64,000 nt of DNA, taken from an uncultured Thermoleophilia bacterium. GTDB taxonomy: Bacteria; Actinomycetota; Thermoleophilia; UBA2241. Location: positions 128,001 to 192,000 of the forward strand of contig CAVPCT010000005.1 in assembly GCA_963702475.1 (NCBI GenBank), written 5' to 3'. Positions 1-64,000 of the stretch are shown piece by piece. The notes beneath the pieces were generated by a model, which ran no database searches, had not been told where the DNA came from, and saw only the letters and a program-made list of their open reading frames with translations. The first letter of the stretch is position 1; each line of letters begins with the position of its first letter. A program made the translations under genes and the position numbers.

Positions 1-163
1 GGCCCAGCCACGCGGCCGTGCCGCGCGCCCGCTGCAGCGCCCCCGGAGAGCAGCAGCTGCGGCGGTCGCTCCCCGGCCAGAGGCGCACGGTCGCCGTCTC
101 CAGCGTGCGCCCCTGCTCCACCAGCTTCAGCGCCGCGACGGCGCTGTCCACCCCGCCGCTCAG
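1..163 (-). CDS. mnmA: tRNA 2-thiouridylase MnmA, N-terminal part (runs off window; start uncertain)
   Basis: Manual translation of the minus strand gives (PKRARALVA)LSGGVDSAVAALKLVEQG...RSCCSPG, with the SGGxDS PP-loop and CCS motif of MnmA. Follows iscS-iscU. Not in the ORF track because it has no ATG/GTG/TTG before the motif. Confidence 0.9.
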   Translation of the reverse strand, partial: MSGGVDSAVAALKLVEQGRTLETATVRLWPGSDRRSCCSPGALQRARGTAAWLG

Positions 164-591
164 TGCGACGAGTGCTCGTGCTCTTTTGGGAGTGACGTCA
201 GGATCCTGGGAACGTCGTCCTCACGCCCGCTCTTGACGAGGTAGTCCTGGATCGCCAGGTGCAGTGCGTCGGCGGCGAGGTTGGAGCAGTGCATCTTGTT
301 CGGGGGCAGCCCTCCGAGCGCCTCGGCCACCGTCTTGTTGGAGATATCGGCGGCCTCGGCCAGCGTCTTGCCCATCACCATCTCGGTGACCATGCTGGAG
401 GTCGCCACGGCGGCGCCGCACCCGAAGGTCTTGAACTTGACGTCCTTGATGTGGTCGTCGTCGACGGCGATGGAGATGCGCATCACGTCGCCGCAGACCG
501 GGTTGCCGATCTGCCCGACGCCGTCAGCATCCTCGATCTCCCCCACGTTACGCGGGTTCGTGAAGTGGTCCATGACCAGGTCGGTGTACAT
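160..591 (-). CDS. iscU: Fe-S cluster scaffold IscU/NifU-N
   Basis: DHFTNPRNVG, GNPVCGD, FKTFGCG and KMHCSNL motifs with three conserved Cys. Confidence 0.95.
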   Translation of the reverse strand: MYTDLVMDHFTNPRNVGEIEDADGVGQIGNPVCGDVMRISIAVDDDHIKDVKFKTFGCGAAVATSSMVTEMVMGKTLAEAADISNKTVAEALGGLPPNKMHCSNLAADALHLAIQDYLVKSGREDDVPRILTSLPKEHEHSSH

Positions 592-594
592 ATG

Positions 595-1752
595 TCAGCC
601 TTTCGAGTAGAGCGGGCTCATGCTGCGCAGCTTGTCGACGATGGGCGGGAAGACTTCGAGGAAACCGTCGGCCTCCTCTTCGGTGTTCTCGCGGCCCAGG
701 CTCAGCCGCAGGCTGCCGTGGGCCTCCTCGGCGCCTAGACCCAACGCGAGGATGACATGGGACGGCTCGAGCGAGCCCGACGCGCAGGCCGATCCGCTGG
801 AGACCATGTAGCCGTGCGCGTCCAGCTGAAGAAGCATGGACTCTCCCTCGATGTAGCGCACGGTGAAGGCGACGTTGCCGGGCAGACGGTCGGTGGGGTG
901 TCCCAGGTACCTGACCTCGGGGATGGCGTCGAGCACACCGGCTGCCAGACGGTCGCGGAGCGCCTCAAGGCGCGAGCGGGTCTGCGACAGCTCACGCGTG
1001 GCCAGCTCGAGGGCGACGCCCAGGCCGACGATGCCGGGCACGTTCTCGGTGCCCGAACGCAGGCGCCGCTCGTGACCGCCGCCGTGCAAGATGGGCGTGA
1101 GACGCGTGCCGCGCTTCACGTACAGGGCGCCGACGCCCTTGGGGCCGTACAGCTTGTGGCCGGAGACGGTGAGCATGTCGACGCCGAGCTCCGTCACGTC
1201 GATGGGCAGAGAGCCGGCCGCCTGCACCGCGTCCGTGTGGAAGACGGCGCCGTGCTCGTGCGCGATGCGCGCCAACTTGGCGACCGGTTGCACGGTGCCG
1301 ACGACGTTGTTCGCCGCCATGATGGAGGCCAGGCGCGTGTCGTCGCGAAAGGCGGCGTCGTACGCGTCGAGGTCCACGACGCCGTACTCGTCCACCGGCA
1401 CGAAGTCCACGGCCCAGCCCAGACGGTTGAGCGCGCGCGCCGCCTCCATGACCGCCGGGTGCTCGATGGCGCTGATGATGACGTGGCCCGGCTCGAACCG
1501 CTGCAGGTACCCGAAGAGGGCGAGGTTGTCGCCCTCGGTGCCGCCGGAGGTGAACACGATCTCGCGCTCGCCGGCGCCCAGAGCGGCCGCCACCCGGGCG
1601 CGTGCCTCTTCGACGGCCGCGCGCGCCTCACGCCCGACCCGGTGCAGCTCCGACGGGTTGCCGTACTTCTCCGTGAAGTACGGCAGCATGGCCTCGAGGA
1701 CCCGGGGGTCGACCGCGGTGGTCGCGGCGTGGTCGAAGTAGACGCTGGTCAT
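595..1752 (-). CDS. iscS: Cysteine desulfurase IscS/NifS
   Basis: YFDHAATT, SGHKLYGPKG (PLP Lys), SSGSAC (catalytic Cys). ATG at 1752 overlaps the Rrf2 stop (ATGA). Confidence 0.95.
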   Translation of the reverse strand: MTSVYFDHAATTAVDPRVLEAMLPYFTEKYGNPSELHRVGREARAAVEEARARVAAALGAGEREIVFTSGGTEGDNLALFGYLQRFEPGHVIISAIEHPAVMEAARALNRLGWAVDFVPVDEYGVVDLDAYDAAFRDDTRLASIMAANNVVGTVQPVAKLARIAHEHGAVFHTDAVQAAGSLPIDVTELGVDMLTVSGHKLYGPKGVGALYVKRGTRLTPILHGGGHERRLRSGTENVPGIVGLGVALELATRELSQTRSRLEALRDRLAAGVLDAIPEVRYLGHPTDRLPGNVAFTVRYIEGESMLLQLDAHGYMVSSGSACASGSLEPSHVILALGLGAEEAHGSLRLSLGRENTEEEADGFLEVFPPIVDKLRSMSPLYSKG

Positions 1753-2162
1753 CGCGGCACTGCCTCCCGTGTGAGGTCGTCGAGGGTGATGGAGTTCAGG
1801 GCGCCGGTGATGGCGCTGTCCAGCCGACGCCACACCACGCGCGAGGCGCACGACTCGGCGCGGTCGCAGGCGCCGTCGTCCGGTACGCAGCCGACCAGGG
1901 ACAGCGGGCCCTCGAGCGCCGTCACCACATCGCCGACGGCGATGTCCGCGGCGGGGCGGCTGAGCTGGTAGCCCCCACTGACGCCCCTTGTGGCTTTCAC
2001 GAGCCCGCTCTCGCGCAACCGTGCGAGGATGCGCTCGAGGAACGGCGCGGGAATCCCCTCCCCGCCCGCTATCTCCGACAGCGGAACGGGCTTGTGGTCG
2101 TCGCGAGCAGCAAGGAACACCATGGCCCGCAAACCGTACTCACAGCGAGACGAGATCCGCAC
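1749..2162 (-). CDS. iscR: Rrf2-family regulator, IscR-like
   Basis: EYGLRAM, RGVSGGYQL, three C-terminal Cys (CVPDDGACDRAESC). GGAGG precedes the GTG at 2162. Confidence 0.85.
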   Translation of the reverse strand: MRISSRCEYGLRAMVFLAARDDHKPVPLSEIAGGEGIPAPFLERILARLRESGLVKATRGVSGGYQLSRPAADIAVGDVVTALEGPLSLVGCVPDDGACDRAESCASRVVWRRLDSAITGALNSITLDDLTREAVPR

Positions 2163-2179
2163 CTGCCCTGCCTCCACAG

Positions 2180-2204
2180 AATCCCAACTGAACTGGTCGG
2201 CATT
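2180..2204 (-). promoter_or_regulatory. IscR/Rrf2-type operator just downstream of a TACCAT -10 element
   Basis: Minus strand AATGCCGACCAGTTCAGTTGGGATT is an imperfect inverted repeat resembling the IscR type-1 consensus ATASYYGACTRWWWYAGTCRRSTAT. Confidence 0.65.
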
Positions 2205-2308
2205 ATGGTACCACGGGCCGCAGGCCGGTCAAACGGCGCGCACATGCAACGCTGGGGACGCCAGAGTGGAGAGACAGGAGCGGAGGGTGTGAGCGGCGCG
2301 GGTGGCGG

Positions 2309-2845
2309 TCAGAGACCGCGCACGGCGTTGGCGACGACCTGCTCCATGACCTTGCGACCGATCCAGCCCGTGTACAGCTGCGCCACGTCGCCGTTGCCAC
2401 GGATCACGGCCAGGATGGGCGGATTGCTCACCCTGAGCTGCTGAAGCGTGTCGCCCAGCTCGCTGGTCTTGTGCGCCTCGAAGTCCAGGAAACGGCTGTC
2501 GGCGGCGTACTGCTTCTTGACCGCGTTGAACGACTCGAGCATCTGCATGTCGTCGGCGGCGCCGTCGACGTACACCAGCAACACGATGCCCCGCTGCTCG
2601 TTGAGCGGATCGGCGATGAAGTCGGGCGTCTCGTCGGTGGGCACCAGCGTGAGCGGCGCGTAGCCCGTCATGCCGTAGCTGCTGACGACGTTGTACGACG
2701 CGGGGGCCGGAAGCTGCGGAGCCGCGGGGGCGGTGGTGTCGGCCAGGACCCGCACGGCGACGACGCCACCGAACAGGACGGCCCCCACGGCGAGGATCAC
2801 CATCGCCGTCAGCAGGAACGCTCTGTTCCGCCTGAGGATGCCCAT
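2309..2845 (-). CDS. Membrane-anchored hypothetical protein, possible Cys-less thioredoxin-like fold
   Basis: N-terminal hydrophobic helix; C-terminal LRVSNPPILAVIRGNGDVAQLYTGW resembles the Trx cis-Pro/beta-hairpin; strong RBS. Confidence 0.6.
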   Translation of the reverse strand: MGILRRNRAFLLTAMVILAVGAVLFGGVVAVRVLADTTAPAAPQLPAPASYNVVSSYGMTGYAPLTLVPTDETPDFIADPLNEQRGIVLLVYVDGAADDMQMLESFNAVKKQYAADSRFLDFEAHKTSELGDTLQQLRVSNPPILAVIRGNGDVAQLYTGWIGRKVMEQVVANAVRGL

Positions 2846-2862
2846 GCCCCCCTCCAAAGAAA

Positions 2863-3011
2863 GGCTCCACCTTGCCGTGCTCGCGTTATTCTCGAACCTG
2901 CTCTCGCAGGTGGGTGCCCTCCCGGTCCATCCACGGATGGCCCGAAGCGCGAGCTCCCGATGTGTTCGTGTTGGCTCGAGAATGCAGCGAGGTCACGAAC
3001 AAGGTCGAGCC
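2863..3011 (-). ncRNA. ssrS: 6S RNA
   Basis: Ends pair into a long irregular rod (CCTTGTTCGTG with CACGGCAAGG; TTCTCGAGCC with GGTTCGAGAA). Carries GGGAGC and GGCACCCACCTG elements typical of 6S RNAs. Lies directly downstream of hisS-aspS like B. subtilis 6S-1 and has its own promoter. Confidence 0.8.
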
Positions 3012-3016
3012 GCGTC

Positions 3017-3045
3017 ATCGTAGCATTCGTCACTAGTTTCGCCAA
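3017..3045 (-). promoter_or_regulatory. Primary-sigma promoter of 6S RNA
   Basis: TTGGCG-17 nt-TACGAT with extended -10 TG. Confidence 0.65.
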
Positions 3046-3082
3046 ACCTAGTCGGCAGGCCTGCCGAAACCTTGAGTAAGCA

Positions 3083-3124
3083 CGCCGACGGCCCGTCGCC
3101 TGAGAGGGCGACGGGCCGTCGGCG
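3083..3124 (-). terminator. Hairpin terminator after aspS
   Basis: 18-bp perfect GC-rich stem about 20 nt after the aspS stop. Confidence 0.7.
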
Positions 3125-3142
3125 CATGCCGGGTCTGCGGTC

Positions 3143-4906
3143 TCAGCCCAGACGGATGCGCAGCTCCTTGAGCTGCTCGGCGGTCACAGCCCCGGGGGCG
3201 CCGGTCATCGGGTCCCCGCCGGACGACGTCTTGGGGAACGGGATGACGTCGCGGATCGAATCCGCCCCGGCGAGCAGCATGAGGATGCGGTCGAAGCCGA
3301 GGCCGATGCCGCCGTGCGGCGGCGCGCCGTACTCGAGCGCCTCCAGGAACCAGCCGAAGGCCTCGTCGATGCGGGCGTCGTCCATGCCCAGGGCCCGCAG
3401 GATGGAGCGCTGCACGGCGGCGTCGTGGTTGCGCAGCGAGCCGGAGCCGAGCTCGACGCCGTTGAGCACCAGGTCGTACTGGGCGCCACGCACAGCCAGC
3501 GGGTCGCTCTCCATGAGCGGCATGGTCTCGGCAGTCGGCAGGCTGAACGGGTTGTGCCCGTAGGTGAGCCTGCCGGTCTCCTTGTCGATCTCGAACAGCG
3601 GGAACTCCTCTACCCAGAGCAGGGCCCAGCGCGCGGACGGCTCGATACCAAGGCGCTTGATGAGCGCGAGACGCAGGGCGCCGAGCACCTCCGCCGCCGT
3701 GGCGGCGGTGTCGGCGGCGAACACGATGAGGTCGCCGGGCTCGGCGGCCGTGACATCCACGAGCGCGGCCTGCTCGGCCTCGCCGAGGAACTTGACGATG
3801 GGGCCGCGCAGGGCGCGGCCCTCCTCCACGTACACGTAGGCCATGCCCTTCGCGCCGTGCTCCCTGGCGAGCTCGGTGAGGTCGTCGATCTGCGCCCGGC
3901 TCAGCGCCGCCCCGCCGGGCGCCCGCACGGCGCGCACCACGCCGCCGTCGTCGACGGCGCCGCGAAACACCTTGAACTCGCTGGCCGCGAACACGCCCGA
4001 CAGCTCGACGATCTCGAGGCCGAAGCGCAGGTCGGGCTTGTCGCTGCCGTACCTGAGCATGGCCTCGTCGTAGGACAGCCGGGGCAGCGGCAGCGTGAGC
4101 GGCTCCTCCCCCACGCCCTCGAAGATCGCCTGCATGAGGCCCTCGAGGATCACGCGTATCTCGGGCACGCCGAGGAACGACGTCTCGATGTCGATCTGCG
4201 TGTGCTCCGGCTGGCGGTCGGCGCGCAGGTCCTCGTCCCGGAAGCAGCGCGCGAACTGGTAGTACCGCTCGAGGCCGGCGACCATGAGGATCTGCTTGAA
4301 CATCTGCGGCGACTGCGGCAACGCGTAGAAGCGGTGCGGTTGCAGGCGCGCGGGCACGAGGAAGTCGCGCGCGCCCTCCGGCGACGATCTGGTGAGGTAC
4401 GGCGTCTCGACCTCGAGGAAGCCCTCAGCGTTCAGGTAGTCCCGGGACGCCGCTACGGCCCTGTGCCGCAACGTGAGATTGGCCAGCATGGGAGCGCGCC
4501 GCAGGTCGAGGTAGCGGTACCTGAGGCGCAGGGTCTCGTCGACATCAACGGCCTCCACCACCTCGATCTCGAAGGGCGGCGTCTTGGCCCTGCTGAGGAT
4601 CTCGGCCGCGGCCACACGGACCTCCACCTGGCCGGTCGGCAGGCTCGGGTTCACGGTCTCGGGAGAGCGGGCGACGACCTCGCCGCTCACGGCGAGCACG
4701 TACTCGGAGCGGGCTTCCTCGGCGACGGCGTGCGCCTCGGGCACGCGCGACGGGTCGAAGACCAGCTGCACCACGCCGCTGCGCTCGCGGAGGTCGATGA
4801 AGACGAGGCCGCCGTGGTCGCGGCGGTGGGCGACCCAGCCGGCGAGGCGCACCTCACGGCCGACGTCGGGCAGGCGGAGCTCGCCGGCAGAGGCGGTGCG
4901 CAGCAT
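3143..4906 (-). CDS. aspS: Aspartate--tRNA ligase
   Basis: RRDHGGLVFIDLR, ALPQSPQMFKQ, FRDEDLRADRQPE, GAPPHGGIGLGFDR. Confidence 0.97.
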   Translation of the reverse strand: MLRTASAGELRLPDVGREVRLAGWVAHRRDHGGLVFIDLRERSGVVQLVFDPSRVPEAHAVAEEARSEYVLAVSGEVVARSPETVNPSLPTGQVEVRVAAAEILSRAKTPPFEIEVVEAVDVDETLRLRYRYLDLRRAPMLANLTLRHRAVAASRDYLNAEGFLEVETPYLTRSSPEGARDFLVPARLQPHRFYALPQSPQMFKQILMVAGLERYYQFARCFRDEDLRADRQPEHTQIDIETSFLGVPEIRVILEGLMQAIFEGVGEEPLTLPLPRLSYDEAMLRYGSDKPDLRFGLEIVELSGVFAASEFKVFRGAVDDGGVVRAVRAPGGAALSRAQIDDLTELAREHGAKGMAYVYVEEGRALRGPIVKFLGEAEQAALVDVTAAEPGDLIVFAADTAATAAEVLGALRLALIKRLGIEPSARWALLWVEEFPLFEIDKETGRLTYGHNPFSLPTAETMPLMESDPLAVRGAQYDLVLNGVELGSGSLRNHDAAVQRSILRALGMDDARIDEAFGWFLEALEYGAPPHGGIGLGFDRILMLLAGADSIRDVIPFPKTSSGGDPMTGAPGAVTAEQLKELRIRLG

Positions 4907-6171
4907 CAGGCGTCCTTTCCGAGGCGCGTGCGGACGAGACCGGCGAGGCCGGCGGCAGGCACGTCTTCTTCCCCGCCGCCGTCCATGGCGCGCAGACGCA
5001 CGGTACCGGCGGCGAGCTCGTCAAGACCGCAGAGCACGGCGAACCGCGCGCCGCTGCGGCCGGCCTGCTTGAGCTGGCCCTTGGGGCTGCGCCCGGCCAG
5101 GTCGAGCTCGGCGGCCAGACCGGCGGCGCGCAGCGCGTGGGCGACGCCAAAGGCCGCCGCCCGAGCCGCGTCGGAGAAACTCACCACGAACGCGTCTGGT
5201 GAGTGCGCCGGCAGCTCCCGCTCGCGCATCGCCAGGGTGATGCGCTCGAGCCCGCTGCCCCAGCCCACGCCCGGCGTGGGCTGGCCGCCGATCATCTCCA
5301 CCAGGCCGTCGTAGCGGCCGCCGCCGCCGACGCCGCTCTGGGCGCCGAGACGGTCGGAGTTGAACTCGAAGGTGGTGCGCGTGTAGTAGTCCAGGCCGCG
5401 CACCAGACGGAACTCCAGGTTGGGTTCGAGGCCGGCGATGCGCACGAGGCCCAGCACCGTGTCGAAGTGCTCGCGGCAGTCCGGGCACAGGTGGTCGCCG
5501 ATGCGCGGTGCCTCGTCGAGCACCGCGCGACACGTCTCGACCTTGCAGTCGAACGTACGCAGCGGGTTCAGCTCGACGCGCTCGAGACAGTCTCCGCAGA
5601 GCTCGCCCTCGCGGCCGCGCAGGTACTGGCGGAGCTTCTGCACATAGGCCGGGCGGCACTCGGCGTCGCCCATGCTGTTCATGTTCAGGGTGACGCCCTC
5701 CACGCCCAGCTCGGCGTAGATGGCTGCGAGAAGCGTGATGACCTCGGCATCGACGGCCGGGTCCGCCGAGCCGATGGCCTCGGCGCCGATCTGGTAGTGC
5801 TCGCGATAGCGGCCCGACTGGGGCTTCTCGTAGCGGAACATCGGGCAGTGGTACCAGACCTTGACCGGCTGCGGCCACTTGTGCATGCCGTGCTCCACGT
5901 AGGCGCGGCAGATGGGCGCCGTACCCTCCGGGCGCAGCGTAAGCAGCCGCTCGCCCTTGTCGGTGAAGGTGTACATCTCCTTGCGCACGATGTCCGTGGC
6001 CTCGCCGACGCCGCGCTCGAACAGGCCCGTCTCCTCGAACTCGGGCGTGACCATGTGCCGGTAGCCGAAGGCCGCGAACACGCGTGCCGCGCCGGCGACG
6101 ATGGCGTCCCGTCGCGCAGCGTCGTCCGGCAGTAGGTCGTACGTGCCCTTGGGAGCGCGCGGACCGCTCAC
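4906..6171 (-). CDS. hisS: Histidine--tRNA ligase
   Basis: LRPEGTA, FRYEKPQSGRYR, LVRGLDYY, GGGRYD. Confidence 0.97.
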   Translation of the reverse strand: MSGPRAPKGTYDLLPDDAARRDAIVAGAARVFAAFGYRHMVTPEFEETGLFERGVGEATDIVRKEMYTFTDKGERLLTLRPEGTAPICRAYVEHGMHKWPQPVKVWYHCPMFRYEKPQSGRYREHYQIGAEAIGSADPAVDAEVITLLAAIYAELGVEGVTLNMNSMGDAECRPAYVQKLRQYLRGREGELCGDCLERVELNPLRTFDCKVETCRAVLDEAPRIGDHLCPDCREHFDTVLGLVRIAGLEPNLEFRLVRGLDYYTRTTFEFNSDRLGAQSGVGGGGRYDGLVEMIGGQPTPGVGWGSGLERITLAMRERELPAHSPDAFVVSFSDAARAAAFGVAHALRAAGLAAELDLAGRSPKGQLKQAGRSGARFAVLCGLDELAAGTVRLRAMDGGGEEDVPAAGLAGLVRTRLGKDA

Positions 6172-6818
6172 CAGCGGTGCTCCGGGTCGTAGCGAAGCGG
6201 CGAGAGAAACGGGTTGAGGGCGAGCTCGCGGCCCAGTGAGGTGTCCGGCCCGTGGCCGCAGTGCACGGTGGCGTCTGGCGGGAAGCGGCGTACCAGGGTG
6301 GCCACCGAGTTCAGCAACTGATCCATGTCGCCGCCGGGCAGATCGGTGCGGCCCACGCTGTTCTGGAACAGCAGGTCGCCGACGAACAGTTGGGCCTCGC
6401 CGATGGCGTACGTGTACGAGCCCCTCGAGTGCCCCGGGGTGGGGATGGCCAGCACCTCGAAGGGCAGACCGTCGAGCGTCTGCTCGCCGCTGAGCGTGAC
6501 CGCCTCCTTGACCGGCTCGATGTCGAAGCCGGCCATGGCCCCCAGGCGGTTGTCGGCCATCTCGCCGGCGTCGGCCTGCCCCACGTACACGGGGATGCCG
6601 AAGTGGGTGGCGAGCGGCGCGACGCCGCCGAAGTGGTCGAAGTGCCCGTGCGTCACCAGCACGGCGGACGGCGCGTAGCCGAGCTCACCGAAGGCGCTGA
6701 TGACCACGCCGGCCTCGTCGCCGGGGTCGATGACGAGACCGGCCTGCTCGCCGACGACGAGGAAGCAGTTGGCCTGGAGCGGGCCGAGCGGAAGGGCGAA
6801 AACGTCGAAGGGGAGCAT
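6168..6818 (-). CDS. MBL-fold metallo-hydrolase (glyoxalase II/YcbL-like)
   Basis: THGHFDH, TPGHS, GDLLF, GRTDLPGG, CGHG. Confidence 0.9.
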   Translation of the reverse strand: MLPFDVFALPLGPLQANCFLVVGEQAGLVIDPGDEAGVVISAFGELGYAPSAVLVTHGHFDHFGGVAPLATHFGIPVYVGQADAGEMADNRLGAMAGFDIEPVKEAVTLSGEQTLDGLPFEVLAIPTPGHSRGSYTYAIGEAQLFVGDLLFQNSVGRTDLPGGDMDQLLNSVATLVRRFPPDATVHCGHGPDTSLGRELALNPFLSPLRYDPEHRW

Positions 6819-6957
6819 GTCACCTCGGGTGGTCGTGGTCCGCGCGACAGGGTATCAGACCGCCGCCGAGACGGTCGACCATGAGCGCGGGCACCCGGCG
6901 GTCTCGCCGGCGCGACGTGCGCAGGGCCGGCGCGGCCGCGGCCGCCGGCCCGAGCCC

Positions 6958-9207
6958 TCAGGTGCCGACGACCCGGTACGCGTCGTAGACCGTGTGGATG
7001 CTGCGGATGTTGGCGAGGATGTTGTCGAGCTGCCGCACGTCGCCCACCTCGAGTGTGAAGCGGTCGCGCACCACGCCGTCGGGCAGGGTCTGCATGCTGC
7101 CGCCGACGATGTTGGCGCCCGAGTCGGAGAGGGTCCGCGCGAGGTCCTCGAGAAGGTGGTTGCGGTCGAGCGCCTCGACCATGATCTCCACGCGGAACGC
7201 CACGCCGCTGAGCCCCTGCCAGTCGACGTTGGTGAAGCGCTCCGGGTTCTTCATGAGGGCGCGCGCGTTCTTGCAGTCCTCGCGATGGATGGTGATGCCC
7301 TTGCCCAGAGAGATGTAGCCGACGATGGTGTCGCCGGGGATGGGCTTACAGCACTTGGCCATGCGCACCATGATGTCGTTCATGCCCTCGACGGCGATGC
7401 CGAACTGGCCCGAGAGGGCCTGCGGCTCGTCGCCGTCGTGCTGCGGCGCCCGGGGCAGCATCTCCGGCGGCGGGGTGGCCTCCTTCATCGTCCCCGACGC
7501 CTGCATGACCTTGTTGGCCACCGTCTTGACCGGCAGCCGCCCGGAGCCGAGCGCCACGAAGAGGTCGTCGGGCTTGGCGAAGCCGACGTCTTTGCAGATC
7601 TGCGAGAAGACCTTGGAGCTCAGGATCTTCTGCGCCGGCAGACCCTCGCGGCGCAGGACCTCCTGCAGCAGGTCGCGCCCGGAGTGCTCGCTGTCTTCCC
7701 GCTGCTCGCGGTTGAAGTAGTGGCGGATCTTCTGGCGCGCCCGCGGCGAGTGCACGATGTCGAGCCAGTCGCGCGAGGGGCCGTGGCTCGACTTGCTGGT
7801 GATGATCTCCACGATGTCGCCGCTGCTGAGCGCCGTGTGCAGCGGCACGATGCGGCCGTTGACCTTGGCGCCCACGGTGTGGTTGCCCACGTCGGTGTGC
7901 ACCGAGTAGGCGAAGTCGATGGGCGTGCTCCCCGCCGGCAGGCTCTTGACGTCGCCCTTGGGCGTGAACACGAACACTTCGTCCTCGAAGAGATCGACGC
8001 GCAGGGCGTCCATGAACTCGCGGGCGTCGCCGGTCTCGGACTGCCACTCCATCATCTGGTGCAGCCACGCGAGCTTGTCGGCGTCGCGCTGGCCGCGCTC
8101 CTTGTAGAGCCAGTGCGCGGCGACGCCGTACTCGGCGGTCTGGTGCATGTCGAAGGTGCGGATCTGGATCTCGAGCGGCTTGCCGCCGGGGCCGATGACC
8201 GTGGTGTGCAAGGACTGGTACATGTTGAACTTGGGCATCGCTACGTAGTCCTTGAAGCGCCCCGGGATGGGCTTCCACACCGAATGGATGATGCCGACGG
8301 CCCCATAGCAGTCCTTGATGGAGTCCACCTGCACGCGCAGACCGGTGAGGTCGAAGATCTCGTTGAACTCCTTTCCGCCGCGACTCATCTTCGTGTAGAT
8401 GGAGTAGAAGTGCTTGGCGCGGCCGCTGATGTCGGCCACGATGCCGGCCTCGTCCAGGGCCTCACGCAAGAAGGCGGCCGCCTCGTCCACGTAGTCCTCG
8501 CGGTCGGCGCGCCGCTGCGCGACCCACTTCTGGATCTCCTGGTACTTGCGCGGGTGCAGGGTGGCGAACGCGAGGTCCTCCAGCTGCCATTTCATGTTGT
8601 GGATGCCGAGGCGGTGGGCGAGCGGCGCGTACACCTCGAGCGTCTCTTTGGCCTTCTGGATCTGCTTCTGCTTGCTGAGATAGCAGAGCGTGTGCATGTT
8701 GTGCAGGCGATCGCAGAGCTTGATGAGGATGACGCGGATATCGGTCGCCATCGCCACGATCATCTTGCGGTAGTTCTCTGCCTGTTCCTCCTCCTGGGAG
8801 GTGAAGTGCATCTTGGTGAGCTTGGTGACCCCGTCGACGAGCATGGCGATCTCGTCGCCGAACTCGTCGGCCACCCAGCCGAGCGGGGTGCCGGTGTCTT
8901 CGACCACGTCGTGCAGCAGCGCCGCGGCGACGGTGACTGAGTCCAGGCGCAGATCGGCAGCGTTGAGCGCCGTGCCGACAGGGTGGTGGATGTAGGCTTC
9001 GCCGCTCTTGCGGCTCTGGTCGCCGTGCAGGACACAGGCGGCGACGAAGGCGCGCGCGATGAGCTCGCGGTCGGCGTCGGGGTTGTAGCGCGCCACGGCC
9101 GCGAAGAGGTCGTCGAGCAGTGGCCGGTACTTCTCCGGGACGTCGATCAGAGCGCTGCCGTGAGGCAGGTCTGCAAGAAGCTGCTTGTCCGAAACAGGCT
9201 GCGCCAT
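6958..9207 (-). CDS. relA: Bifunctional (p)ppGpp synthetase/hydrolase Rel
   Basis: HD motif LLHDVVED, YQSLHTT, EIQIRT, TGS (VFVFTPKG), AKCC, ACT domain. Confidence 0.97.
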   Translation of the reverse strand: MAQPVSDKQLLADLPHGSALIDVPEKYRPLLDDLFAAVARYNPDADRELIARAFVAACVLHGDQSRKSGEAYIHHPVGTALNAADLRLDSVTVAAALLHDVVEDTGTPLGWVADEFGDEIAMLVDGVTKLTKMHFTSQEEEQAENYRKMIVAMATDIRVILIKLCDRLHNMHTLCYLSKQKQIQKAKETLEVYAPLAHRLGIHNMKWQLEDLAFATLHPRKYQEIQKWVAQRRADREDYVDEAAAFLREALDEAGIVADISGRAKHFYSIYTKMSRGGKEFNEIFDLTGLRVQVDSIKDCYGAVGIIHSVWKPIPGRFKDYVAMPKFNMYQSLHTTVIGPGGKPLEIQIRTFDMHQTAEYGVAAHWLYKERGQRDADKLAWLHQMMEWQSETGDAREFMDALRVDLFEDEVFVFTPKGDVKSLPAGSTPIDFAYSVHTDVGNHTVGAKVNGRIVPLHTALSSGDIVEIITSKSSHGPSRDWLDIVHSPRARQKIRHYFNREQREDSEHSGRDLLQEVLRREGLPAQKILSSKVFSQICKDVGFAKPDDLFVALGSGRLPVKTVANKVMQASGTMKEATPPPEMLPRAPQHDGDEPQALSGQFGIAVEGMNDIMVRMAKCCKPIPGDTIVGYISLGKGITIHREDCKNARALMKNPERFTNVDWQGLSGVAFRVEIMVEALDRNHLLEDLARTLSDSGANIVGGSMQTLPDGVVRDRFTLEVGDVRQLDNILANIRSIHTVYDAYRVVGT

Positions 9208-11702
9208 GAGCTGTGGCTCGCGGTCCTCGATACGTCGACCTTACCCTGAGGGCGGACGAGATGGTAGCCGCCCTCCCGCGCGTGCAGCAGGCCGGCCTCA
9301 CGCAGCGCCCGCAGGGCCGCCGAGACGGCGCCGGCCGGGCGCAAGAACGGGTCGCCCCTCAGGAGTTCCTGCTCGAGGCCATCGTCAAACACGCCCGATC
9401 CCGCACTCAGCGTGCGCCAGACGCGGCGCATGACGCCGTCAAGGTCGAGCTCGGCGGCGGCCACACGCGCCGCGAGGTCGGCCTCGGGCGCGCCCCAGAG
9501 GGCGTGGACCCACGCCTGGGGTGCGGCCGCGGCGACGGTCGCGAACAGGCGGCGCGTGAACGGCGGGTCGAGCAGGACGACGTGGTCGAAGGCGGCGGCC
9601 GTCTGCGGCCGCGCCGCCACCACATCGTAGCCGGCGAGCACGACGTCCGCGCCGGCCACGGCGGGCAGCCGGCCGGCGCAGCCGGCCTGCACGTACGCCG
9701 CCGTGCGCGCCAGCTGCGGCGAGAGCACGTCGCGGGTCAGCAACGGGCGGCGCCGCGCGACGTCGGCCGTCAGCACGAGCACGCGGCCGCCCCCGGCGGC
9801 CAGCGCGGCCAGGGCCGAGGCGGGCGGGCGGCCGCGGCCGTCCACGAGGCGCCCGGCGCGCCGCGCGCCGGCCAGCGCGTCGTCGCACCCGCCTGCCCCC
9901 AAGCCGGGGCCCTCCAGCGCCTCACGCCACAGAGACTCCCCGGTGAGGCGTTCGGCGCAGCTGAGGTCGCAGGCGGTGGCGCACAGATCGGCGCCGCAGG
10001 CCTCCAGCAGGTGCAGCGCCCTGACCTGCACCTGCGCCGTGACCGAGCCGCGGAACTCGTTCTTCTCCAGGTGGAGCGGCACGTCGTACCTGCCCTCCCG
10101 GACGAGCTCGCCGAGCCCGTTGAAATTGAAGTGGATCGCCTGGCACGAGGCGCCGTCGCAGCTCACGCGGCACTGGAGGTGCCTGTGGTCGCGGGTGAGG
10201 CGCGGCGCCTGGACCTCGGCGTTGTGCAGCAGAAGCGTGGGGCGGGCATTGCCGAAGCCGTGCGGCGCGAGCAGCTCGAGCTCGTCGGAGAGCCGCAGTG
10301 TGAGCTCATCGCCCCCCACGAGCGCGTCGATGCGACGCGTGCGCACGAGGTCGTCCGGGCCGAGCGCCGCCGCCGCCTGGGCGATGAACGCGTCCCGAAA
10401 GGCAGGGATGTCGCCGCGCCGCAGACGGAGCCCACAGGCGGCGCGGTGCCCGCCGAAAGCCTTGAGGTGCGCTGCGCACCGCTCGACGGCGCCGAGCAGA
10501 TCGAACGCCGGGATGCTGCGCCCCGACCCCTTGGCCTCGTCGCCGGCCTCGCTCAGCAGCACCGCCGGACGGTTGAAGCGCTCGACCACGCGCGACGCCA
10601 CGATGCCCACCACTCCCTCATGCCACTCCGGCGACGAGAGCACGAGCGCCGCCGGCGGCGGGTCGGGCACCATGGCACACGCCGCCGCGAACATGCCGGT
10701 CTCGAGCTCCTGCCGCTCCCGATTGAGCTCGTCCAGCCTGAGCGCGAGCGGGAGCGCCGCGGTGCGGTCGGCGCTCCCGAGCAGCTCGAGCGCCAGCGAG
10801 GCGTCCTCGAGCCGGCCGGCGGCGTTGAGCCGCGGCGCCAGACGGAACCCGACAACGCCGGCGTCGACGGCATCGGGCCTGACGCGAGCGACCTCAAGGA
10901 GCGCGGAGAGCCCCGGCCGAGGGGCGCTGCGCAGACGGCCGAGGCCGAGACGGGCCAGCGTGCGGTTCTCTCCTGTGAGCGGCACGATGTCGGCGATGGT
11001 GCCGATGGCGACGACGTCGGCGAGCGCGCGCAGCGCGAGCGGCACGTCGACCGCAGGCTCGCCCCGCGGGGGCTCGATGAGGAGCGCGTGGGCGAGTTTG
11101 AAGGCGACGCCCACCCCGGCCAGGTGGGGGTACGGGTAGCCCGGGAGTCGCGGCGTCACCACGACGCAGTCGGGAAGGTCGCCCTCGATCTCGTGGTGGT
11201 CGGTGACCACGACGTCCATGCCGAGGTCGTGCGCCAGAGCCACCTCGGCGCGGGCGTTCACGCCGCAGTCGACGGTGACGAGCAGCTTGACGCCCGCCGC
11301 GGCCAGCTCCTCGACGGCGGTCGCCGAGACCCCGTACCCCTCCACGAAGCGGTTGGGGAGGTGCCAGCGCACGTCCGCGCCGAGCTCCTCGAGCACGCTC
11401 ACCAGGAGGAAGGTGGCCGTGATGCCGTCGGCGTCGTAGTCGCCGTGCACCGCGATGGGCTCGCGGGCGGCCAACGCCCGGTCGATACGCCGCCGGGCCT
11501 CGGCGATGCCGGACAGGAGATACGGGTCGTGCACCGTGACGTCGGGGTGGAGGAACGCACGCGCCTCGGCGGGGTCGGCGAACCCCCGGCGCACCAGCAC
11601 CTGGGCCAGGACCTCGCCGACCTCGAGCTCCTCGCAGAGTCGCCGGACGTCCGCGTATGACGCGGGCGGGATGCTCCAGGAGCCGGGATCGGTCACGTCC
11701 AC
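9147..11702 (-). CDS. recJ: ssDNA exonuclease RecJ with long C-terminal extension
   Basis: GDYDADG, TVDCG, TDHH, GTIADIVPL, PRLNAAGR, GSGRS, GGH motifs. Confidence 0.93.
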   Translation of the reverse strand: MDVTDPGSWSIPPASYADVRRLCEELEVGEVLAQVLVRRGFADPAEARAFLHPDVTVHDPYLLSGIAEARRRIDRALAAREPIAVHGDYDADGITATFLLVSVLEELGADVRWHLPNRFVEGYGVSATAVEELAAAGVKLLVTVDCGVNARAEVALAHDLGMDVVVTDHHEIEGDLPDCVVVTPRLPGYPYPHLAGVGVAFKLAHALLIEPPRGEPAVDVPLALRALADVVAIGTIADIVPLTGENRTLARLGLGRLRSAPRPGLSALLEVARVRPDAVDAGVVGFRLAPRLNAAGRLEDASLALELLGSADRTAALPLALRLDELNRERQELETGMFAAACAMVPDPPPAALVLSSPEWHEGVVGIVASRVVERFNRPAVLLSEAGDEAKGSGRSIPAFDLLGAVERCAAHLKAFGGHRAACGLRLRRGDIPAFRDAFIAQAAAALGPDDLVRTRRIDALVGGDELTLRLSDELELLAPHGFGNARPTLLLHNAEVQAPRLTRDHRHLQCRVSCDGASCQAIHFNFNGLGELVREGRYDVPLHLEKNEFRGSVTAQVQVRALHLLEACGADLCATACDLSCAERLTGESLWREALEGPGLGAGGCDDALAGARRAGRLVDGRGRPPASALAALAAGGGRVLVLTADVARRRPLLTRDVLSPQLARTAAYVQAGCAGRLPAVAGADVVLAGYDVVAARPQTAAAFDHVVLLDPPFTRRLFATVAAAAPQAWVHALWGAPEADLAARVAAAELDLDGVMRRVWRTLSAGSGVFDDGLEQELLRGDPFLRPAGAVSAALRALREAGLLHAREGGYHLVRPQGKVDVSRTASHSSWRSLFRTSSFLQTCLTAAL

Positions 11703-11786
11703 ATCACGACGCGAGTGTACCGCGTGCCCGGGACGGACGCCGCCTCCGCGCGCGGCCCGCGTCCGCCGTGCGCCGGCGAGGCGCGC

Positions 11787-12587
11787 TCAGGAGCCCGGAG
11801 GCGGCGCGTCAGACGGGTCGGCGGATCCGAGGGACAACTCGTCGCCGCCCGCGGCGGCCTCGCCGAGGCCTGGGGTCTCGTCGGCACCAGGGGCGACGTC
11901 CCGCCCCGCGTCGGCGGCGGCCCCGGCGGCCACGGTGACGGCGGTCACATCGGTGCCGGCCTCGACGTCGCCGAGCGGCTCCCGGTACGAGACGAGCGTC
12001 TCGTCCACGTCGGGCTCGGTCTCGCCCGCTGCGGAGCCGGCGGTCGTCTCGTCCGGTCCTCCAGACGCGAACCCTGCGGGCGCGACCTTCGCCGGCTCGG
12101 GCGGTGCCTCTTCGCCGCCTTCGGGAGCCGCGCCCGCGACCTCGTCCCACCCGACCGCGGACGACGCGGCGACGGCCATGGTCACCGCCGTGGCGTCGGC
12201 CGGGACGGCCTCGCCCGCCGCGGTGGAAGCCGCGAGCGCCGCGGGCTCGGGAGGCGCCGGGGCAAGCGCCGTTGCCTCGACGGCGACGACTTCCGCGACG
12301 GCGGTCCGCTCGTCGGCAGCCTGCGCCTCACGCAGACGCTTGTACGTCTTTCCCAGCTCCTTCTCGAGCCGCCGCTGTGCCGCCACCGCAGCGCCGCGCG
12401 CGGTCCAGGCCGCGACCACACCGGCGGCGACCACCACGGCGGCGAGAACGACCGACAGCCAGAAGAGCGAGACCCCGGTCCAGCTGAGGGCGAGGAAGTC
12501 CAGGTCGAACGTCACGCCGTGGTTGACCGCCCCGACGGCGACGAGCACCAGGGCGACGATGACCAGGATGGTGAGCGCGGTACGCAC
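11787..12587 (-). CDS. Hypothetical membrane protein: two TM helices (LapA/DUF1049-like) plus Ala/Glu/Pro-rich disordered tail
   Basis: Two hydrophobic segments, short coiled coil, low-complexity tail; GGAGG RBS before the GTG at 12587. Confidence 0.6.
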   Translation of the reverse strand: MRTALTILVIVALVLVAVGAVNHGVTFDLDFLALSWTGVSLFWLSVVLAAVVVAAGVVAAWTARGAAVAAQRRLEKELGKTYKRLREAQAADERTAVAEVVAVEATALAPAPPEPAALAASTAAGEAVPADATAVTMAVAASSAVGWDEVAGAAPEGGEEAPPEPAKVAPAGFASGGPDETTAGSAAGETEPDVDETLVSYREPLGDVEAGTDVTAVTVAAGAAADAGRDVAPGADETPGLGEAAAGGDELSLGSADPSDAPPPGS

Positions 12588-12742
12588 GACGGACCCCTCC
12601 TCAGTGGCGACTGTCGGCAGCGAGTATAGAGCACGAGCGCAGGACGGCGCGCCGGTGAGGCACCGCCCGGCGCGCTCCGCCGCCCGCGGCAGGGGCGGAG
12701 GGCGCCGCCGGCCCACGGTCCGCGGCCGTCGTCACAGCGGCG

Positions 12743-13675
12743 TCACAGGCGCTCGATCTCAGCCTTCTCGCGCGCCTGTTCGAGCCACCGGGCCAGGGCC
12801 GCGGAACGCAGCTCCCCGTCGAGGCCATCCTGGATCTGCTCACGCACGTCGCTGAACGGCACGACCTCGGACGGCCGCCGGCCGAGCAGCTTGATCACCC
12901 ACACGCCTCCGGGGCCACGCGTGGGCGGCGTGACCTCGTCGGCGCCGAGTCTCCCGACGGCCTTTCGGAGCGGTGCCGGCAGCGACGACGGTTCCACCCA
13001 GCCCATCATCCCCTCACTCGCCTTGAGCTCGGGGTCGATGGAGAACTGCCGTGCCACCTCCTCGAACGGCCGGCCCTGCTCGAGCCGTTCGATAGCGTTG
13101 CCGGCGATGCCCTCGTTGCGCACGACCAGAGCGCCCAGCGCCCACGCCTCTGCCGTGGAGAACAGCTTTGTGCGGTTCTCCTCGTAGAACGTGCGGACCG
13201 CTTTGGCGCCGGCCTTGAGATCGGGGAACCTCGCATCCTGGACGGCTTCGCTCACGATGCCGCGCGCGAGAGTCGCGCGGAACTGCTCACTCGAGATGTC
13301 CGTCTGCTCCAGGGCGGCGGCGAACGCCTGCTCGCCGCCCATCTGCTCGCGCACGGCGGCGAGCCGGCGGTCCACCTCGGCCTCGTCGGCCGACACCCCC
13401 AGGCGCTCCGCATCCGCCTCGATCAGCGCTCCGTCGATGGCCGTCTCGAGACCTGCCGCGGCCGTATCTTCGCGTCCGGCCAGCCGGGCCTCGGCACGCG
13501 CCAGTTCTACGTCGCTCCGGCGCACCTCGCGACCGTCCACGCGCGCGACGACGGGATCGGCTTGAGCGTTCGACGAGGAGTCGGCCTTCGGCGCCTCGCC
13601 GCACGCGGCGGCCCCGGCAGCGAGCAACGCGAAAGCGGCGAGAGCGGCGACCGCTCTGGAGAGGGGAGACACCAC
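12743..13675 (-). CDS. PrsA/SurA-like parvulin PPIase lipoprotein
   Basis: Lipobox-like AAAC, VARVDG, FEEVARQFSIDP, GMMGWV. Confidence 0.8.
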   Translation of the reverse strand: MVSPLSRAVAALAAFALLAAGAAACGEAPKADSSSNAQADPVVARVDGREVRRSDVELARAEARLAGREDTAAAGLETAIDGALIEADAERLGVSADEAEVDRRLAAVREQMGGEQAFAAALEQTDISSEQFRATLARGIVSEAVQDARFPDLKAGAKAVRTFYEENRTKLFSTAEAWALGALVVRNEGIAGNAIERLEQGRPFEEVARQFSIDPELKASEGMMGWVEPSSLPAPLRKAVGRLGADEVTPPTRGPGGVWVIKLLGRRPSEVVPFSDVREQIQDGLDGELRSAALARWLEQAREKAEIERL

Positions 13676-13746
13676 GGCCGGGAGACGGGCGACACCGCGC
13701 CGGGGATCGCGCGAGGCCGGGCGGGAACGGGCGGGCGGGCTCGGAG

Positions 13747-14802
13747 TCAGCCGCGAGTCTCCGTATCGGGAAGAGCCGCCCTGAACGGCTCCTTCTCGAC
13801 ACGGCGCTGCCCGTCGGCGAACCGCGCCGGGAAGTAGCAGGCCATCTCGTGCGTCTCGCCGGCGTCGCCGCCGGTGTTGACCAGCCGGGGCATGGCCGTG
13901 ACGCAGACCTCCTGCGCACGGGGACAGCGCGGATGGAACACGCAGCCCTTGGGCGGATTGGCTGGGCTGGGCACGTCGCCCTCCAGGATGATGCGGCGGC
14001 GCGCCCGCTCCGTGTGCGGGTCGGGGATCGGCACCGCCGAGAGCAGGGCCTCGGTGTACGGATGCTGCGGGAAGTCGTACAGCAGCTTGCTGTCCGAGAT
14101 CTCGACGATCTTGCCCAGATACATCACGGCGACGCGGTCGGAGATGTGCTTGACCACGGAGAGGTCGTGAGCGATGAACACGTACGTGAGGTCGAGCTCG
14201 TCCTGCAGGTCCTCGAGCAGGTTGATCACCTGGGCGCGGATGGAGACGTCGAGGGCGCTGACCGGCTCGTCGCAGATGATGAGCTTCGGGTTGAGCGCCA
14301 GGGCGCGGGCGATGCCGATGCGCTGGCGCTGCCCGCCCGAGAACTCGTGCGGGTAGCGCTCGGCGTGCTCGGCGTTGAGCCCGACCGTCTCGAGGAGCTC
14401 GTACACGCGCTTCTTGCGCTCCTCCTTCGTACCGATGCCGTGGATCTTGAGCGACTCGCCGACGATGTCGCGCACACGCATGCGCGGGTTCAGCGAGGCG
14501 TACGGGTCCTGGAAGATGATCTGCATGTCGCGGCGCAGCTTCTGCATCTCACCGCCGGACGCCTTCATGACGTCGATGTCCTCGAACACCACGGAACCGG
14601 CCGTGGCTTCGATGAGGCGCAGGACGGCGCGGCCGGTAGTGGACTTGCCACAGCCGCTCTCCCCCACCAGGCCCAGGGTCTCGCCCTTCTCCACGGAGAA
14701 GCTCACTCCGTCCACGGCGTACACGGTGCCGGTCTGGCGCTTGAGCACTCCCGACTTGATGGGGAAGTGCTTCTTCAGGTCGCGCACCTCGAGCAGGCTC
14801 AC
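13747..14802 (-). CDS. oppF: Oligopeptide ABC transporter ATPase
   Basis: [30 protein letters not shown]-terminal Cys cluster. Confidence 0.92.
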
Positions 14803-15827
14803 AGCGCCGCCTCGCTCTCGAAGTGCGGCAGCTTACAGCGGATCGACTGACGCTCGTCCCTGGGAATCCAGCAGCTCACGCCGTGGTCGGCGCCCACGAT
14901 CTCGAGAGCCGGCCACTCGTTGCGGCACTGCGGACGCTCGTAGGGGCAGCGGCTTGAGAAGGGGCACCCGCTGGGGAGCGCGATGAGGTCCGGCGGCTGG
15001 CCCGTGATGGGTGTGAGCCGCGACTTCTCGGCCACGTCCAGTCGCGGCAGCGAGCCCAGCAGCCCCCAGGTGTACGGATGATGGGGGTTGTAGTAGATCT
15101 CGTCCACGGGGCCGTACTCGACGGTGCGGCCGCCGTACATGACCATCACCTTGTCGGCGATCTCGGCGACCACGCCGAGGTCGTGGGTGATGGCGATGAC
15201 GCCGCTCGCGTACCGCTCCTGCATCTCGCGGATGACGTCGATGATCTGCGCCTGGATGGTGACGTCGAGCGCCGTGGTGGGCTCATCGGCGATGAGGATG
15301 TCGGGGTTGCAGCTGATGGCCATGGCGATCATGGCGCGCTGGCGCATGCCCCCCGAGAACTCGAACGGGTACTGATTGACGCGGTTCTCGGCGTCGGGGA
15401 TGCCGACGCGGTCCAGGAGTTGCGCAGCCATCTGCCACGCCTCGCCCTTGCTCTTGTCCTGGTGGAGGATGATGGCCTCGGCGATCTGCGCGCCCACCTT
15501 GACCACCGGGTTCAGGCTGGTCATGGGGTCCTGGAAGATCATGGCGATATCGTTGCCGCGCACCGCACGCATCTCGTCGTCGGCGATGGTGCGCAGGTCG
15601 CGGCCGCGCAGGTCGATGCGGCCGCCGACGATCTTGCCCGGCGGGTCGGGGATGAGACGCATGATGGACAGGGCCGCGACCGTCTTGCCGGAGCCCGACT
15701 CGCCGACGATGCCGAGCGTCTCCTTGCGGTCGAGCGTGAAGCTCACGCCGTTGACGGCCTTGACCACCCCGGCGTAGGTGAAGAAGTGGGTCGAGAGATC
15801 CTCGACGGTGAGCAGACGTTCGCTCAT
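14799..15827 (-). CDS. oppD: Oligopeptide ABC transporter ATPase
   Basis: Real start MSERLL at 15827; [24 protein letters not shown]. Confidence 0.92.
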
Positions 15828-15829
15828 CC

Positions 15830-16873
15830 CTACTCCTTCAGCTTGGGGTCGGTGGCGTCGCGCAGGCCGTTGCCGAAGGAGATGAAGCCGAACACCGTGA
15901 CCACGAGGGCGATGCTCGGGAACGTGAGCATCCACCAGCTGCCGGCCCAGAAGTAGCTGAGGTAGTCGGCGATCATCTTGCCCCACGAGGCGTTCGGCGG
16001 CTGGATGCCGATGCCGAGGTAGCTCAGGGCGGCCTCGGTGACGATGGCGCCGCCCACGCCCATGGCGATGGCCACGTAGACCGGCGCCATGGTGTTGGGC
16101 AGCACGTGCCGGAAGATCACGCGCAAGTCGCTGGCGCCCTGCGCGCGCGCCGCCTCCACGTACTCCATGGACTTGACGCTGAGCACGGAGCCGCGGTTGA
16201 GGCGCGCGTAGCTGGCCCACCCGAGGATACCGATGGCGATGAACACGTTCTGGAAGCCCGGACCGAGCACCACCATGATGAGCAGCACGAAGAGGATGTA
16301 GGGGAAGGCGAAGAAGATGTCGGCCAGGCGCATGATCACGGAGTCGACCCAGCCCCCGTAGTAGCCGGAGATGGGGCCGAGGATGAGGCCGATGATGAGG
16401 GCGATGGCCACGGCGATGACGCCGACCAGCATGGAGATGCGGGTGGCGACCAAGGTGCGCGAGAACACGTCGCGGCCCAGGTAGTCGGTGCCGAAGGGGT
16501 GCGCCCACGTAGGCGGGGAGCCTTTGCCCTGGGGAGAGAGCTCGTAGTTGACCTGATTGGGCGGATACGGCGCCAGGTAACCTTGCGGCGTGAGCGCCGC
16601 CACGGTCTGGGTGACGCCGACGATGAGGAAGACCACGATGATGCCCAGACCGACGAGCGCCAGCCTGTTGCGCTTGAGCCGGCGCCAGGTGTCGCCCCAG
16701 AGCGAGAGCGGCTTGCGCGGCTTGCCAGCCTCCTCGTGCCGCCGCTCGAGCTCCTCGGTGAGCACCTCCGTGGTGCCGCGGGCGTCGATCGACTCGCCGG
16801 TGGTGATGGTGCTGCCGCTGTCGTCCCTGTAGCCCCGGTCGTCCCGGGGCCCGCTGTCCCAGTGGTCGGCCAC
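15830..16873 (-). CDS. oppC: Oligopeptide ABC permease
   Basis: HPFGTDYLGRD, EAARAQGA loop, TM helices. Confidence 0.92.
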   Translation of the reverse strand: MADHWDSGPRDDRGYRDDSGSTITTGESIDARGTTEVLTEELERRHEEAGKPRKPLSLWGDTWRRLKRNRLALVGLGIIVVFLIVGVTQTVAALTPQGYLAPYPPNQVNYELSPQGKGSPPTWAHPFGTDYLGRDVFSRTLVATRISMLVGVIAVAIALIIGLILGPISGYYGGWVDSVIMRLADIFFAFPYILFVLLIMVVLGPGFQNVFIAIGILGWASYARLNRGSVLSVKSMEYVEAARAQGASDLRVIFRHVLPNTMAPVYVAIAMGVGGAIVTEAALSYLGIGIQPPNASWGKMIADYLSYFWAGSWWMLTFPSIALVVTVFGFISFGNGLRDATDPKLKE

Positions 16874-16876
16874 GGC

Positions 16877-17833
16877 TCAGCCCTCGAGGCGGATGCGCGG
16901 GTCGACCCAGGCGTAGCCGAGGTCGACGAACAGGTTGGCGAACACGTACACGATGGTGGCGAACAGCACGCCGCCGGCGACCACGGGCAGGTCGCGGGCA
17001 CCGATGGCCTGGTAGATCATGAGGCCGATCCCGGGGCGGTTGAACACGGTCTCGGTGAGGATGGCGCCGCCCATGAGGGCACCGAGGTCGATGCCGGCGA
17101 TGGTCATGACCGGTATGACGGCGTTCTTGAAGGCGTGCTTGCGCACCACGGCGCTCTCGGAGAGGCCCTTGGCCCGCGCCGTGCGGATGTAGTCGGCGCG
17201 GATGACCTCGAGCATGGAGGCGCGCTGCATGTACGAGATGTAGGCCACCTCGATCAGGCCGAGCGTGACCGCCGGCAGGATGAGGGTGAGGAAACTGTTC
17301 CAGCTCGCCGGGATGACCCACGCTACGTTATCGCCTGCGCCGATGAGCGGAAGCAGGTTGAGCTTGTAGCCGAACAGCCACTGCATGAACACGCCGAGCA
17401 CGAACACGGGGATGCCCCAGATGATGAGAGCGGCCGTGGTGAGGGTGGTGTCCCAGAACGTGAACTGGCGCAGCGCGGAGTAGATCCCCAACGGGATGCC
17501 GAGCAGCTCGATGAGTACTGCCGCAAGCGCAAGCTGGATGGTATTGGGCGCGTTCTCCCTGATCATCTGCGTGACCGGCTTCTGGAGCTGGTACGACTCG
17601 CCGAGGTCGAGACGCACGATGCGCCCCAGGAACCGGTAGTACTGGACGTAGAGCGGCTTGTCGAGCCCGAGCCGCTCGCGGATGTCCTGGATCTTCTCCG
17701 GGGTGGCGTTCTTGCCGGCGACCAACTGGGCCGGGTCGCCGGGGATGGCGAACATGATGAGGAAGGTGATGACGGTGACGCCTATCAGCACGATGACGAG
17801 CTGAAGGAGACGCCTGACGATGTAGGCCACCAT
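16877..17833 (-). CDS. oppB: Oligopeptide ABC permease
   Basis: YIVRRLL, PGDPA, YIRTARAKGL, ETVFNRPGIG. Confidence 0.92.
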   Translation of the reverse strand: MVAYIVRRLLQLVIVLIGVTVITFLIMFAIPGDPAQLVAGKNATPEKIQDIRERLGLDKPLYVQYYRFLGRIVRLDLGESYQLQKPVTQMIRENAPNTIQLALAAVLIELLGIPLGIYSALRQFTFWDTTLTTAALIIWGIPVFVLGVFMQWLFGYKLNLLPLIGAGDNVAWVIPASWNSFLTLILPAVTLGLIEVAYISYMQRASMLEVIRADYIRTARAKGLSESAVVRKHAFKNAVIPVMTIAGIDLGALMGGAILTETVFNRPGIGLMIYQAIGARDLPVVAGGVLFATIVYVFANLFVDLGYAWVDPRIRLEG

Positions 17834-17901
17834 GCCGGCTACTCTACCTCATTGCCGGGCGCGCCTGTGTACGCGCCCGTGGCCCGAAGCGGTGCAGAGA
17901 C

Positions 17902-17940
17902 GGTGGCGGCCCGCCGCTCCTTGAGCGGCGGGCCGCCACC
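17902..17940 (-). terminator. Intercistronic hairpin after oppA
   Basis: 18-bp perfect stem; a second small hairpin lies at about 17963-17982. Confidence 0.6.
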
Positions 17941-18002
17941 TCGAAAGCTACCGCTGCATTGTACGTATGCACTACTGCATACGCAACGTGCCGCGGGTCA
18001 GC

Positions 18003-19685
18003 TCACTGCTGGACCCAGAGCGTCCACATGTCGGTGAAGCCCATCGGGTTGTGGACGAAGTTGGCGATGCGGTTGTTGGTGACGCGGTAGTCCCGGTAGA
18101 AGTACAGCGGGACGGCCGGCATGTCGGTGAGGATGATCTTCTCGGCCTGCGCGTACAGGTTGTAGCGCTGCTGCGCGTCCTGCGTGGAGCGGGCCTGCAG
18201 GAGAAGGTCGTCCACCTGCTGGTTGGAGTAGAAGGTGTAGCTGCCGGTACGCGCCTGGTCCGACTGGAACAGCGGGTACAGGAAGTTGTCCATGGACGGG
18301 TAGTCTGCGATCCAGCCCATGCGGAAGAGCTGGCTGCCGCTGCCCTTGTTGCCCTTGGAGAGCTTGTCGAGGAAGGTGCCCCACTCGAAGTTGCTGAGCT
18401 TGACCTCGATGCCCGCCTGCTGCCAGCCGGCCTGCAGCACCTCGCCGATCTTCTGGTGACCCTCGTCGGTGTTGTACCAGTAGTTGAGAGCGGGGACGCT
18501 GCCGATGGCGGCGACGCGACTGGCGGCGTCCTCCGGGTTGTACGGATACGGGGTCTGCTCGGCCAGATAGCCGGGGATGCCCAGTGGGACGTAGCCGGCG
18601 GCCGGCAGGGAGACGCCCTCGTTGACGATGTTGATGACGTTCTGCGCGTCGGCGGACTCGGCGACGGCGATGCGCAGGTCCTGGTTCTGGCCCAGGGACT
18701 CGTCGGTCATGTTCATGCCGACGAAGTAGATCGCCAGCGCCGGCCAGCGCTTGGCCGTCCACTCACCGCTCTTGACCTTGGGGTTGTTCTCTGACGCGGT
18801 CACCTGGCCCGGCGGCACACTGGTGTAGTCGATGCTGCCCTTCTGGAACTCGAGCCACTCGGTCTGGCTCGAGGTGATGATCGGCATGTTGATGGTGTCG
18901 ATGTACGGCCCACCCGCCGTCTGGTTCCAGTAGTCGGGGTTCTTGACCAGCGTGACACTCTGGTTGTTCTTCCAGCTCTCGACCATGTACGGACCGGTGC
19001 CGACAGGCTTCTGGCTGAAGGCCTTGGCGCCGATCTGCTTCAGGTAGTCGAGGGGGAAGGCAGAGGCCACGGTGTGGCCCAGGGTCTGCGGGAACTCCGC
19101 GAACGGGTACCGCAGCTTGACCTCGAGCGTGTAGTCGTCGATGGCCGTCACGCCGGTGAGGCCGGCCTTGGGGTCGACCTGATAGCCGCCGTCGTCACAG
19201 CCCTCGATGGGCGCCAGGATGTACGACACGTACGACTGGTTGGCCGGGTCGGTGACGTAGTTCCACGAGTCGACGAAGTCCTGCGCCTTGACCTCACGGC
19301 TGACCGGCGCCTGGTACATGACACCCTGCTTGAGGTTGAAGGTCCATGTCTGTGAGTCGGTGGTCTCCCAGCTCTCCGCGAGCACGGGCTCGGCGACCAT
19401 CTCGCCCTTGTCGTTCATGACGTAGCCCGCGAGGCCCTCGAAGACCTGATGGGCGACCTGCATGCCCTCGGACTCCTGGGCGTTCACCGGCTCGATGGAG
19501 ACCGGGTTCGCGGTGAGCGGGTAGTTGTAGGTGCCGCCGGCGACCGGCGACGCGGCGGCGGAGGGACTAGCCTCGCCGCCGCCGCCTTCGCTGCTCTCGC
19601 CGCAGGCGCCGAGCGCCAGAGCGGCGACGATGAGCACTGCTGCGACGAGTAGCAGCCAGCGCGACCTCAGGACGGGTTTCTTCAC
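18003..19685 (-). CDS. oppA: Peptide ABC transporter substrate-binding lipoprotein (family 5)
   Basis: LGAC lipobox, LAESWE, PVGTGPY, GWIADYP; AAGGAGG before the GTG at 19685. Confidence 0.9.
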   Translation of the reverse strand: MKKPVLRSRWLLLVAAVLIVAALALGACGESSEGGGGEASPSAAASPVAGGTYNYPLTANPVSIEPVNAQESEGMQVAHQVFEGLAGYVMNDKGEMVAEPVLAESWETTDSQTWTFNLKQGVMYQAPVSREVKAQDFVDSWNYVTDPANQSYVSYILAPIEGCDDGGYQVDPKAGLTGVTAIDDYTLEVKLRYPFAEFPQTLGHTVASAFPLDYLKQIGAKAFSQKPVGTGPYMVESWKNNQSVTLVKNPDYWNQTAGGPYIDTINMPIITSSQTEWLEFQKGSIDYTSVPPGQVTASENNPKVKSGEWTAKRWPALAIYFVGMNMTDESLGQNQDLRIAVAESADAQNVINIVNEGVSLPAAGYVPLGIPGYLAEQTPYPYNPEDAASRVAAIGSVPALNYWYNTDEGHQKIGEVLQAGWQQAGIEVKLSNFEWGTFLDKLSKGNKGSGSQLFRMGWIADYPSMDNFLYPLFQSDQARTGSYTFYSNQQVDDLLLQARSTQDAQQRYNLYAQAEKIILTDMPAVPLYFYRDYRVTNNRIANFVHNPMGFTDMWTLWVQQ

Positions 19686-19856
19686 GGTGACCTCCTTCAC
19701 GACTGACCTTGCCTGTCCACCCCGTGCCCCCCCACGGGAAGGGTGGTCTCATGATGGGAGCCCTGCCTCCCGGTCTGACCAGTGTGTGCTGGTGAACACC
19801 CCCCTCTTCGCCCTCCCGCCGCTGAGACGGGAACGGGCATGCCGCCGGGACCGCGG

Positions 19857-20078
19857 CTAGCCGAGCCTCCACACGAGGAGGAACGACGTCACGAACCAGG
19901 CGACACCCGTGATGATGGTGTAGCGCGTGAGGTTGCGTTCCATGACGCTCGCCGACGAGGCGAACGAGAAGCCGGTGATGCTGGCCATGCCCGCATCCTT
20001 GCCGCTGTGCAGCAGGATGAGGCCGATGAGCACGAGGCTCTCTGAGATGAAAAGCGCGACGAAGACTGCGTTCAGCAC
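19857..20078 (-). CDS. secG: Preprotein translocase subunit SecG
   Basis: LILLHSGKDAG...MERNLTRYT with two TM helices; conserved position after the glycolytic operon. Confidence 0.88.
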   Translation of the reverse strand: MLNAVFVALFISESLVLIGLILLHSGKDAGMASITGFSFASSASVMERNLTRYTIITGVAWFVTSFLLVWRLG

Positions 20079-20197
20079 GTGGTTACTCCCCCTGCGAAGA
20101 CACTGACTGCATACGAGATATCCATTCTTGCACCACAGGCGAGCCGCGACAAACCCTGAAGGCCGGGCGGGCCGCGAAGCGGCGGCCCCGGCCGGCA

Positions 20198-21883
20198 TCA
20201 CCTGCGCGGCTCGACAAGGGAGACGCCCGTCATCTCCGGCGGGTGCGCCACCCCGAGATACGAGAGCACCGTGGGCGCGAGGTCGCACAGGCGGCCGCCC
20301 TCGCGCACGCGCACTCCCTCGTCGGTGACGATGAACGGCACCGGGTTGGTGCTGTGCGCTGTGTTGGGACTGCCGTCGGCCTCGAGCATGTTGTCGGAGT
20401 TGCCGTGATCGGCGGTGATGAGGCACACGCCGCCGAGGCGGGTGACCGCATCGACCACCCGCCCGACACAGGTGTCGACGGCCTGCACGGCGGTCACCGC
20501 CGCCGCGATCACGCCGGTGTGCCCGACCATGTCGGCGTTGGCGTAGTTCACGACCGCGAAGTCGTACCGCGCGGAGTCCAGGGCGTCGACGAGCGCGTCG
20601 GTGACCTCGAACGCGCTCATCTCCGGCTTGTGGTCGTACGTGGGCACGTCGCGCGGGCTGGGGATGAGGATGCGCGTCTCCCCCTCCACCTCGCGCTCCA
20701 CACCGCCGTTGAAGAAGAACGTGACGTGCGCGTACTTCTCGGTCTCGGCGATGTGCAGCTGCCGCAGGCCGTGCTCGGCGAGCACATCGGCCAGGACGTG
20801 CCCGGGGTGCTCCGGTGGAAAGGCCACCGGCAGACCGAACTCCTGCTTGTACTGGGTCATGGTGACGAAGTCGACGGAGGGCGGGCGCGGGCCCCGATCG
20901 AACCCGTCGAAGCCGGGTTCGATGAAGGCCCGCGTCAGCTCCCGCGCCCTGTCCGGTCGGAAGTTGAAGAAGAGGCACACGTCGCCATCGGAGACCCGCG
21001 ACGGCAGCTCTGGGGCGACGACGGTGGGCCGCACGAACTCGTCGTCCTCGCCGCGGCGGTAGGCGGCGTCCACCGCCGCCTCCGCATCCGCGGCGAAGAA
21101 ACCCTTGCCGTAGACGAGCGCGTCCCAGGCGAGCTTGACGCGGTCCCAGCGCGTGTCGCGGTCCATGGCGTAGTACCGGCCGCACACCACGCCGTACCGC
21201 CCCACGCCGAGCGCGTCCATCCTCTCCTGTACGCGCGCCAGGTAGCCCCTGGCGCTTCGCGGGAGCGTGTCGCGGCCGTCCAGGAAAGCGTGTACGACCA
21301 CGGACCCCACGTTGCGCTGAGACGCGAGCTCCAGGCACGCCTCGAGGTGGCCCAGGTCGCTGTGCACGCCGCCGTCGGACACGAGGCCCATGAGGTGCAG
21401 GGTGCTCCCTCGCCCAGCTGCCTTGTCGAGCGCCTGCACGAGGACGCGGTTGCGGAAGAAATCCCCGTCCTCGACCGCCTTCGTGATGCGCGTGAGATCC
21501 TGGTAGACCACACGCCCTGCGCCGATGTTGAGGTGGCCGACCTCCGAGTTGCCCATCTGGCCCGGCGGCAGCCCCACCGCCGGGCCCGACGCGTCGAGCA
21601 CGCCGCTCGGGTACCGCTCCCGGAGCCCGTCCATCACGGGCGTCTCGGCCTCGCTGACGGCGTTGCCCGGGCCTGTGGGACCTGCGCCCCACCCGTCCAG
21701 CACCATGAGCACGACGGGACGCCGCACGCGGCCGTCCGGGGAGAGGGCCGGGTCGCCGGGGTCGTACGCGTGGGTCTGGGGACGGCCGCCGGGAGAGGAG
21801 GCCGGCGCGCCGGAGGCGGGACCGCCGGTCCCGCCTCCGGCAGGCGCGGCCGGAGTCACGCCCTCATCCGGCGTGCCCCTCAC
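20198..21883 (-). CDS. gpmI: 2,3-BPG-independent phosphoglycerate mutase
   Basis: [33 protein letters not shown]. Confidence 0.96.
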
Positions 21884-23850
21884 CCCTTGGGCTCGAAGCG
21901 CACGATGCGCGCGAGTTCCGCCGGGTCGAGGCTCGCCCCGCCGACCAGCACGCCGTCTATGTCCGGCTGCGCCATGAGGTCGTCGATGTTGGCGGCCTTG
22001 ACGCTGCCGCCATACAGGATGCGCACGCCTCCGGCGGCGTCGCCGAAGCGCTCCGCCAGGCGGCGGCGGATGAAGCCGACGGTCTCCTGGGCCATCTCGG
22101 GCGTGGCGGTCCTACCGGTGCCGATGGCCCAGATGGGCTCGTAGGCCACGGCGACGCCGGCGATCTCGGTGACGCCGACCTCGGCGAGGTCGGCGTCGAG
22201 CTGGCCGCCGACCTTGCTCTCGGTCTGGCCGGCCTCACGCTCGTCGAGCGTCTCGCCGCAGCAGAGGACCGGCCGCAGGCCCGCGTCCAGGGCCGCCCGC
22301 ACCTTCTTGGAGAGGTCGGCGTCGTTCTCGGCGTAGTACTGCCGGCGCTCCGAGTGGCCGAGGATCACGTACTGCACACCCACCTCGGCCAGCATGGGAG
22401 GCGCGAGCTCGCCGGTGAAGGCGCCCTCGGCGGCGTAGTGCATGGTCTGAGCGCCGACCGCGATGGCGGTGTCGACCGTGTTGCCGAGCGCCACGTGGAC
22501 GCACAGGGCCGGCGGGCAGATGAGCACGTCGCGGTCGTCCACGCCGGCGACCAGCGGGCGGAACGCGGTGAAGAAGTCGCGCGTCTGCGCCGGCGTCTTG
22601 TACATCTTCCAGTTGCCGGCCATCAGCGGGCGGCGGGCCGGCGCCGCTGCGCCGCCGCCACCGCCCGGGCCGGCGTCCATGAGCGCGTCCACACCCGGCA
22701 AGGTGCGGCCCTCCAGGAACTCCATCGATGCACCTCCACCAGTGCTCACGTGGGTCAGACGACCATCGAGGCCAAAGGCACGCACGGCCGCGACGGTGTC
22801 GCCGCCACCGGCCACGGTGACGGCCGCGCTGGCCGCCACCGCCTCGCCGACGGCCCTGGTGCCGGCGGCGAACTCGGGGACCTCGAACAGGCCCATGGGG
22901 CCGTTCCAGTAGATCGTGCCGGCGCCGCGTAGTCGCCGGGCGAACTCGTCGACCGTCTTCGGCCCGATGTCGAGCGCCATGTCGTCGGCGCCCACCTCGT
23001 CGGTCGCCACGATGCGCGACGGCACACCGGCGGCCGCCTCGGGGGCGACGACGAGGTCGACCGGCAGGACCAGAGCGCACTGCGAGGCCGCCGCGGCGGC
23101 GAGCACCTCGGCGGCCTGCGTTGCCTCGTCGGCGTCGGCGCCTTTGGAGGTGCCGACGCTGCGGCCCTGGGCGGCGAGAAAGGCGTTGGCCATGGCGCCG
23201 CCGATCAGGATGCTGTCGGCGATCTCGAGCATCCTGCGGATGACGCTGATCTTGTCCGAGACCTTGAGCCCGCCCAGCACCACCACGAACGGACGTGCGG
23301 GGTCACGCAGCAGACGCCCGAGGATCTGCAGCTCGCGGGTCATGAGCAGCCCGGCCACCGACGGCAGGTAGTGCGTGACGCCCTCGGTGGACGCGTGCGC
23401 CCGGTGGGCCGTGCCGAAGGCGTCGTTGACGTACACCTGTGCGAGGCCGGCGAGACGCTGCGCGAACACGGCGTCGTCGCCCGTCTCCTCCGCGTGGAAG
23501 CGCAGGTTCTCCAGGAGCAGCACCTCGCCCGGCTTGAGTGCGGCGGCGGCCTGCTCGGCCCTCGGGCCGACGCAGTCGTCCACGGTGGCGACCGGCCGGC
23601 CCAGCAGCTCCGCGAGCCGCTCGGCCACCGGCTTCATGCGAAGCTCCTCCACGACCTGGCCCTTGGGGCGGCCCAGGTGCGAGGCGAGCACGAGCGAGCA
23701 GCCCTGGTCCAGAAGCTCCTGGATGGTGGGCAGGGCGGCACGGATGCGCGTGTCGTCGGCCACGTGCCCATCCTTGAGGGGCACGTTGAAGTCGACGCGG
23801 ACCAGCACGCGCTTGCCGGCCAGCGGGTAGTCGCTCAGCGAACGCTTCAT
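21880..23850 (-). CDS. pgk-tpiA: Fused phosphoglycerate kinase / triosephosphate isomerase
   Basis: PGK (RVDFNVP, SHLGRP, STGGGAS), Gly-rich linker, then TIM ([28 protein letters not shown]) in one ORF. Confidence 0.95.
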
Positions 23851-23872
23851 GGCGTCTCCCCCGCGCGCCGGC

Positions 23873-24907
<1,035 letters not shown>

Positions 24908-25019
24908 CTATCAGAGGGGTGTCCGGCAACCGGACTCGCCGTTCAGCCCGCCACGTGCGGGGTCACTGCAGACCTCGGCTTGCTCTTCATGCCATCGTCG
25001 ACTCCCCGGCCGGCGCGCC

Positions 25020-28000
25020 TCAGCGAGGGTCTGCCAGCGCCGGCTGTGCCACGGTGGGGATACGCCCCAGGAAGATGTTCCCGGTACGGCCGTCGATGGA
25101 CAGCCAGTCGCCGGTGTGCAGCTCGTTGCCGGCGAGCCGCACCGTGCCCGAGGACTCGAGCACCTCCAGGTCGAGACACTCGACCACCGCCGTCTTGCCC
25201 AGGCGCTTGGCCGTGACGGCGGCGTGTGACGTGGTGCCGCCGCGCGCCGTGAGGATCCCGCTCACGCGGGCGATCATGGCGATGTCCTCGGGTACCGTGT
25301 CCGGACGCAGGAGCACGATGTTGGCGCTCGGGTCCTCCGACAGCAGCCGGTCGATCTGCTCGGCGTTGAGGGCCGCGCGCCCGGAGTAGGCGCCGCCCGC
25401 CACGCCCATGCCCACCGCCACCGGCGGGCCGTAGTTGGGCGAGGTGGTATCGAAGAACGGCGCGTCCTTGGTCTGCTCCTGGACCACGGCGCGCTTCTGC
25501 AGCACGTAAAGGTCCTCGCCGGCCGGCGACTCGAAGGTGAACTCGATCTCCTGCGGGTCGAACTCGCGCTGCCCGACGAGGTCGCGGGCCACGGCCAGCA
25601 GCTGGGCGTAGACCTCAGGATAGTCGCGCTCCAGCGAGCGCTCCACGCCGCGATAGGTGCGACTGCCCAGCCGCTGCGCCTCGGAGATGGGCAGCGGGAA
25701 CACGAGCCCTCCCACGAGGTCCTCCCCCTGGCAGCTGACCGCGAAGTCGCCGAACAGGCGTACCTGCCGGCTGTACGGTTCCAGGGGGTTGTTGGTGAAC
25801 GTGACGCCGGACCCGGATTCGCGGCTGAGGTTGCCGAACACCATGCGCTGCACCACGACGGCCGTGCCCCACTCCTCGGCCACGCCGATGTACTGGCGGT
25901 AGAGCCGTGCGTGTGACGAGTCCCACGACGCCAGCACCCTGAAGATGCACGAGACGACCTGCGCGAAGGGGTCGTCGACGAAGACGACGCCGGCCTCGCG
26001 AGCCCTCTCCTTGTAGGCGAAGGCGATCTCGCGCATCTGCGCGGGCGAGAAATCCAGCTTCTGGGCGACGCCGTAGCGCCGCTTGAACTCGATCATGATG
26101 TCGTCGAACACGTCGCGGTCGATGCCGTCGGCCATGGCCCACGACTGCAGGAAGCGACGGTAGCTGTCCCACGTGACCCAAGCGCGGCCCGGCTGCTGCG
26201 CCAGCCGCTCCGCGAGCTCGTCGTTGAGGCCGACGTTGACGAAGGTGGTCATGAGCCCCGGCATGGAGATGGCGGCGCCGGAGCGGATGGAGAGCAGCAG
26301 CATCCGCGACGGATCGCCGAGCCGCAGTCGGGTCTTCCGCTCCAGGCTCGACAGGGCCTTCTGGACGCGCTGGATGGTGTCGTCGTAGAGCGGCTGGTAC
26401 GACATGGCCGGCAGCGCCCCGAACAGCTCGATGGTGAGCACGAAGCCCTCGGGAACGCGGTGTCCGTAGGCCGCCATCTGCTTCAGGCCGAAGCCCTTGA
26501 ACCCGAGCGTCATCTGGTCGTCGGTGGACGGCTGCGGCTTGTGCAGTGGCGACACCAGGCGCTCGGGGTCGTAGTTCATCATGCGTGTGAGCGCCTGACT
26601 GCCCAGCCGGCCGTTGAGGAGCGAGATGCGGCGCAGGGCGGCCGCGACGAAGCGGTCGAGGTCCTGCATGCCGAGCGCCGAGACCAGGACGTCCCGCAGC
26701 ACCATCTCTGCGGCCGCGTCGACCGAGAGGCCGCGCGCCTCGCACTGACGGGGATCATGGGTGAGCGTGGTGTGCAACACCTGCTCATGACTGAGGACTG
26801 ACGTAGTGGACAGCTCCGTCACGCTGTTGGCCAGGAACTGGAACACGTTCTGGTACTGGCGGAAGGTGAAGTTGTGACTGCTGAAGCTCGTCTCGAGCAT
26901 CGTGAGGTTGGCGCTGAGGGCACGCGAGTCGGCGCCGTCGGCGGCCAGCGCGCGCTCCATGCGGCGGAGGGCCGCCGCCATCCTGCGCAGCGAGTCCCTG
27001 GTGACGTACGGCTCGATACCCTCGGCCGCAAGGTCGTCGAGCAGGCGGCCGACGAGGCTCTCGACCCGGAACGACAGCCCGAGCGCGTCGAACTTGGGCT
27101 CCGTGTAGGTGCCGTAGATGGACGGGATGCCGGCCGCGATGTGGCGCTTCTGGTAGATGTTCTCCTGCGCCGCCGACGGCCCCGGCGCGAGGATGATGTC
27201 CTTGAGGTGCTCGAGTACGGCCAGCGCCGCGTCGAGCAGGCGGTCGCGGGTGCGCGGCGCCGGGCGCGCCTGCCACGCCGAGAGGGCGCGCCCGAACGCC
27301 TGACGCACACCGGGGCTCAGCTGCAGGTGGTGACTCACCGCCGCTCCCACGTCCTCGGCGGTGAGCGAGTACTTGTGGGCCAGCAGCTGGTGCGTGCGTA
27401 CGAGCAGGGCGACGCGCCGCCAGGAGACGTCGCACGACTGCCCTTCGAGGGCCTGGCCTGCGCCGGACGGCTCGCCGGCCACGGCGTCGCAGTCGAGCGC
27501 CGCCGTGAGTCGCGCCTCGAGCGCCGCCGGGGGCAGGGCCAGGAGCTCGTCGAGGAAGGCTGTCGCGGCGTGCGCGGCGCGTTCGCCCGGGGCCTCGCCG
27601 CACAGGGCCAGCAGCACGCGGTGAGGCCCCTCGGCCCACTCCCGCTCTTTCCGCACCGCGAGCATGGTGTTCTCGGACAGGTACGGGGCGAGCACCGAGG
27701 CGTCGAGGGTCAGCCAGTACTCCATGACCGCGCGGCTGACCGCCACGAGGCGGTTGGACGACTCGGCATGCACCTGCTTGCGCAAGAAGTGCATGAGCGT
27801 GTCGCGGCGGCCGCAGAGCTCGTCGATCTGCGTGGAGACCGAGCGCAGCTCCCCCTCGGCGCCGACCTCGGCGAAATACACGGGGAAGGTGCGCAGCAGC
27901 TGTTTGGCGACGAAGTAGATGGGCCGGATGTCGGCGTTGAGGAAGCGCGTGACGTCGCGTTGGAAGAGGTCGGTGTCGGCGATGTACACCCCGCCCAGCC

Positions 28001-29258
28001 GCAGCTGGACGTTGAGGGCGGCGGCCAGCCGCTCGAACAGCGCCGGGTTAGACTCGATGATGTGCATCCAGCAGCGGATCTTGGGCAGGTGGTACGGGTT
28101 GACCACCGTCTCCCACTCCTCGGTGGTGCCGCTCACGTCCGGGTACTGGAAGTTCCAGTAGAGGATGTCCTCGATGAGGTGGTCGGCCGCTCTGACGTTG
28201 CCGGCCTCGCCGATGGCCACGCCGATGGCCTCGTAACACTGGAACCGCATGAGCAGGAACTCGTTGTCGCGGTTCTTGAAGAAGGCCGTGAGCCACGTGA
28301 GGATGCGCTCGGCGTCCATGTGCCTGTCGGGCTTCATGAGCTGCTTGACGACGCCCAGAAGGTCGGCCATCACGTCGCGCTGCCGGTAGCCGAGGGTCTC
28401 GTCCTTCAGGAAGAAGAGGCAGACGGCGAAGCGGTCCTCGAGGTTCTGCACGAGGAAGAGCTGGTGGATGGCCTCGTCCAGCAGCTCCGAGAGGAGAGGG
28501 AAGCGCGGCGACAGCAGGTCTTCGGGCCGCGCCTCACGCGCCTCGGCCGCCAGGCGACTCGTGCGACGCCCGCCGAGAAAGTCGAAGCAGCCGACCACGG
28601 CGCCCGAGTCGGTGAGCCCGTCCTGCACCTCGAGGCCCCGGGCCCAGCCCGGGACGTCGAGGTGCCTGCCGACCTCGGCATACGCCGCGGCGAGCAGCTC
28701 GCGGAGCAGCCCGAGATAGGCGGTGGCGAGACGCGGCCGGGCCGCCGCCGTTTCGACGAGGTTGCGCACGAGCGCGTCGCGCTCGAGGAACCCCGGCGTA
28801 TGCGCCGGCAGCAGGCGGAGAAGCGCCTCGCCCACCCGGCCCAGCGCCGCGTCGTAGTCGGCCGGGAAGGGGCCCTGGAGCGCCGCGGTACACCACGAGA
28901 GCAGCGTCCTCAGCAGCAGCGAGAACTGGTCACGCGTGAGCGGGGACTCGAGGAGGTCCACGAGCAGTTCGGCGAAGAGGCCGAACAGGCGCGCGCGCTG
29001 CTCCGAGCGCTCGAAGTACGGCCAGTTGCGCAGCAGCGCCGTCTGGAAGCCGTCGACCAGATGATCGGCGCTGCGGAAGGTGTGGAAGTACTCGCCCAAG
29101 GTGTCGGCCAGCGACGAGCGCACCCCGTGCAGTCCCTCGACCGCCTCGAGCAGCGGCGCGTACCTGTCAGGGATGACGACCTCCTGCGCCGTGGAGGCCA
29201 CGTTGGCCCTCCAGGCGTCGGAGTCGACGGGTAGCGATGGGGTCCGAAGGATCGGCAC
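25020..29258 (-). CDS. PPDK-family dikinase-like protein: large unknown N-terminal region, ATP-grasp domain and phospho-His domain, no pyruvate-binding barrel
   Basis: LGFKG..VPEGF, SIRSGAAISMPG, QRMVFGN, GEDLVGG, EIEFT, GGTTSHAAV; ORF ends after IDGRTGNIFLG. Confidence 0.85.
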   Translation of the reverse strand: MPILRTPSLPVDSDAWRANVASTAQEVVIPDRYAPLLEAVEGLHGVRSSLADTLGEYFHTFRSADHLVDGFQTALLRNWPYFERSEQRARLFGLFAELLVDLLESPLTRDQFSLLLRTLLSWCTAALQGPFPADYDAALGRVGEALLRLLPAHTPGFLERDALVRNLVETAAARPRLATAYLGLLRELLAAAYAEVGRHLDVPGWARGLEVQDGLTDSGAVVGCFDFLGGRRTSRLAAEAREARPEDLLSPRFPLLSELLDEAIHQLFLVQNLEDRFAVCLFFLKDETLGYRQRDVMADLLGVVKQLMKPDRHMDAERILTWLTAFFKNRDNEFLLMRFQCYEAIGVAIGEAGNVRAADHLIEDILYWNFQYPDVSGTTEEWETVVNPYHLPKIRCWMHIIESNPALFERLAAALNVQLRLGGVYIADTDLFQRDVTRFLNADIRPIYFVAKQLLRTFPVYFAEVGAEGELRSVSTQIDELCGRRDTLMHFLRKQVHAESSNRLVAVSRAVMEYWLTLDASVLAPYLSENTMLAVRKEREWAEGPHRVLLALCGEAPGERAAHAATAFLDELLALPPAALEARLTAALDCDAVAGEPSGAGQALEGQSCDVSWRRVALLVRTHQLLAHKYSLTAEDVGAAVSHHLQLSPGVRQAFGRALSAWQARPAPRTRDRLLDAALAVLEHLKDIILAPGPSAAQENIYQKRHIAAGIPSIYGTYTEPKFDALGLSFRVESLVGRLLDDLAAEGIEPYVTRDSLRRMAAALRRMERALAADGADSRALSANLTMLETSFSSHNFTFRQYQNVFQFLANSVTELSTTSVLSHEQVLHTTLTHDPRQCEARGLSVDAAAEMVLRDVLVSALGMQDLDRFVAAALRRISLLNGRLGSQALTRMMNYDPERLVSPLHKPQPSTDDQMTLGFKGFGLKQMAAYGHRVPEGFVLTIELFGALPAMSYQPLYDDTIQRVQKALSSLERKTRLRLGDPSRMLLLSIRSGAAISMPGLMTTFVNVGLNDELAERLAQQPGRAWVTWDSYRRFLQSWAMADGIDRDVFDDIMIEFKRRYGVAQKLDFSPAQMREIAFAYKERAREAGVVFVDDPFAQVVSCIFRVLASWDSSHARLYRQYIGVAEEWGTAVVVQRMVFGNLSRESGSGVTFTNNPLEPYSRQVRLFGDFAVSCQGEDLVGGLVFPLPISEAQRLGSRTYRGVERSLERDYPEVYAQLLAVARDLVGQREFDPQEIEFTFESPAGEDLYVLQKRAVVQEQTKDAPFFDTTSPNYGPPVAVGMGVAGGAYSGRAALNAEQIDRLLSEDPSANIVLLRPDTVPEDIAMIARVSGILTARGGTTSHAAVTAKRLGKTAVVECLDLEVLESSGTVRLAGNELHTGDWLSIDGRTGNIFLGRIPTVAQPALADPR

Positions 29259-29359
29259 GATGGGTCAATGATACCGCGCCCGGGAGGGGCCGGGCCTTGC
29301 GCTAGAATGGCGGGCATCGGGCACACGAGCCCGCAGGACGTGCAGGAGGGCCGCGATCC

Positions 29360-30595
29360 ATGACAGGGCAACGCACGCTGGGCATCAACGGGCTGGGGCG
29401 CATCGGCAAACTCACGCTCTGGCACCATCTGGGGCGCGACGACTTCGACCGCTTCGTCGTCAACACCGGGCGGCCGGTGGGCACCTCACTGGACGCCGTG
29501 GTCCAGTACATCTCCAAGGACACCACCTACGGACCCCTGCACCGCTTTCTCTTCGGACGCTCCGGCACGCGCGACGCGAGCGTGGTGGACGAGGGCAGGG
29601 GCCTCATCTCCGCCTACGGCAAGGAGATCCTGGTGCTGCGCGAGGCCCGCGACCCCCGCGACATACCGTGGCGCGAGCACGGCGTGGCCATCGTCGTCGA
29701 GTGCACAGGCAAGTTCCGCGACCCCTACGCCGAGGCCGACGCGCCCAGGGGTTCGCTCCGCGGCCACCTTGCGGCCGGCGCCTCTGTCGTGGTGCAGAGC
29801 TCGCCGTTCAAGAGCGGGCGCAAAGGCGTGCCGTTTCCCGACGACACCGCCATGTTCATCCACGGCATCAACGACTATGAGTTCGACCCGGCGGTGCACA
29901 ACGTGATCTCCGGCGCCTCGTGCACGACCACTGCTCTGGCACACATGATGCGGCCCCTGCTCGACCGCGACCTCACCAAGGACATGATCACCGCAGGCAT
30001 GAGCACCGTGCACGCCGTCACCAACTCCCAGCCTGTGCTGGACGCGGTGCCGGGCGCCGGCGCCAAGGACCTGCGCAAGAGCCGTGGGGCGCTGGGCAAT
30101 GTGGTCATCACCTCCACCAACGCCGCCGCCGCCCTCGAGTACGTCATGCCGGAGATAGCGCGCATCGGCTTCATGGCCGATTCCGTGCGCATCCCCACCT
30201 CCAGCGTGAGCCTGATCATCCTCAACGTCACTTTCCAGAGCGAGGCGCGCACCGACGGCACCGTGTCGGTGGAGCGCGAGGCCATCAATGCCATCTACCG
30301 CGAGGCCGCGGAGGACGAGGCCAAGGGACTGCTCAAGTTCAGCGAGGAGCAGAACGTCTCGGCCGACATGCTCGGCGAAGACGCCGCCGTGGTCATCGAG
30401 GGCGTCGAGACGCACACGCGCACCGGGTTCATGAACCTGCGGCTGCCGTGCGAGCTTCCCGACGGGCGCACCGAGAACGAGAACGTGCGCGTCCCGCTCA
30501 CGCACGTGAAGATCTTCGGCTGGTACGACAACGAGATGGGCAGCTACACCTACCGTCTGGGCGAGCTCACCTCGCACGTGGCGCGCGCGATGTGA
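29360..30595 (+). CDS. Divergent GAPDH-family dehydrogenase
   Basis: GINGLGRIGK, SGASCTTT, TVHAVT, WYDNEMG; about 80 aa longer than gap. Confidence 0.88.
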   Translation: MTGQRTLGINGLGRIGKLTLWHHLGRDDFDRFVVNTGRPVGTSLDAVVQYISKDTTYGPLHRFLFGRSGTRDASVVDEGRGLISAYGKEILVLREARDPRDIPWREHGVAIVVECTGKFRDPYAEADAPRGSLRGHLAAGASVVVQSSPFKSGRKGVPFPDDTAMFIHGINDYEFDPAVHNVISGASCTTTALAHMMRPLLDRDLTKDMITAGMSTVHAVTNSQPVLDAVPGAGAKDLRKSRGALGNVVITSTNAAAALEYVMPEIARIGFMADSVRIPTSSVSLIILNVTFQSEARTDGTVSVEREAINAIYREAAEDEAKGLLKFSEEQNVSADMLGEDAAVVIEGVETHTRTGFMNLRLPCELPDGRTENENVRVPLTHVKIFGWYDNEMGSYTYRLGELTSHVARAM

Positions 30596-30695
30596 CGTCG
30601 CAGCGGCCGGGTCGCTGCCGGCGCAGTGAGGACTCACGCGGGCGCGTCCCTCGCCGGCGCCAAGAGGCGCCCGGGCCCGCTCCGTCGGCGTTTCG

Positions 30696-31628
30696 TCAGC
30701 CCGGCTCGTGCCCGGCCAGCGCCAGCAGGCGCCGCAGGCGGTGGTTCATCGCCGATTTGCTGAGCGGCGGCCGGGCGCGCCCGGCCAGTTCCTGGAGGCT
30801 CAAGTACGGATAGCGCAGACGCAGCTCGGCGACCTCGCGCAGCGAGGCCGGAAGCGAGTGCCACTCGTGCGAAGCCATGAGGCGGCGGGCGGCGGCGGCC
30901 TGCCGCTCGGCCGCCGCCGCCGCCCGCCGCGCGTTGGCCTCGTCGCAGTTGGCCTGCCGGTTGGCGCTCTCGCGCACGCTGCCCAGCACGGCGTGCTCCT
31001 CCCAGCGCAGGCAGGCCTCGTGCGCGCCGAGCACGGCCAGCAGGTCCGCGGCCGTCTGCGAGCGCTTGCTGTAGCACGCCACGTTGCGGTCGCGGTCGGT
31101 GACCTTGAACGCCAGGTCCAGCCGCGCGAGCAGGCGCTGGACCTGCTCCGCCAGGGCGAAGCTCTCCACGGTGAACTCCACGTGCACAGGCGCCCCCGGC
31201 GCCGAGATGGAGCCGCAGCCCAGGAAGAGCCCTCGAAGGAACGACGTCAGGCAGCAGCGGCGCTCGACGAGGCGGCGCGGGACCGTGAGCTGCACGCGCA
31301 GGTCGTCGGAGAGCACGCCGAGCTCGTTGAGCAGCTGCAGGTCGCGGGCCTCGTCGCCGAGCACGACCTCGTAACGCAGGCCCACCGGGGCGGAGTCCAC
31401 AGTGCGCAGCTCCGCCACGACGCCGAAGCGCTTGAGCAGGCCCAGCACGTGGCGGGCCGTGGCCGGCAGCGCCAGTGAGATACGCACGGTGTACCGCCCG
31501 CCGGGGCCGATGCCGAAGGTGCCGGTCCCGAACAGGATGCCGGAGAGCTGCGCCCGCCGGCAGTGCTCCGCCTCCGGCACGACCTTGCCCAACTCCAGCT
31601 TGACCTCGCGCGTGAAGCCCACCGTCAC
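30696..31628 (-). CDS. whiA: DNA-binding protein WhiA
   Basis: FLRGLFLGCGSIS, NRQANCDEAN, SLQELA, SKSAMNHRLRRL. Confidence 0.92.
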   Translation of the reverse strand: MTVGFTREVKLELGKVVPEAEHCRRAQLSGILFGTGTFGIGPGGRYTVRISLALPATARHVLGLLKRFGVVAELRTVDSAPVGLRYEVVLGDEARDLQLLNELGVLSDDLRVQLTVPRRLVERRCCLTSFLRGLFLGCGSISAPGAPVHVEFTVESFALAEQVQRLLARLDLAFKVTDRDRNVACYSKRSQTAADLLAVLGAHEACLRWEEHAVLGSVRESANRQANCDEANARRAAAAAERQAAAARRLMASHEWHSLPASLREVAELRLRYPYLSLQELAGRARPPLSKSAMNHRLRRLLALAGHEPG

Positions 31629-32875
31629 CTCACCAGGTGCAGGACGGCGCGGGCCAGGCGCTCGGAGTCGTGGCGCACCACCTGGCTCTGGGCGATCACC
31701 GGCGCGTGCTCCACCCGGACGCCCATGTCACGCATGCGGGCGGCGTCGACCACGACCGGCCGGGAACCCTGGCGCGCGTAGCTTTCCAGCAGCTCCTCCG
31801 AGACCGGCTCGTCGTTGACCAGGACCGCATCGATCACCCCGCTCAGCCCATGCCGCTGGAGGGCGTCGAGGTGGTCGGCCGTAGTGTAGTCGTCGGTCTC
31901 CCCGGCCTGCGTCATCACGTTGCACACGTACACCACCCAGGCGCGCGTGCTGAGCAGGGCGTCGCGGATCTCCGGGATGAGGATGTTCGGGATGACGGAC
32001 GTGTACAGGCTGCCGGGACCGAGGACGACGAGGTCGGCGCCGGCGATGGCGGAGACCGCCTGCGGCAGGGCGCGCGGCGGGTCGGGCGTGAGCCACACCC
32101 GCCGCGGAAGCCGGTCGGCGGCCGTGACGGCGCTCTCTCCGCTCACGCGGCCGCCGCCCTCGAGCTGCGCGTGCAGCACCACGTCGTCGAGGGTTGACGG
32201 CAGAACGCGCCCGCGTACCTTGAGTACCTGTGTGGACTCCTGTACGGCCAGCTCGAAGTCGCCAGTGACCTCGGTCAGCGCCGCAATGAACAGGTTGCCG
32301 AAGCTGTGACCCTGGAGCCCGCCGTCCTCGGGGAACCGGTACTTGAACAGCCGGCTCATCACCGATTCGTCGTCGGCCAGTGCGACGAGGCAGTTGCGCA
32401 GATCGCCGGGCGGCGGCATGCCCATGTGCCGACGGAGCAGACCCGAGCTGCCGCCGTCGTCGGCCATGGTCACCACGGCGGTCAGGTTGCTGGTGTGCGT
32501 CTTCAGCCCGCGCAGCAGAGCGGCGAGGCCGTTGCCGCCGCCCACGGCGACCACGCGCGGCCCGCGCGCGAGCCGCGCTGCCGTGCGCATCTCGCCGACC
32601 GTCTCGGGGCTCGTTTGCTGGAACAGCCACACGCGACGCGCGCCCACGGCCAGCATGATCGCGCCGAAGAGCAGTCCGTCGAACGCGAGCAGCACGGCGG
32701 CCCAGTGTCGCCCCTCGAGCCAGCCCATGCCAAGCCCCTCCAACAAGGTGCCCGACCAGAACACGCCGACGGCGAACAGACCCGAGTACACGAGCAGCAG
32801 TCCGCCGGCGCAGGCCAGCAGGATCCAGCGTTTCAGCCCCAGCCCGGGGTACAGCCAGTCCAGCGGCTTCGACAT
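31625..32875 (-). CDS. yvcK: YvcK/GlmR/CuvA (UPF0052) family protein with N-terminal TM segments
   Basis: VGGGNGL, ADDGGSSG, PPGDLRN, GHSFGNL, GPGSLYTS. Confidence 0.92.
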   Translation of the reverse strand: MSKPLDWLYPGLGLKRWILLACAGGLLLVYSGLFAVGVFWSGTLLEGLGMGWLEGRHWAAVLLAFDGLLFGAIMLAVGARRVWLFQQTSPETVGEMRTAARLARGPRVVAVGGGNGLAALLRGLKTHTSNLTAVVTMADDGGSSGLLRRHMGMPPPGDLRNCLVALADDESVMSRLFKYRFPEDGGLQGHSFGNLFIAALTEVTGDFELAVQESTQVLKVRGRVLPSTLDDVVLHAQLEGGGRVSGESAVTAADRLPRRVWLTPDPPRALPQAVSAIAGADLVVLGPGSLYTSVIPNILIPEIRDALLSTRAWVVYVCNVMTQAGETDDYTTADHLDALQRHGLSGVIDAVLVNDEPVSEELLESYARQGSRPVVVDAARMRDMGVRVEHAPVIAQSQVVRHDSERLARAVLHLVR

Positions 32876-32984
32876 GAGCTACGTGCCGAAGCGCTGCGGA
32901 GAGAGCATCAGTCCGCCTCGCGCGGGGCCCTGCCGGGCCGCGAGTCGCTCGCTGGCGCTAAGGCTGCTGCGTCGCCTACGGGCA

Positions 32985-33854
32985 TCAGTCCCTCGTGAGG
33001 TCGCGGTGGCGGACGACGGTGTAGTACCCCTGCTTCTCGTACCGCTCGGCGATGGCCTGGGCGATAGTGACCGAGCGGTGCCGGCCGCCGGTGCATCCCA
33101 CTCCTATGGTGAGGTGCGCCTTGCCTTCTGCCGCGTAGCGCGGGAACAGGAAGTCGAGGAGTGGGAACAGGCGCTCCAGGTACTCGGCCGAGCCCGGAGA
33201 CTGCAGCACGAAGTCGCGCACCTCGGCGTCGAGGCCGGTGAGCGGCCGCAGGCGCAGGTCGTAGTGCGGGTTGGGCAGGAAGCGCACGTCGAACAGCAGG
33301 TCGGCGTCGATGGGGATCCCGTACTTGTAGCCGAACGACACGACGGCGAAGACGATGTTGGTGCGGCGCGTGTGCTGGATGAGGTCTTCGTTGAGGCGCG
33401 CCTTGAGCTGATGGATGGAGATGTCGCTGGTGTCGATCACCAGTTGGGCTCGCTCGCGCAGGCCGGCGAGAAGGTCGCGCTCCTTGCGGATGCCGTCGAT
33501 GACACTGCCGGCGCCGGCCAGAGGATGCCGCCGGCGCGTCTCTTTGAAGCGGCGCACGAGCGCCTCGTTGGACGCCTCCAGGAACACGAGCGTGTAGTCG
33601 ACGCCGCGCTCGTGCAGCTCGTCGAGCAGCGTCTCGAGGCGGCCGAAGTACTCGCCACCACGCACGTCGCTGACGACAGCCACCCGGTCGACCTTGCTGC
33701 CGCCCCGGCGGAACAGGTCGACGAGTGTGGGCACGAGCTCCGGCGGCAAGTTGTCGACGCAGAACCAGCCGGCGTCCTCGAACGAATCCATGGCCTGCGA
33801 CTTGCCGGCACCGGAGAGGCCGGTGATGATCACGAACTGCAGCGGCGACGTCAT
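32985..33854 (-). CDS. rapZ: RNase adapter RapZ/YvcJ
   Basis: TGLSGAGKS, VDNLP, SFGYKYGIP, DVRFLPNP, GCTGGRHRS. Confidence 0.95.
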   Translation of the reverse strand: MTSPLQFVIITGLSGAGKSQAMDSFEDAGWFCVDNLPPELVPTLVDLFRRGGSKVDRVAVVSDVRGGEYFGRLETLLDELHERGVDYTLVFLEASNEALVRRFKETRRRHPLAGAGSVIDGIRKERDLLAGLRERAQLVIDTSDISIHQLKARLNEDLIQHTRRTNIVFAVVSFGYKYGIPIDADLLFDVRFLPNPHYDLRLRPLTGLDAEVRDFVLQSPGSAEYLERLFPLLDFLFPRYAAEGKAHLTIGVGCTGGRHRSVTIAQAIAERYEKQGYYTVVRHRDLTRD

Positions 33855-34384
33855 GCCAGCCTGCCGTCCTCGACGGCGACGCCCTCCAGGCGCAGCAGCC
33901 GCTCCTTCCACGCCGGGTCGTCGCCGTACTGCCCCAGCCTGCCGTCGTTCCTGACGACGCGGTGACACGGCAGGATCACCGGCAGCGCGTTACGCGCCAT
34001 GGCCGAGCCGACGGCGCGGTAGGCGTTGGGGCGGCCGGCGGCGAGCGCGAGGTCGCGGTAGCTCACCGCCTCGCCGTACGGCACCTTGGCCAGCGCTTCG
34101 TACACGGCGAGCTCGAAGTCGGTGAAGCCGTGCACGGCGCCGTAGGCGTCCACGTCCGCGTCGAACGTCACACGCTCGCCGGCGAAATAGCGCTCGAGGT
34201 CGACCGTCCAGTGGCTGGTGCCGTGCGCTGCCGGCCGCATCGACCTCGCCGGCCTGGGGAGCTCAAGAGCGATGGGCAGCCCCTCGGCGAGCAGCAGGTG
34301 GCCCACGCCGAGCTCGCACACGAAGTGCTCTTCGGTGATCCGCCCGAGCCGGGCGAGCTCATCCGGTCTTATGGAGGTGCGCAT
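33851..34384 (-). CDS. ogt: Methylated-DNA--protein-cysteine methyltransferase
   Basis: VPYGEAVSY, RAVGSA, PCHRV active site; RBS GAGGGAG before the ATG at 34384. Confidence 0.88.
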   Translation of the reverse strand: MRTSIRPDELARLGRITEEHFVCELGVGHLLLAEGLPIALELPRPARSMRPAAHGTSHWTVDLERYFAGERVTFDADVDAYGAVHGFTDFELAVYEALAKVPYGEAVSYRDLALAAGRPNAYRAVGSAMARNALPVILPCHRVVRNDGRLGQYGDDPAWKERLLRLEGVAVEDGRLA

Positions 34385-36309
34385 AGATCTCCCTCGCCAC
34401 CTTGCGCGGCAGCCCCGGCACGCGCTCGAGCTCTTCCCGCGAAGCGGCGAGGAAGCGCTCGGGGCTGCCGAAGTGCTCCAAGATACGCCGCCTGCGCACG
34501 GGGCCGACCTGCGGGAGCTCGTCGAAGACGGGAGACGAGCGCAGGCCGGCGTCACGCCGCTGCCTATGGTACGTCACAGCGAAGCGGTGCGCCTCGTCGC
34601 GGATGCGCTGCAGCAGCAGGGAGCCGGGGTCGTCCGGCGGCAGCGGCAGCGGGTCGCGCCGGCCCGGTACGAACACCTCCTCGCGCTGTTTGGCCAGGCT
34701 GGCCAGCTCCACGTCCACGCCCGCCTCGCGCAGCGCCGCCGAAGCTGCTGAGAGCTGGCCCTTGCCGCCGTCGACCACGACGAGGTCGGGCAGCGTCGCG
34801 AAGCTCTCGTCGTAGGCGGCGTCCGCGGACGCCACCCCGGCGCCGTCGTGGCTCGCGCCGGGCCCAGCCCGGGTCTCGCCCCCGGCGTCGTCGCCCGACA
34901 GCGGACCGGCAGCGACCGCATCGCGGGCCCGCTCGAAGCGCCGCCGCAGCACCTGGTTCATCATCGCGAAGTCGTCCTGGCCCTCCACGTCGCGCAGCGC
35001 GAACTTGCGGTAGTGCGCCTTCTTGGGTACGCCGCCCTCGAAGACCACCATGGAGCCGACGACATGTCGCTCGCCGAGGTTGGAGATGTCGTAGCACTCG
35101 ATGCGCAGCGGCAGACCCTCGAGGCCGAGCGCGTCGCGCAGGCGCTCGAGCGCCTCGATCCGCGCCGACCTTGTGCGCGCGAGGCGCTCCACCTCCGCCT
35201 GCGCCGTCAGCTCGGCGTTGCGCTGGGCGAGCGCGAGCAGGCGGCGTTTGGGACCGCGCTTCGCGGCGCGGACGGTCACGCTCGCGCCGCGCCGCGCGGA
35301 AAGCACCGCTGCCGCACTCTCGGGCTCCGCGAGCGGCGCCACGATCTCGGGCGGGATCGCCGAGCCGTCCCAGTAGAGCTCCAGCAGGAACTCCTCGAGC
35401 ACGTCGGCAGCGTCGCGGCCCTCCGCGTTCTCCACGTAGAACGCCTGCCGGTCAACCACCGCCCCGTCGCGCACGCGGAACACCTGCGCGTTGGACCCCG
35501 GCTCACCCTGGTGCAGGCCGACAACGTCGAAGGCCTCGGTGTCGTCGATGCGCGCCGTCTGGCACTCGTGCACGTGGCGTACGGCGACGAGCCGGTCGCG
35601 CAGCAGCGCCGCCTTCTCGAACTCCTGAGCCTTGGCCGCGCCCGCCATCTCCCGCTCGATGTCGCGCTCGACCTCGGTGAGACACCCGCGGAGAAAGTCC
35701 ACCACCTGGGACACGACCTCCCCGTACTCCTGGTGCGAGCAGCGGCCGTCGCACGGGGCGATGGAGCGTTTGATGAAGTACTGCAGACAGGGCGAGCCGC
35801 TCGGCCTGCCGGGCTTCGGCCCCCTGCACTTGCGGTACGGGAAGATGCGGCCGATGAGGTCCGTGACCTCGCGCACCTTCTTCGCGCTCGAGTACGGCCC
35901 GAAGTACAGGTTCCCGGGCACGTGCCGCCCGCGGAAGAACCGCACACGCGGCCACTCGTCGTTCATCGTGATCTCGATGTACGGGTAGCTCTTGTCGTCG
36001 CGCAGGCGCAGGTTGTACGGCGGCCGCGCCTCCTTGATGAAGTTGTCCTCGAGGAGCAGGGCTTCGCTCTCGGACGCGGTGACGACCCAGTCGAGGTCGC
36101 GCGCCTGCGCCAGCATCTCGCCGGTGCGCCCGTGCGGGGTCCGCCCGCGGCGAGAAGTAGGACGACACGCGCTTGCGCAGGTCCTTGGCCTTGCCCACGT
36201 ACAGCACCTCGCCGCCTTCGCCGAGAAAGCGGTACACGCCGGGGTCGTGAGGGACGCGCGGCAACCGCGACTCGAGGCCGCCGCGGAAAGGTGAACTGGC
36301 TTCGGTCAT
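34359..36309 (-). CDS. uvrC: Excinuclease ABC subunit C, interrupted by a 1-nt frameshift near 36136-36139
   Basis: N-terminal GIY-YIG ([18 protein letters not shown]) is in one frame; the rest ([32 protein letters not shown], HhH) is in another. Confidence 0.9.
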
Positions 36310-36438
36310 CGCAGCGATTGTACTTCCCGCACGCACGACCCCGCTCACGACGGCGGCGGCGCGCCGATACGACTGTCAGCCGCATGCGCATACAGGGAGC
36401 CAGTCCTGAGCCAGGCAGGACTGCCGCCCCAGAAGCAG

Positions 36439-37263
36439 ATGACCGGGATGCTCGGCCACCCGGTCGCGGAGAACCCGATCGACCGCGTGTTCGACGCCGT
36501 CTACGCCCACTACGGCCTGCACTGGCAGCTCTGGAAGTGCGACGTGGCCGCCGCGGACCTGGGGGCGGCCATGGCCGGCACCAGGGCGCTCGGGTTCCGC
36601 GGCTACGGCATCACGGTGCCGTACACGATCGCCGCCATCCCCTTCCTCGACGGCATCGACGAGGACGCCACCGCCATCGACGCCGCCAACTGGGTGACCA
36701 ACGAGGACGGCCGCCTGGTCGGCCACAACAACGACGGCAAGGGCGTGGTGAGGGCCATCGACAAGGTGACGCCCATCGCCGGCACGCACGTGGCGATGAT
36801 GGGCGCCGGCGGGGCCGGCCGGGCCATGGCGGTCGAGCTCGGCCGGGCCGGCGCCGCGCACCTCACGGTCGTCACGCGGCGCGAAGAGCAGGGGCGCGAG
36901 GTGGCCGAGCTGGTACACGGGGAGGCCGGCATCCCCACCGCCTGGCAGCGGTGGGAGGGCGACGTCGTGGTGCTCGATGGCACGGAGATCCTCATGAACG
37001 CGACGCACCTGGGTTGTGCGCCCGCGTGCGAGCCTGTGCCGGTCGTCTGGGACAGCCCGGACCCGGCCGCGACCGCCGTAGACGTCATCACGAACCCCCG
37101 CATCACCCCGTTCCTGGCGACTGCGCGCGACAGGGGGTGCGCCGTCGTCGACGGCGTCGAGATGCTGGTGCAGCTGGCGATGCAGCTGTTCGGGACCTGG
37201 ACCGGCGTGACGCCGGCCGAGGAGGTGTTCCAGCGCGCGGTCGTCGAAGCGCTCGGCGAGTGA
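36439..37263 (+). CDS. Shikimate dehydrogenase-family oxidoreductase (divergent paralog)
   Basis: GHPV, AAN, GHNNDG, GAGGAGRA, NAT, DGVEMLV. Confidence 0.8.
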   Translation: MTGMLGHPVAENPIDRVFDAVYAHYGLHWQLWKCDVAAADLGAAMAGTRALGFRGYGITVPYTIAAIPFLDGIDEDATAIDAANWVTNEDGRLVGHNNDGKGVVRAIDKVTPIAGTHVAMMGAGGAGRAMAVELGRAGAAHLTVVTRREEQGREVAELVHGEAGIPTAWQRWEGDVVVLDGTEILMNATHLGCAPACEPVPVVWDSPDPAATAVDVITNPRITPFLATARDRGCAVVDGVEMLVQLAMQLFGTWTGVTPAEEVFQRAVVEALGE

Positions 37264-37333
37264 CGCGGGAGGCGCGCGCGGAGCGGTGCCGCCGGCGGCT
37301 CGCGCAGAGCGGGGCCCCCTGCGCTCGTCCGGC

Positions 37334-38368
37334 TCAGCCCCCCGGCTCGAGGAGCACCTTGAGACACGCGCCCGGCTGAGCTGCCGTGCGAAACGCCGCG
37401 CCGATCTCGTCGAGCGGGAACCGGTGCGTGATCATGTCGCTCACCTGCACAGCGCCGTGGGCCAGCAGATCGAGCGCCTGCCGGTTGTCGAGCGGAGCCG
37501 CGCCGTAGGACGTGGCCAGCGTGACCGAGTTGCGCCAGAACGGGTTGAAGTCCACCGCCAGCGCCTCGCCCGGTTTGCCGACCGCGAAGAAGAGCACCGT
37601 GCCGCCGCGGTCCACGCTGCGCAGCGCAGCCTCCGCGGCCGACTGCACGCCGGTGCAGACGATGACCTTGTCGGCCGGCCGCCCGGCGTGCTCGACCCAG
37701 CGCTCGGGCGCCTCCGGGCCGGCGAACAGGGCGACATCCGCACCTGCCGCCCGCGCCGCCTCGAGGCGGCTCTCGTCCACGTCGACGACGCCGACCGCGC
37801 CGGCCCCGAGCGCCCTGGCGAGCTTGACGAACAGGATGCCGGCGATGCCGGCCCCGTACACGAGCACGGTGTCGCCCGGCGCGAGGCCGGTGGTCCGCAG
37901 GCCGCGCACCACGGTCGCCAGCGGTTCGATGAAGGTGCCGGCCTCGTACGAGACCGTGTCGGGCAGCTTCAGGATGCCCGTTCGCACGCTGCGGCCCGAC
38001 ACGCGCAGGTACTCGGCGAACCCACCCGGCGTGAAGTTGTTGACCTCCTGCAGCGTGCGGCAGGCGGTCTCGTGGCCGCGCAGGCAGTACAGGCACTCGC
38101 CGCAGGGGACGTGGTGCGTGGCGAACACACGGTCGCCGGGCCGCAGCCACTCCACGTCGGCGCCGACCTCCACGACCTCACCCGTCACCTCGTGCCCCAG
38201 CACGAGCGGCGCCTTCTTGATGCGGTACCACTCCATGAGGTCGGAGCCACACACACCGCTGGCCGCGACCTTGAGGAGCACGTCGCCGGGCCCGACGCCG
38301 GGGACCTCCTGCTCCTCGACGCGGACGTCGGCGTTGCTGTGGTACATGCCGACCTTCATGCGCGTCAC
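37334..38368 (-). CDS. Zn-dependent medium-chain alcohol/polyol dehydrogenase
   Basis: CGSD, GHE, CGECLYC...C, GAGIAG, ITHRFPL. Confidence 0.9.
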
Positions 38369-39240
38369 GCGCCCTTCAACTCCTGGTAGAGCTCGTAGGC
38401 CTCCTTGGCCGTCGCATTCTCGTGCACGACCTTGCGCACCGCCTGGATCATCGCGACCGGCGCGTCCGACTGGAACACGTTGCGGCCCATGTCGACGCCG
38501 GAGGCGCCGCGGTCGATGGCGTCGCGCGCCATCTGCAGGGCGTCCAGCTCGGGGAGCTTCTTGCCGCCGGCCATGACGATGGGCACGGGACAGGCCGCGG
38601 TCACCTGCTCGAAGTCGTCCACGTAGTACGTCTTGACGATCGTCGCACCGAGCTCGGCGAGGATGCGCGTGGCGAGACCGATGTAGCGCGCGTCGCGGGT
38701 CATCTGGGTGCCGACCGCCGTGACGCCCAGCACGGGGATGCCGTAGCGGTTGCAGACATCGACCATGCTGGTCATGTTGATGACCGACTGCGTCTCGTGC
38801 TCGCCGCCGATGAAGACCTGCACCGCCACAGCGCTGGCGTTGAGACGGAGAGCCTCCTCCACGTCCATGGCCAGGTACTCATGGGAGAGGTCCTTGAGGA
38901 TCGAGGGACCGCCGGAGGCGCGCAGCACCACGGCGTCGGCCGTCTCGGGGTGGATGAGGGAGCGCAGCACGCCGCGCGTGCACATGAGCGCGTCAGAGTA
39001 GGGCACCAGCGGACGGATGGTGATGTCGACGCGCTCGAGGCCGGTGGTGGGTCCCTGGAAGTAACCGTGGTCGAAGGCCAGCATCACCGTGTTGCCGCTG
39101 GAGGGGTCGAAGATGCGCGAGAGGCGGTTCTTCATGCCCCAGTCGTAGTTCGCCGAGCCCTTGAGGAAGTAGCGATCGCACTCCTGGGGAGTGTCGAGGT
39201 AGTACTCTTTGGTCCTGCTGGAAAAGTCCTGCTCTGGCAT
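38365..39240 (-). CDS. lsrF: LsrF-type thiolase / class Ia aldolase family
   Basis: [50 protein letters not shown]. Confidence 0.9.
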
Positions 39241-39415
39241 GGTGAAGCCTCTCTCGGGACGCTAGACGTGGGGGACCGCGGCGGGGCGCCGAGGCCCCCG
39301 AGACTCTAGAGGCCGCCTTCGGCCCCCGTCAAGCTGCGGCCGGACCCACCCCGGCGGCTCCCGGGGCGGCGCTGCCGGGCGGGCCCGGCTGGGCGCACCG
39401 CGCGAGCCGACGGAG

Positions 39416-39730
39416 CTACCCGGCGATCCTGTCGAAGCGCCCGTCCAGACAGACGCTGACATCCGTCGTGACGAAGCTGCCGTCCCGGAAGAGGCTGAAG
39501 ACGGTGGCGGGCGTCGGGGCCGCCTGCGCCTGCGCCATGGTCTCCAGCTTGACCACCGTGAGCGGCAATCCACGCTTCGTCGCCGTGGCGACGAGAGACT
39601 GCCGGACATGGAAGTCCGTGTACGGACAGCGGTCGGAACAGTAGGCGACGAGACCATGCTTCTTGTCCGAGAATGCGCAGCAGATGTGCTCAGCAGCGAT
39701 GTTGTCCCGCGTCAGCGCCAGATACGCCAT
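39416..39730 (-). pseudogene. YoaP-family (GNAT-YoaP) gene with the central region apparently deleted
   Basis: N-terminal EHICCAFSDKK is joined directly to the C-terminal YoaP segment (RCPY...AQAAPTPATVFSLFRDG); only 104 aa. Confidence 0.6.
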
Positions 39731-39769
39731 GGCGGGACCTCCTGAGTCACCCGCGTCCCGAGTCTGTCT

Positions 39770-42631
<2,862 letters not shown>

Positions 42632-42794
42632 TGACTCGCTGTCCGTGGTTGGCGGTCCTCTAGTTTGACAGGTCTGGCGATCCGGCGCCGCCGGGCCCCG
42701 GGAGGTTACCGGAGACGGAGGACGGACCTGCCGCCGCCGCGGCGGAGGAGCGAGCAGACTGTCCCGGCGCGCCGCCCGGGCGTACCCTGAGCCG

Positions 42795-42953
42795 GTGGAC
42801 GAGCGGGACGCAGCGGACCCCGGGAAGGCCGGCGGCGAGGCACGAGGATCCGTGGCCTCCACGGGCTGCCTGGTCGTGGGCTTCGCCGTCCTGATCGCCG
42901 TGCTCGTGGTGGCGCCGGCCGCTCTGTGGGGCGCCGGCATCGCCTGCGGCTGA
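42795..42953 (+). CDS. Small 52-aa single-TM protein
   Basis: GTG...[58 protein letters not shown] with GC3-rich codons; TACCCT 6 nt upstream (leaderless-type). Confidence 0.5.
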
Positions 42954-42969
42954 CCGGCGCCACCGAGCA

Positions 42970-43172
42970 GCATCGCGGTCGTACGGCTCGGCGTCGAACT
43001 CGATGGCGGCGAGGATCTCGTGTCCGGCGCAGGCGTGCTGGCGGATGACGTTGAGCTCGACCTCGGGGAGGCGCCCCGGCGTGGCGAGGATCTCGGCCGG
43101 CAACGCGATCTTGCCGATGTCGTGGATGAGGGCTGCGAGCGGGAGGCCCTCGACCTCGCCCTGCCGCAGGTC
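42970..43172 (-). pseudogene. HD-GYP phosphodiesterase fragment
   Basis: [24 protein letters not shown]...[12 protein letters not shown]; no start codon upstream of the HD motif and no GYP motif. Confidence 0.7.
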
Positions 43173-43830
43173 AGTCTATGAGGAGGAGGCCGGTCCAGCG
43201 CGGCGTGACGCCGGCAGGCACCTCCAGCTTGAGCCCGGCCGCCTCGGCCGTGGCGACCACGTCGATGCCCACGGCCTCCATGGACGGGCGCGCCTCGCCC
43301 GGCCGCCGGCACTGCTCGCCGGTGGCGCCGGCGCAGACCTCACAGAGCACGCAGTCGCCGCCGGCGAAGGCGGCGGCGAAGCGGTAGCCCATGCGGTACG
43401 CCTCGGCCTCGAGCGCTCCCATGAGCTCGGCGAAGCGGTTCTGGCTGGCGTGCAGGCGCTGCTCGTCAGAAGCGCCCGCGGGCGGCCCGGCGTCACCCTC
43501 GGGCGCCGACCGCGCCGGCGTGCCGGCGGCGTCCGCCGCCGGCTCGACGCCGGCCACGACCTCGTCCACCGCCGCCTGCGAGAGTGGGATGTCCTGCTGG
43601 ACCACGAGCGTGTCCGTGTAGCGCCTGAGCGCTCCGCGCGTCTCCGCGGGAGTGGGCACGTGCGGTGGGCACATGAGGTTCACGCCGTAGTGCCCGCAGA
43701 GCGGTACACGGCACTTGAGCGAGACGCGCTCGTCCACCACGACAGCCTGCGCGGGCAGCGGCGCCGCCGTGTCGGCGCCGAGAGCCCGCGCCCGCGAGAC
43801 GAGGTGTTGCAGGTGCAGTGCCTCAGCCAC
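43171..43830 (-). CDS. DUF2284 predicted metal-binding protein
   Basis: [36 protein letters not shown]. Confidence 0.8.
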
Positions 43831-43877
43831 TCCGGCCTCCTCCGCTCAGATCGTCCATCGGTCCTCCTCGAGCGGCC

Positions 43878-45890
<2,013 letters not shown>

Positions 45891-45899
45891 GATGCTGCT

Positions 45900-45928
45900 A
45901 CTCTAGGCACACGAACACATGTTCGCAA
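45900..45928 (-). promoter_or_regulatory. uvrB promoter with LexA (SOS/Cheo) box
   Basis: CGAACACATGTTCG at 45912-45925 matches CGAAC-N4-GTTCG and overlaps TTGCGA-17 nt-TAGAGT. Confidence 0.85.
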
Positions 45929-45943
45929 CAGCCGCGGCAGGCC

Positions 45944-46546
45944 TCACGAGGGCCGCGGCAGCCTGTCCCCGTAGGTGTGCCGGTACGCGGTGCGCGCCTC
46001 CAGCACACTACGCACGTACGCGCGCGTCTCCTCATAGGGGATGTCGCGGACGCGCAGGTCGTGACCGGCGCCGCGCGCCTCGTCGACCCACCCCTGGACG
46101 GCGCCGGCGCCCGCGTTGTAGGCGGCCACCGCAGCCACAAGGTCGCCGTCGAACTGGTCGAGGACCGCGCGCAGGTAGTAGGTACCGTAGCGTACGTTGA
46201 CCTCGGGGTCGCTGAGGTCGTCGGTCACGAAGTCCACGCCGCCGGTCTCGCCGGCGATCTGTTCCGCCGTCTCCGGCAACACCTGCATGAGGCCGACGGC
46301 CCCGTGTTCGGAGCGGGCACCCGGATCGAAACGGCTCTCGGCGTAGATGATCGCCGCCACCAGAGCCGGGTCCAGGTCGTTGTCGCGTGAGGACCCGCGG
46401 ATGGCGTCGTCGTACTGGAGCGGGTACACGGCGCGGTCGTACCAGCTGCCGGCGTCAGCGCCACGCACACCGAGCACCCAGAGGCCGCCGCCGACCACGC
46501 CGGCCACCAGGACCAGCAGCACCGCCGCGAAGACCAGGCGCCTCAC
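45944..46546 (-). CDS. Lytic transglycosylase (SLT domain), membrane anchored
   Basis: AIIYAESRF, GAVGLMQV, AAYNAG, ETRAYV. Confidence 0.9.
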   Translation of the reverse strand: MRRLVFAAVLLVLVAGVVGGGLWVLGVRGADAGSWYDRAVYPLQYDDAIRGSSRDNDLDPALVAAIIYAESRFDPGARSEHGAVGLMQVLPETAEQIAGETGGVDFVTDDLSDPEVNVRYGTYYLRAVLDQFDGDLVAAVAAYNAGAGAVQGWVDEARGAGHDLRVRDIPYEETRAYVRSVLEARTAYRHTYGDRLPRPS

Positions 46547-47196
46547 GAGGTCGCCGTGCCCGCGCCGTCCTCCGCCGCAGTGTCATCGCCGGCGATGATC
46601 TGCGCGACCGCCTGCCCCACGAAGTCGCGCAGTTCCTTTCTGGAGCCGATGTTGTGGTACACGAAGCGGCTGCGCGCAACCTTCTCCTCCTCCGGCATCT
46701 GCCGCGCGACGCGGCGCGAGAAGTCGCTGTCGGTGAGCTTGGCAACCACACGGCGGCGACGCGTGTCGGACGGCGCGGTGATCAGCATGACGTCGTCGAA
46801 CAGGACCTCCATGCCCGATTCGAAGAGCAGCGGCACCTCGACTGCCAACAGCGCCGGGCGGGGCCGCGCCTTGAGCTGCTCTGCGGCCCAGCCCTCGATG
46901 GACCGTCGCACCCGGGGGTACAGCAGGTCCTCCAGCCAGCGCAGCTCGGCCTCGTCGCGGAACACGATCGCTGCCAGGGCCCTACGGTCGATGCCCGAGC
47001 CGTCCTTCGTCGCTGGGCCGTACCGCACCACGACCGCTTCGACGATCTCGGGCTCGGCGTAGAGGCCGTGGACGATGTCGTCGCTGGACGCCACGGCGGC
47101 GCCCAGCTCGTGCAGGTAGGCGAGCGCCGTGGACTTGCCGGAGCCGATGCCCCCGGTCAGGCCGAGGCGTGGGATGCGATGTCGTGCTGCTGTCAT
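46543..47196 (-). CDS. coaE: Dephospho-CoA kinase
   Basis: GLTGGIGSGKST, IDRRALA, EVPLLFE. Confidence 0.92.
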   Translation of the reverse strand: MTAARHRIPRLGLTGGIGSGKSTALAYLHELGAAVASSDDIVHGLYAEPEIVEAVVVRYGPATKDGSGIDRRALAAIVFRDEAELRWLEDLLYPRVRRSIEGWAAEQLKARPRPALLAVEVPLLFESGMEVLFDDVMLITAPSDTRRRRVVAKLTDSDFSRRVARQMPEEEKVARSRFVYHNIGSRKELRDFVGQAVAQIIAGDDTAAEDGAGTATS

Positions 47197-47263
47197 GGCG
47201 CAGGGCTCGCCGGTGAGGACCGGGCGCGCGGGAGCGCACCCGGTCCTCACCGTGCGGCGAGGT

Positions 47264-48823
47264 TCAGGCCTCGGGCTGTTCCTCGGCGTCGGCCTCGTCG
47301 GCGCGGCCGCCGGCCGGGAACACGTCGTCGCTCAGGCCGAGCTCGGGCTCGTGTTCGGCCACGAACTCGGCGGCCTCGGCCTCGACTGCCTCGGCGGCCT
47401 CTTCGACGATCTCGGCGGCGGCGGCCACGGCCACAGCATCCTCGATGGCCTGGGCGAGCTCTTCGGGCGTCTCGGCGGCCTCGAGCTCGGCCTCGACGAC
47501 GGCCGCGGCCAGCTCGACCTCGGCCTCGGCCTCGGCCACGGCAACGATGTCCTCGGCGATGACCTCGGCCTCGGCCTCGACGATGGCCTCCTCGACGATG
47601 GCCTCCTCGACGATGGCCTCCTCGAGCTCTTCCTCGACCTCGTCGACCTCAGGCTCCGGCACGACCGGGCGCAGCGGCTTGACGTTGTCGCCGTCCACGC
47701 GCTTGATGCTGAGGCTCAGGCGGCGGCGCTCCGAATCGACCTCGATGATCTTGACGTTGACGATCTGGCCCACGCTGACGACCTCGTCCGGGCGCTCCAC
47801 GTGACGGTTGGCCAGCTCGCTGATGTGCACGAGACCCTCGATGCCCTCGTAGATCTCGACGAAGGCGCCGAAGGCGACGATCTTGGTGACGCGGCCCTCG
47901 ACCACGTCGCCGACCTTGTGCTGGGCGACGATCTTCTGCCACGGGTCTTCCTGGGTCTGCTTGAGACCGAGGGAGATGCGCTGGCGGTCGCGGTCGATGT
48001 CGAGCACCTTGACCTTGACCTTCTGGTTGACCTGCAGCACCTCGGACGGGTGGTTGATGTGCGTCCAGCTGAGCTCGCTGATGTGGATGAGGCCGTCGAT
48101 GCCGTCCAGGTCGACGAACGCGCCGAAGTCGACGATGTTGCTGATGGTGCCCTCGACGATGTCGCCCACGTTGAGCTGGTCGATGATCTGCTGGCGGACC
48201 TCCTTGCGCTCCTCCTCGAGGACGGCGCGGCGGCTGAGGACCACGTTGTTGCGGTTGCGGTTCATCTCGATGACGCGGCAGTTGAGCTCCTGGCTCACGT
48301 ACTCCTGGAGGTCCTGCACGCGGCGGATGTCGACCAGAGAGGCCGGCAGGAAGCCGCGCACGCCGAGGTCGAGGATGAGGCCGCCCTTGACCACCTCGAT
48401 GACGGTGCCGGTGACCGGCTCGCCGCTCTCGAAGGCGCCTTCGATGCGCTTCCACGCCTTCTCGAACTTGGCGCGCTTCTTGCTGAGGATGAGGCGCCCG
48501 TCGGCGTCTTCCTTGGTCATGACCAGCGCGTCGATCTCCTCGCCGAGCTGGACCTCCTCGGAGGTGTTGACGTTCTTGCGGATGCTGAGCTCGTTGACCG
48601 GGATGACGCCCTCGGACTTGTAGCCGATGTCGACCAGGACCTCGTCCTTGTCGATACGCACCACGTTGCCGGTGACGATGTCGCCCTCGCTGAAGACGGT
48701 CATGGTGAGGTCGTAGTTGGGGACGATCTCCCCGTCGACCTCCAGCAGGTAGCCTTCGCTGCCCTCCACGATCCTGGGGTCGTTTGCGGCCTCGATCTGG
48801 GATTCGGTGAGTTTGTCTGCCAT
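47264..48823 (-). CDS. rpsA: 30S ribosomal protein S1 with acidic C-terminal tail
   Basis: Four S1 domains (DIGYKSEG, RGFLPASL, GLIHISELSW, GLVHISELA); start MADKL at 48823. Confidence 0.95.
   Translation of the reverse strand: MADKLTESQIEAANDPRIVEGSEGYLLEVDGEIVPNYDLTMTVFSEGDIVTGNVVRIDKDEVLVDIGYKSEGVIPVNELSIRKNVNTSEEVQLGEEIDALVMTKEDADGRLILSKKRAKFEKAWKRIEGAFESGEPVTGTVIEVVKGGLILDLGVRGFLPASLVDIRRVQDLQEYVSQELNCRVIEMNRNRNNVVLSRRAVLEEERKEVRQQIIDQLNVGDIVEGTISNIVDFGAFVDLDGIDGLIHISELSWTHINHPSEVLQVNQKVKVKVLDIDRDRQRISLGLKQTQEDPWQKIVAQHKVGDVVEGRVTKIVAFGAFVEIYEGIEGLVHISELANRHVERPDEVVSVGQIVNVKIIEVDSERRRLSLSIKRVDGDNVKPLRPVVPEPEVDEVEEELEEAIVEEAIVEEAIVEAEAEVIAEDIVAVAEAEAEVELAAAVVEAELEAAETPEELAQAIEDAVAVAAAAEIVEEAAEAVEAEAAEFVAEHEPELGLSDDVFPAGGRADEADAEEQPEA
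47575..47625. repeat. 15-bp tandem repeat, about 3 copies, encoding EEAIV in the S1 tail
   Basis: cctcgacgatggcct occurs three times in tandem. Confidence 0.85.
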
Positions 48824-48988
48824 TGGGTGTCGTAGCCTCCCGGTCAAAGAGACGGTCCGTCGTTGACAGAGGAAACGGCCTGCGGACCGCGGCAGGCCGT
48901 AACTGATGAAGTATAGCAGGGCGCAGTTGTCCGAATCCAGAGGCAGCCGGTGACCGGGCGGGCCGGCGGCAGCGGCGCCCGCCACCCG

Positions 48989-51610
48989 TCAGCCCTTGGC
49001 CGCCAGCCAGTCGGGACCGGCGCCGACGTCCACCTCGAGCGGTGGGTCCATCTTGTAGGCGCCACACATCACCTCGCGCAGCAGGGCGCCGCCCGCGTCC
49101 ACCTCACCGTCCGGGCACTCGAGGATGAGCTCGTCGTGCACCTGCAGCACGAGCCGCGAGGCCATGCCGCGCCTGCCGAGCTCGCGGTGCAGCCGCACCA
49201 TCGCCACCTTGATGATGTCGGCGGCCGTGCCCTGCAGCACCGTGTTCACGGCCAGGCGCTCGCCCAGCGAGCGCTCGTTGTAGTTGCGTGAGTGCAGCTC
49301 CGGCACTGCCCGGCGACGCCCGAACAGCGTAGTGACGTACCCGTCCTGGGCGGCCTGGGCCACGACACGCTCGCGAAACTCCCTGACCTTGGGGTACTTC
49401 GCGAAGTACGCGTCGATGAAGGCCCTGGCCTCCTCGACCGGGATGTCCACCTGCTCGGAGAGGCCGAACGCCGACAGGCCGTACATGATGCCGAAGTTGG
49501 TCGCCTTGGCGCGGTCGCGCTGGACCTTGGTGACCTCCCCCGGGGCGATGCCGGCCACGGCGGCCGCGGTGACCCGGTGCACGTCTTCCCCGCGCCGGTA
49601 CGCGTCGAGCAGCGCGGGCTCCTGGCTGAGCAGTGCCATGAGGCGCAGCTCGATCTGCGAGTAGTCGGCCACCACGAGCTTGCAGCCATCCTCGGCGACG
49701 AAGCACTCGCGGATCTGCGCCCCCAGCTCGGTGCGCACCGGGATGTTCTGCAGGTTCGGGTTGTTGCTCGACAGGCGGCCGGTGGCGGCGACCAGCTGGT
49801 TGAAGGTCGTGTGGATGCGACCGGTGCGAGGGTCGATGCAGGCCGGCAGCGTCTCGAGGTACGTACTGAGCAGCTTGGAGAGCTCGCGCCACTCCTCGAC
49901 GAGGATGATGACGGGGTGCTCGGCGCGGAGGCCGCGCAGCACGCGGGCGTCGGTGGAGTACCCTGTCTTGCCTTTCTTGCCGGGCTGCAGGCCGAGGCGG
50001 TTGAAGAGCACGTCGCCGAGCTGTTGCGGGGAGCCGATGGTGAACTCGCCGCCGGCGAGCCTCCAGATCTCGTCGCGCACCTCGTCGACGCGGTCGCGCA
50101 CCCGGGCCGTGATCTCACCGAGGCGGTACGGGTCGACCTTGACGCCGGCCGCCTCCATCTGCGCGAGGACGTGGACGAGCGGCAGCTCGACCTCGCGGAA
50201 GAGCCGCTCGAGGCCGAGCTCGAGCAGCCGCCGGCGCTGCTCCCCGGCGACCTTCCAGGTGAGCAGCACGCGCGCCGCGGCGGCGGCCTCGGCCTGTGGC
50301 GCCTCGACCAGCCGGGCGCCCTCCTCGGCGCCGGCCAGCGCGAACAGGCCGCGCTCCTTCTCGGGCCGCTCGGGCGCCAGCAGATAGGCGGCCACGGCGG
50401 TGTCGAACGCCGGGCCGCTCGGCGCCGCGGCGTAGCCGGGCTGTGCCTTGGCGTCGTGCACCACGGCGTGGGCGGCCAGCAGCCACAGGGCCGGCAGGCG
50501 ATCGGTCGGCGCCGCGGCCAGCTGCACGACGCGGCCGCGGTACACGGCGACGACCCAGCCGTCGCCCTCGGCGGCGCGCTCCAGGGCGACGGCTGTCTCG
50601 TCCTGCTCCAGGGCGGCGGCCAGGGGGCCGACGTCGGGCTCGTGCACGAGCTTCACGTCGGTCGCGGCCGCCGCCCCGGTGCCCTCCGCCCGTCCCTCGC
50701 CCACCGGCGCGGCGGCGCCCATGTCCTGCAGCCGCCGCCGCAGGCTGGTGAACTCGTACTTCCGGAAGACCTCGTCCACGGCGTCGGCCGGCAGGCGGTA
50801 CCCGCCGCTCTTCACCAGCTCCACGAGGTCCTCCTCGAGCGGGACGTCGAGCACCATGGTCGCCAACATCTTGGAGAACCGGGCGTCGGCCTCGTGCTCG
50901 GCCAGGAGCGCCCGGCGCTTGTCGCTCTTGACCTCATCGAGGCGTTCGTACAGCGCCTCGATGCTGCCGAACTGCTGCAGCAGCTGGGCGGCCGTCTTCT
51001 CGCCGACGCCCGGTACGCCGGGGATGTTGTCGCTGCTGTCGCCCTTGAGGCCGATGTAGTCGGGGATGCCGGCCGGCACGATACCGAAGCGCTCCACTAC
51101 GTCCGCCGGTGTGTAGATCTTGACGTCGGTGACGCCGCGACCGGTGCTCATCACCCAGATGTCGTCGTCCACCACCTGCAGGGCGTCACGGTCGCCGGTG
51201 ACGACGATGGACCTCACGCCCTGTCGCTTGGCCTCCTCCGCCAGCGTGCCCAGGATGTCGTCCGCCTCATAGCCCTGCTTGACCAGGTTGACGACGCCGA
51301 AGGCCTCCATCAGTCCGGGAAAACGCTCCCACTGCACGGAGAGGGAGTCGGGCATGGGCGGACGCTGCGCCTTGTACTCCTCGTAGGCCTCGTGCCTGAA
51401 CGTCTTGCCGCGCGCGTCCCAGGCGCACACCATGCCGGACGGCCGGTACTCGGCGACGATCTTGAGCAGCATCTGGCTGAGCCCATACAGGGCGTTGGTG
51501 GGGAGCCCCTCGCGGGTGCTGATGCTCTCCGGAAGCGCGAAGAACGCGCGAAAAGCGAGGCTGCTGCCGTCGAGCAGGAAGAGGCGGTCGTACAGCGCGG
51601 CGTCGGCCAC
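48989..51610 (-). CDS. polA: DNA polymerase I
   Basis: 5'-exonuclease (YEADD, GDSSDNIPG), motif A DYSQIELR, motif B KATNFG, motif C QVHDEL. Confidence 0.97.
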   Translation of the reverse strand: MADAALYDRLFLLDGSSLAFRAFFALPESISTREGLPTNALYGLSQMLLKIVAEYRPSGMVCAWDARGKTFRHEAYEEYKAQRPPMPDSLSVQWERFPGLMEAFGVVNLVKQGYEADDILGTLAEEAKRQGVRSIVVTGDRDALQVVDDDIWVMSTGRGVTDVKIYTPADVVERFGIVPAGIPDYIGLKGDSSDNIPGVPGVGEKTAAQLLQQFGSIEALYERLDEVKSDKRRALLAEHEADARFSKMLATMVLDVPLEEDLVELVKSGGYRLPADAVDEVFRKYEFTSLRRRLQDMGAAAPVGEGRAEGTGAAAATDVKLVHEPDVGPLAAALEQDETAVALERAAEGDGWVVAVYRGRVVQLAAAPTDRLPALWLLAAHAVVHDAKAQPGYAAAPSGPAFDTAVAAYLLAPERPEKERGLFALAGAEEGARLVEAPQAEAAAAARVLLTWKVAGEQRRRLLELGLERLFREVELPLVHVLAQMEAAGVKVDPYRLGEITARVRDRVDEVRDEIWRLAGGEFTIGSPQQLGDVLFNRLGLQPGKKGKTGYSTDARVLRGLRAEHPVIILVEEWRELSKLLSTYLETLPACIDPRTGRIHTTFNQLVAATGRLSSNNPNLQNIPVRTELGAQIRECFVAEDGCKLVVADYSQIELRLMALLSQEPALLDAYRRGEDVHRVTAAAVAGIAPGEVTKVQRDRAKATNFGIMYGLSAFGLSEQVDIPVEEARAFIDAYFAKYPKVREFRERVVAQAAQDGYVTTLFGRRRAVPELHSRNYNERSLGERLAVNTVLQGTAADIIKVAMVRLHRELGRRGMASRLVLQVHDELILECPDGEVDAGGALLREVMCGAYKMDPPLEVDVGAGPDWLAAKG

Positions 51611-51636
51611 GGCGGATGCTCCCCGCCGCGGCGGGC

Positions 51637-51888
51637 TCAGGACTCCGTAGGCGGCGGTGACTCGTTGAGCACGAGCCAGTACAGCCCGAGGCTGTCCACC
51701 GCCTGCATGGACTGCGTGAAGTCGACCGGCTTGCGGATGCTGCTGTCGGCGCCGCGGTCGTAGCTCGTGGCCAGGCCGTCACAGGCCGCCTCGACACGGT
51801 TGGGAACGCGGTGCTGCTTGAGAGCGCGCAGCGTGAGTTGCACGTCGTCGTTGTCCTCGATGAGCAGGACGAACCGCTCGTCACCCAC
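51637..51888 (-). pseudogene. Internally deleted single-domain response regulator (Rcp1-like)
   Basis: VLLIEDN...ACDGL is joined to SYDRGADSSIRKPVDF...GLYWL; the segment with the phosphoacceptor Asp is absent. Confidence 0.65.
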
Positions 51889-51902
51889 GTGGTCACCTCG
51901 CG

Positions 51903-52339
51903 TCACGGCAACGTGAAGGAGAAGGTCGCCCCGGAGTCTACCGCAGCCCGGGCCCACATTCTCCCCCCGTGTCGGTGGACGATGCGTTCCGCCGTGGCCA
52001 GGCCGATGCCCGTCCCCGCGAACTCGTCGGGCGAGCGCAGCCGCTGGAAGGGTGCGAACAGTTCGAAGAGCCGGAGCTCCTCCAGCGCGAACGCGTCCCT
52101 CTCGCGAGAGAAGACGACCACCGCGGCGTGCGGCTCGCCGCGTTCACGTGGCTCAGCCGTCCGTCCGGCGGCGCCACCAGGGACATGCCCAGCGGTGCGT
52201 TCTCGAAGACGACACGCAAGTGCTTCTGACTGGCCCGCGGGTCGCGTTCCACCACGTGGCGCAGCCTCACCTGGCGGGATTCGCGCCAGCTCCAGAACAG
52301 GATGACCAGCATGCCGCCGACGAGGGGCACGCCCACCAC
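51903..52339 (-). pseudogene. Sensor histidine kinase remnant
   Basis: TM and PAS start ([12 protein letters not shown]) in one frame; HATPase end ([35 protein letters not shown]) in another; no HisKA. Confidence 0.7.
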
Positions 52340-52378
52340 CCGCCGTGGCCCGCTGAGGCCTACGTGCTCGCCACCGTC

Positions 52379-53158
52379 CTACCGTCGGCGTTTCACGAGC
52401 AGGACATGTGTCCCCTGAGGGCCGCAGGTGAACTGGACCCCGTCGCAGAGGGTCCGCATGAAGTGGATGCCGCGGCCGCCCGTGTCCGCCGCACCGGGGA
52501 CACCGATGGGTGTGGCGCACATGCCGCCGCCGGCGTCGGCGACCTCCACGGCGACCTCTTCGTCGTAGCAGTAGAAACGCACGCGTATCTCGTCCCCGGC
52601 GCCACGCGGCGAGCCGTGGACCAGCGCGTTGGACAGCGCCTCGGCGACCGCGACGCTGAACTCGAACAGATCGTCCTCCCCGAGCCCTCCCACCTCGGCG
52701 AAGGCGGCCACGCGGCGCCGCGCCACCGGCAGGCCGCGCGGCGTGGCGGCGAAGCGGAACTCGTGCTCCCAGTGGGGCTCCTGCGGAAGAGTGACCGCCG
52801 CCGGAGCGCCGGAGCGCAGCGGAGGCGGGAGCGGCGGCCGCACGAGGCCGGCCTTCGCCAGAGTGGCTCGCGCGCGCCCGTCCTCGACGGCCAGGACGAC
52901 GGCGCCGCCCTCGCGGTGGAACGTCTCAGCGGCGTCGGCGAGGGCGTGCACCTCGTCGGAGTCGAAGCGCGCACGCGGGTCCACGTCGAGCACGACCTGC
53001 GTGACGCCGGCCTCACGACAGCGGGCCAGGCCGTCTCGCAGGTCGGGGCCGAGGCCGTCGGCGTGGGCGGCACAGCGGAGCACGCAGACGTCTCCACGGA
53101 ACTCGGCGGTCACCGAGCAGGGCTCTCCCACCCCACGACGTCCATCTTCGGCCAACAC
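52379..53158 (-). CDS. STAS domain fused to an RsbW/SpoIIAB-type anti-sigma kinase domain
   Basis: VVLDVD..FDS..L (STAS-like), then [29 protein letters not shown]; exact start uncertain. Confidence 0.75.
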
Positions 53159-53233
53159 GTTCTCCCGATTCGCACGAGTGCCGGGCCGGCGAGAGGCGAC
53201 CGTGCGTCGTCCGACCCTCGAACCACAGCGCAG

Positions 53234-53259
53234 ATACCCGGGCGCCCCGGTTCACAACC
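53234..53259 (-). promoter_or_regulatory. Putative SigB/SigF-type promoter
   Basis: GGTTG-15 nt-GGGTAT upstream of the STAS-kinase gene. Confidence 0.45.
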
Positions 53260-53288
53260 TCGAACGGGAACGACTCACCTGCGCAGAC

Positions 53289-53324
53289 GGCGGGCGGCGA
53301 GGCCGTCCTGCCTCGCCGCCCGCC
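53289..53324. other. 15-bp GC hairpin in a divergent intergenic region
   Basis: ggcgggcggcgaggc pairs with gcctcgccgcccgcc. Confidence 0.6.
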
Positions 53325-53430
53325 CCGCGTCGTCACCAGGAGGTCCGGAATGGACGACGCCCGCCGCTGTAGACTGCCGACGGACCGGCCGGGCACTGGC
53401 CGGCTGCTCTGAGTGACGTGAGGAGGCGCC

Positions 53431-53862
53431 ATGGGTTCGAAAGAGTACGCGCGCGGGCGCCGTGTCGTGGCGAGACTGCCGCACGGCGGCGATCTGCTGC
53501 AGGAGATCGCCGCCGTGGCGGACGCCCACGCCATGGCCATGGCGGAGGTGCGAGCGATCGGCGCCCTCAGCGAGGCGCGCCTGGCCTACTACGATCAGCA
53601 AGCCAGACGGTACGGAGAGTTCGCCGTCGACGGCGCCGTGGAGCTGCTGGCGCTCCTGGGGAACGTGTCGCGACGCGACGGCGCGACGGCCGTCCACGTG
53701 CACGCCACCCTCGCCGGCCACGACGGCGCCTGCGTGGGTGGACACGTGGCGCCCGGCTGCCGCGTGTTCGCCTGCGAACTGATGCTTCAGGAGCTGGACG
53801 GCGACCCGCTGGAACGCGAGTACGACGAGGTCACGGGCCTGCCGCTGTGGCGCGGCCTCTGA
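53431..53862 (+). CDS. PPC/DUF296 domain protein
   Basis: RLPHGGDL, AIGAL, ELLALLGNV, HVHATL, GGHV. Confidence 0.88.
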   Translation: MGSKEYARGRRVVARLPHGGDLLQEIAAVADAHAMAMAEVRAIGALSEARLAYYDQQARRYGEFAVDGAVELLALLGNVSRRDGATAVHVHATLAGHDGACVGGHVAPGCRVFACELMLQELDGDPLEREYDEVTGLPLWRGL

Positions 53863-54643
53863 GCGCCGCCCGCCTGCGGCGGCGGCGCCTCCAGAGCCAC
53901 ACGACCAGGCCCGCCACGGCAGCCGCCAGAGCGACCAGGACGGCGGCGGCCAGCGGGTGGAACGCCCCCTGGCCGTACAGGCCCGTCTTGATGCGGACGA
54001 CGGCGACGACGGCCCGCACCCAGTCGGCCGGCGTGAAGCTCTCGGCCTCGGCGATGCCCAGAGCGTACTCGCCCACGCCGCCGGCCGGGTCGTAGACCAC
54101 CACGTAGTAGTCGCGACCCGGCTCGAGCTCTGCCGAGGTCTCACCTCCGCGGTAGTACGTAGTGAAGCTGAACGGCTCATAGAACGTGGGCCGCGGCTCG
54201 GCGCCCGGGTCGGGCACGACCCGGACACCGAGCCCCGCGGTCGTCCCGTACGCTGCGCGGAGCCGGTCGCCCACGAAGCCGGGCGGCGAGCCCGCCGGAG
54301 GGACGCCGGGACCGACGAGCGCGAACGCGGGCCGGAACCCCGCACCGGCGGCGGATCTGGGCACCAGCAGGTCCACCGGCGTGCGGGCCGCCTTCGACAC
54401 GGTGAGCCGGTACGCGTCGAAGCGCTCGCCCCCGACGAGCGTACCGTAGACGGCGCGCGAGATCGCGGCGTCGGGCACCGGCACGGCGCCGGGGAACGGG
54501 TCGCCGGCCACGGCCGGCGCGTCAGAGGAGCGAGCCGGCTCGAGGAACGGCACGTGAGCGGCGGACACCGGCGCCACGACCCCGGCGACGCACGCGGTGA
54601 ATGCGGCCGCCGAGACGGCCACGACGATCCTCAGTGGGCTCAT
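53831..54643 (-). CDS. Hypothetical exported protein with C-terminal TM anchor
   Basis: Signal peptide, AHVP mature start, FYEPFS, C-terminal TM plus poly-Arg. Confidence 0.65.
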   Translation of the reverse strand: MSPLRIVVAVSAAAFTACVAGVVAPVSAAHVPFLEPARSSDAPAVAGDPFPGAVPVPDAAISRAVYGTLVGGERFDAYRLTVSKAARTPVDLLVPRSAAGAGFRPAFALVGPGVPPAGSPPGFVGDRLRAAYGTTAGLGVRVVPDPGAEPRPTFYEPFSFTTYYRGGETSAELEPGRDYYVVVYDPAGGVGEYALGIAEAESFTPADWVRAVVAVVRIKTGLYGQGAFHPLAAAVLVALAAAVAGLVVWLWRRRRRRRAALRGRATAAGP

Positions 54644-54716
54644 GGCGCACTCATACCGCACTGCGACCACAACCAATCGGCGGGCGCAGGCGTGAGCGGA
54701 CTTGAAGGAGAGTGGA

Positions 54717-54805
54717 TGGTGTCGGAAGGGGGACTTGAACCCCCATGAGGTTATACCCTCACTAGGCCCTCAACCTAGCGCGTCTACCAATTCCGCCATT
54801 CCGAC
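54717..54805 (-). tRNA. tRNA-Leu (anticodon GAG), CCA encoded
   Basis: GTCGGAA/TTCCGAC acceptor stem, CTAGG-TTGAGGG-CCTAG anticodon arm, long variable arm, GTTCAAGTCC T-arm. Confidence 0.97.
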
Positions 54806-54819
54806 ACTGAGGGAAGCAG

Positions 54820-54848
54820 AGTATAGGAGACTCGTGGCGCAACTTCAA
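54820..54848 (-). promoter_or_regulatory. Primary-sigma promoter for tRNA-Leu
   Basis: TTGAAG-17 nt-TATACT. Confidence 0.7.
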
Positions 54849-55139
54849 CGCAGCGCCTGATGCCCCGCCCTGCGTCGCGCCTGACGGGTCCGGTCAAGAC
54901 GATGGGCGGACCCTCTGACGAGTTCCGCCCACCGGCGGCGCCCCCTTCAACGCCTCTTCACCACTCGAGGCTGCGGTCTTCAGAGACCATGGCGCCGACT
55001 CACGCTTCTGCGGCAAGTATATGACTGGGCGCGCGGCGGGACAATGCCCAGTGGCGTTGTGGGGGGTGGACGATGTCTCCCCCTGCGGGGGACACTCGGT
55101 ACGCGTGCCGGCGCACGCGCGGCGACGGAGGTGAGGCAC

Positions 55140-56075
55140 GTGAGCGCGAGGATCCTGGTGGGCAGCTGTTCGTGGACCGACCCGAGCCTCATCTCCTGCG
55201 GCCGCTTCTACCCGAAGGGCGTGGGCAGCGCCGAGGCACGGCTGCGCTACTACGCCACGCAGTTCCCCCTCGTCGAAGTCGACGCGACCTACTACGCGCC
55301 ACCCTCCGAGCGGAACAGCCGGTTGTGGGTGGAGCGGACGCCCGGGGGCTTCGTCTTCGACGTCAAGGCGTTCGCCCTGCTCACCACGCACCACGCGACC
55401 ACGGAGAGGCTGCCGCCAGAGCTGCGCGGCGCGCTCCCGCCGGAGCTCGCCGCCAAGCGAAGGCTGGCGCCGGGCGACCTGGACCAGGGCTTCCTTGAGC
55501 TGGTCTGGGACCTGCACCGGCGGGCGCTGGCGCCCCTGGCGGAGGCAGGCAAGCTCGGCGCCGTGCTCTTCCAGTTCCCGCCGTGGTTCGCGGTGAACGA
55601 CGCGAACCGCGACTACCTCCGCGACATCCCGGGGCGGTTGCCGGGCCTGAGTGCGGCGGTCGAGTTCCGCGGCGGCGGCTGGATGGAGCCCGGGGCCGCC
55701 GCCGGCACGCTCAAGCTTCTGGAGAAGGCGGGGCTCGCGTACGTGTGCGTCGACGAGCCCCAGGTCGAGCGCACGAGCACGCCCCCGGTGGTCGCGGCCA
55801 CGGCGCCGCTCGCCTACGTGCGCTTCCACGGACGTAACGCGGAGACCTGGGGCATCACGCGCGGCGCGGCCTCCGACCGCTTCAAATACCTCTACGGCGA
55901 CGAGGAGCTCGAGGAGTGGGCACCACAGGTCACCGAGCTCGCGCGCCAGGCGACCACGGTCCATGTCCTCTTCAACAACAACTACGAGGACTGGGGCATG
56001 CGCAACGCGCGCCGCATGGCGCGACTGCTCGGTGCGGAGACCGGGCCCGCACAGGGCGAGCTGCACCTGGGCTGA
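55140..56075 (+). CDS. DUF72 (YecE) family protein
   Basis: VGSCSW, VEVDATYY, LFQFPPWF, VEFR, VRFHGRN, LFNN. Confidence 0.88.
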   Translation: MSARILVGSCSWTDPSLISCGRFYPKGVGSAEARLRYYATQFPLVEVDATYYAPPSERNSRLWVERTPGGFVFDVKAFALLTTHHATTERLPPELRGALPPELAAKRRLAPGDLDQGFLELVWDLHRRALAPLAEAGKLGAVLFQFPPWFAVNDANRDYLRDIPGRLPGLSAAVEFRGGGWMEPGAAAGTLKLLEKAGLAYVCVDEPQVERTSTPPVVAATAPLAYVRFHGRNAETWGITRGAASDRFKYLYGDEELEEWAPQVTELARQATTVHVLFNNNYEDWGMRNARRMARLLGAETGPAQGELHLG

Positions 56076-56187
56076 GCGACCGGCGAGGCGCACGCTCCTC
56101 CGCCGAACTGGGGAGCCGGGGGCCTGAACCCCGCCTGAGAATCGGCTATCATGTCCAGCGCAGGTTCTTCTCTTCCCACGGGGGACG

Positions 56188-57558
56188 GTGACGCCGGTCG
56201 TGTACGGCCTTGACGAGCAGGAGTGGCGCGCCCTCGAGCGCGAGGTCGTCGACCTCTTCACCGACCTGCTCCGCGTCGACACAACCAACCCGCCCGGCAA
56301 CGAGACCGCGTGCGCCGAGGTACTGCGCGCCTACCTCGAGGCGAACGGCCTGCCCTGCCGTATGGAGGGAGAGCTGCCGCACCGGCAGAACCTGGTCACG
56401 CGCCTGGACGGCGCCCGTCCCGGACCCACCCTCACCTTTCTCGGACACATGGACGTCGTACCGGCGGATGCCGGCGAGTGGAGCGTGCCGCCGTTCGCGG
56501 GCGTCGTCCGGGACGGCTACGTGTGGGGCTGCGGCGCGACCGACATGAAGAACCAGCTGGCCGCGGAGACGGTGGCCGTGGCGCGCCTGGCGCGCTCGGG
56601 CGCGGCCTTCGCCGGTACCGTCAAGCTGGCCGCCACGGCCGATGAGGAGGACGGCACGTTCTGCGGCGTACGCTGGCTCTGCCGCACCCACCCCGACCTG
56701 CTGCGCGCCGACTACTTCATCAACGAGGGCATGGGCGGCCTGTGGATACCTGTGGACGGCCGCCCTGTCTTTCTGCTGGCCTGCGGCGAGAAGGCGTTCG
56801 CCCAGTTCCGCATCCGCACGCGCGGGCGCGGCGGGCACGCGTCGGTGCCGCAGAAGGAACGGAGCGCCGTGATCGACCTGGCGCGCGCCGTCACGGCGCT
56901 CGGCCTGGCCGACCCGCCCGTCGTCGTCTCATCCGTGACGGCGGGCTTCATCGACGCCATCGTCGCCGACGCCGCCCTGGGGGCGCGCCTCAAGGACCCC
57001 GCCACCGCGCGCGCCGCGGGGGTGGAGCTGCGCCGGCGCGACCCGGAGGTCGCCGGACTCGTGGAACCGCTCCTGGGCGCCACGTTCACGCCGACGGTGC
57101 TCACGGCGGGCTCCGTGGTGAACGTCATCCCCACCCACGCCGAAGCCTGCATCGACTGCCGCATCCTGCCGGAGATGACTCCGGAGGGCACGCGAGACAT
57201 CGTCGCCTCCATACTCGACCCGCTCGGCATCGATTGGGAGCTCGAGTGGATCGACGTGACCGTGCCGAACTCCTCCGCGGCCCCCACCCCGCTCAGCGAC
57301 AGCATCGCCCGGGTGCTGCGCCGGGACGTCCCCGACGCCGTCCTGGCGCCCATGACGTCCGGCAGCTTCACCGACTCGCGCTACGTGCGCGAGTACTTCC
57401 CGGAGGCCGTGGCCTACGGCTTCGGGCCCTTCGTGGCCGAGAGCTTCCACGCCATGAACGGCGGGCGTGACCACGAGCCGGACGAGCGCATCCTCGTGGA
57501 CGACGTCACCTATCAGGCCCTGTTCTTCGAACGCCTGGTCCAGGACCTGCTCAGCTGA
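56188..57558 (+). CDS. M20/M25/M40 family metallo-hydrolase (ArgE/DapE-like)
   Basis: GHMDVVP, GATDMK, DEE, GGHAS, HEPDERI. Confidence 0.9.
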   Translation: MTPVVYGLDEQEWRALEREVVDLFTDLLRVDTTNPPGNETACAEVLRAYLEANGLPCRMEGELPHRQNLVTRLDGARPGPTLTFLGHMDVVPADAGEWSVPPFAGVVRDGYVWGCGATDMKNQLAAETVAVARLARSGAAFAGTVKLAATADEEDGTFCGVRWLCRTHPDLLRADYFINEGMGGLWIPVDGRPVFLLACGEKAFAQFRIRTRGRGGHASVPQKERSAVIDLARAVTALGLADPPVVVSSVTAGFIDAIVADAALGARLKDPATARAAGVELRRRDPEVAGLVEPLLGATFTPTVLTAGSVVNVIPTHAEACIDCRILPEMTPEGTRDIVASILDPLGIDWELEWIDVTVPNSSAAPTPLSDSIARVLRRDVPDAVLAPMTSGSFTDSRYVREYFPEAVAYGFGPFVAESFHAMNGGRDHEPDERILVDDVTYQALFFERLVQDLLS

Positions 57559-58517
57559 TGGCGGACGCGCGCACCCAGGCCGGTCCGGGACCGGTCGAGC
57601 TCACCCCGCGCGCTCGTTTCAGAGGGACGCTGCTCGGCCTCGCCGCCGGCGAGGCCTTGGGCGCCCCTGCCGAGTTCCTCACGCCCGAACAGGTCCTCGA
57701 GCGCTTCGGCGTGCTCACGGAGATGGTCGGCGGCGGCGTGTACGAGGTCGCGCCGGGCGAGACCGTGGACGCCACCGAGATGACGTTGTGCCTGGCCGAG
57801 AGCCTCGCCGACATGGGCGGGTTCGACCCGGCGGACGTCATCGAACGGTACCGGGCGTGGTTCGAGAGCCACCCGCGGCACGTGAGCCTCACGGTGCGTG
57901 CCGCTCTCATCAGCTACTGCGCCGGCACCCACCTCGACCTCGCTTCACGGCGGGCCTTCGAGATACTCGGCGGGCCCCGCGCCGGCAACGGCAGCCTCAT
58001 CCGCTGCGCGCCGCTAGGGCTGCGTTACTCCGGCGACGCCCAGGCCCGCCACGAGGCCTCCCGCCGCGACTCCGCCCTCACGCACTTCGACCGCCTCGCC
58101 GGCTGGTCGTGCTCGGCCTTCAACGACCTGCTGGCGGCGGCCCTGCACGGCGATCTCGCGCAGGAGGTGCCGTCGATCGCCGCCACGTACAACGACGAGG
58201 ACCTGCGCGTGAGCATGATGCTCCGCGACGCGCTCGTGATGGAGCCCGAGGAGGTCCGCAGCTCGTCGTTCGTGCTCGATACCCTGCAGACGGCCCTCTG
58301 GACGGTGCTCCGCTCCGCCGACTTCGAGCACGCCGTCACCGTCGCTGTGAACATGGGCCACGACTCCGGCGCCGTCGGCGCCGTCACCGGCGCCCTGGCC
58401 GGCGCCGTGTACGGCGAGCGCGGCATCCCCGGACGCTGGCTCGACGCGCTGCACGAACGGGAGCGCATCGCCGCGATCGCCGACCGCCTGACGGACCAGA
58501 CGACCGCCCCTTCGTGA
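57558..58517 (+). CDS. ADP-ribosylglycohydrolase (DraG/ARH) family protein with degenerate metal sites
   Basis: GLAAGEALG, GNGSLIRCAP, ALTH, GALAGAVYG..IP..W. Confidence 0.82.
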   Translation: MADARTQAGPGPVELTPRARFRGTLLGLAAGEALGAPAEFLTPEQVLERFGVLTEMVGGGVYEVAPGETVDATEMTLCLAESLADMGGFDPADVIERYRAWFESHPRHVSLTVRAALISYCAGTHLDLASRRAFEILGGPRAGNGSLIRCAPLGLRYSGDAQARHEASRRDSALTHFDRLAGWSCSAFNDLLAAALHGDLAQEVPSIAATYNDEDLRVSMMLRDALVMEPEEVRSSSFVLDTLQTALWTVLRSADFEHAVTVAVNMGHDSGAVGAVTGALAGAVYGERGIPGRWLDALHERERIAAIADRLTDQTTAPS

Positions 58518-58628
58518 ACCGGACGCGCGCGCTTCCGGCCGGGTCGCGTCCCGGCTCTGCTGCCACGGGCCGCCCGCCCGCGACGCCGGCCCCGGGCCGC
58601 GGGCGTGCACAACGGACCGCCGTACGGG

Positions 58629-58657
58629 TTGCGTTCAGTGTGTTCAGTATGTAGTTT
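58629..58657 (+). promoter_or_regulatory. Promoter with a GTTCAGT direct repeat (possible operator)
   Basis: TTGCGT-17 nt-TAGTTT; GTTCAGT occurs twice across the -35/spacer. Confidence 0.5.
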
Positions 58658-58688
58658 ACGTAGCTTCCGGACCACGGACCGAGGGCAC

Positions 58689-59183
58689 ATGGACGAGGGG
58701 ATGACAAAGGCGCAGCGCGAGCTCATCGAAGAGTTCGGGCTGCTGCACGAGCAGATGGGCAGCACGCGCATGTGCGGGCGGGTCGGCGGCTGGCTCCTGC
58801 TCTGCGAGCCGCCGGTGCAGTCCCTCACGGAGATCGCCGAAGGCCTCGGCGTGAGCAAGGCCGCCGTGAGCGGCGCGGCGCGACTGCTCTTGCAGAACCA
58901 CGTCGTGGAGCTCGTGAGCGAGCCCGGGCAGCGCGGCGACTTCTATCGCGCGCTGCCCGTCGACGCCAGTGGCGTCATGCCGCTGGACCACGTGCACCGC
59001 CTGAACCAGCTGCTGCGCCGCGGCCTCGCGAGCGTCGAAGGCCGCGACCAGGGGCAGTCCAACTACGCTTTGATGCACGAGCTTCTCGAGCTCACGACGT
59101 TCCTCGAGGCCGAGCTGCCGGCGATGCTCGCGCGCTGGCGAGAGCACCGCACACCACCCACCGATCGTGGAGGCACCACTTGA
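58689..59183 (+). CDS. GbsR/MarR-family transcriptional regulator
   Basis: EEFGLLHEQMG..RMCGRVGGWLL, SLTEIAEGLGVSKAAVS, PGQRGDFY. Confidence 0.85.
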   Translation: MDEGMTKAQRELIEEFGLLHEQMGSTRMCGRVGGWLLLCEPPVQSLTEIAEGLGVSKAAVSGAARLLLQNHVVELVSEPGQRGDFYRALPVDASGVMPLDHVHRLNQLLRRGLASVEGRDQGQSNYALMHELLELTTFLEAELPAMLARWREHRTPPTDRGGTT

Positions 59184-62100
59184 GCTGGCTGACGAAGATC
59201 TCGCTGCGCAACCGTTCGATCGTCGGTCTCGCGGTGCTGGCGGTGATCCTGGCCGGCGCCTACGCCGTCACGTCGCTCAAACAGGAGCTCATGCCCGACC
59301 TCACCTTCCCGTATCTCACCGTCTTCACGGTCGACTACGGCTCGTCGCCGAAGGACGTGGAGCGGAACATCACGACGCCGCTCGAGCAGGCCATCAAGAC
59401 CTCGAGCGGCGTGAAGCAGTACGACTCGTTCTCCAACGACGGCATCAGCATCATCACCGTCGAGTACGAGTTCGGCACCGACATCAAGGCCAAGGAGACC
59501 GAGGTACAGCAGGCGGTGTCCGGCGTGCAGCAGATGCTGCCCGCCACCGCCCAGGCGCCACAGGTCGCGGCCTTGAACTTCAACAGCATGCCGGTCGTGC
59601 AGCTGGCGGTGTCGTCGTCGCTGCCGGCGGAGGAGCTCGCCGATCTGCTCGGCACGCGTGTGGTGCCGCGGCTGCAGGGCATCGACGGTGTGCAGGCCGT
59701 CACGCTCTCCGGGGTGCAGCAGATGCAGCTGTACATCCAGCTCAAGCCCGAAGAGGTCCAGGCGCTGGGCGTCTCGCCGGCGCAGATCATGACGGCGGTC
59801 ACGCAGGCCAACGTGACCGCCGGCGCCGGCAGCGTCACCTCCGGCAGCATCGTCTACCCCATCACCGTGAGCGCGAAGGCGGAGACGGAGAAGGCGCTCG
59901 AGGACCTCGTGCTGCCGTCCGCCCAGACGGCGGCGGCGGCGATGTCGGCCATGACCGCCGGCGCCTCCGCGGGCGCCGCGGCCGCCGGTCCGGCCGCGGC
60001 GGCGGCCCCGGCCGCGGCGGCCGAGCCCGTCCGTCTCGGCGACGTGGCCACCGTGAAGATCGCGCCGGCGCCGCTCACGGCCATCACACGCACGAACGGA
60101 GAGGCGTCCATCGGCATCTCCGTGAGCAAGTCGAGCACCGGCAACACCGTGGACATCGCCAACGCCGTGGCCGCCGAGCTGCCCGCGATCTCCCGCGATC
60201 TCGGCGGCGAGGCCACGATCACCACCGTGGTGGACCAGTCGGTCTTCATCAAGGACAGCATCCGCTCGCTGCTGCAAGAAGGCCTCATCGGTGCGCTGTT
60301 CGCGATCATCGTCATCTGGGCCTTCCTCCGGAGCTGGCGGTCCACGATCATCGCGGGGCTCTCCATCCCGCTCAGCGTCATCGGCGCGCTCGTCATCCTC
60401 TGGTCTGGCGGCAACTCCCTGAACATGCTCACGCTGGGCGGCCTCACGATCGCCATCGGACGTGTGATCGACGACTCCATCGTGGTCATCGAGAACATCT
60501 ACCGCCACCTGCAGGAGGGCGACAGCATCCGCACAGCGGCCTACACCGGCACCCGCGAGGTGGCCGGGGCGATCACGGCGAGCACGCTCACCACGGTCGC
60601 CGTGTTCCTGCCTCTGGGCTTCGTCCAAGGGCTCGCATCCGAGTTCTTCCGCCCGTTCGCCCTCACGGTGACGTTCGCGCTGCTGTGCAGCCTCGCCGTA
60701 GCGCTGATGGTCGTGCCCGTCGTCGCCACATGGCTGCTCTCCAAGCGCCAGGTCGGCCACCGCGACGAGAAAGAGCTCACGCACCTGCAGAACGCCTACC
60801 TGCCGGCCTTGAGGTGGTCCCTGGACCACAAGGTCATCACGCTCGTCGCGGCGGCGGCCGTGTTCGTGGGCACCATGATGTTCACGCCCCTGCTCAAGAC
60901 CAACCTGTTCGACAACTCCGGCCAGAACACCATGGCCATCACCCAGACCATGCCCGCCGGCACCAGCCTGGACGCCACGATGGCCGCGGCGAAGAAGGTC
61001 GAGGCCGTCCTGGCGGACACCGGGGGCATCGAGGTCTACCAGGTCACCGGCGGGAGTACGGGCAGCCTGTTCGGCGCCGGCGGAGGCACCAGCGCCTCCT
61101 CGAGCCAGGCGACGTTCGCCATCACCACCGATCCGGACGTGGACAAGGAGGCGCTGATCGAGGACGTGCGCGCCCAGGTCGCGACGCTGAGCAACGCCGG
61201 CACCGTCACGGTCTCCGGCGACGACGCGTCGATGGGCGCCATGTCGCTCATGGAGGTACGGGTGTCCGCCGCCGACCCGGCCGTCCTGAAGGAGGCCAAC
61301 GACATCGTCCTGGCCAGGATGAAGACGGTCGAGGGGCTGGCCGACGTGACCTCCAACCTCAGCGAGGGCCGGCCAGCGGCGACGGTCGTGGTCGACCAGG
61401 CCAAGGCCGCCGCGGCCGGCGTCACTCCGGCGGCGCTCAGCCAGTACGGCACGCTCGTCTTCAACGGCTACCCGCTGGGCATGGTGCCGACCGCCATCGG
61501 GACACTCCCGGCGCAGCTCACCGTGGGCGAGATCACCGTGCCGCCGCTGCCCGGCGCCGTGACCCAGCTGCTCGAGCGCCTGCCGGTGGTGGGCACCTCC
61601 GGCATGGTGCCTCTCGGGGAGATCGCCAAGGTAGTGGAGGTCAAGGCACCGGTCCAGGTGACGCACGTGGACGGCGCTCGCACGGCCAGCGTCACGGCGA
61701 CGCCCATCAGCAACAACATCGGCGCCGCCACCTCGGACGTGCAGAAGGCGCTCGACGGCGTGGAGCTGCCGGAGGGTGCCACGTGGGAGCTGGCCGGCGC
61801 GACGGAGATGACCGGCGAGGTCTTCCGCACGCTCGGCATCGCCATGGTCATCGCCGTGCTGCTCGTGTACATCATCATGGTCGCCACGTTCCGCAGCCTG
61901 CTGAACCCGCTCATCCTCCTCGTCAGCATCCCGTTCGCAGCCGTCGGTGCGGTGCTCGCTCTGGTGATCACCGGCACCAGCCTCGGCATGCCGAGCATGG
62001 TCGGCCTGCTCATGCTCATCGGCATCGTGGTCACCAACGCCATCGTGCTGCTCGACCTCGTGGAGCAGTTCCGCCGCCGCGGCATGGACGCGCGCACGGC

Positions 62101-62377
62101 GGTCATCGAGGGCGGACGGCGGCGCCTGCGGCCGATCCTCATGACGGCCGTGGCGACGATCCTCGCGCTCGTGCCGATGGCCCTGGGGATCGGCGGCGAG
62201 GGCGGCTTCCTCTCGACGCCGCTGGCGGTGGTCGTGATCGGCGGCCTGTTCACCTCGACGTTCCTGACGCTGATCCTGGTCCCGGTGCTCTATCTCGCCC
62301 TGGACCGCCTGCGACCGGCGGGCGCTTACGCGCCGGACGAGGAGGACGTGGCTCCAGCAGCCGCGGCGACCGGCTGA
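59180..62377 (+). CDS. RND efflux permease (AcrB/SwrC-like)
   Basis: TTG start overlapping the regulator stop; GRVIDDSIVVIENI, VTNAIVLLD, RLRPILMT. Confidence 0.93.
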   Translation: MSWLTKISLRNRSIVGLAVLAVILAGAYAVTSLKQELMPDLTFPYLTVFTVDYGSSPKDVERNITTPLEQAIKTSSGVKQYDSFSNDGISIITVEYEFGTDIKAKETEVQQAVSGVQQMLPATAQAPQVAALNFNSMPVVQLAVSSSLPAEELADLLGTRVVPRLQGIDGVQAVTLSGVQQMQLYIQLKPEEVQALGVSPAQIMTAVTQANVTAGAGSVTSGSIVYPITVSAKAETEKALEDLVLPSAQTAAAAMSAMTAGASAGAAAAGPAAAAAPAAAAEPVRLGDVATVKIAPAPLTAITRTNGEASIGISVSKSSTGNTVDIANAVAAELPAISRDLGGEATITTVVDQSVFIKDSIRSLLQEGLIGALFAIIVIWAFLRSWRSTIIAGLSIPLSVIGALVILWSGGNSLNMLTLGGLTIAIGRVIDDSIVVIENIYRHLQEGDSIRTAAYTGTREVAGAITASTLTTVAVFLPLGFVQGLASEFFRPFALTVTFALLCSLAVALMVVPVVATWLLSKRQVGHRDEKELTHLQNAYLPALRWSLDHKVITLVAAAAVFVGTMMFTPLLKTNLFDNSGQNTMAITQTMPAGTSLDATMAAAKKVEAVLADTGGIEVYQVTGGSTGSLFGAGGGTSASSSQATFAITTDPDVDKEALIEDVRAQVATLSNAGTVTVSGDDASMGAMSLMEVRVSAADPAVLKEANDIVLARMKTVEGLADVTSNLSEGRPAATVVVDQAKAAAAGVTPAALSQYGTLVFNGYPLGMVPTAIGTLPAQLTVGEITVPPLPGAVTQLLERLPVVGTSGMVPLGEIAKVVEVKAPVQVTHVDGARTASVTATPISNNIGAATSDVQKALDGVELPEGATWELAGATEMTGEVFRTLGIAMVIAVLLVYIIMVATFRSLLNPLILLVSIPFAAVGAVLALVITGTSLGMPSMVGLLMLIGIVVTNAIVLLDLVEQFRRRGMDARTAVIEGGRRRLRPILMTAVATILALVPMALGIGGEGGFLSTPLAVVVIGGLFTSTFLTLILVPVLYLALDRLRPAGAYAPDEEDVAPAAAATG

Positions 62378-62503
62378 TATCCGCTGTCGACCGGCCGGCG
62401 CGCCACCGGCGACAACGGGTGCAGCGCCCGCCGCGTTGACGATAGGCTGTGCCTGCAGGCCGGCTGCCACGCCGGCCCACGGTCACCACCGAAAGGAGTC
62501 GTC

Positions 62504-63004
62504 GTGGCGAAGCCAGCCGCCAAGAAGACCGCAGCCAAGAAGCCCGCCGCGAAGGCGGCGGCGCCCGTGCCGCACGGCGTGCGCCCCCTCACCAGGGAAG
62601 AGCTCATCGACGCGCTCAACCGTGACCTGGCCAAGGAGTACTCGGCCCTCATCCAGTACGTGCAGCACGCCGCCGTCATCACGGGGCCGCAGTACGACGC
62701 CATCGCCGCCGAGCTCCTGGTGCACGCCACCGAGGAGCACGCGCACGCCGTCTCGCTCTCCAGCCAGATCGACTGGCTGGGCGGCGTGCCGGCCGTGGAC
62801 GTGGGCGACATCTACGTCTCGCCGGACTCGAAGACGATGCTCGAGTACGACCTCGACGGCGAGCTCGATGCCATCGCCCGCTACAAGGAGCGCGTGGGCC
62901 AGGCCGAGCAGCTGCAGGAGTACGGCCTGCGGCGTGCCCTCGAGGACATCCTGGTCGTGGAAGAGGAGCACGCCCGCGACCTGCAGAACGCGCTCGACAT
63001 GTGA
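62504..63004 (+). CDS. Ferritin-like (bacterioferritin-related) protein with Lys/Ala/Pro-rich N-terminal tail
   Basis: EYSALIQY, EEHAH, E..AIARY, EEEH di-iron ligands. Confidence 0.85.
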   Translation: MAKPAAKKTAAKKPAAKAAAPVPHGVRPLTREELIDALNRDLAKEYSALIQYVQHAAVITGPQYDAIAAELLVHATEEHAHAVSLSSQIDWLGGVPAVDVGDIYVSPDSKTMLEYDLDGELDAIARYKERVGQAEQLQEYGLRRALEDILVVEEEHARDLQNALDM

Positions 63005-63008
63005 GGCG

Positions 63009-63077
63009 GCCGGCCCCGCCGCAGGCGGGGGCCGGCGATGCACGGGGGGCGGCGCCGCAGGCGCACCGCCCCCCGTG
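63009..63077. terminator. Two GC hairpins between convergent genes
   Basis: Stems at 63009-63036 and 63041-63077. Confidence 0.55.
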
Positions 63078-63125
63078 GCACGTCACGGGTCGGGCGCCGT
63101 CAGCGCAGCGGCCGCGGCGTCCGGC

Positions 63126-64000
63126 TCAGCCCGCCGCCGCGCCGAGCTCAGCCACGCGTGTCTCTCTGCGCCGGCGCCAGCCGCGCGCGAGCAGCAGGAA
63201 CAGGACGGCGCCGGCCATCCCGACCACGAGCAGGACCGCGAACGCCTCACGCCCGCCGAAGGCGTCCATCGCCCAGCCGCCGAACGCCGGCCCGAGCGCA
63301 GCGCCGCCGTTCCAGAAGATGGTCCACACACCCATGTAGCGGCCGCGGATGGCCTCCGGCGCCAGGTCGGACACCTCCGCCGATGACACCGGCGCCAACA
63401 GCGTCTCCCCCACGCTCATCACGACGATGAGCACCACCAGCGACGCCAGGCCGAAGGCGAACGCCGAGCCCCCTATGCCCACCGCGATGAGAGCTGAGGA
63501 CACGGCGAGGAGCACCATGCGGTTGCGGAACCGCGTCGCCCGCACCAGGGGGTACTGGACGACGGCGACGACGAGAGCGTTGAGGGCGAGCAGCGCACCC
63601 CACTCCCCGTACGGCACGCCGAGGTAGCTCGTGATGTACACGGAATAGATCGAGCCGAAGTTCCCGAAGCACAGCAGCGGGAGGACGGCGACCAGGGCGA
63701 AGATGAGGAACCAGCGGTCGTGCAGGACGAGACTGTACCCGCTGCGGCCCTTGGTATCGGTGTACAGGTGCGGCTTGAGGGCGCTCGCAGGCCTGCTCTC
63801 GCGGATCAACACGAGCATCAGCACCACCATGAGCGCGCACCCCGCCGCCGCGGAGAGAAAGAGCTGGCGGAAGGTCACGCCCCAGCCGAGGGCGAGCCCC
63901 GCCGCGGCCGGACCGATGACGACCCCCACGTTCATGGCCACGCGGTTCACGCTGAACGCCTCGGAGCGCTGCTCCGGCGGAAGCAGGTCGGCGATCATGG
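63126..64000 (-). CDS. MFS transporter (MdtH-like), 5' part outside window
   Basis: IADLLPPEQR, N.G..IGP, GETLLAP, APEAIRGRYMG, multiple TM helices. Confidence 0.88.
   Translation of the reverse strand, partial: MIADLLPPEQRSEAFSVNRVAMNVGVVIGPAAAGLALGWGVTFRQLFLSAAAGCALMVVLMLVLIRESRPASALKPHLYTDTKGRSGYSLVLHDRWFLIFALVAVLPLLCFGNFGSIYSVYITSYLGVPYGEWGALLALNALVVAVVQYPLVRATRFRNRMVLLAVSSALIAVGIGGSAFAFGLASLVVLIVVMSVGETLLAPVSSAEVSDLAPEAIRGRYMGVWTIFWNGGAALGPAFGGWAMDAFGGREAFAVLLVVGMAGAVLFLLLARGWRRRRETRVAELGAAAG

Follow-up and report, generated by a model that had tools for sequence, protein, structure and literature searches.

A predicted programmed -1 frameshift at a conserved slippery heptamer between iscU and mnmA in an uncultured Thermoleophilia bacterium

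In a 64,000-nucleotide stretch of one contig of an uncultured Thermoleophilia bacterium (hereafter the window), the scaffold gene iscU runs into mnmA, which encodes a tRNA 2-thiouridine synthase and has no start codon of its own. From the layout and conservation of this junction, a programmed -1 ribosomal frameshift very probably yields two products: IscU on its own, 143 aa long, and a fusion of IscU with MnmA of about 480 aa. The initial annotation had put forward such a frameshift, and comparison with relatives favored it: relatives in the genus keep both the heptamer and the frame offset, A_AAA_AAA takes the place of the heptamer in sister genera, the site is lost in one genome (G061), selective constraint switches frame at the heptamer, and in-frame fused homologues exist elsewhere. 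This comparative support is unusually clean, as it includes a pair of heptamers that can replace each other, a natural control in which the site is lost, and in-frame fused homologues. To our knowledge, few programmed -1 frameshifts have been described in cellular, non-mobile bacterial genes. We found nothing in published full texts on frameshifting with mnmA, iscU, NifU or thiouridylase, and these terms were absent from the accessible main text of two large recoding surveys and reviews. The iscU-mnmA site would most likely represent a new bacterial case.

Anatomy of the iscU-mnmA junction

The genes of the cluster and the features of the junction are listed in Table 1. In the sequence, the desulfurase gene starts at ATG 1752-1750, with GGGAGG ahead of it. 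The NifU_N domain (Pfam PF01592) occupies IscU residues 1-121, and the IscU translation contains three Cys motifs, GNPVCGD, FGCGAA and HCS, which we take to be the ligand motifs of the scaffold. The variable tail that follows NifU_N, where column entropy was raised in all three phases over -42..0 in the aligned genus loci, would serve as the linker in the predicted fusion.

Table 1. Coordinates in the window of the cluster genes and junction features
Feature	Position	Strand	Remarks
Gene of an Rrf2-family regulator, leading the cluster	1749..2177	-	Pfam PF02082, E 6.2e-39; from the ORF list
Class-V aminotransferase (NifS/IscS-like cysteine desulfurase) gene	595..1752	-	Pfam PF00266, E 1.2e-91
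iscU, 143 aa	160..591	-	ATG at 591, stop TGA 162-160; Pfam PF01592, E 1.7e-50
TGA closing the mnmA frame	221..223	-	20 codons 5' of the S in SGGVDS
mnmA frame from the shift site onward (PKRARALVALSGGVDS...)	1..190	-	continues past the window start
Slippery heptamer C_CCA_AAA	184..190	-	phase of the iscU frame; mnmA frame reads CCC AAA after a -1 slip
G directly 3' of the heptamer	183..183	-	invariant; also after the A_AAA_AAA variant and at the genome's second site
Candidate stimulatory hairpin CUCGUCGC-ACUGA-GCGGCGGG	152..172	-	11 nt past the heptamer; iscU stop in the loop
iscU stop TGA	160..162	-	overlaps the mnmA Leu-Ser codons (CTGAGC)
Second hairpin CAGCGCCG-UCG-CGGCGCUG	128..146	-	starts 37 nt past the last heptamer base (184)

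The window covers approximately the first 63 codons of mnmA; the remainder was taken from the same contig (L001), on which the full frame ends at G000:C5:127153, 847 nt outside the window. The gene is single-copy in this genome (G000), overlaps iscU by 30 nt in the -1 frame and remains open for 344 codons past the shift site. Read on the minus strand, TGA (223-221) is followed by GRRSQDPDVTPKRARALVALSGGVDS in the mnmA frame. Re-reading of the sequence agreed with the initial annotation that this TGA closes the frame and that no ATG, GTG or TTG precedes SGGVDS: none was found from the TGA until the GTG that encodes the V of this motif, and reading the stretch by eye revealed no other near-cognate start codon. 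The claim that C_CCA_AAA at 190-184 lies in the iscU frame (..ctC CCA AAA Gag.. at 192-181) and that a -1 slip enters the mnmA frame also holds.

Genes for tRNA-Lys(UUU) and tRNA-Pro(UGG) are present in the genome, together with one for tRNA-Lys(CUU), and AAA is a rare codon, accounting for 5.7% of Lys codons. C_CC.A_AA.A belongs to the V_VV.A_AA.R class, described as being among the most efficient in E. coli, where heptamers ending in AAA are reported to be weaker than those ending in AAG (PMC4066793). Re-pairing of tRNA-Pro(UGG) on CCC creates a U:C wobble mismatch, which, like the AAA ending, speaks against the frameshift reading. The octamer CCCAAAAG, formed by the heptamer and its 3' G, occurred once in the window versus 0.31 times expected, and at least one copy was present in 26 of 100 shuffles. 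Its occurrence alone is not improbable; its conservation and position exceed chance.

Conservation of the heptamer in the genus and family

Across the 23 aligned loci of the same genus, CCCAAAAG was invariant in every sequence, with zero entropy over 8 nt and 1.2-1.8 bits in the flanking columns. In all 22 genus loci compared for layout, the heptamer lay 30 nt ahead of the Ser codon with an identical -1 offset, the iscU stop came 28 nt past the heptamer start and the mnmA frame had no canonical start within 129 nt; 12 of these 22 loci had no canonical start anywhere in the open mnmA frame. The initial annotation had proposed comparing the junction in related genomes. mnmA was located in 50 genomes of the genus, of which 49 kept the octamer at the same place, and the only genome with an ATG start, G061, had lost the heptamer, which is replaced there by CCAGAAG. 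The G061 junction reads TAA ATG GCT TCC AGA AGA.. and encodes MASRRGRALVALSGGVDS from its own ATG.

At the homologous site of genus g15, we observed A_AAA_AAA followed by G, in the same -1 relation, in 11 of 11 loci examined, and 10 of these had no mnmA start codon within 90 nt. A_AAA_AAA was also present in single genomes of g16, g17, g18, g19, g21 and g22, which make seven sister genera with g15; in the g21 and g22 genomes the site reads C_CCA_AAA_AAA. G041 (TAATG) and G082 (GTGA) kept A_AAA_AAA although a start codon overlaps the iscU stop. From this start a separate MnmA can be produced in both, with no more than 3-4 residues ahead of SGGVDS. G086 (g20) had neither heptamer nor canonical start, the sole candidate being AGGAG with ATC, so that unorthodox initiation is not unthinkable in the family.

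We scanned further genomes for the junction pattern and found it in 62 of 79 other genomes of the family and in 0 of 321 genomes from 11 other Thermoleophilia families; a reversed-pattern control gave 2 matches in 401 genomes. In a wider scan of contig collections, 26 of the 149 matches listed had SGGVDS in frame. True iscU-mnmA junctions among the matches listed numbered 2 of these 26, L099 (an uncultured Thermoleophilia MAG) and L160, and these matches are uninformative on occurrence outside the class Thermoleophilia. A tree of IscU (29 rows, 116 columns), from which six loci failing the IscU-extraction pattern were left out, had 14 of 25 inner branches unresolved, and the order of gain and loss of the site is unreadable from it. 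In at least 67 genomes of this family, mnmA will be cut short or overlooked by gene callers; a core translation-fidelity gene would then appear to be absent from these genomes or broken in them.

These comparisons bear on readings without recoding, in which a homopolymer assembly error disrupts a true in-frame fusion or mnmA is a decaying pseudogene. We give them next to no probability. The assembly consists of 9 contigs with 6.5% contamination, and mnmA indels do occur in some relatives, e.g., a 1-nt insertion in G012. However, the identical octamer and frame offset recur in 49 genus assemblies, and mnmA is a single-copy gene, open for 344 codons, whose variation is dominated by third positions. 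Moreover, contigs of three separate studies are gap-free over 165-300; these DNA contigs start only at 165 and so reach 19 nt beyond the heptamer on that side, short of the 31 nt required for bridging. All four public runs compared consist of contigs, which show neither depth nor transcript ends, and the RNA run X15 had no cover over 151-270. The assembly indel that the initial annotation had listed as an alternative is excluded by the 49 independent assemblies together with the gap-free contigs.

A change at the RNA level would have RNA polymerase slip on the A run and add one A, so that a fraction of the mRNA encodes the fusion. The A7 runs of the sister genera would suit this reading; transcriptional realignment has been linked to poly-A runs of n>7, and the Mg-chelatase cassettes described in the same source shift more with a longer A run (PMC3711429). 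However, the run is just four A's long in this genome and in 48 other members of the genus, far below the reported slippage lengths, and every variant keeps the X_XXY_YYZ phase, which is relevant to tRNA re-pairing and not to polymerase slippage. We consider polymerase slippage very improbable.

Selective constraint changes frame at the heptamer

The frame under selection was investigated using the mean entropy of alignment columns in each phase. Over -200..-100, the values were 0.86/0.30/0.35, with the maximum at iscU third positions. Past the heptamer, they were 0.45/0.19/0.76 over +8..+30 and 0.41/0.39/0.97 over +30..+100, with the maximum at mnmA third positions in both intervals. The heptamer marks the exact point where selective constraint passes from one frame, that of iscU, to the other, that of mnmA. 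For example, the final iscU residue varies among H, L, P, R and G, while the overlapping mnmA codon remains Ala. The nine codons from the heptamer to the Ser codon showed mnmA-frame constraint.

The initial annotation had placed the first beta-strand of MnmA under the iscU tail, and the alignment to solved structures bears this out: it begins at residue K12, and K12-L20 aligns with strand 1 of the MnmA chains 9hln and 2der. The Pfam HUP-domain match starts at A16, which corresponds to profile position 3.

This segment decides between the frameshift and a separate translation of mnmA, by non-canonical initiation or by termination-reinitiation at a CUG (165-163) sharing bases with the iscU stop (CUGA). 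The product would then be M-SGGVDS... without the first strand, and the heptamer would be conserved for some other reason. Every genus locus inspected has CTG or TTG ahead of Ser, but the G of CTG is dictated by the overlapping TGA, and the g21 and g22 genomes, with an earlier iscU stop, have CTC there, which cannot start. In G041 and G082 an ATG or GTG has evolved across the iscU stop, 4-5 codons ahead of Ser, and G086 apparently needs a non-canonical start, which speaks for such initiation in the family. Against it, no purine-rich Shine-Dalgarno sequence lies 5-12 nt upstream of the CUG, and the invariance of CCCAAAAG, its replacement by A_AAA_AAA and its loss in G061 are left unexplained. 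Since the nine codons before Ser are constrained in the mnmA frame and K12-L20 aligns with strand 1, the segment is translated, which a CUG start cannot explain. We therefore regard such separate translation of mnmA as unlikely, and the CTG alternative of the initial annotation was abandoned because it would omit a beta-strand under mnmA-frame purifying selection.

The MnmA protein encoded past the heptamer has the HUP, PRC-barrel and C-terminal barrel domains (PF03054, 4.3e-52; PF20259, 1.5e-19; PF20258, 7.9e-14). It aligned with 2der over residues 14-355 (E 1.3e-55), and the SGGxDS PP-loop is present. Its NPCVACN motif aligned with NPDILCN of 2der and NPCVMCN of 9hln, and QEVCF aligned with TGICF, the position of the distal Cys. 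By these alignments, the protein is assigned to the C-type (CXXC plus distal Cys), following the classification as quoted in PMC8053098.

Candidate stimulators, predicted products and related systems

The two hairpins named in the initial annotation are present in this genome but have no covariation support. The candidate stimulatory hairpin at 172-152 appears in the MFE fold, and 91.3% of its cells were paired over 23 sequences, with 0 covarying pairs. Mismatches affected one pair in 7 of 23 sequences and another in 8 of 23, and the third codon positions of its 5' arm are invariant. The usual spacing between heptamer and stimulator is 5-9 nt, and that of this candidate is longer. The second hairpin of the initial annotation, at 146-128, was predicted by RNAalifold, also without covariation, and sits in the conserved DSAVAAL codons. 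RNAalifold on the 23 sequences gave 16 pairs in all, none compensatory. Single-sequence folds were no better than those of shuffles (z -0.1 to -1.8), and folds of 44 relatives gave z -2.7 to +1.2 against mononucleotide shuffles. An Rfam scan of window positions 1-2400 returned no element, the sole match being a chance miRNA hit with an E value of 0.76. Similarly, the AGGA that the initial annotation had noted 13 nt upstream is present in this genome but not conserved, and the relatives showed no conserved upstream Shine-Dalgarno-like site.

In the proposed mechanism, Rrf2, cysteine desulfurase, iscU and mnmA would form a single message. The majority of ribosomes translating iscU would end at the UGA (162-160) and release the 143-aa scaffold. 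A fraction would slip by -1 while the P site holds tRNA-Pro paired to CCA and the A site holds tRNA-Lys(UUU) paired to AAA; both tRNAs would re-pair, on CCC and AAA, and translation would resume in the mnmA frame. The predicted transframe product, ..LTSLPK/RARALVALSGGVDS.., comprises IscU residues 1-136 and 344 further residues, 480 aa in total. Since mnmA lacks its own start codon, this organism would obtain MnmA only through the slip, which would also set how much tRNA 2-thiouridine synthase is tethered to scaffold relative to the scaffold left free. The layout of the junction, its conservation, the constraint switch and the in-frame fused homologues are observed here; that ribosomes do the slipping, how efficiently they do so and what the fusion is for are inferred. 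The fusion would likely bring the CXXC+C-type, Fe-S-dependent MnmA beside the scaffold and its desulfurase. This bears on the debated dependence of MnmA on Fe-S clusters, as the fusion would physically hold a MnmA of the CXXC type on the IscU scaffold.

All variants of the slippery site (C_CCA_AAA, A_AAA_AAA) place AAA in the A site. In this genome tRNA-Lys(UUU) alone reads AAA, and MnmA thiolates the wobble U of this tRNA. The site is also of interest for the effect of wobble-uridine thiolation on frame maintenance, since the tRNA that reads the slippery codon is itself a substrate of MnmA. It is conceivable, though rather doubtful, that the site acts as a feedback sensor, in which low thiolation would cause more slipping, more IscU-MnmA would be made and thiolation would be restored. 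As the slip lies inside iscU, such feedback would also split the sulfur of the desulfurase between Fe-S assembly and tRNA modification. If true, this would be the first tRNA-modification enzyme set by the decoding of its own substrate tRNA, with a feedback logic comparable to that of RF2 autoregulation. For the phage lambda G/GT site in E. coli, loss of tusA, mnmA or mnmE was reported to raise -1 frameshifting and loss of iscU to lower it (Maynard et al. 2012, PMC3296357). Both sites have a slippery A-site codon read by tRNA-Lys(UUU). G/GT is a phage gene that senses host modification, whereas the shift described here would control the synthesis of MnmA itself, possibly closing a feedback loop.

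CCCAAAAG also marks a second conserved -1 junction, between genes for an AAA+ ATPase and a vWA protein, in this genome and in 10 of 10 relatives' junctions among those listed. In such pairs ("magnesium chelatase"), -1 frameshifting of up to 63% was confirmed in E. coli reporters (Antonov et al. 2013, PMC3711429). As in the pairs described there, the iscU-mnmA junction would join two adjacent cellular genes through a -1 shift at an A-rich heptamer and has in-frame fused homologues elsewhere; the published sites differ in being poly-A runs and in concerning other proteins (PMC3711429). The iscU-mnmA junction is also unlike those pairs in that the downstream gene lacks any start and encodes the enzyme that acts on the A-site tRNA.

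This arrangement can be set beside two further types of -1 site. In E. coli dnaX, a -1 frameshift at A_AAA_AAG produces tau and gamma in a fixed ratio. The motif class is discussed in PMC4066793. Both dnaX and iscU-mnmA are cellular and non-mobile and have an X_XXA_AAR heptamer read by tRNA-Lys(UUU). However, the dnaX shift truncates the protein while the shift proposed here would extend it into a second enzyme, and dnaX has a defined upstream Shine-Dalgarno site and a downstream stem-loop, where we found a candidate hairpin at most. An A-site AAA, instead of the AAG of dnaX, fits a genome that also has tRNA-Lys(CUU). In orfA-orfB of IS3/IS911-type mobile elements, the transframe fusion is the active enzyme and pseudoknot or hairpin stimulators are proven. 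The likeness to the present junction lies in an upstream ORF that ends a few codons past the heptamer and a -1 downstream ORF without efficient initiation. A_AAA_AAA and A_AAA_AAG are described as predominating at IS3/IS911-type sites (PMC4066793). Unlike these mobile elements, iscU-mnmA belongs to a housekeeping sulfur-trafficking operon.

The gene order in Bacillus subtilis is cymR-yrvO-mnmA. As in the cluster described here, mnmA stands together with the genes for an Rrf2 regulator and a dedicated cysteine desulfurase, but B. subtilis has no iscU between the desulfurase and mnmA, no overlap and no recoding. YrvO and MnmA are described as a donor-acceptor pair in that species (PMC13066941).

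In-frame NifU_N+MnmA proteins of 492-496 aa were found in three other Thermoleophilia genomes, which belong to other families, and PF01592 and PF03054 were both present in 120 of 120 homologues among those listed. IscU is colinear with the N-domain of the fusion (30% identity, E 3e-13). The domain order is the same and the linker length is similar, with NifU_N at 4-119 and HUP from 135 in L030, and NifU_N at 1-121 and HUP from approximately 140 in the product predicted here. These proteins are hard-wired, with no free IscU from that gene, whereas IscU is predicted to occur both free and fused in the present organism. Their N-domain is also degenerate, the HCS cysteine being gone in L030 and two of the three cysteines in L028, whereas all three Cys motifs are present here. 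The gene order up to an upstream thioredoxin-like gene is kept in L028 (31% identity, E 4e-16); the one L030 ORF compared gave no such match. The in-frame NifU_N-MnmA fusions are annotated simply as MnmA.

Anatomy of the iscU-mnmA junction

A four-gene cluster, defined by ORFs and Pfam matches, opens the window on the minus strand and encodes an Rrf2 regulator, a NifS/IscS-type protein, IscU and MnmA, the last being the single match in the source genome (G000) to a MnmA translation search. At the junction, the iscU-frame codons read ..ctC CCA AAA Gag CAC GAG CAC TCG TCG CAC TGA, and a -1 slip at the heptamer gives CCC AAA AGA GCA.., which is the mnmA frame. From the upstream TGA to the PP-loop motif (SGGVDS), this frame holds no ATG, GTG or TTG. 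The statements of the initial annotation on the heptamer, the frame offset and the missing start were all correct when both frames were re-read. We interpret the junction as a site of programmed -1 ribosomal frameshifting that would yield free IscU and an IscU-MnmA fusion, the predicted transframe product consisting of IscU residues 1-136 followed by 344 residues (480 aa).

Features of the iscU-mnmA region and of a second candidate site in G000
Feature	Position	Strand	Basis or remark
Rrf2 regulator	2177..1749	minus	ORF and Pfam
Class-V aminotransferase, NifS/IscS type	1752..595	minus	ORF and Pfam
iscU, 143 aa	591..160	minus	NifU_N, E 1.7e-50, residues 1-121
mnmA	past window start	minus	remainder taken from the same contig (L001)
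TGA closing the mnmA frame upstream	223-221	minus	followed by GRRSQDPDVTPKRARALVALSGGVDS
Heptamer C_CCA_AAA	190-184	minus	iscU-frame codons
Candidate hairpin CUCGUCGC/GCGGCGGG	172-152	minus	iscU stop in loop
Second -1 frameshift candidate	G000 contig C2, ~229059-229074 (L190:1001-1016)	plus	octamer, C_CCA_AAA_GCC_TGA

Conservation and exchange of the slippery site

A MnmA translation search of 40 relatives found mnmA in 39 of 41 genomes, G000 included. The junction layout was identical in all 22 same-genus loci, with CCCAAAA 30 nt before the Ser codon of SGGVDS and the iscU TGA 28 nt past the heptamer start. No canonical start was present in the mnmA frame within 129 nt in any of these loci, nor in the entire open frame in 12 of them. 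In an alignment of 23 loci, the octamer CCCAAAAG (the heptamer plus an invariant G) showed zero entropy across its eight bases, and adjacent columns reached up to 1.2-1.8 bits. A pattern search recovered the junction in 46 of the 53 other genus genomes, or 47 once G000 is counted, and in none of 35 genomes assigned to the family's other ten genera. Seven genus members lacked this pattern; four of them had no mnmA match at all (completeness, 53 to 83%), and two, G059 and G075, retain CCCAAAAG with just TTG in place of CTG before Ser. The initial annotation had proposed comparing the junction among relatives, and in these the heptamer and frame offset are indeed conserved, the octamer being present in 49 of 50 mnmA-bearing genomes of the genus. 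In the fiftieth, G061, the mnmA frame reads TAA ATG GCT TCC AGA AGA GGG.., an ordinary ATG start leading to MASRRGRALVALSGGVDS, and CCAGAAG stands at the heptamer position. The predicted slippery site is thus gone where mnmA owns a start codon.

An assembly error or pseudogene, the former suggested initially as an indel, is contradicted by this conservation and by the intact, constrained mnmA frame of 344 codons, and its probability is negligible; the junction is a real feature. Logan contigs from three separate studies span at least positions 165-300 without gaps or listed indels, which we count as weak support since they begin only 19 nt from the heptamer. In locus L024 (from G012, a 68% complete genome), a one-base insertion at column 91 of alignment A1, just past the SGGVD codons, breaks the mnmA frame, the cause being misassembly or gene decay.

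Junctions were then fetched from 32 genomes of other genera of the family (g15 to g24). A_AAA_AAA followed by G was found in the iscU frame at the homologous site, 24 nt before the Ser codon and with mnmA again in the -1 frame, in 11/11 g15 loci examined and in single genomes of g16, g17, g18 and g19; in g21 and g22, AGC_CCA_AAA_AAA_G accommodates both registers. A start codon within 90 nt was lacking in 10 of the 11 g15 loci. In most cases, g23 and g24 keep iscU and mnmA apart, with conventional GTG or ATG start codons. When the pattern was loosened to allow both heptamer types, it matched 62 of 79 other family genomes and none among 321 from 11 further families of the class; the reversed pattern, run as a control, produced 2 hits across 401 genomes. 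A functional frameshift site predicts that one canonical heptamer can be exchanged for another while the frame relation persists; neither chance overlap nor a cryptic start predicts this. Slippage of the RNA polymerase is implausible on four A's, although it may contribute in the A7 genera; overall, we consider this explanation very improbable.

Counted against the frameshift reading are two loci that retain A7 although a start codon 4-5 codons ahead of Ser overlaps the iscU stop: TAATG in L043 (G041), giving MVGLSGGVDS, and GTGA in L038 (G082), giving MIVGLSGGVDS. A separate MnmA with a very short N terminus thus seems viable, and heptamer retention is not strictly tied to the absence of a start; these genomes, which have acquired start codons, may stand midway between frameshift dependence and coupled expression. 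A further point against the frameshift reading is L054 (G086, g20), where iscU ends at a TAG 56 nt before the Ser codon, with no slippery heptamer and no ATG, GTG or TTG in the 123 open nt of the mnmA frame, the sole start-like signal being AGGAG, 8 nt and an in-frame ATC. The iscU-mnmA spacer of L040 (G102, g24) contains a long perfect inverted repeat, GCCGGCACCGTGC..GCACGGTGCCGG, and no clear mnmA start closer than a GTG 75 nt upstream. Additional loose-pattern matches on G055 contigs C119 and C181 and G006 contig C20 have different spacings (AAAAG plus 16 or 18 nt before CTGAGCGG) and may stem from contaminant bins, additional copies or fragments with indels.

A second octamer site, the proposed slippage and the frame of selection

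On the two strands of the 4.3-Mb G000 genome, CCCAAAA is found just 19 times, and two of these sites combine a long 0-frame ORF ending within nine codons with a -1 ORF of >300 codons: iscU-mnmA and a site on contig C2, outside the window. There, a MoxR-like AAA+ ATPase ends ..GCC CCA AAA GCC TGA, the -1 frame of 312 codons encodes a vWA protein, and a GC-rich hairpin lies 3' of the stop. Starting from the heptamer, the vWA-frame protein was detected in 16 of 18 genomes sampled from the genus and in none of 13 from other families. CCCAAAAG is followed by TGA one codon later in G000 and in 10/10 relatives' vWA junctions listed; the -1 frame continues with a conserved PKSLS..LRHxGRVEVRGLP, ahead of which several genomes have no start codon. 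This junction resembles the "magnesium chelatase" AAA+/vWA frameshift family, confirmed in reporters (PMC3711429). Its occurrence at two junctions shows the octamer to be a recurring, putative recoding signal in the genus.

Genes for tRNA-Pro(UGG), tRNA-Lys(UUU) and tRNA-Lys(CUU) are all present in G000. By reasoning from work on dnaX, when the CUU tRNA is present, A-site tRNA re-pairing can be perfect on AAA and not on AAG. AAA is rare in G000, with 1,561 AAA versus 25,860 AAG codons in a crude set of 3,525 high-GC3 frames. V_VV.A_AA.R heptamers are among the most efficient in E. coli, C_CC.A_AA.A being listed with >0.1% shift without any stimulator and C_CC.A_AA.G with a pseudoknot reaching 54% (PMC4066793). 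RNAalifold detected no covarying structure at the junction, and fold energies were not better than those of shuffles. The candidate hairpin begins 11 nt past the heptamer; in 23 sequences, 91.3% of cells form pairs, with zero compensatory changes and with mismatches in 7/23 sequences at one pair and 8/23 at another. It would explain two invariant third positions in its 5' arm. The AGGA noted initially proved specific to G000 in the alignment of relatives. A low shift efficiency would be in keeping with a tRNA enzyme of low abundance being produced from the mRNA of a scaffold that is abundant.

The frame under selection was followed by averaging column entropy by codon phase across the junction alignment. 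Upstream, entropy peaks at iscU third positions (0.86 versus 0.30 and 0.35 over -200..-100). In the final 42 nt before the heptamer, all three phases are variable (0.83/0.66/0.61), as expected for a loose linker, and from +8 on the peak lies at mnmA third positions (0.45/0.19/0.76 for +8..+30; 0.41/0.39/0.97 for +30..+100). The last iscU residue is H, L, P, R or G, and the overlapping mnmA codon is constantly Ala (GCN). Residues K12-L20 of the mnmA frame line up with SKTRVVVGM in chain 9hln, and A14-L20 pair with KKVIVGM in E. coli MnmA (2der), each being the stretch just ahead of the PP-loop; the Pfam HUP-domain match opens at A16, profile position 3. A CUG start before Ser, the other alternative named initially, would omit this strand. 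Such a start, or reinitiation, is at odds with the strand being translated and leaves the heptamer pattern unexplained, and we regard it as unlikely.

The predicted IscU-MnmA fusion

Two other families of the class include three genomes whose mnmA ORF (492-496 aa) carries an in-frame N-terminal NifU_N domain (PF01592, E 5e-17 to 5e-19). A database search with one fusion as the query returned PF01592 and PF03054 in 120/120 proteins listed, the few named ones being MnmA of Thermoleophilia, Miltoncostaeaceae or Actinomycetota MAGs. G000 IscU residues 2-117 are colinear with residues 4-119 of the fusion N-domain (30% identity, E 3e-13), and the predicted transframe product shares this architecture, with a linker of comparable length. 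Upstream of the cluster, a thioredoxin-like membrane-anchored protein (2309-2857, minus strand) has 31% identity (E 4e-16) to the gene directly upstream of an in-frame fusion, L028; no such match was obtained with the L030 ORF compared. This hints that Rrf2-nifS-iscU may sit between two genes that are adjacent in another family.

MnmA here contains NPCVACN and QEVCF, a CXXC plus C pattern, which corresponds to the Fe-S-dependent C-type in Shigi's classification as quoted in PMC8053098. Fusion would tether MnmA to a complete IscU, with a dedicated desulfurase alongside, and would put its supply of clusters or sulfur in cis. IscU and the Tus/MnmA route are rivals for IscS in E. coli, where the lambda G/GT frameshift goes up on loss of tRNA-Lys thiolation and down on loss of iscU (PMC3296357). 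Whichever heptamer variant is present, MnmA's own substrate tRNA decodes the slippery codon in the A site, which makes negative feedback on MnmA synthesis conceivable, if doubtful.

Full-text literature searches found no papers on frameshifting in mnmA, trmU, iscU or NifU, and these terms are absent from the portion examined of a review of recoding (2016) and from the main text of the GeneTack survey (2013). Programmed -1 frameshifting as a kind is well known; what is new is the gene pair iscU-mnmA, the exchange of two heptamers inside a single family and the connection of the shift tRNA with the enzyme that is made.

Elsewhere in G000 (L002, G000:C1:118621-121954), a second desulfurase-IscU pair adjoins a rubrerythrin-like gene; its iscU DNA is 74% identical to that of the window, and the IscU paralogue (268 aa) has a C-terminal extension of ~140 aa.
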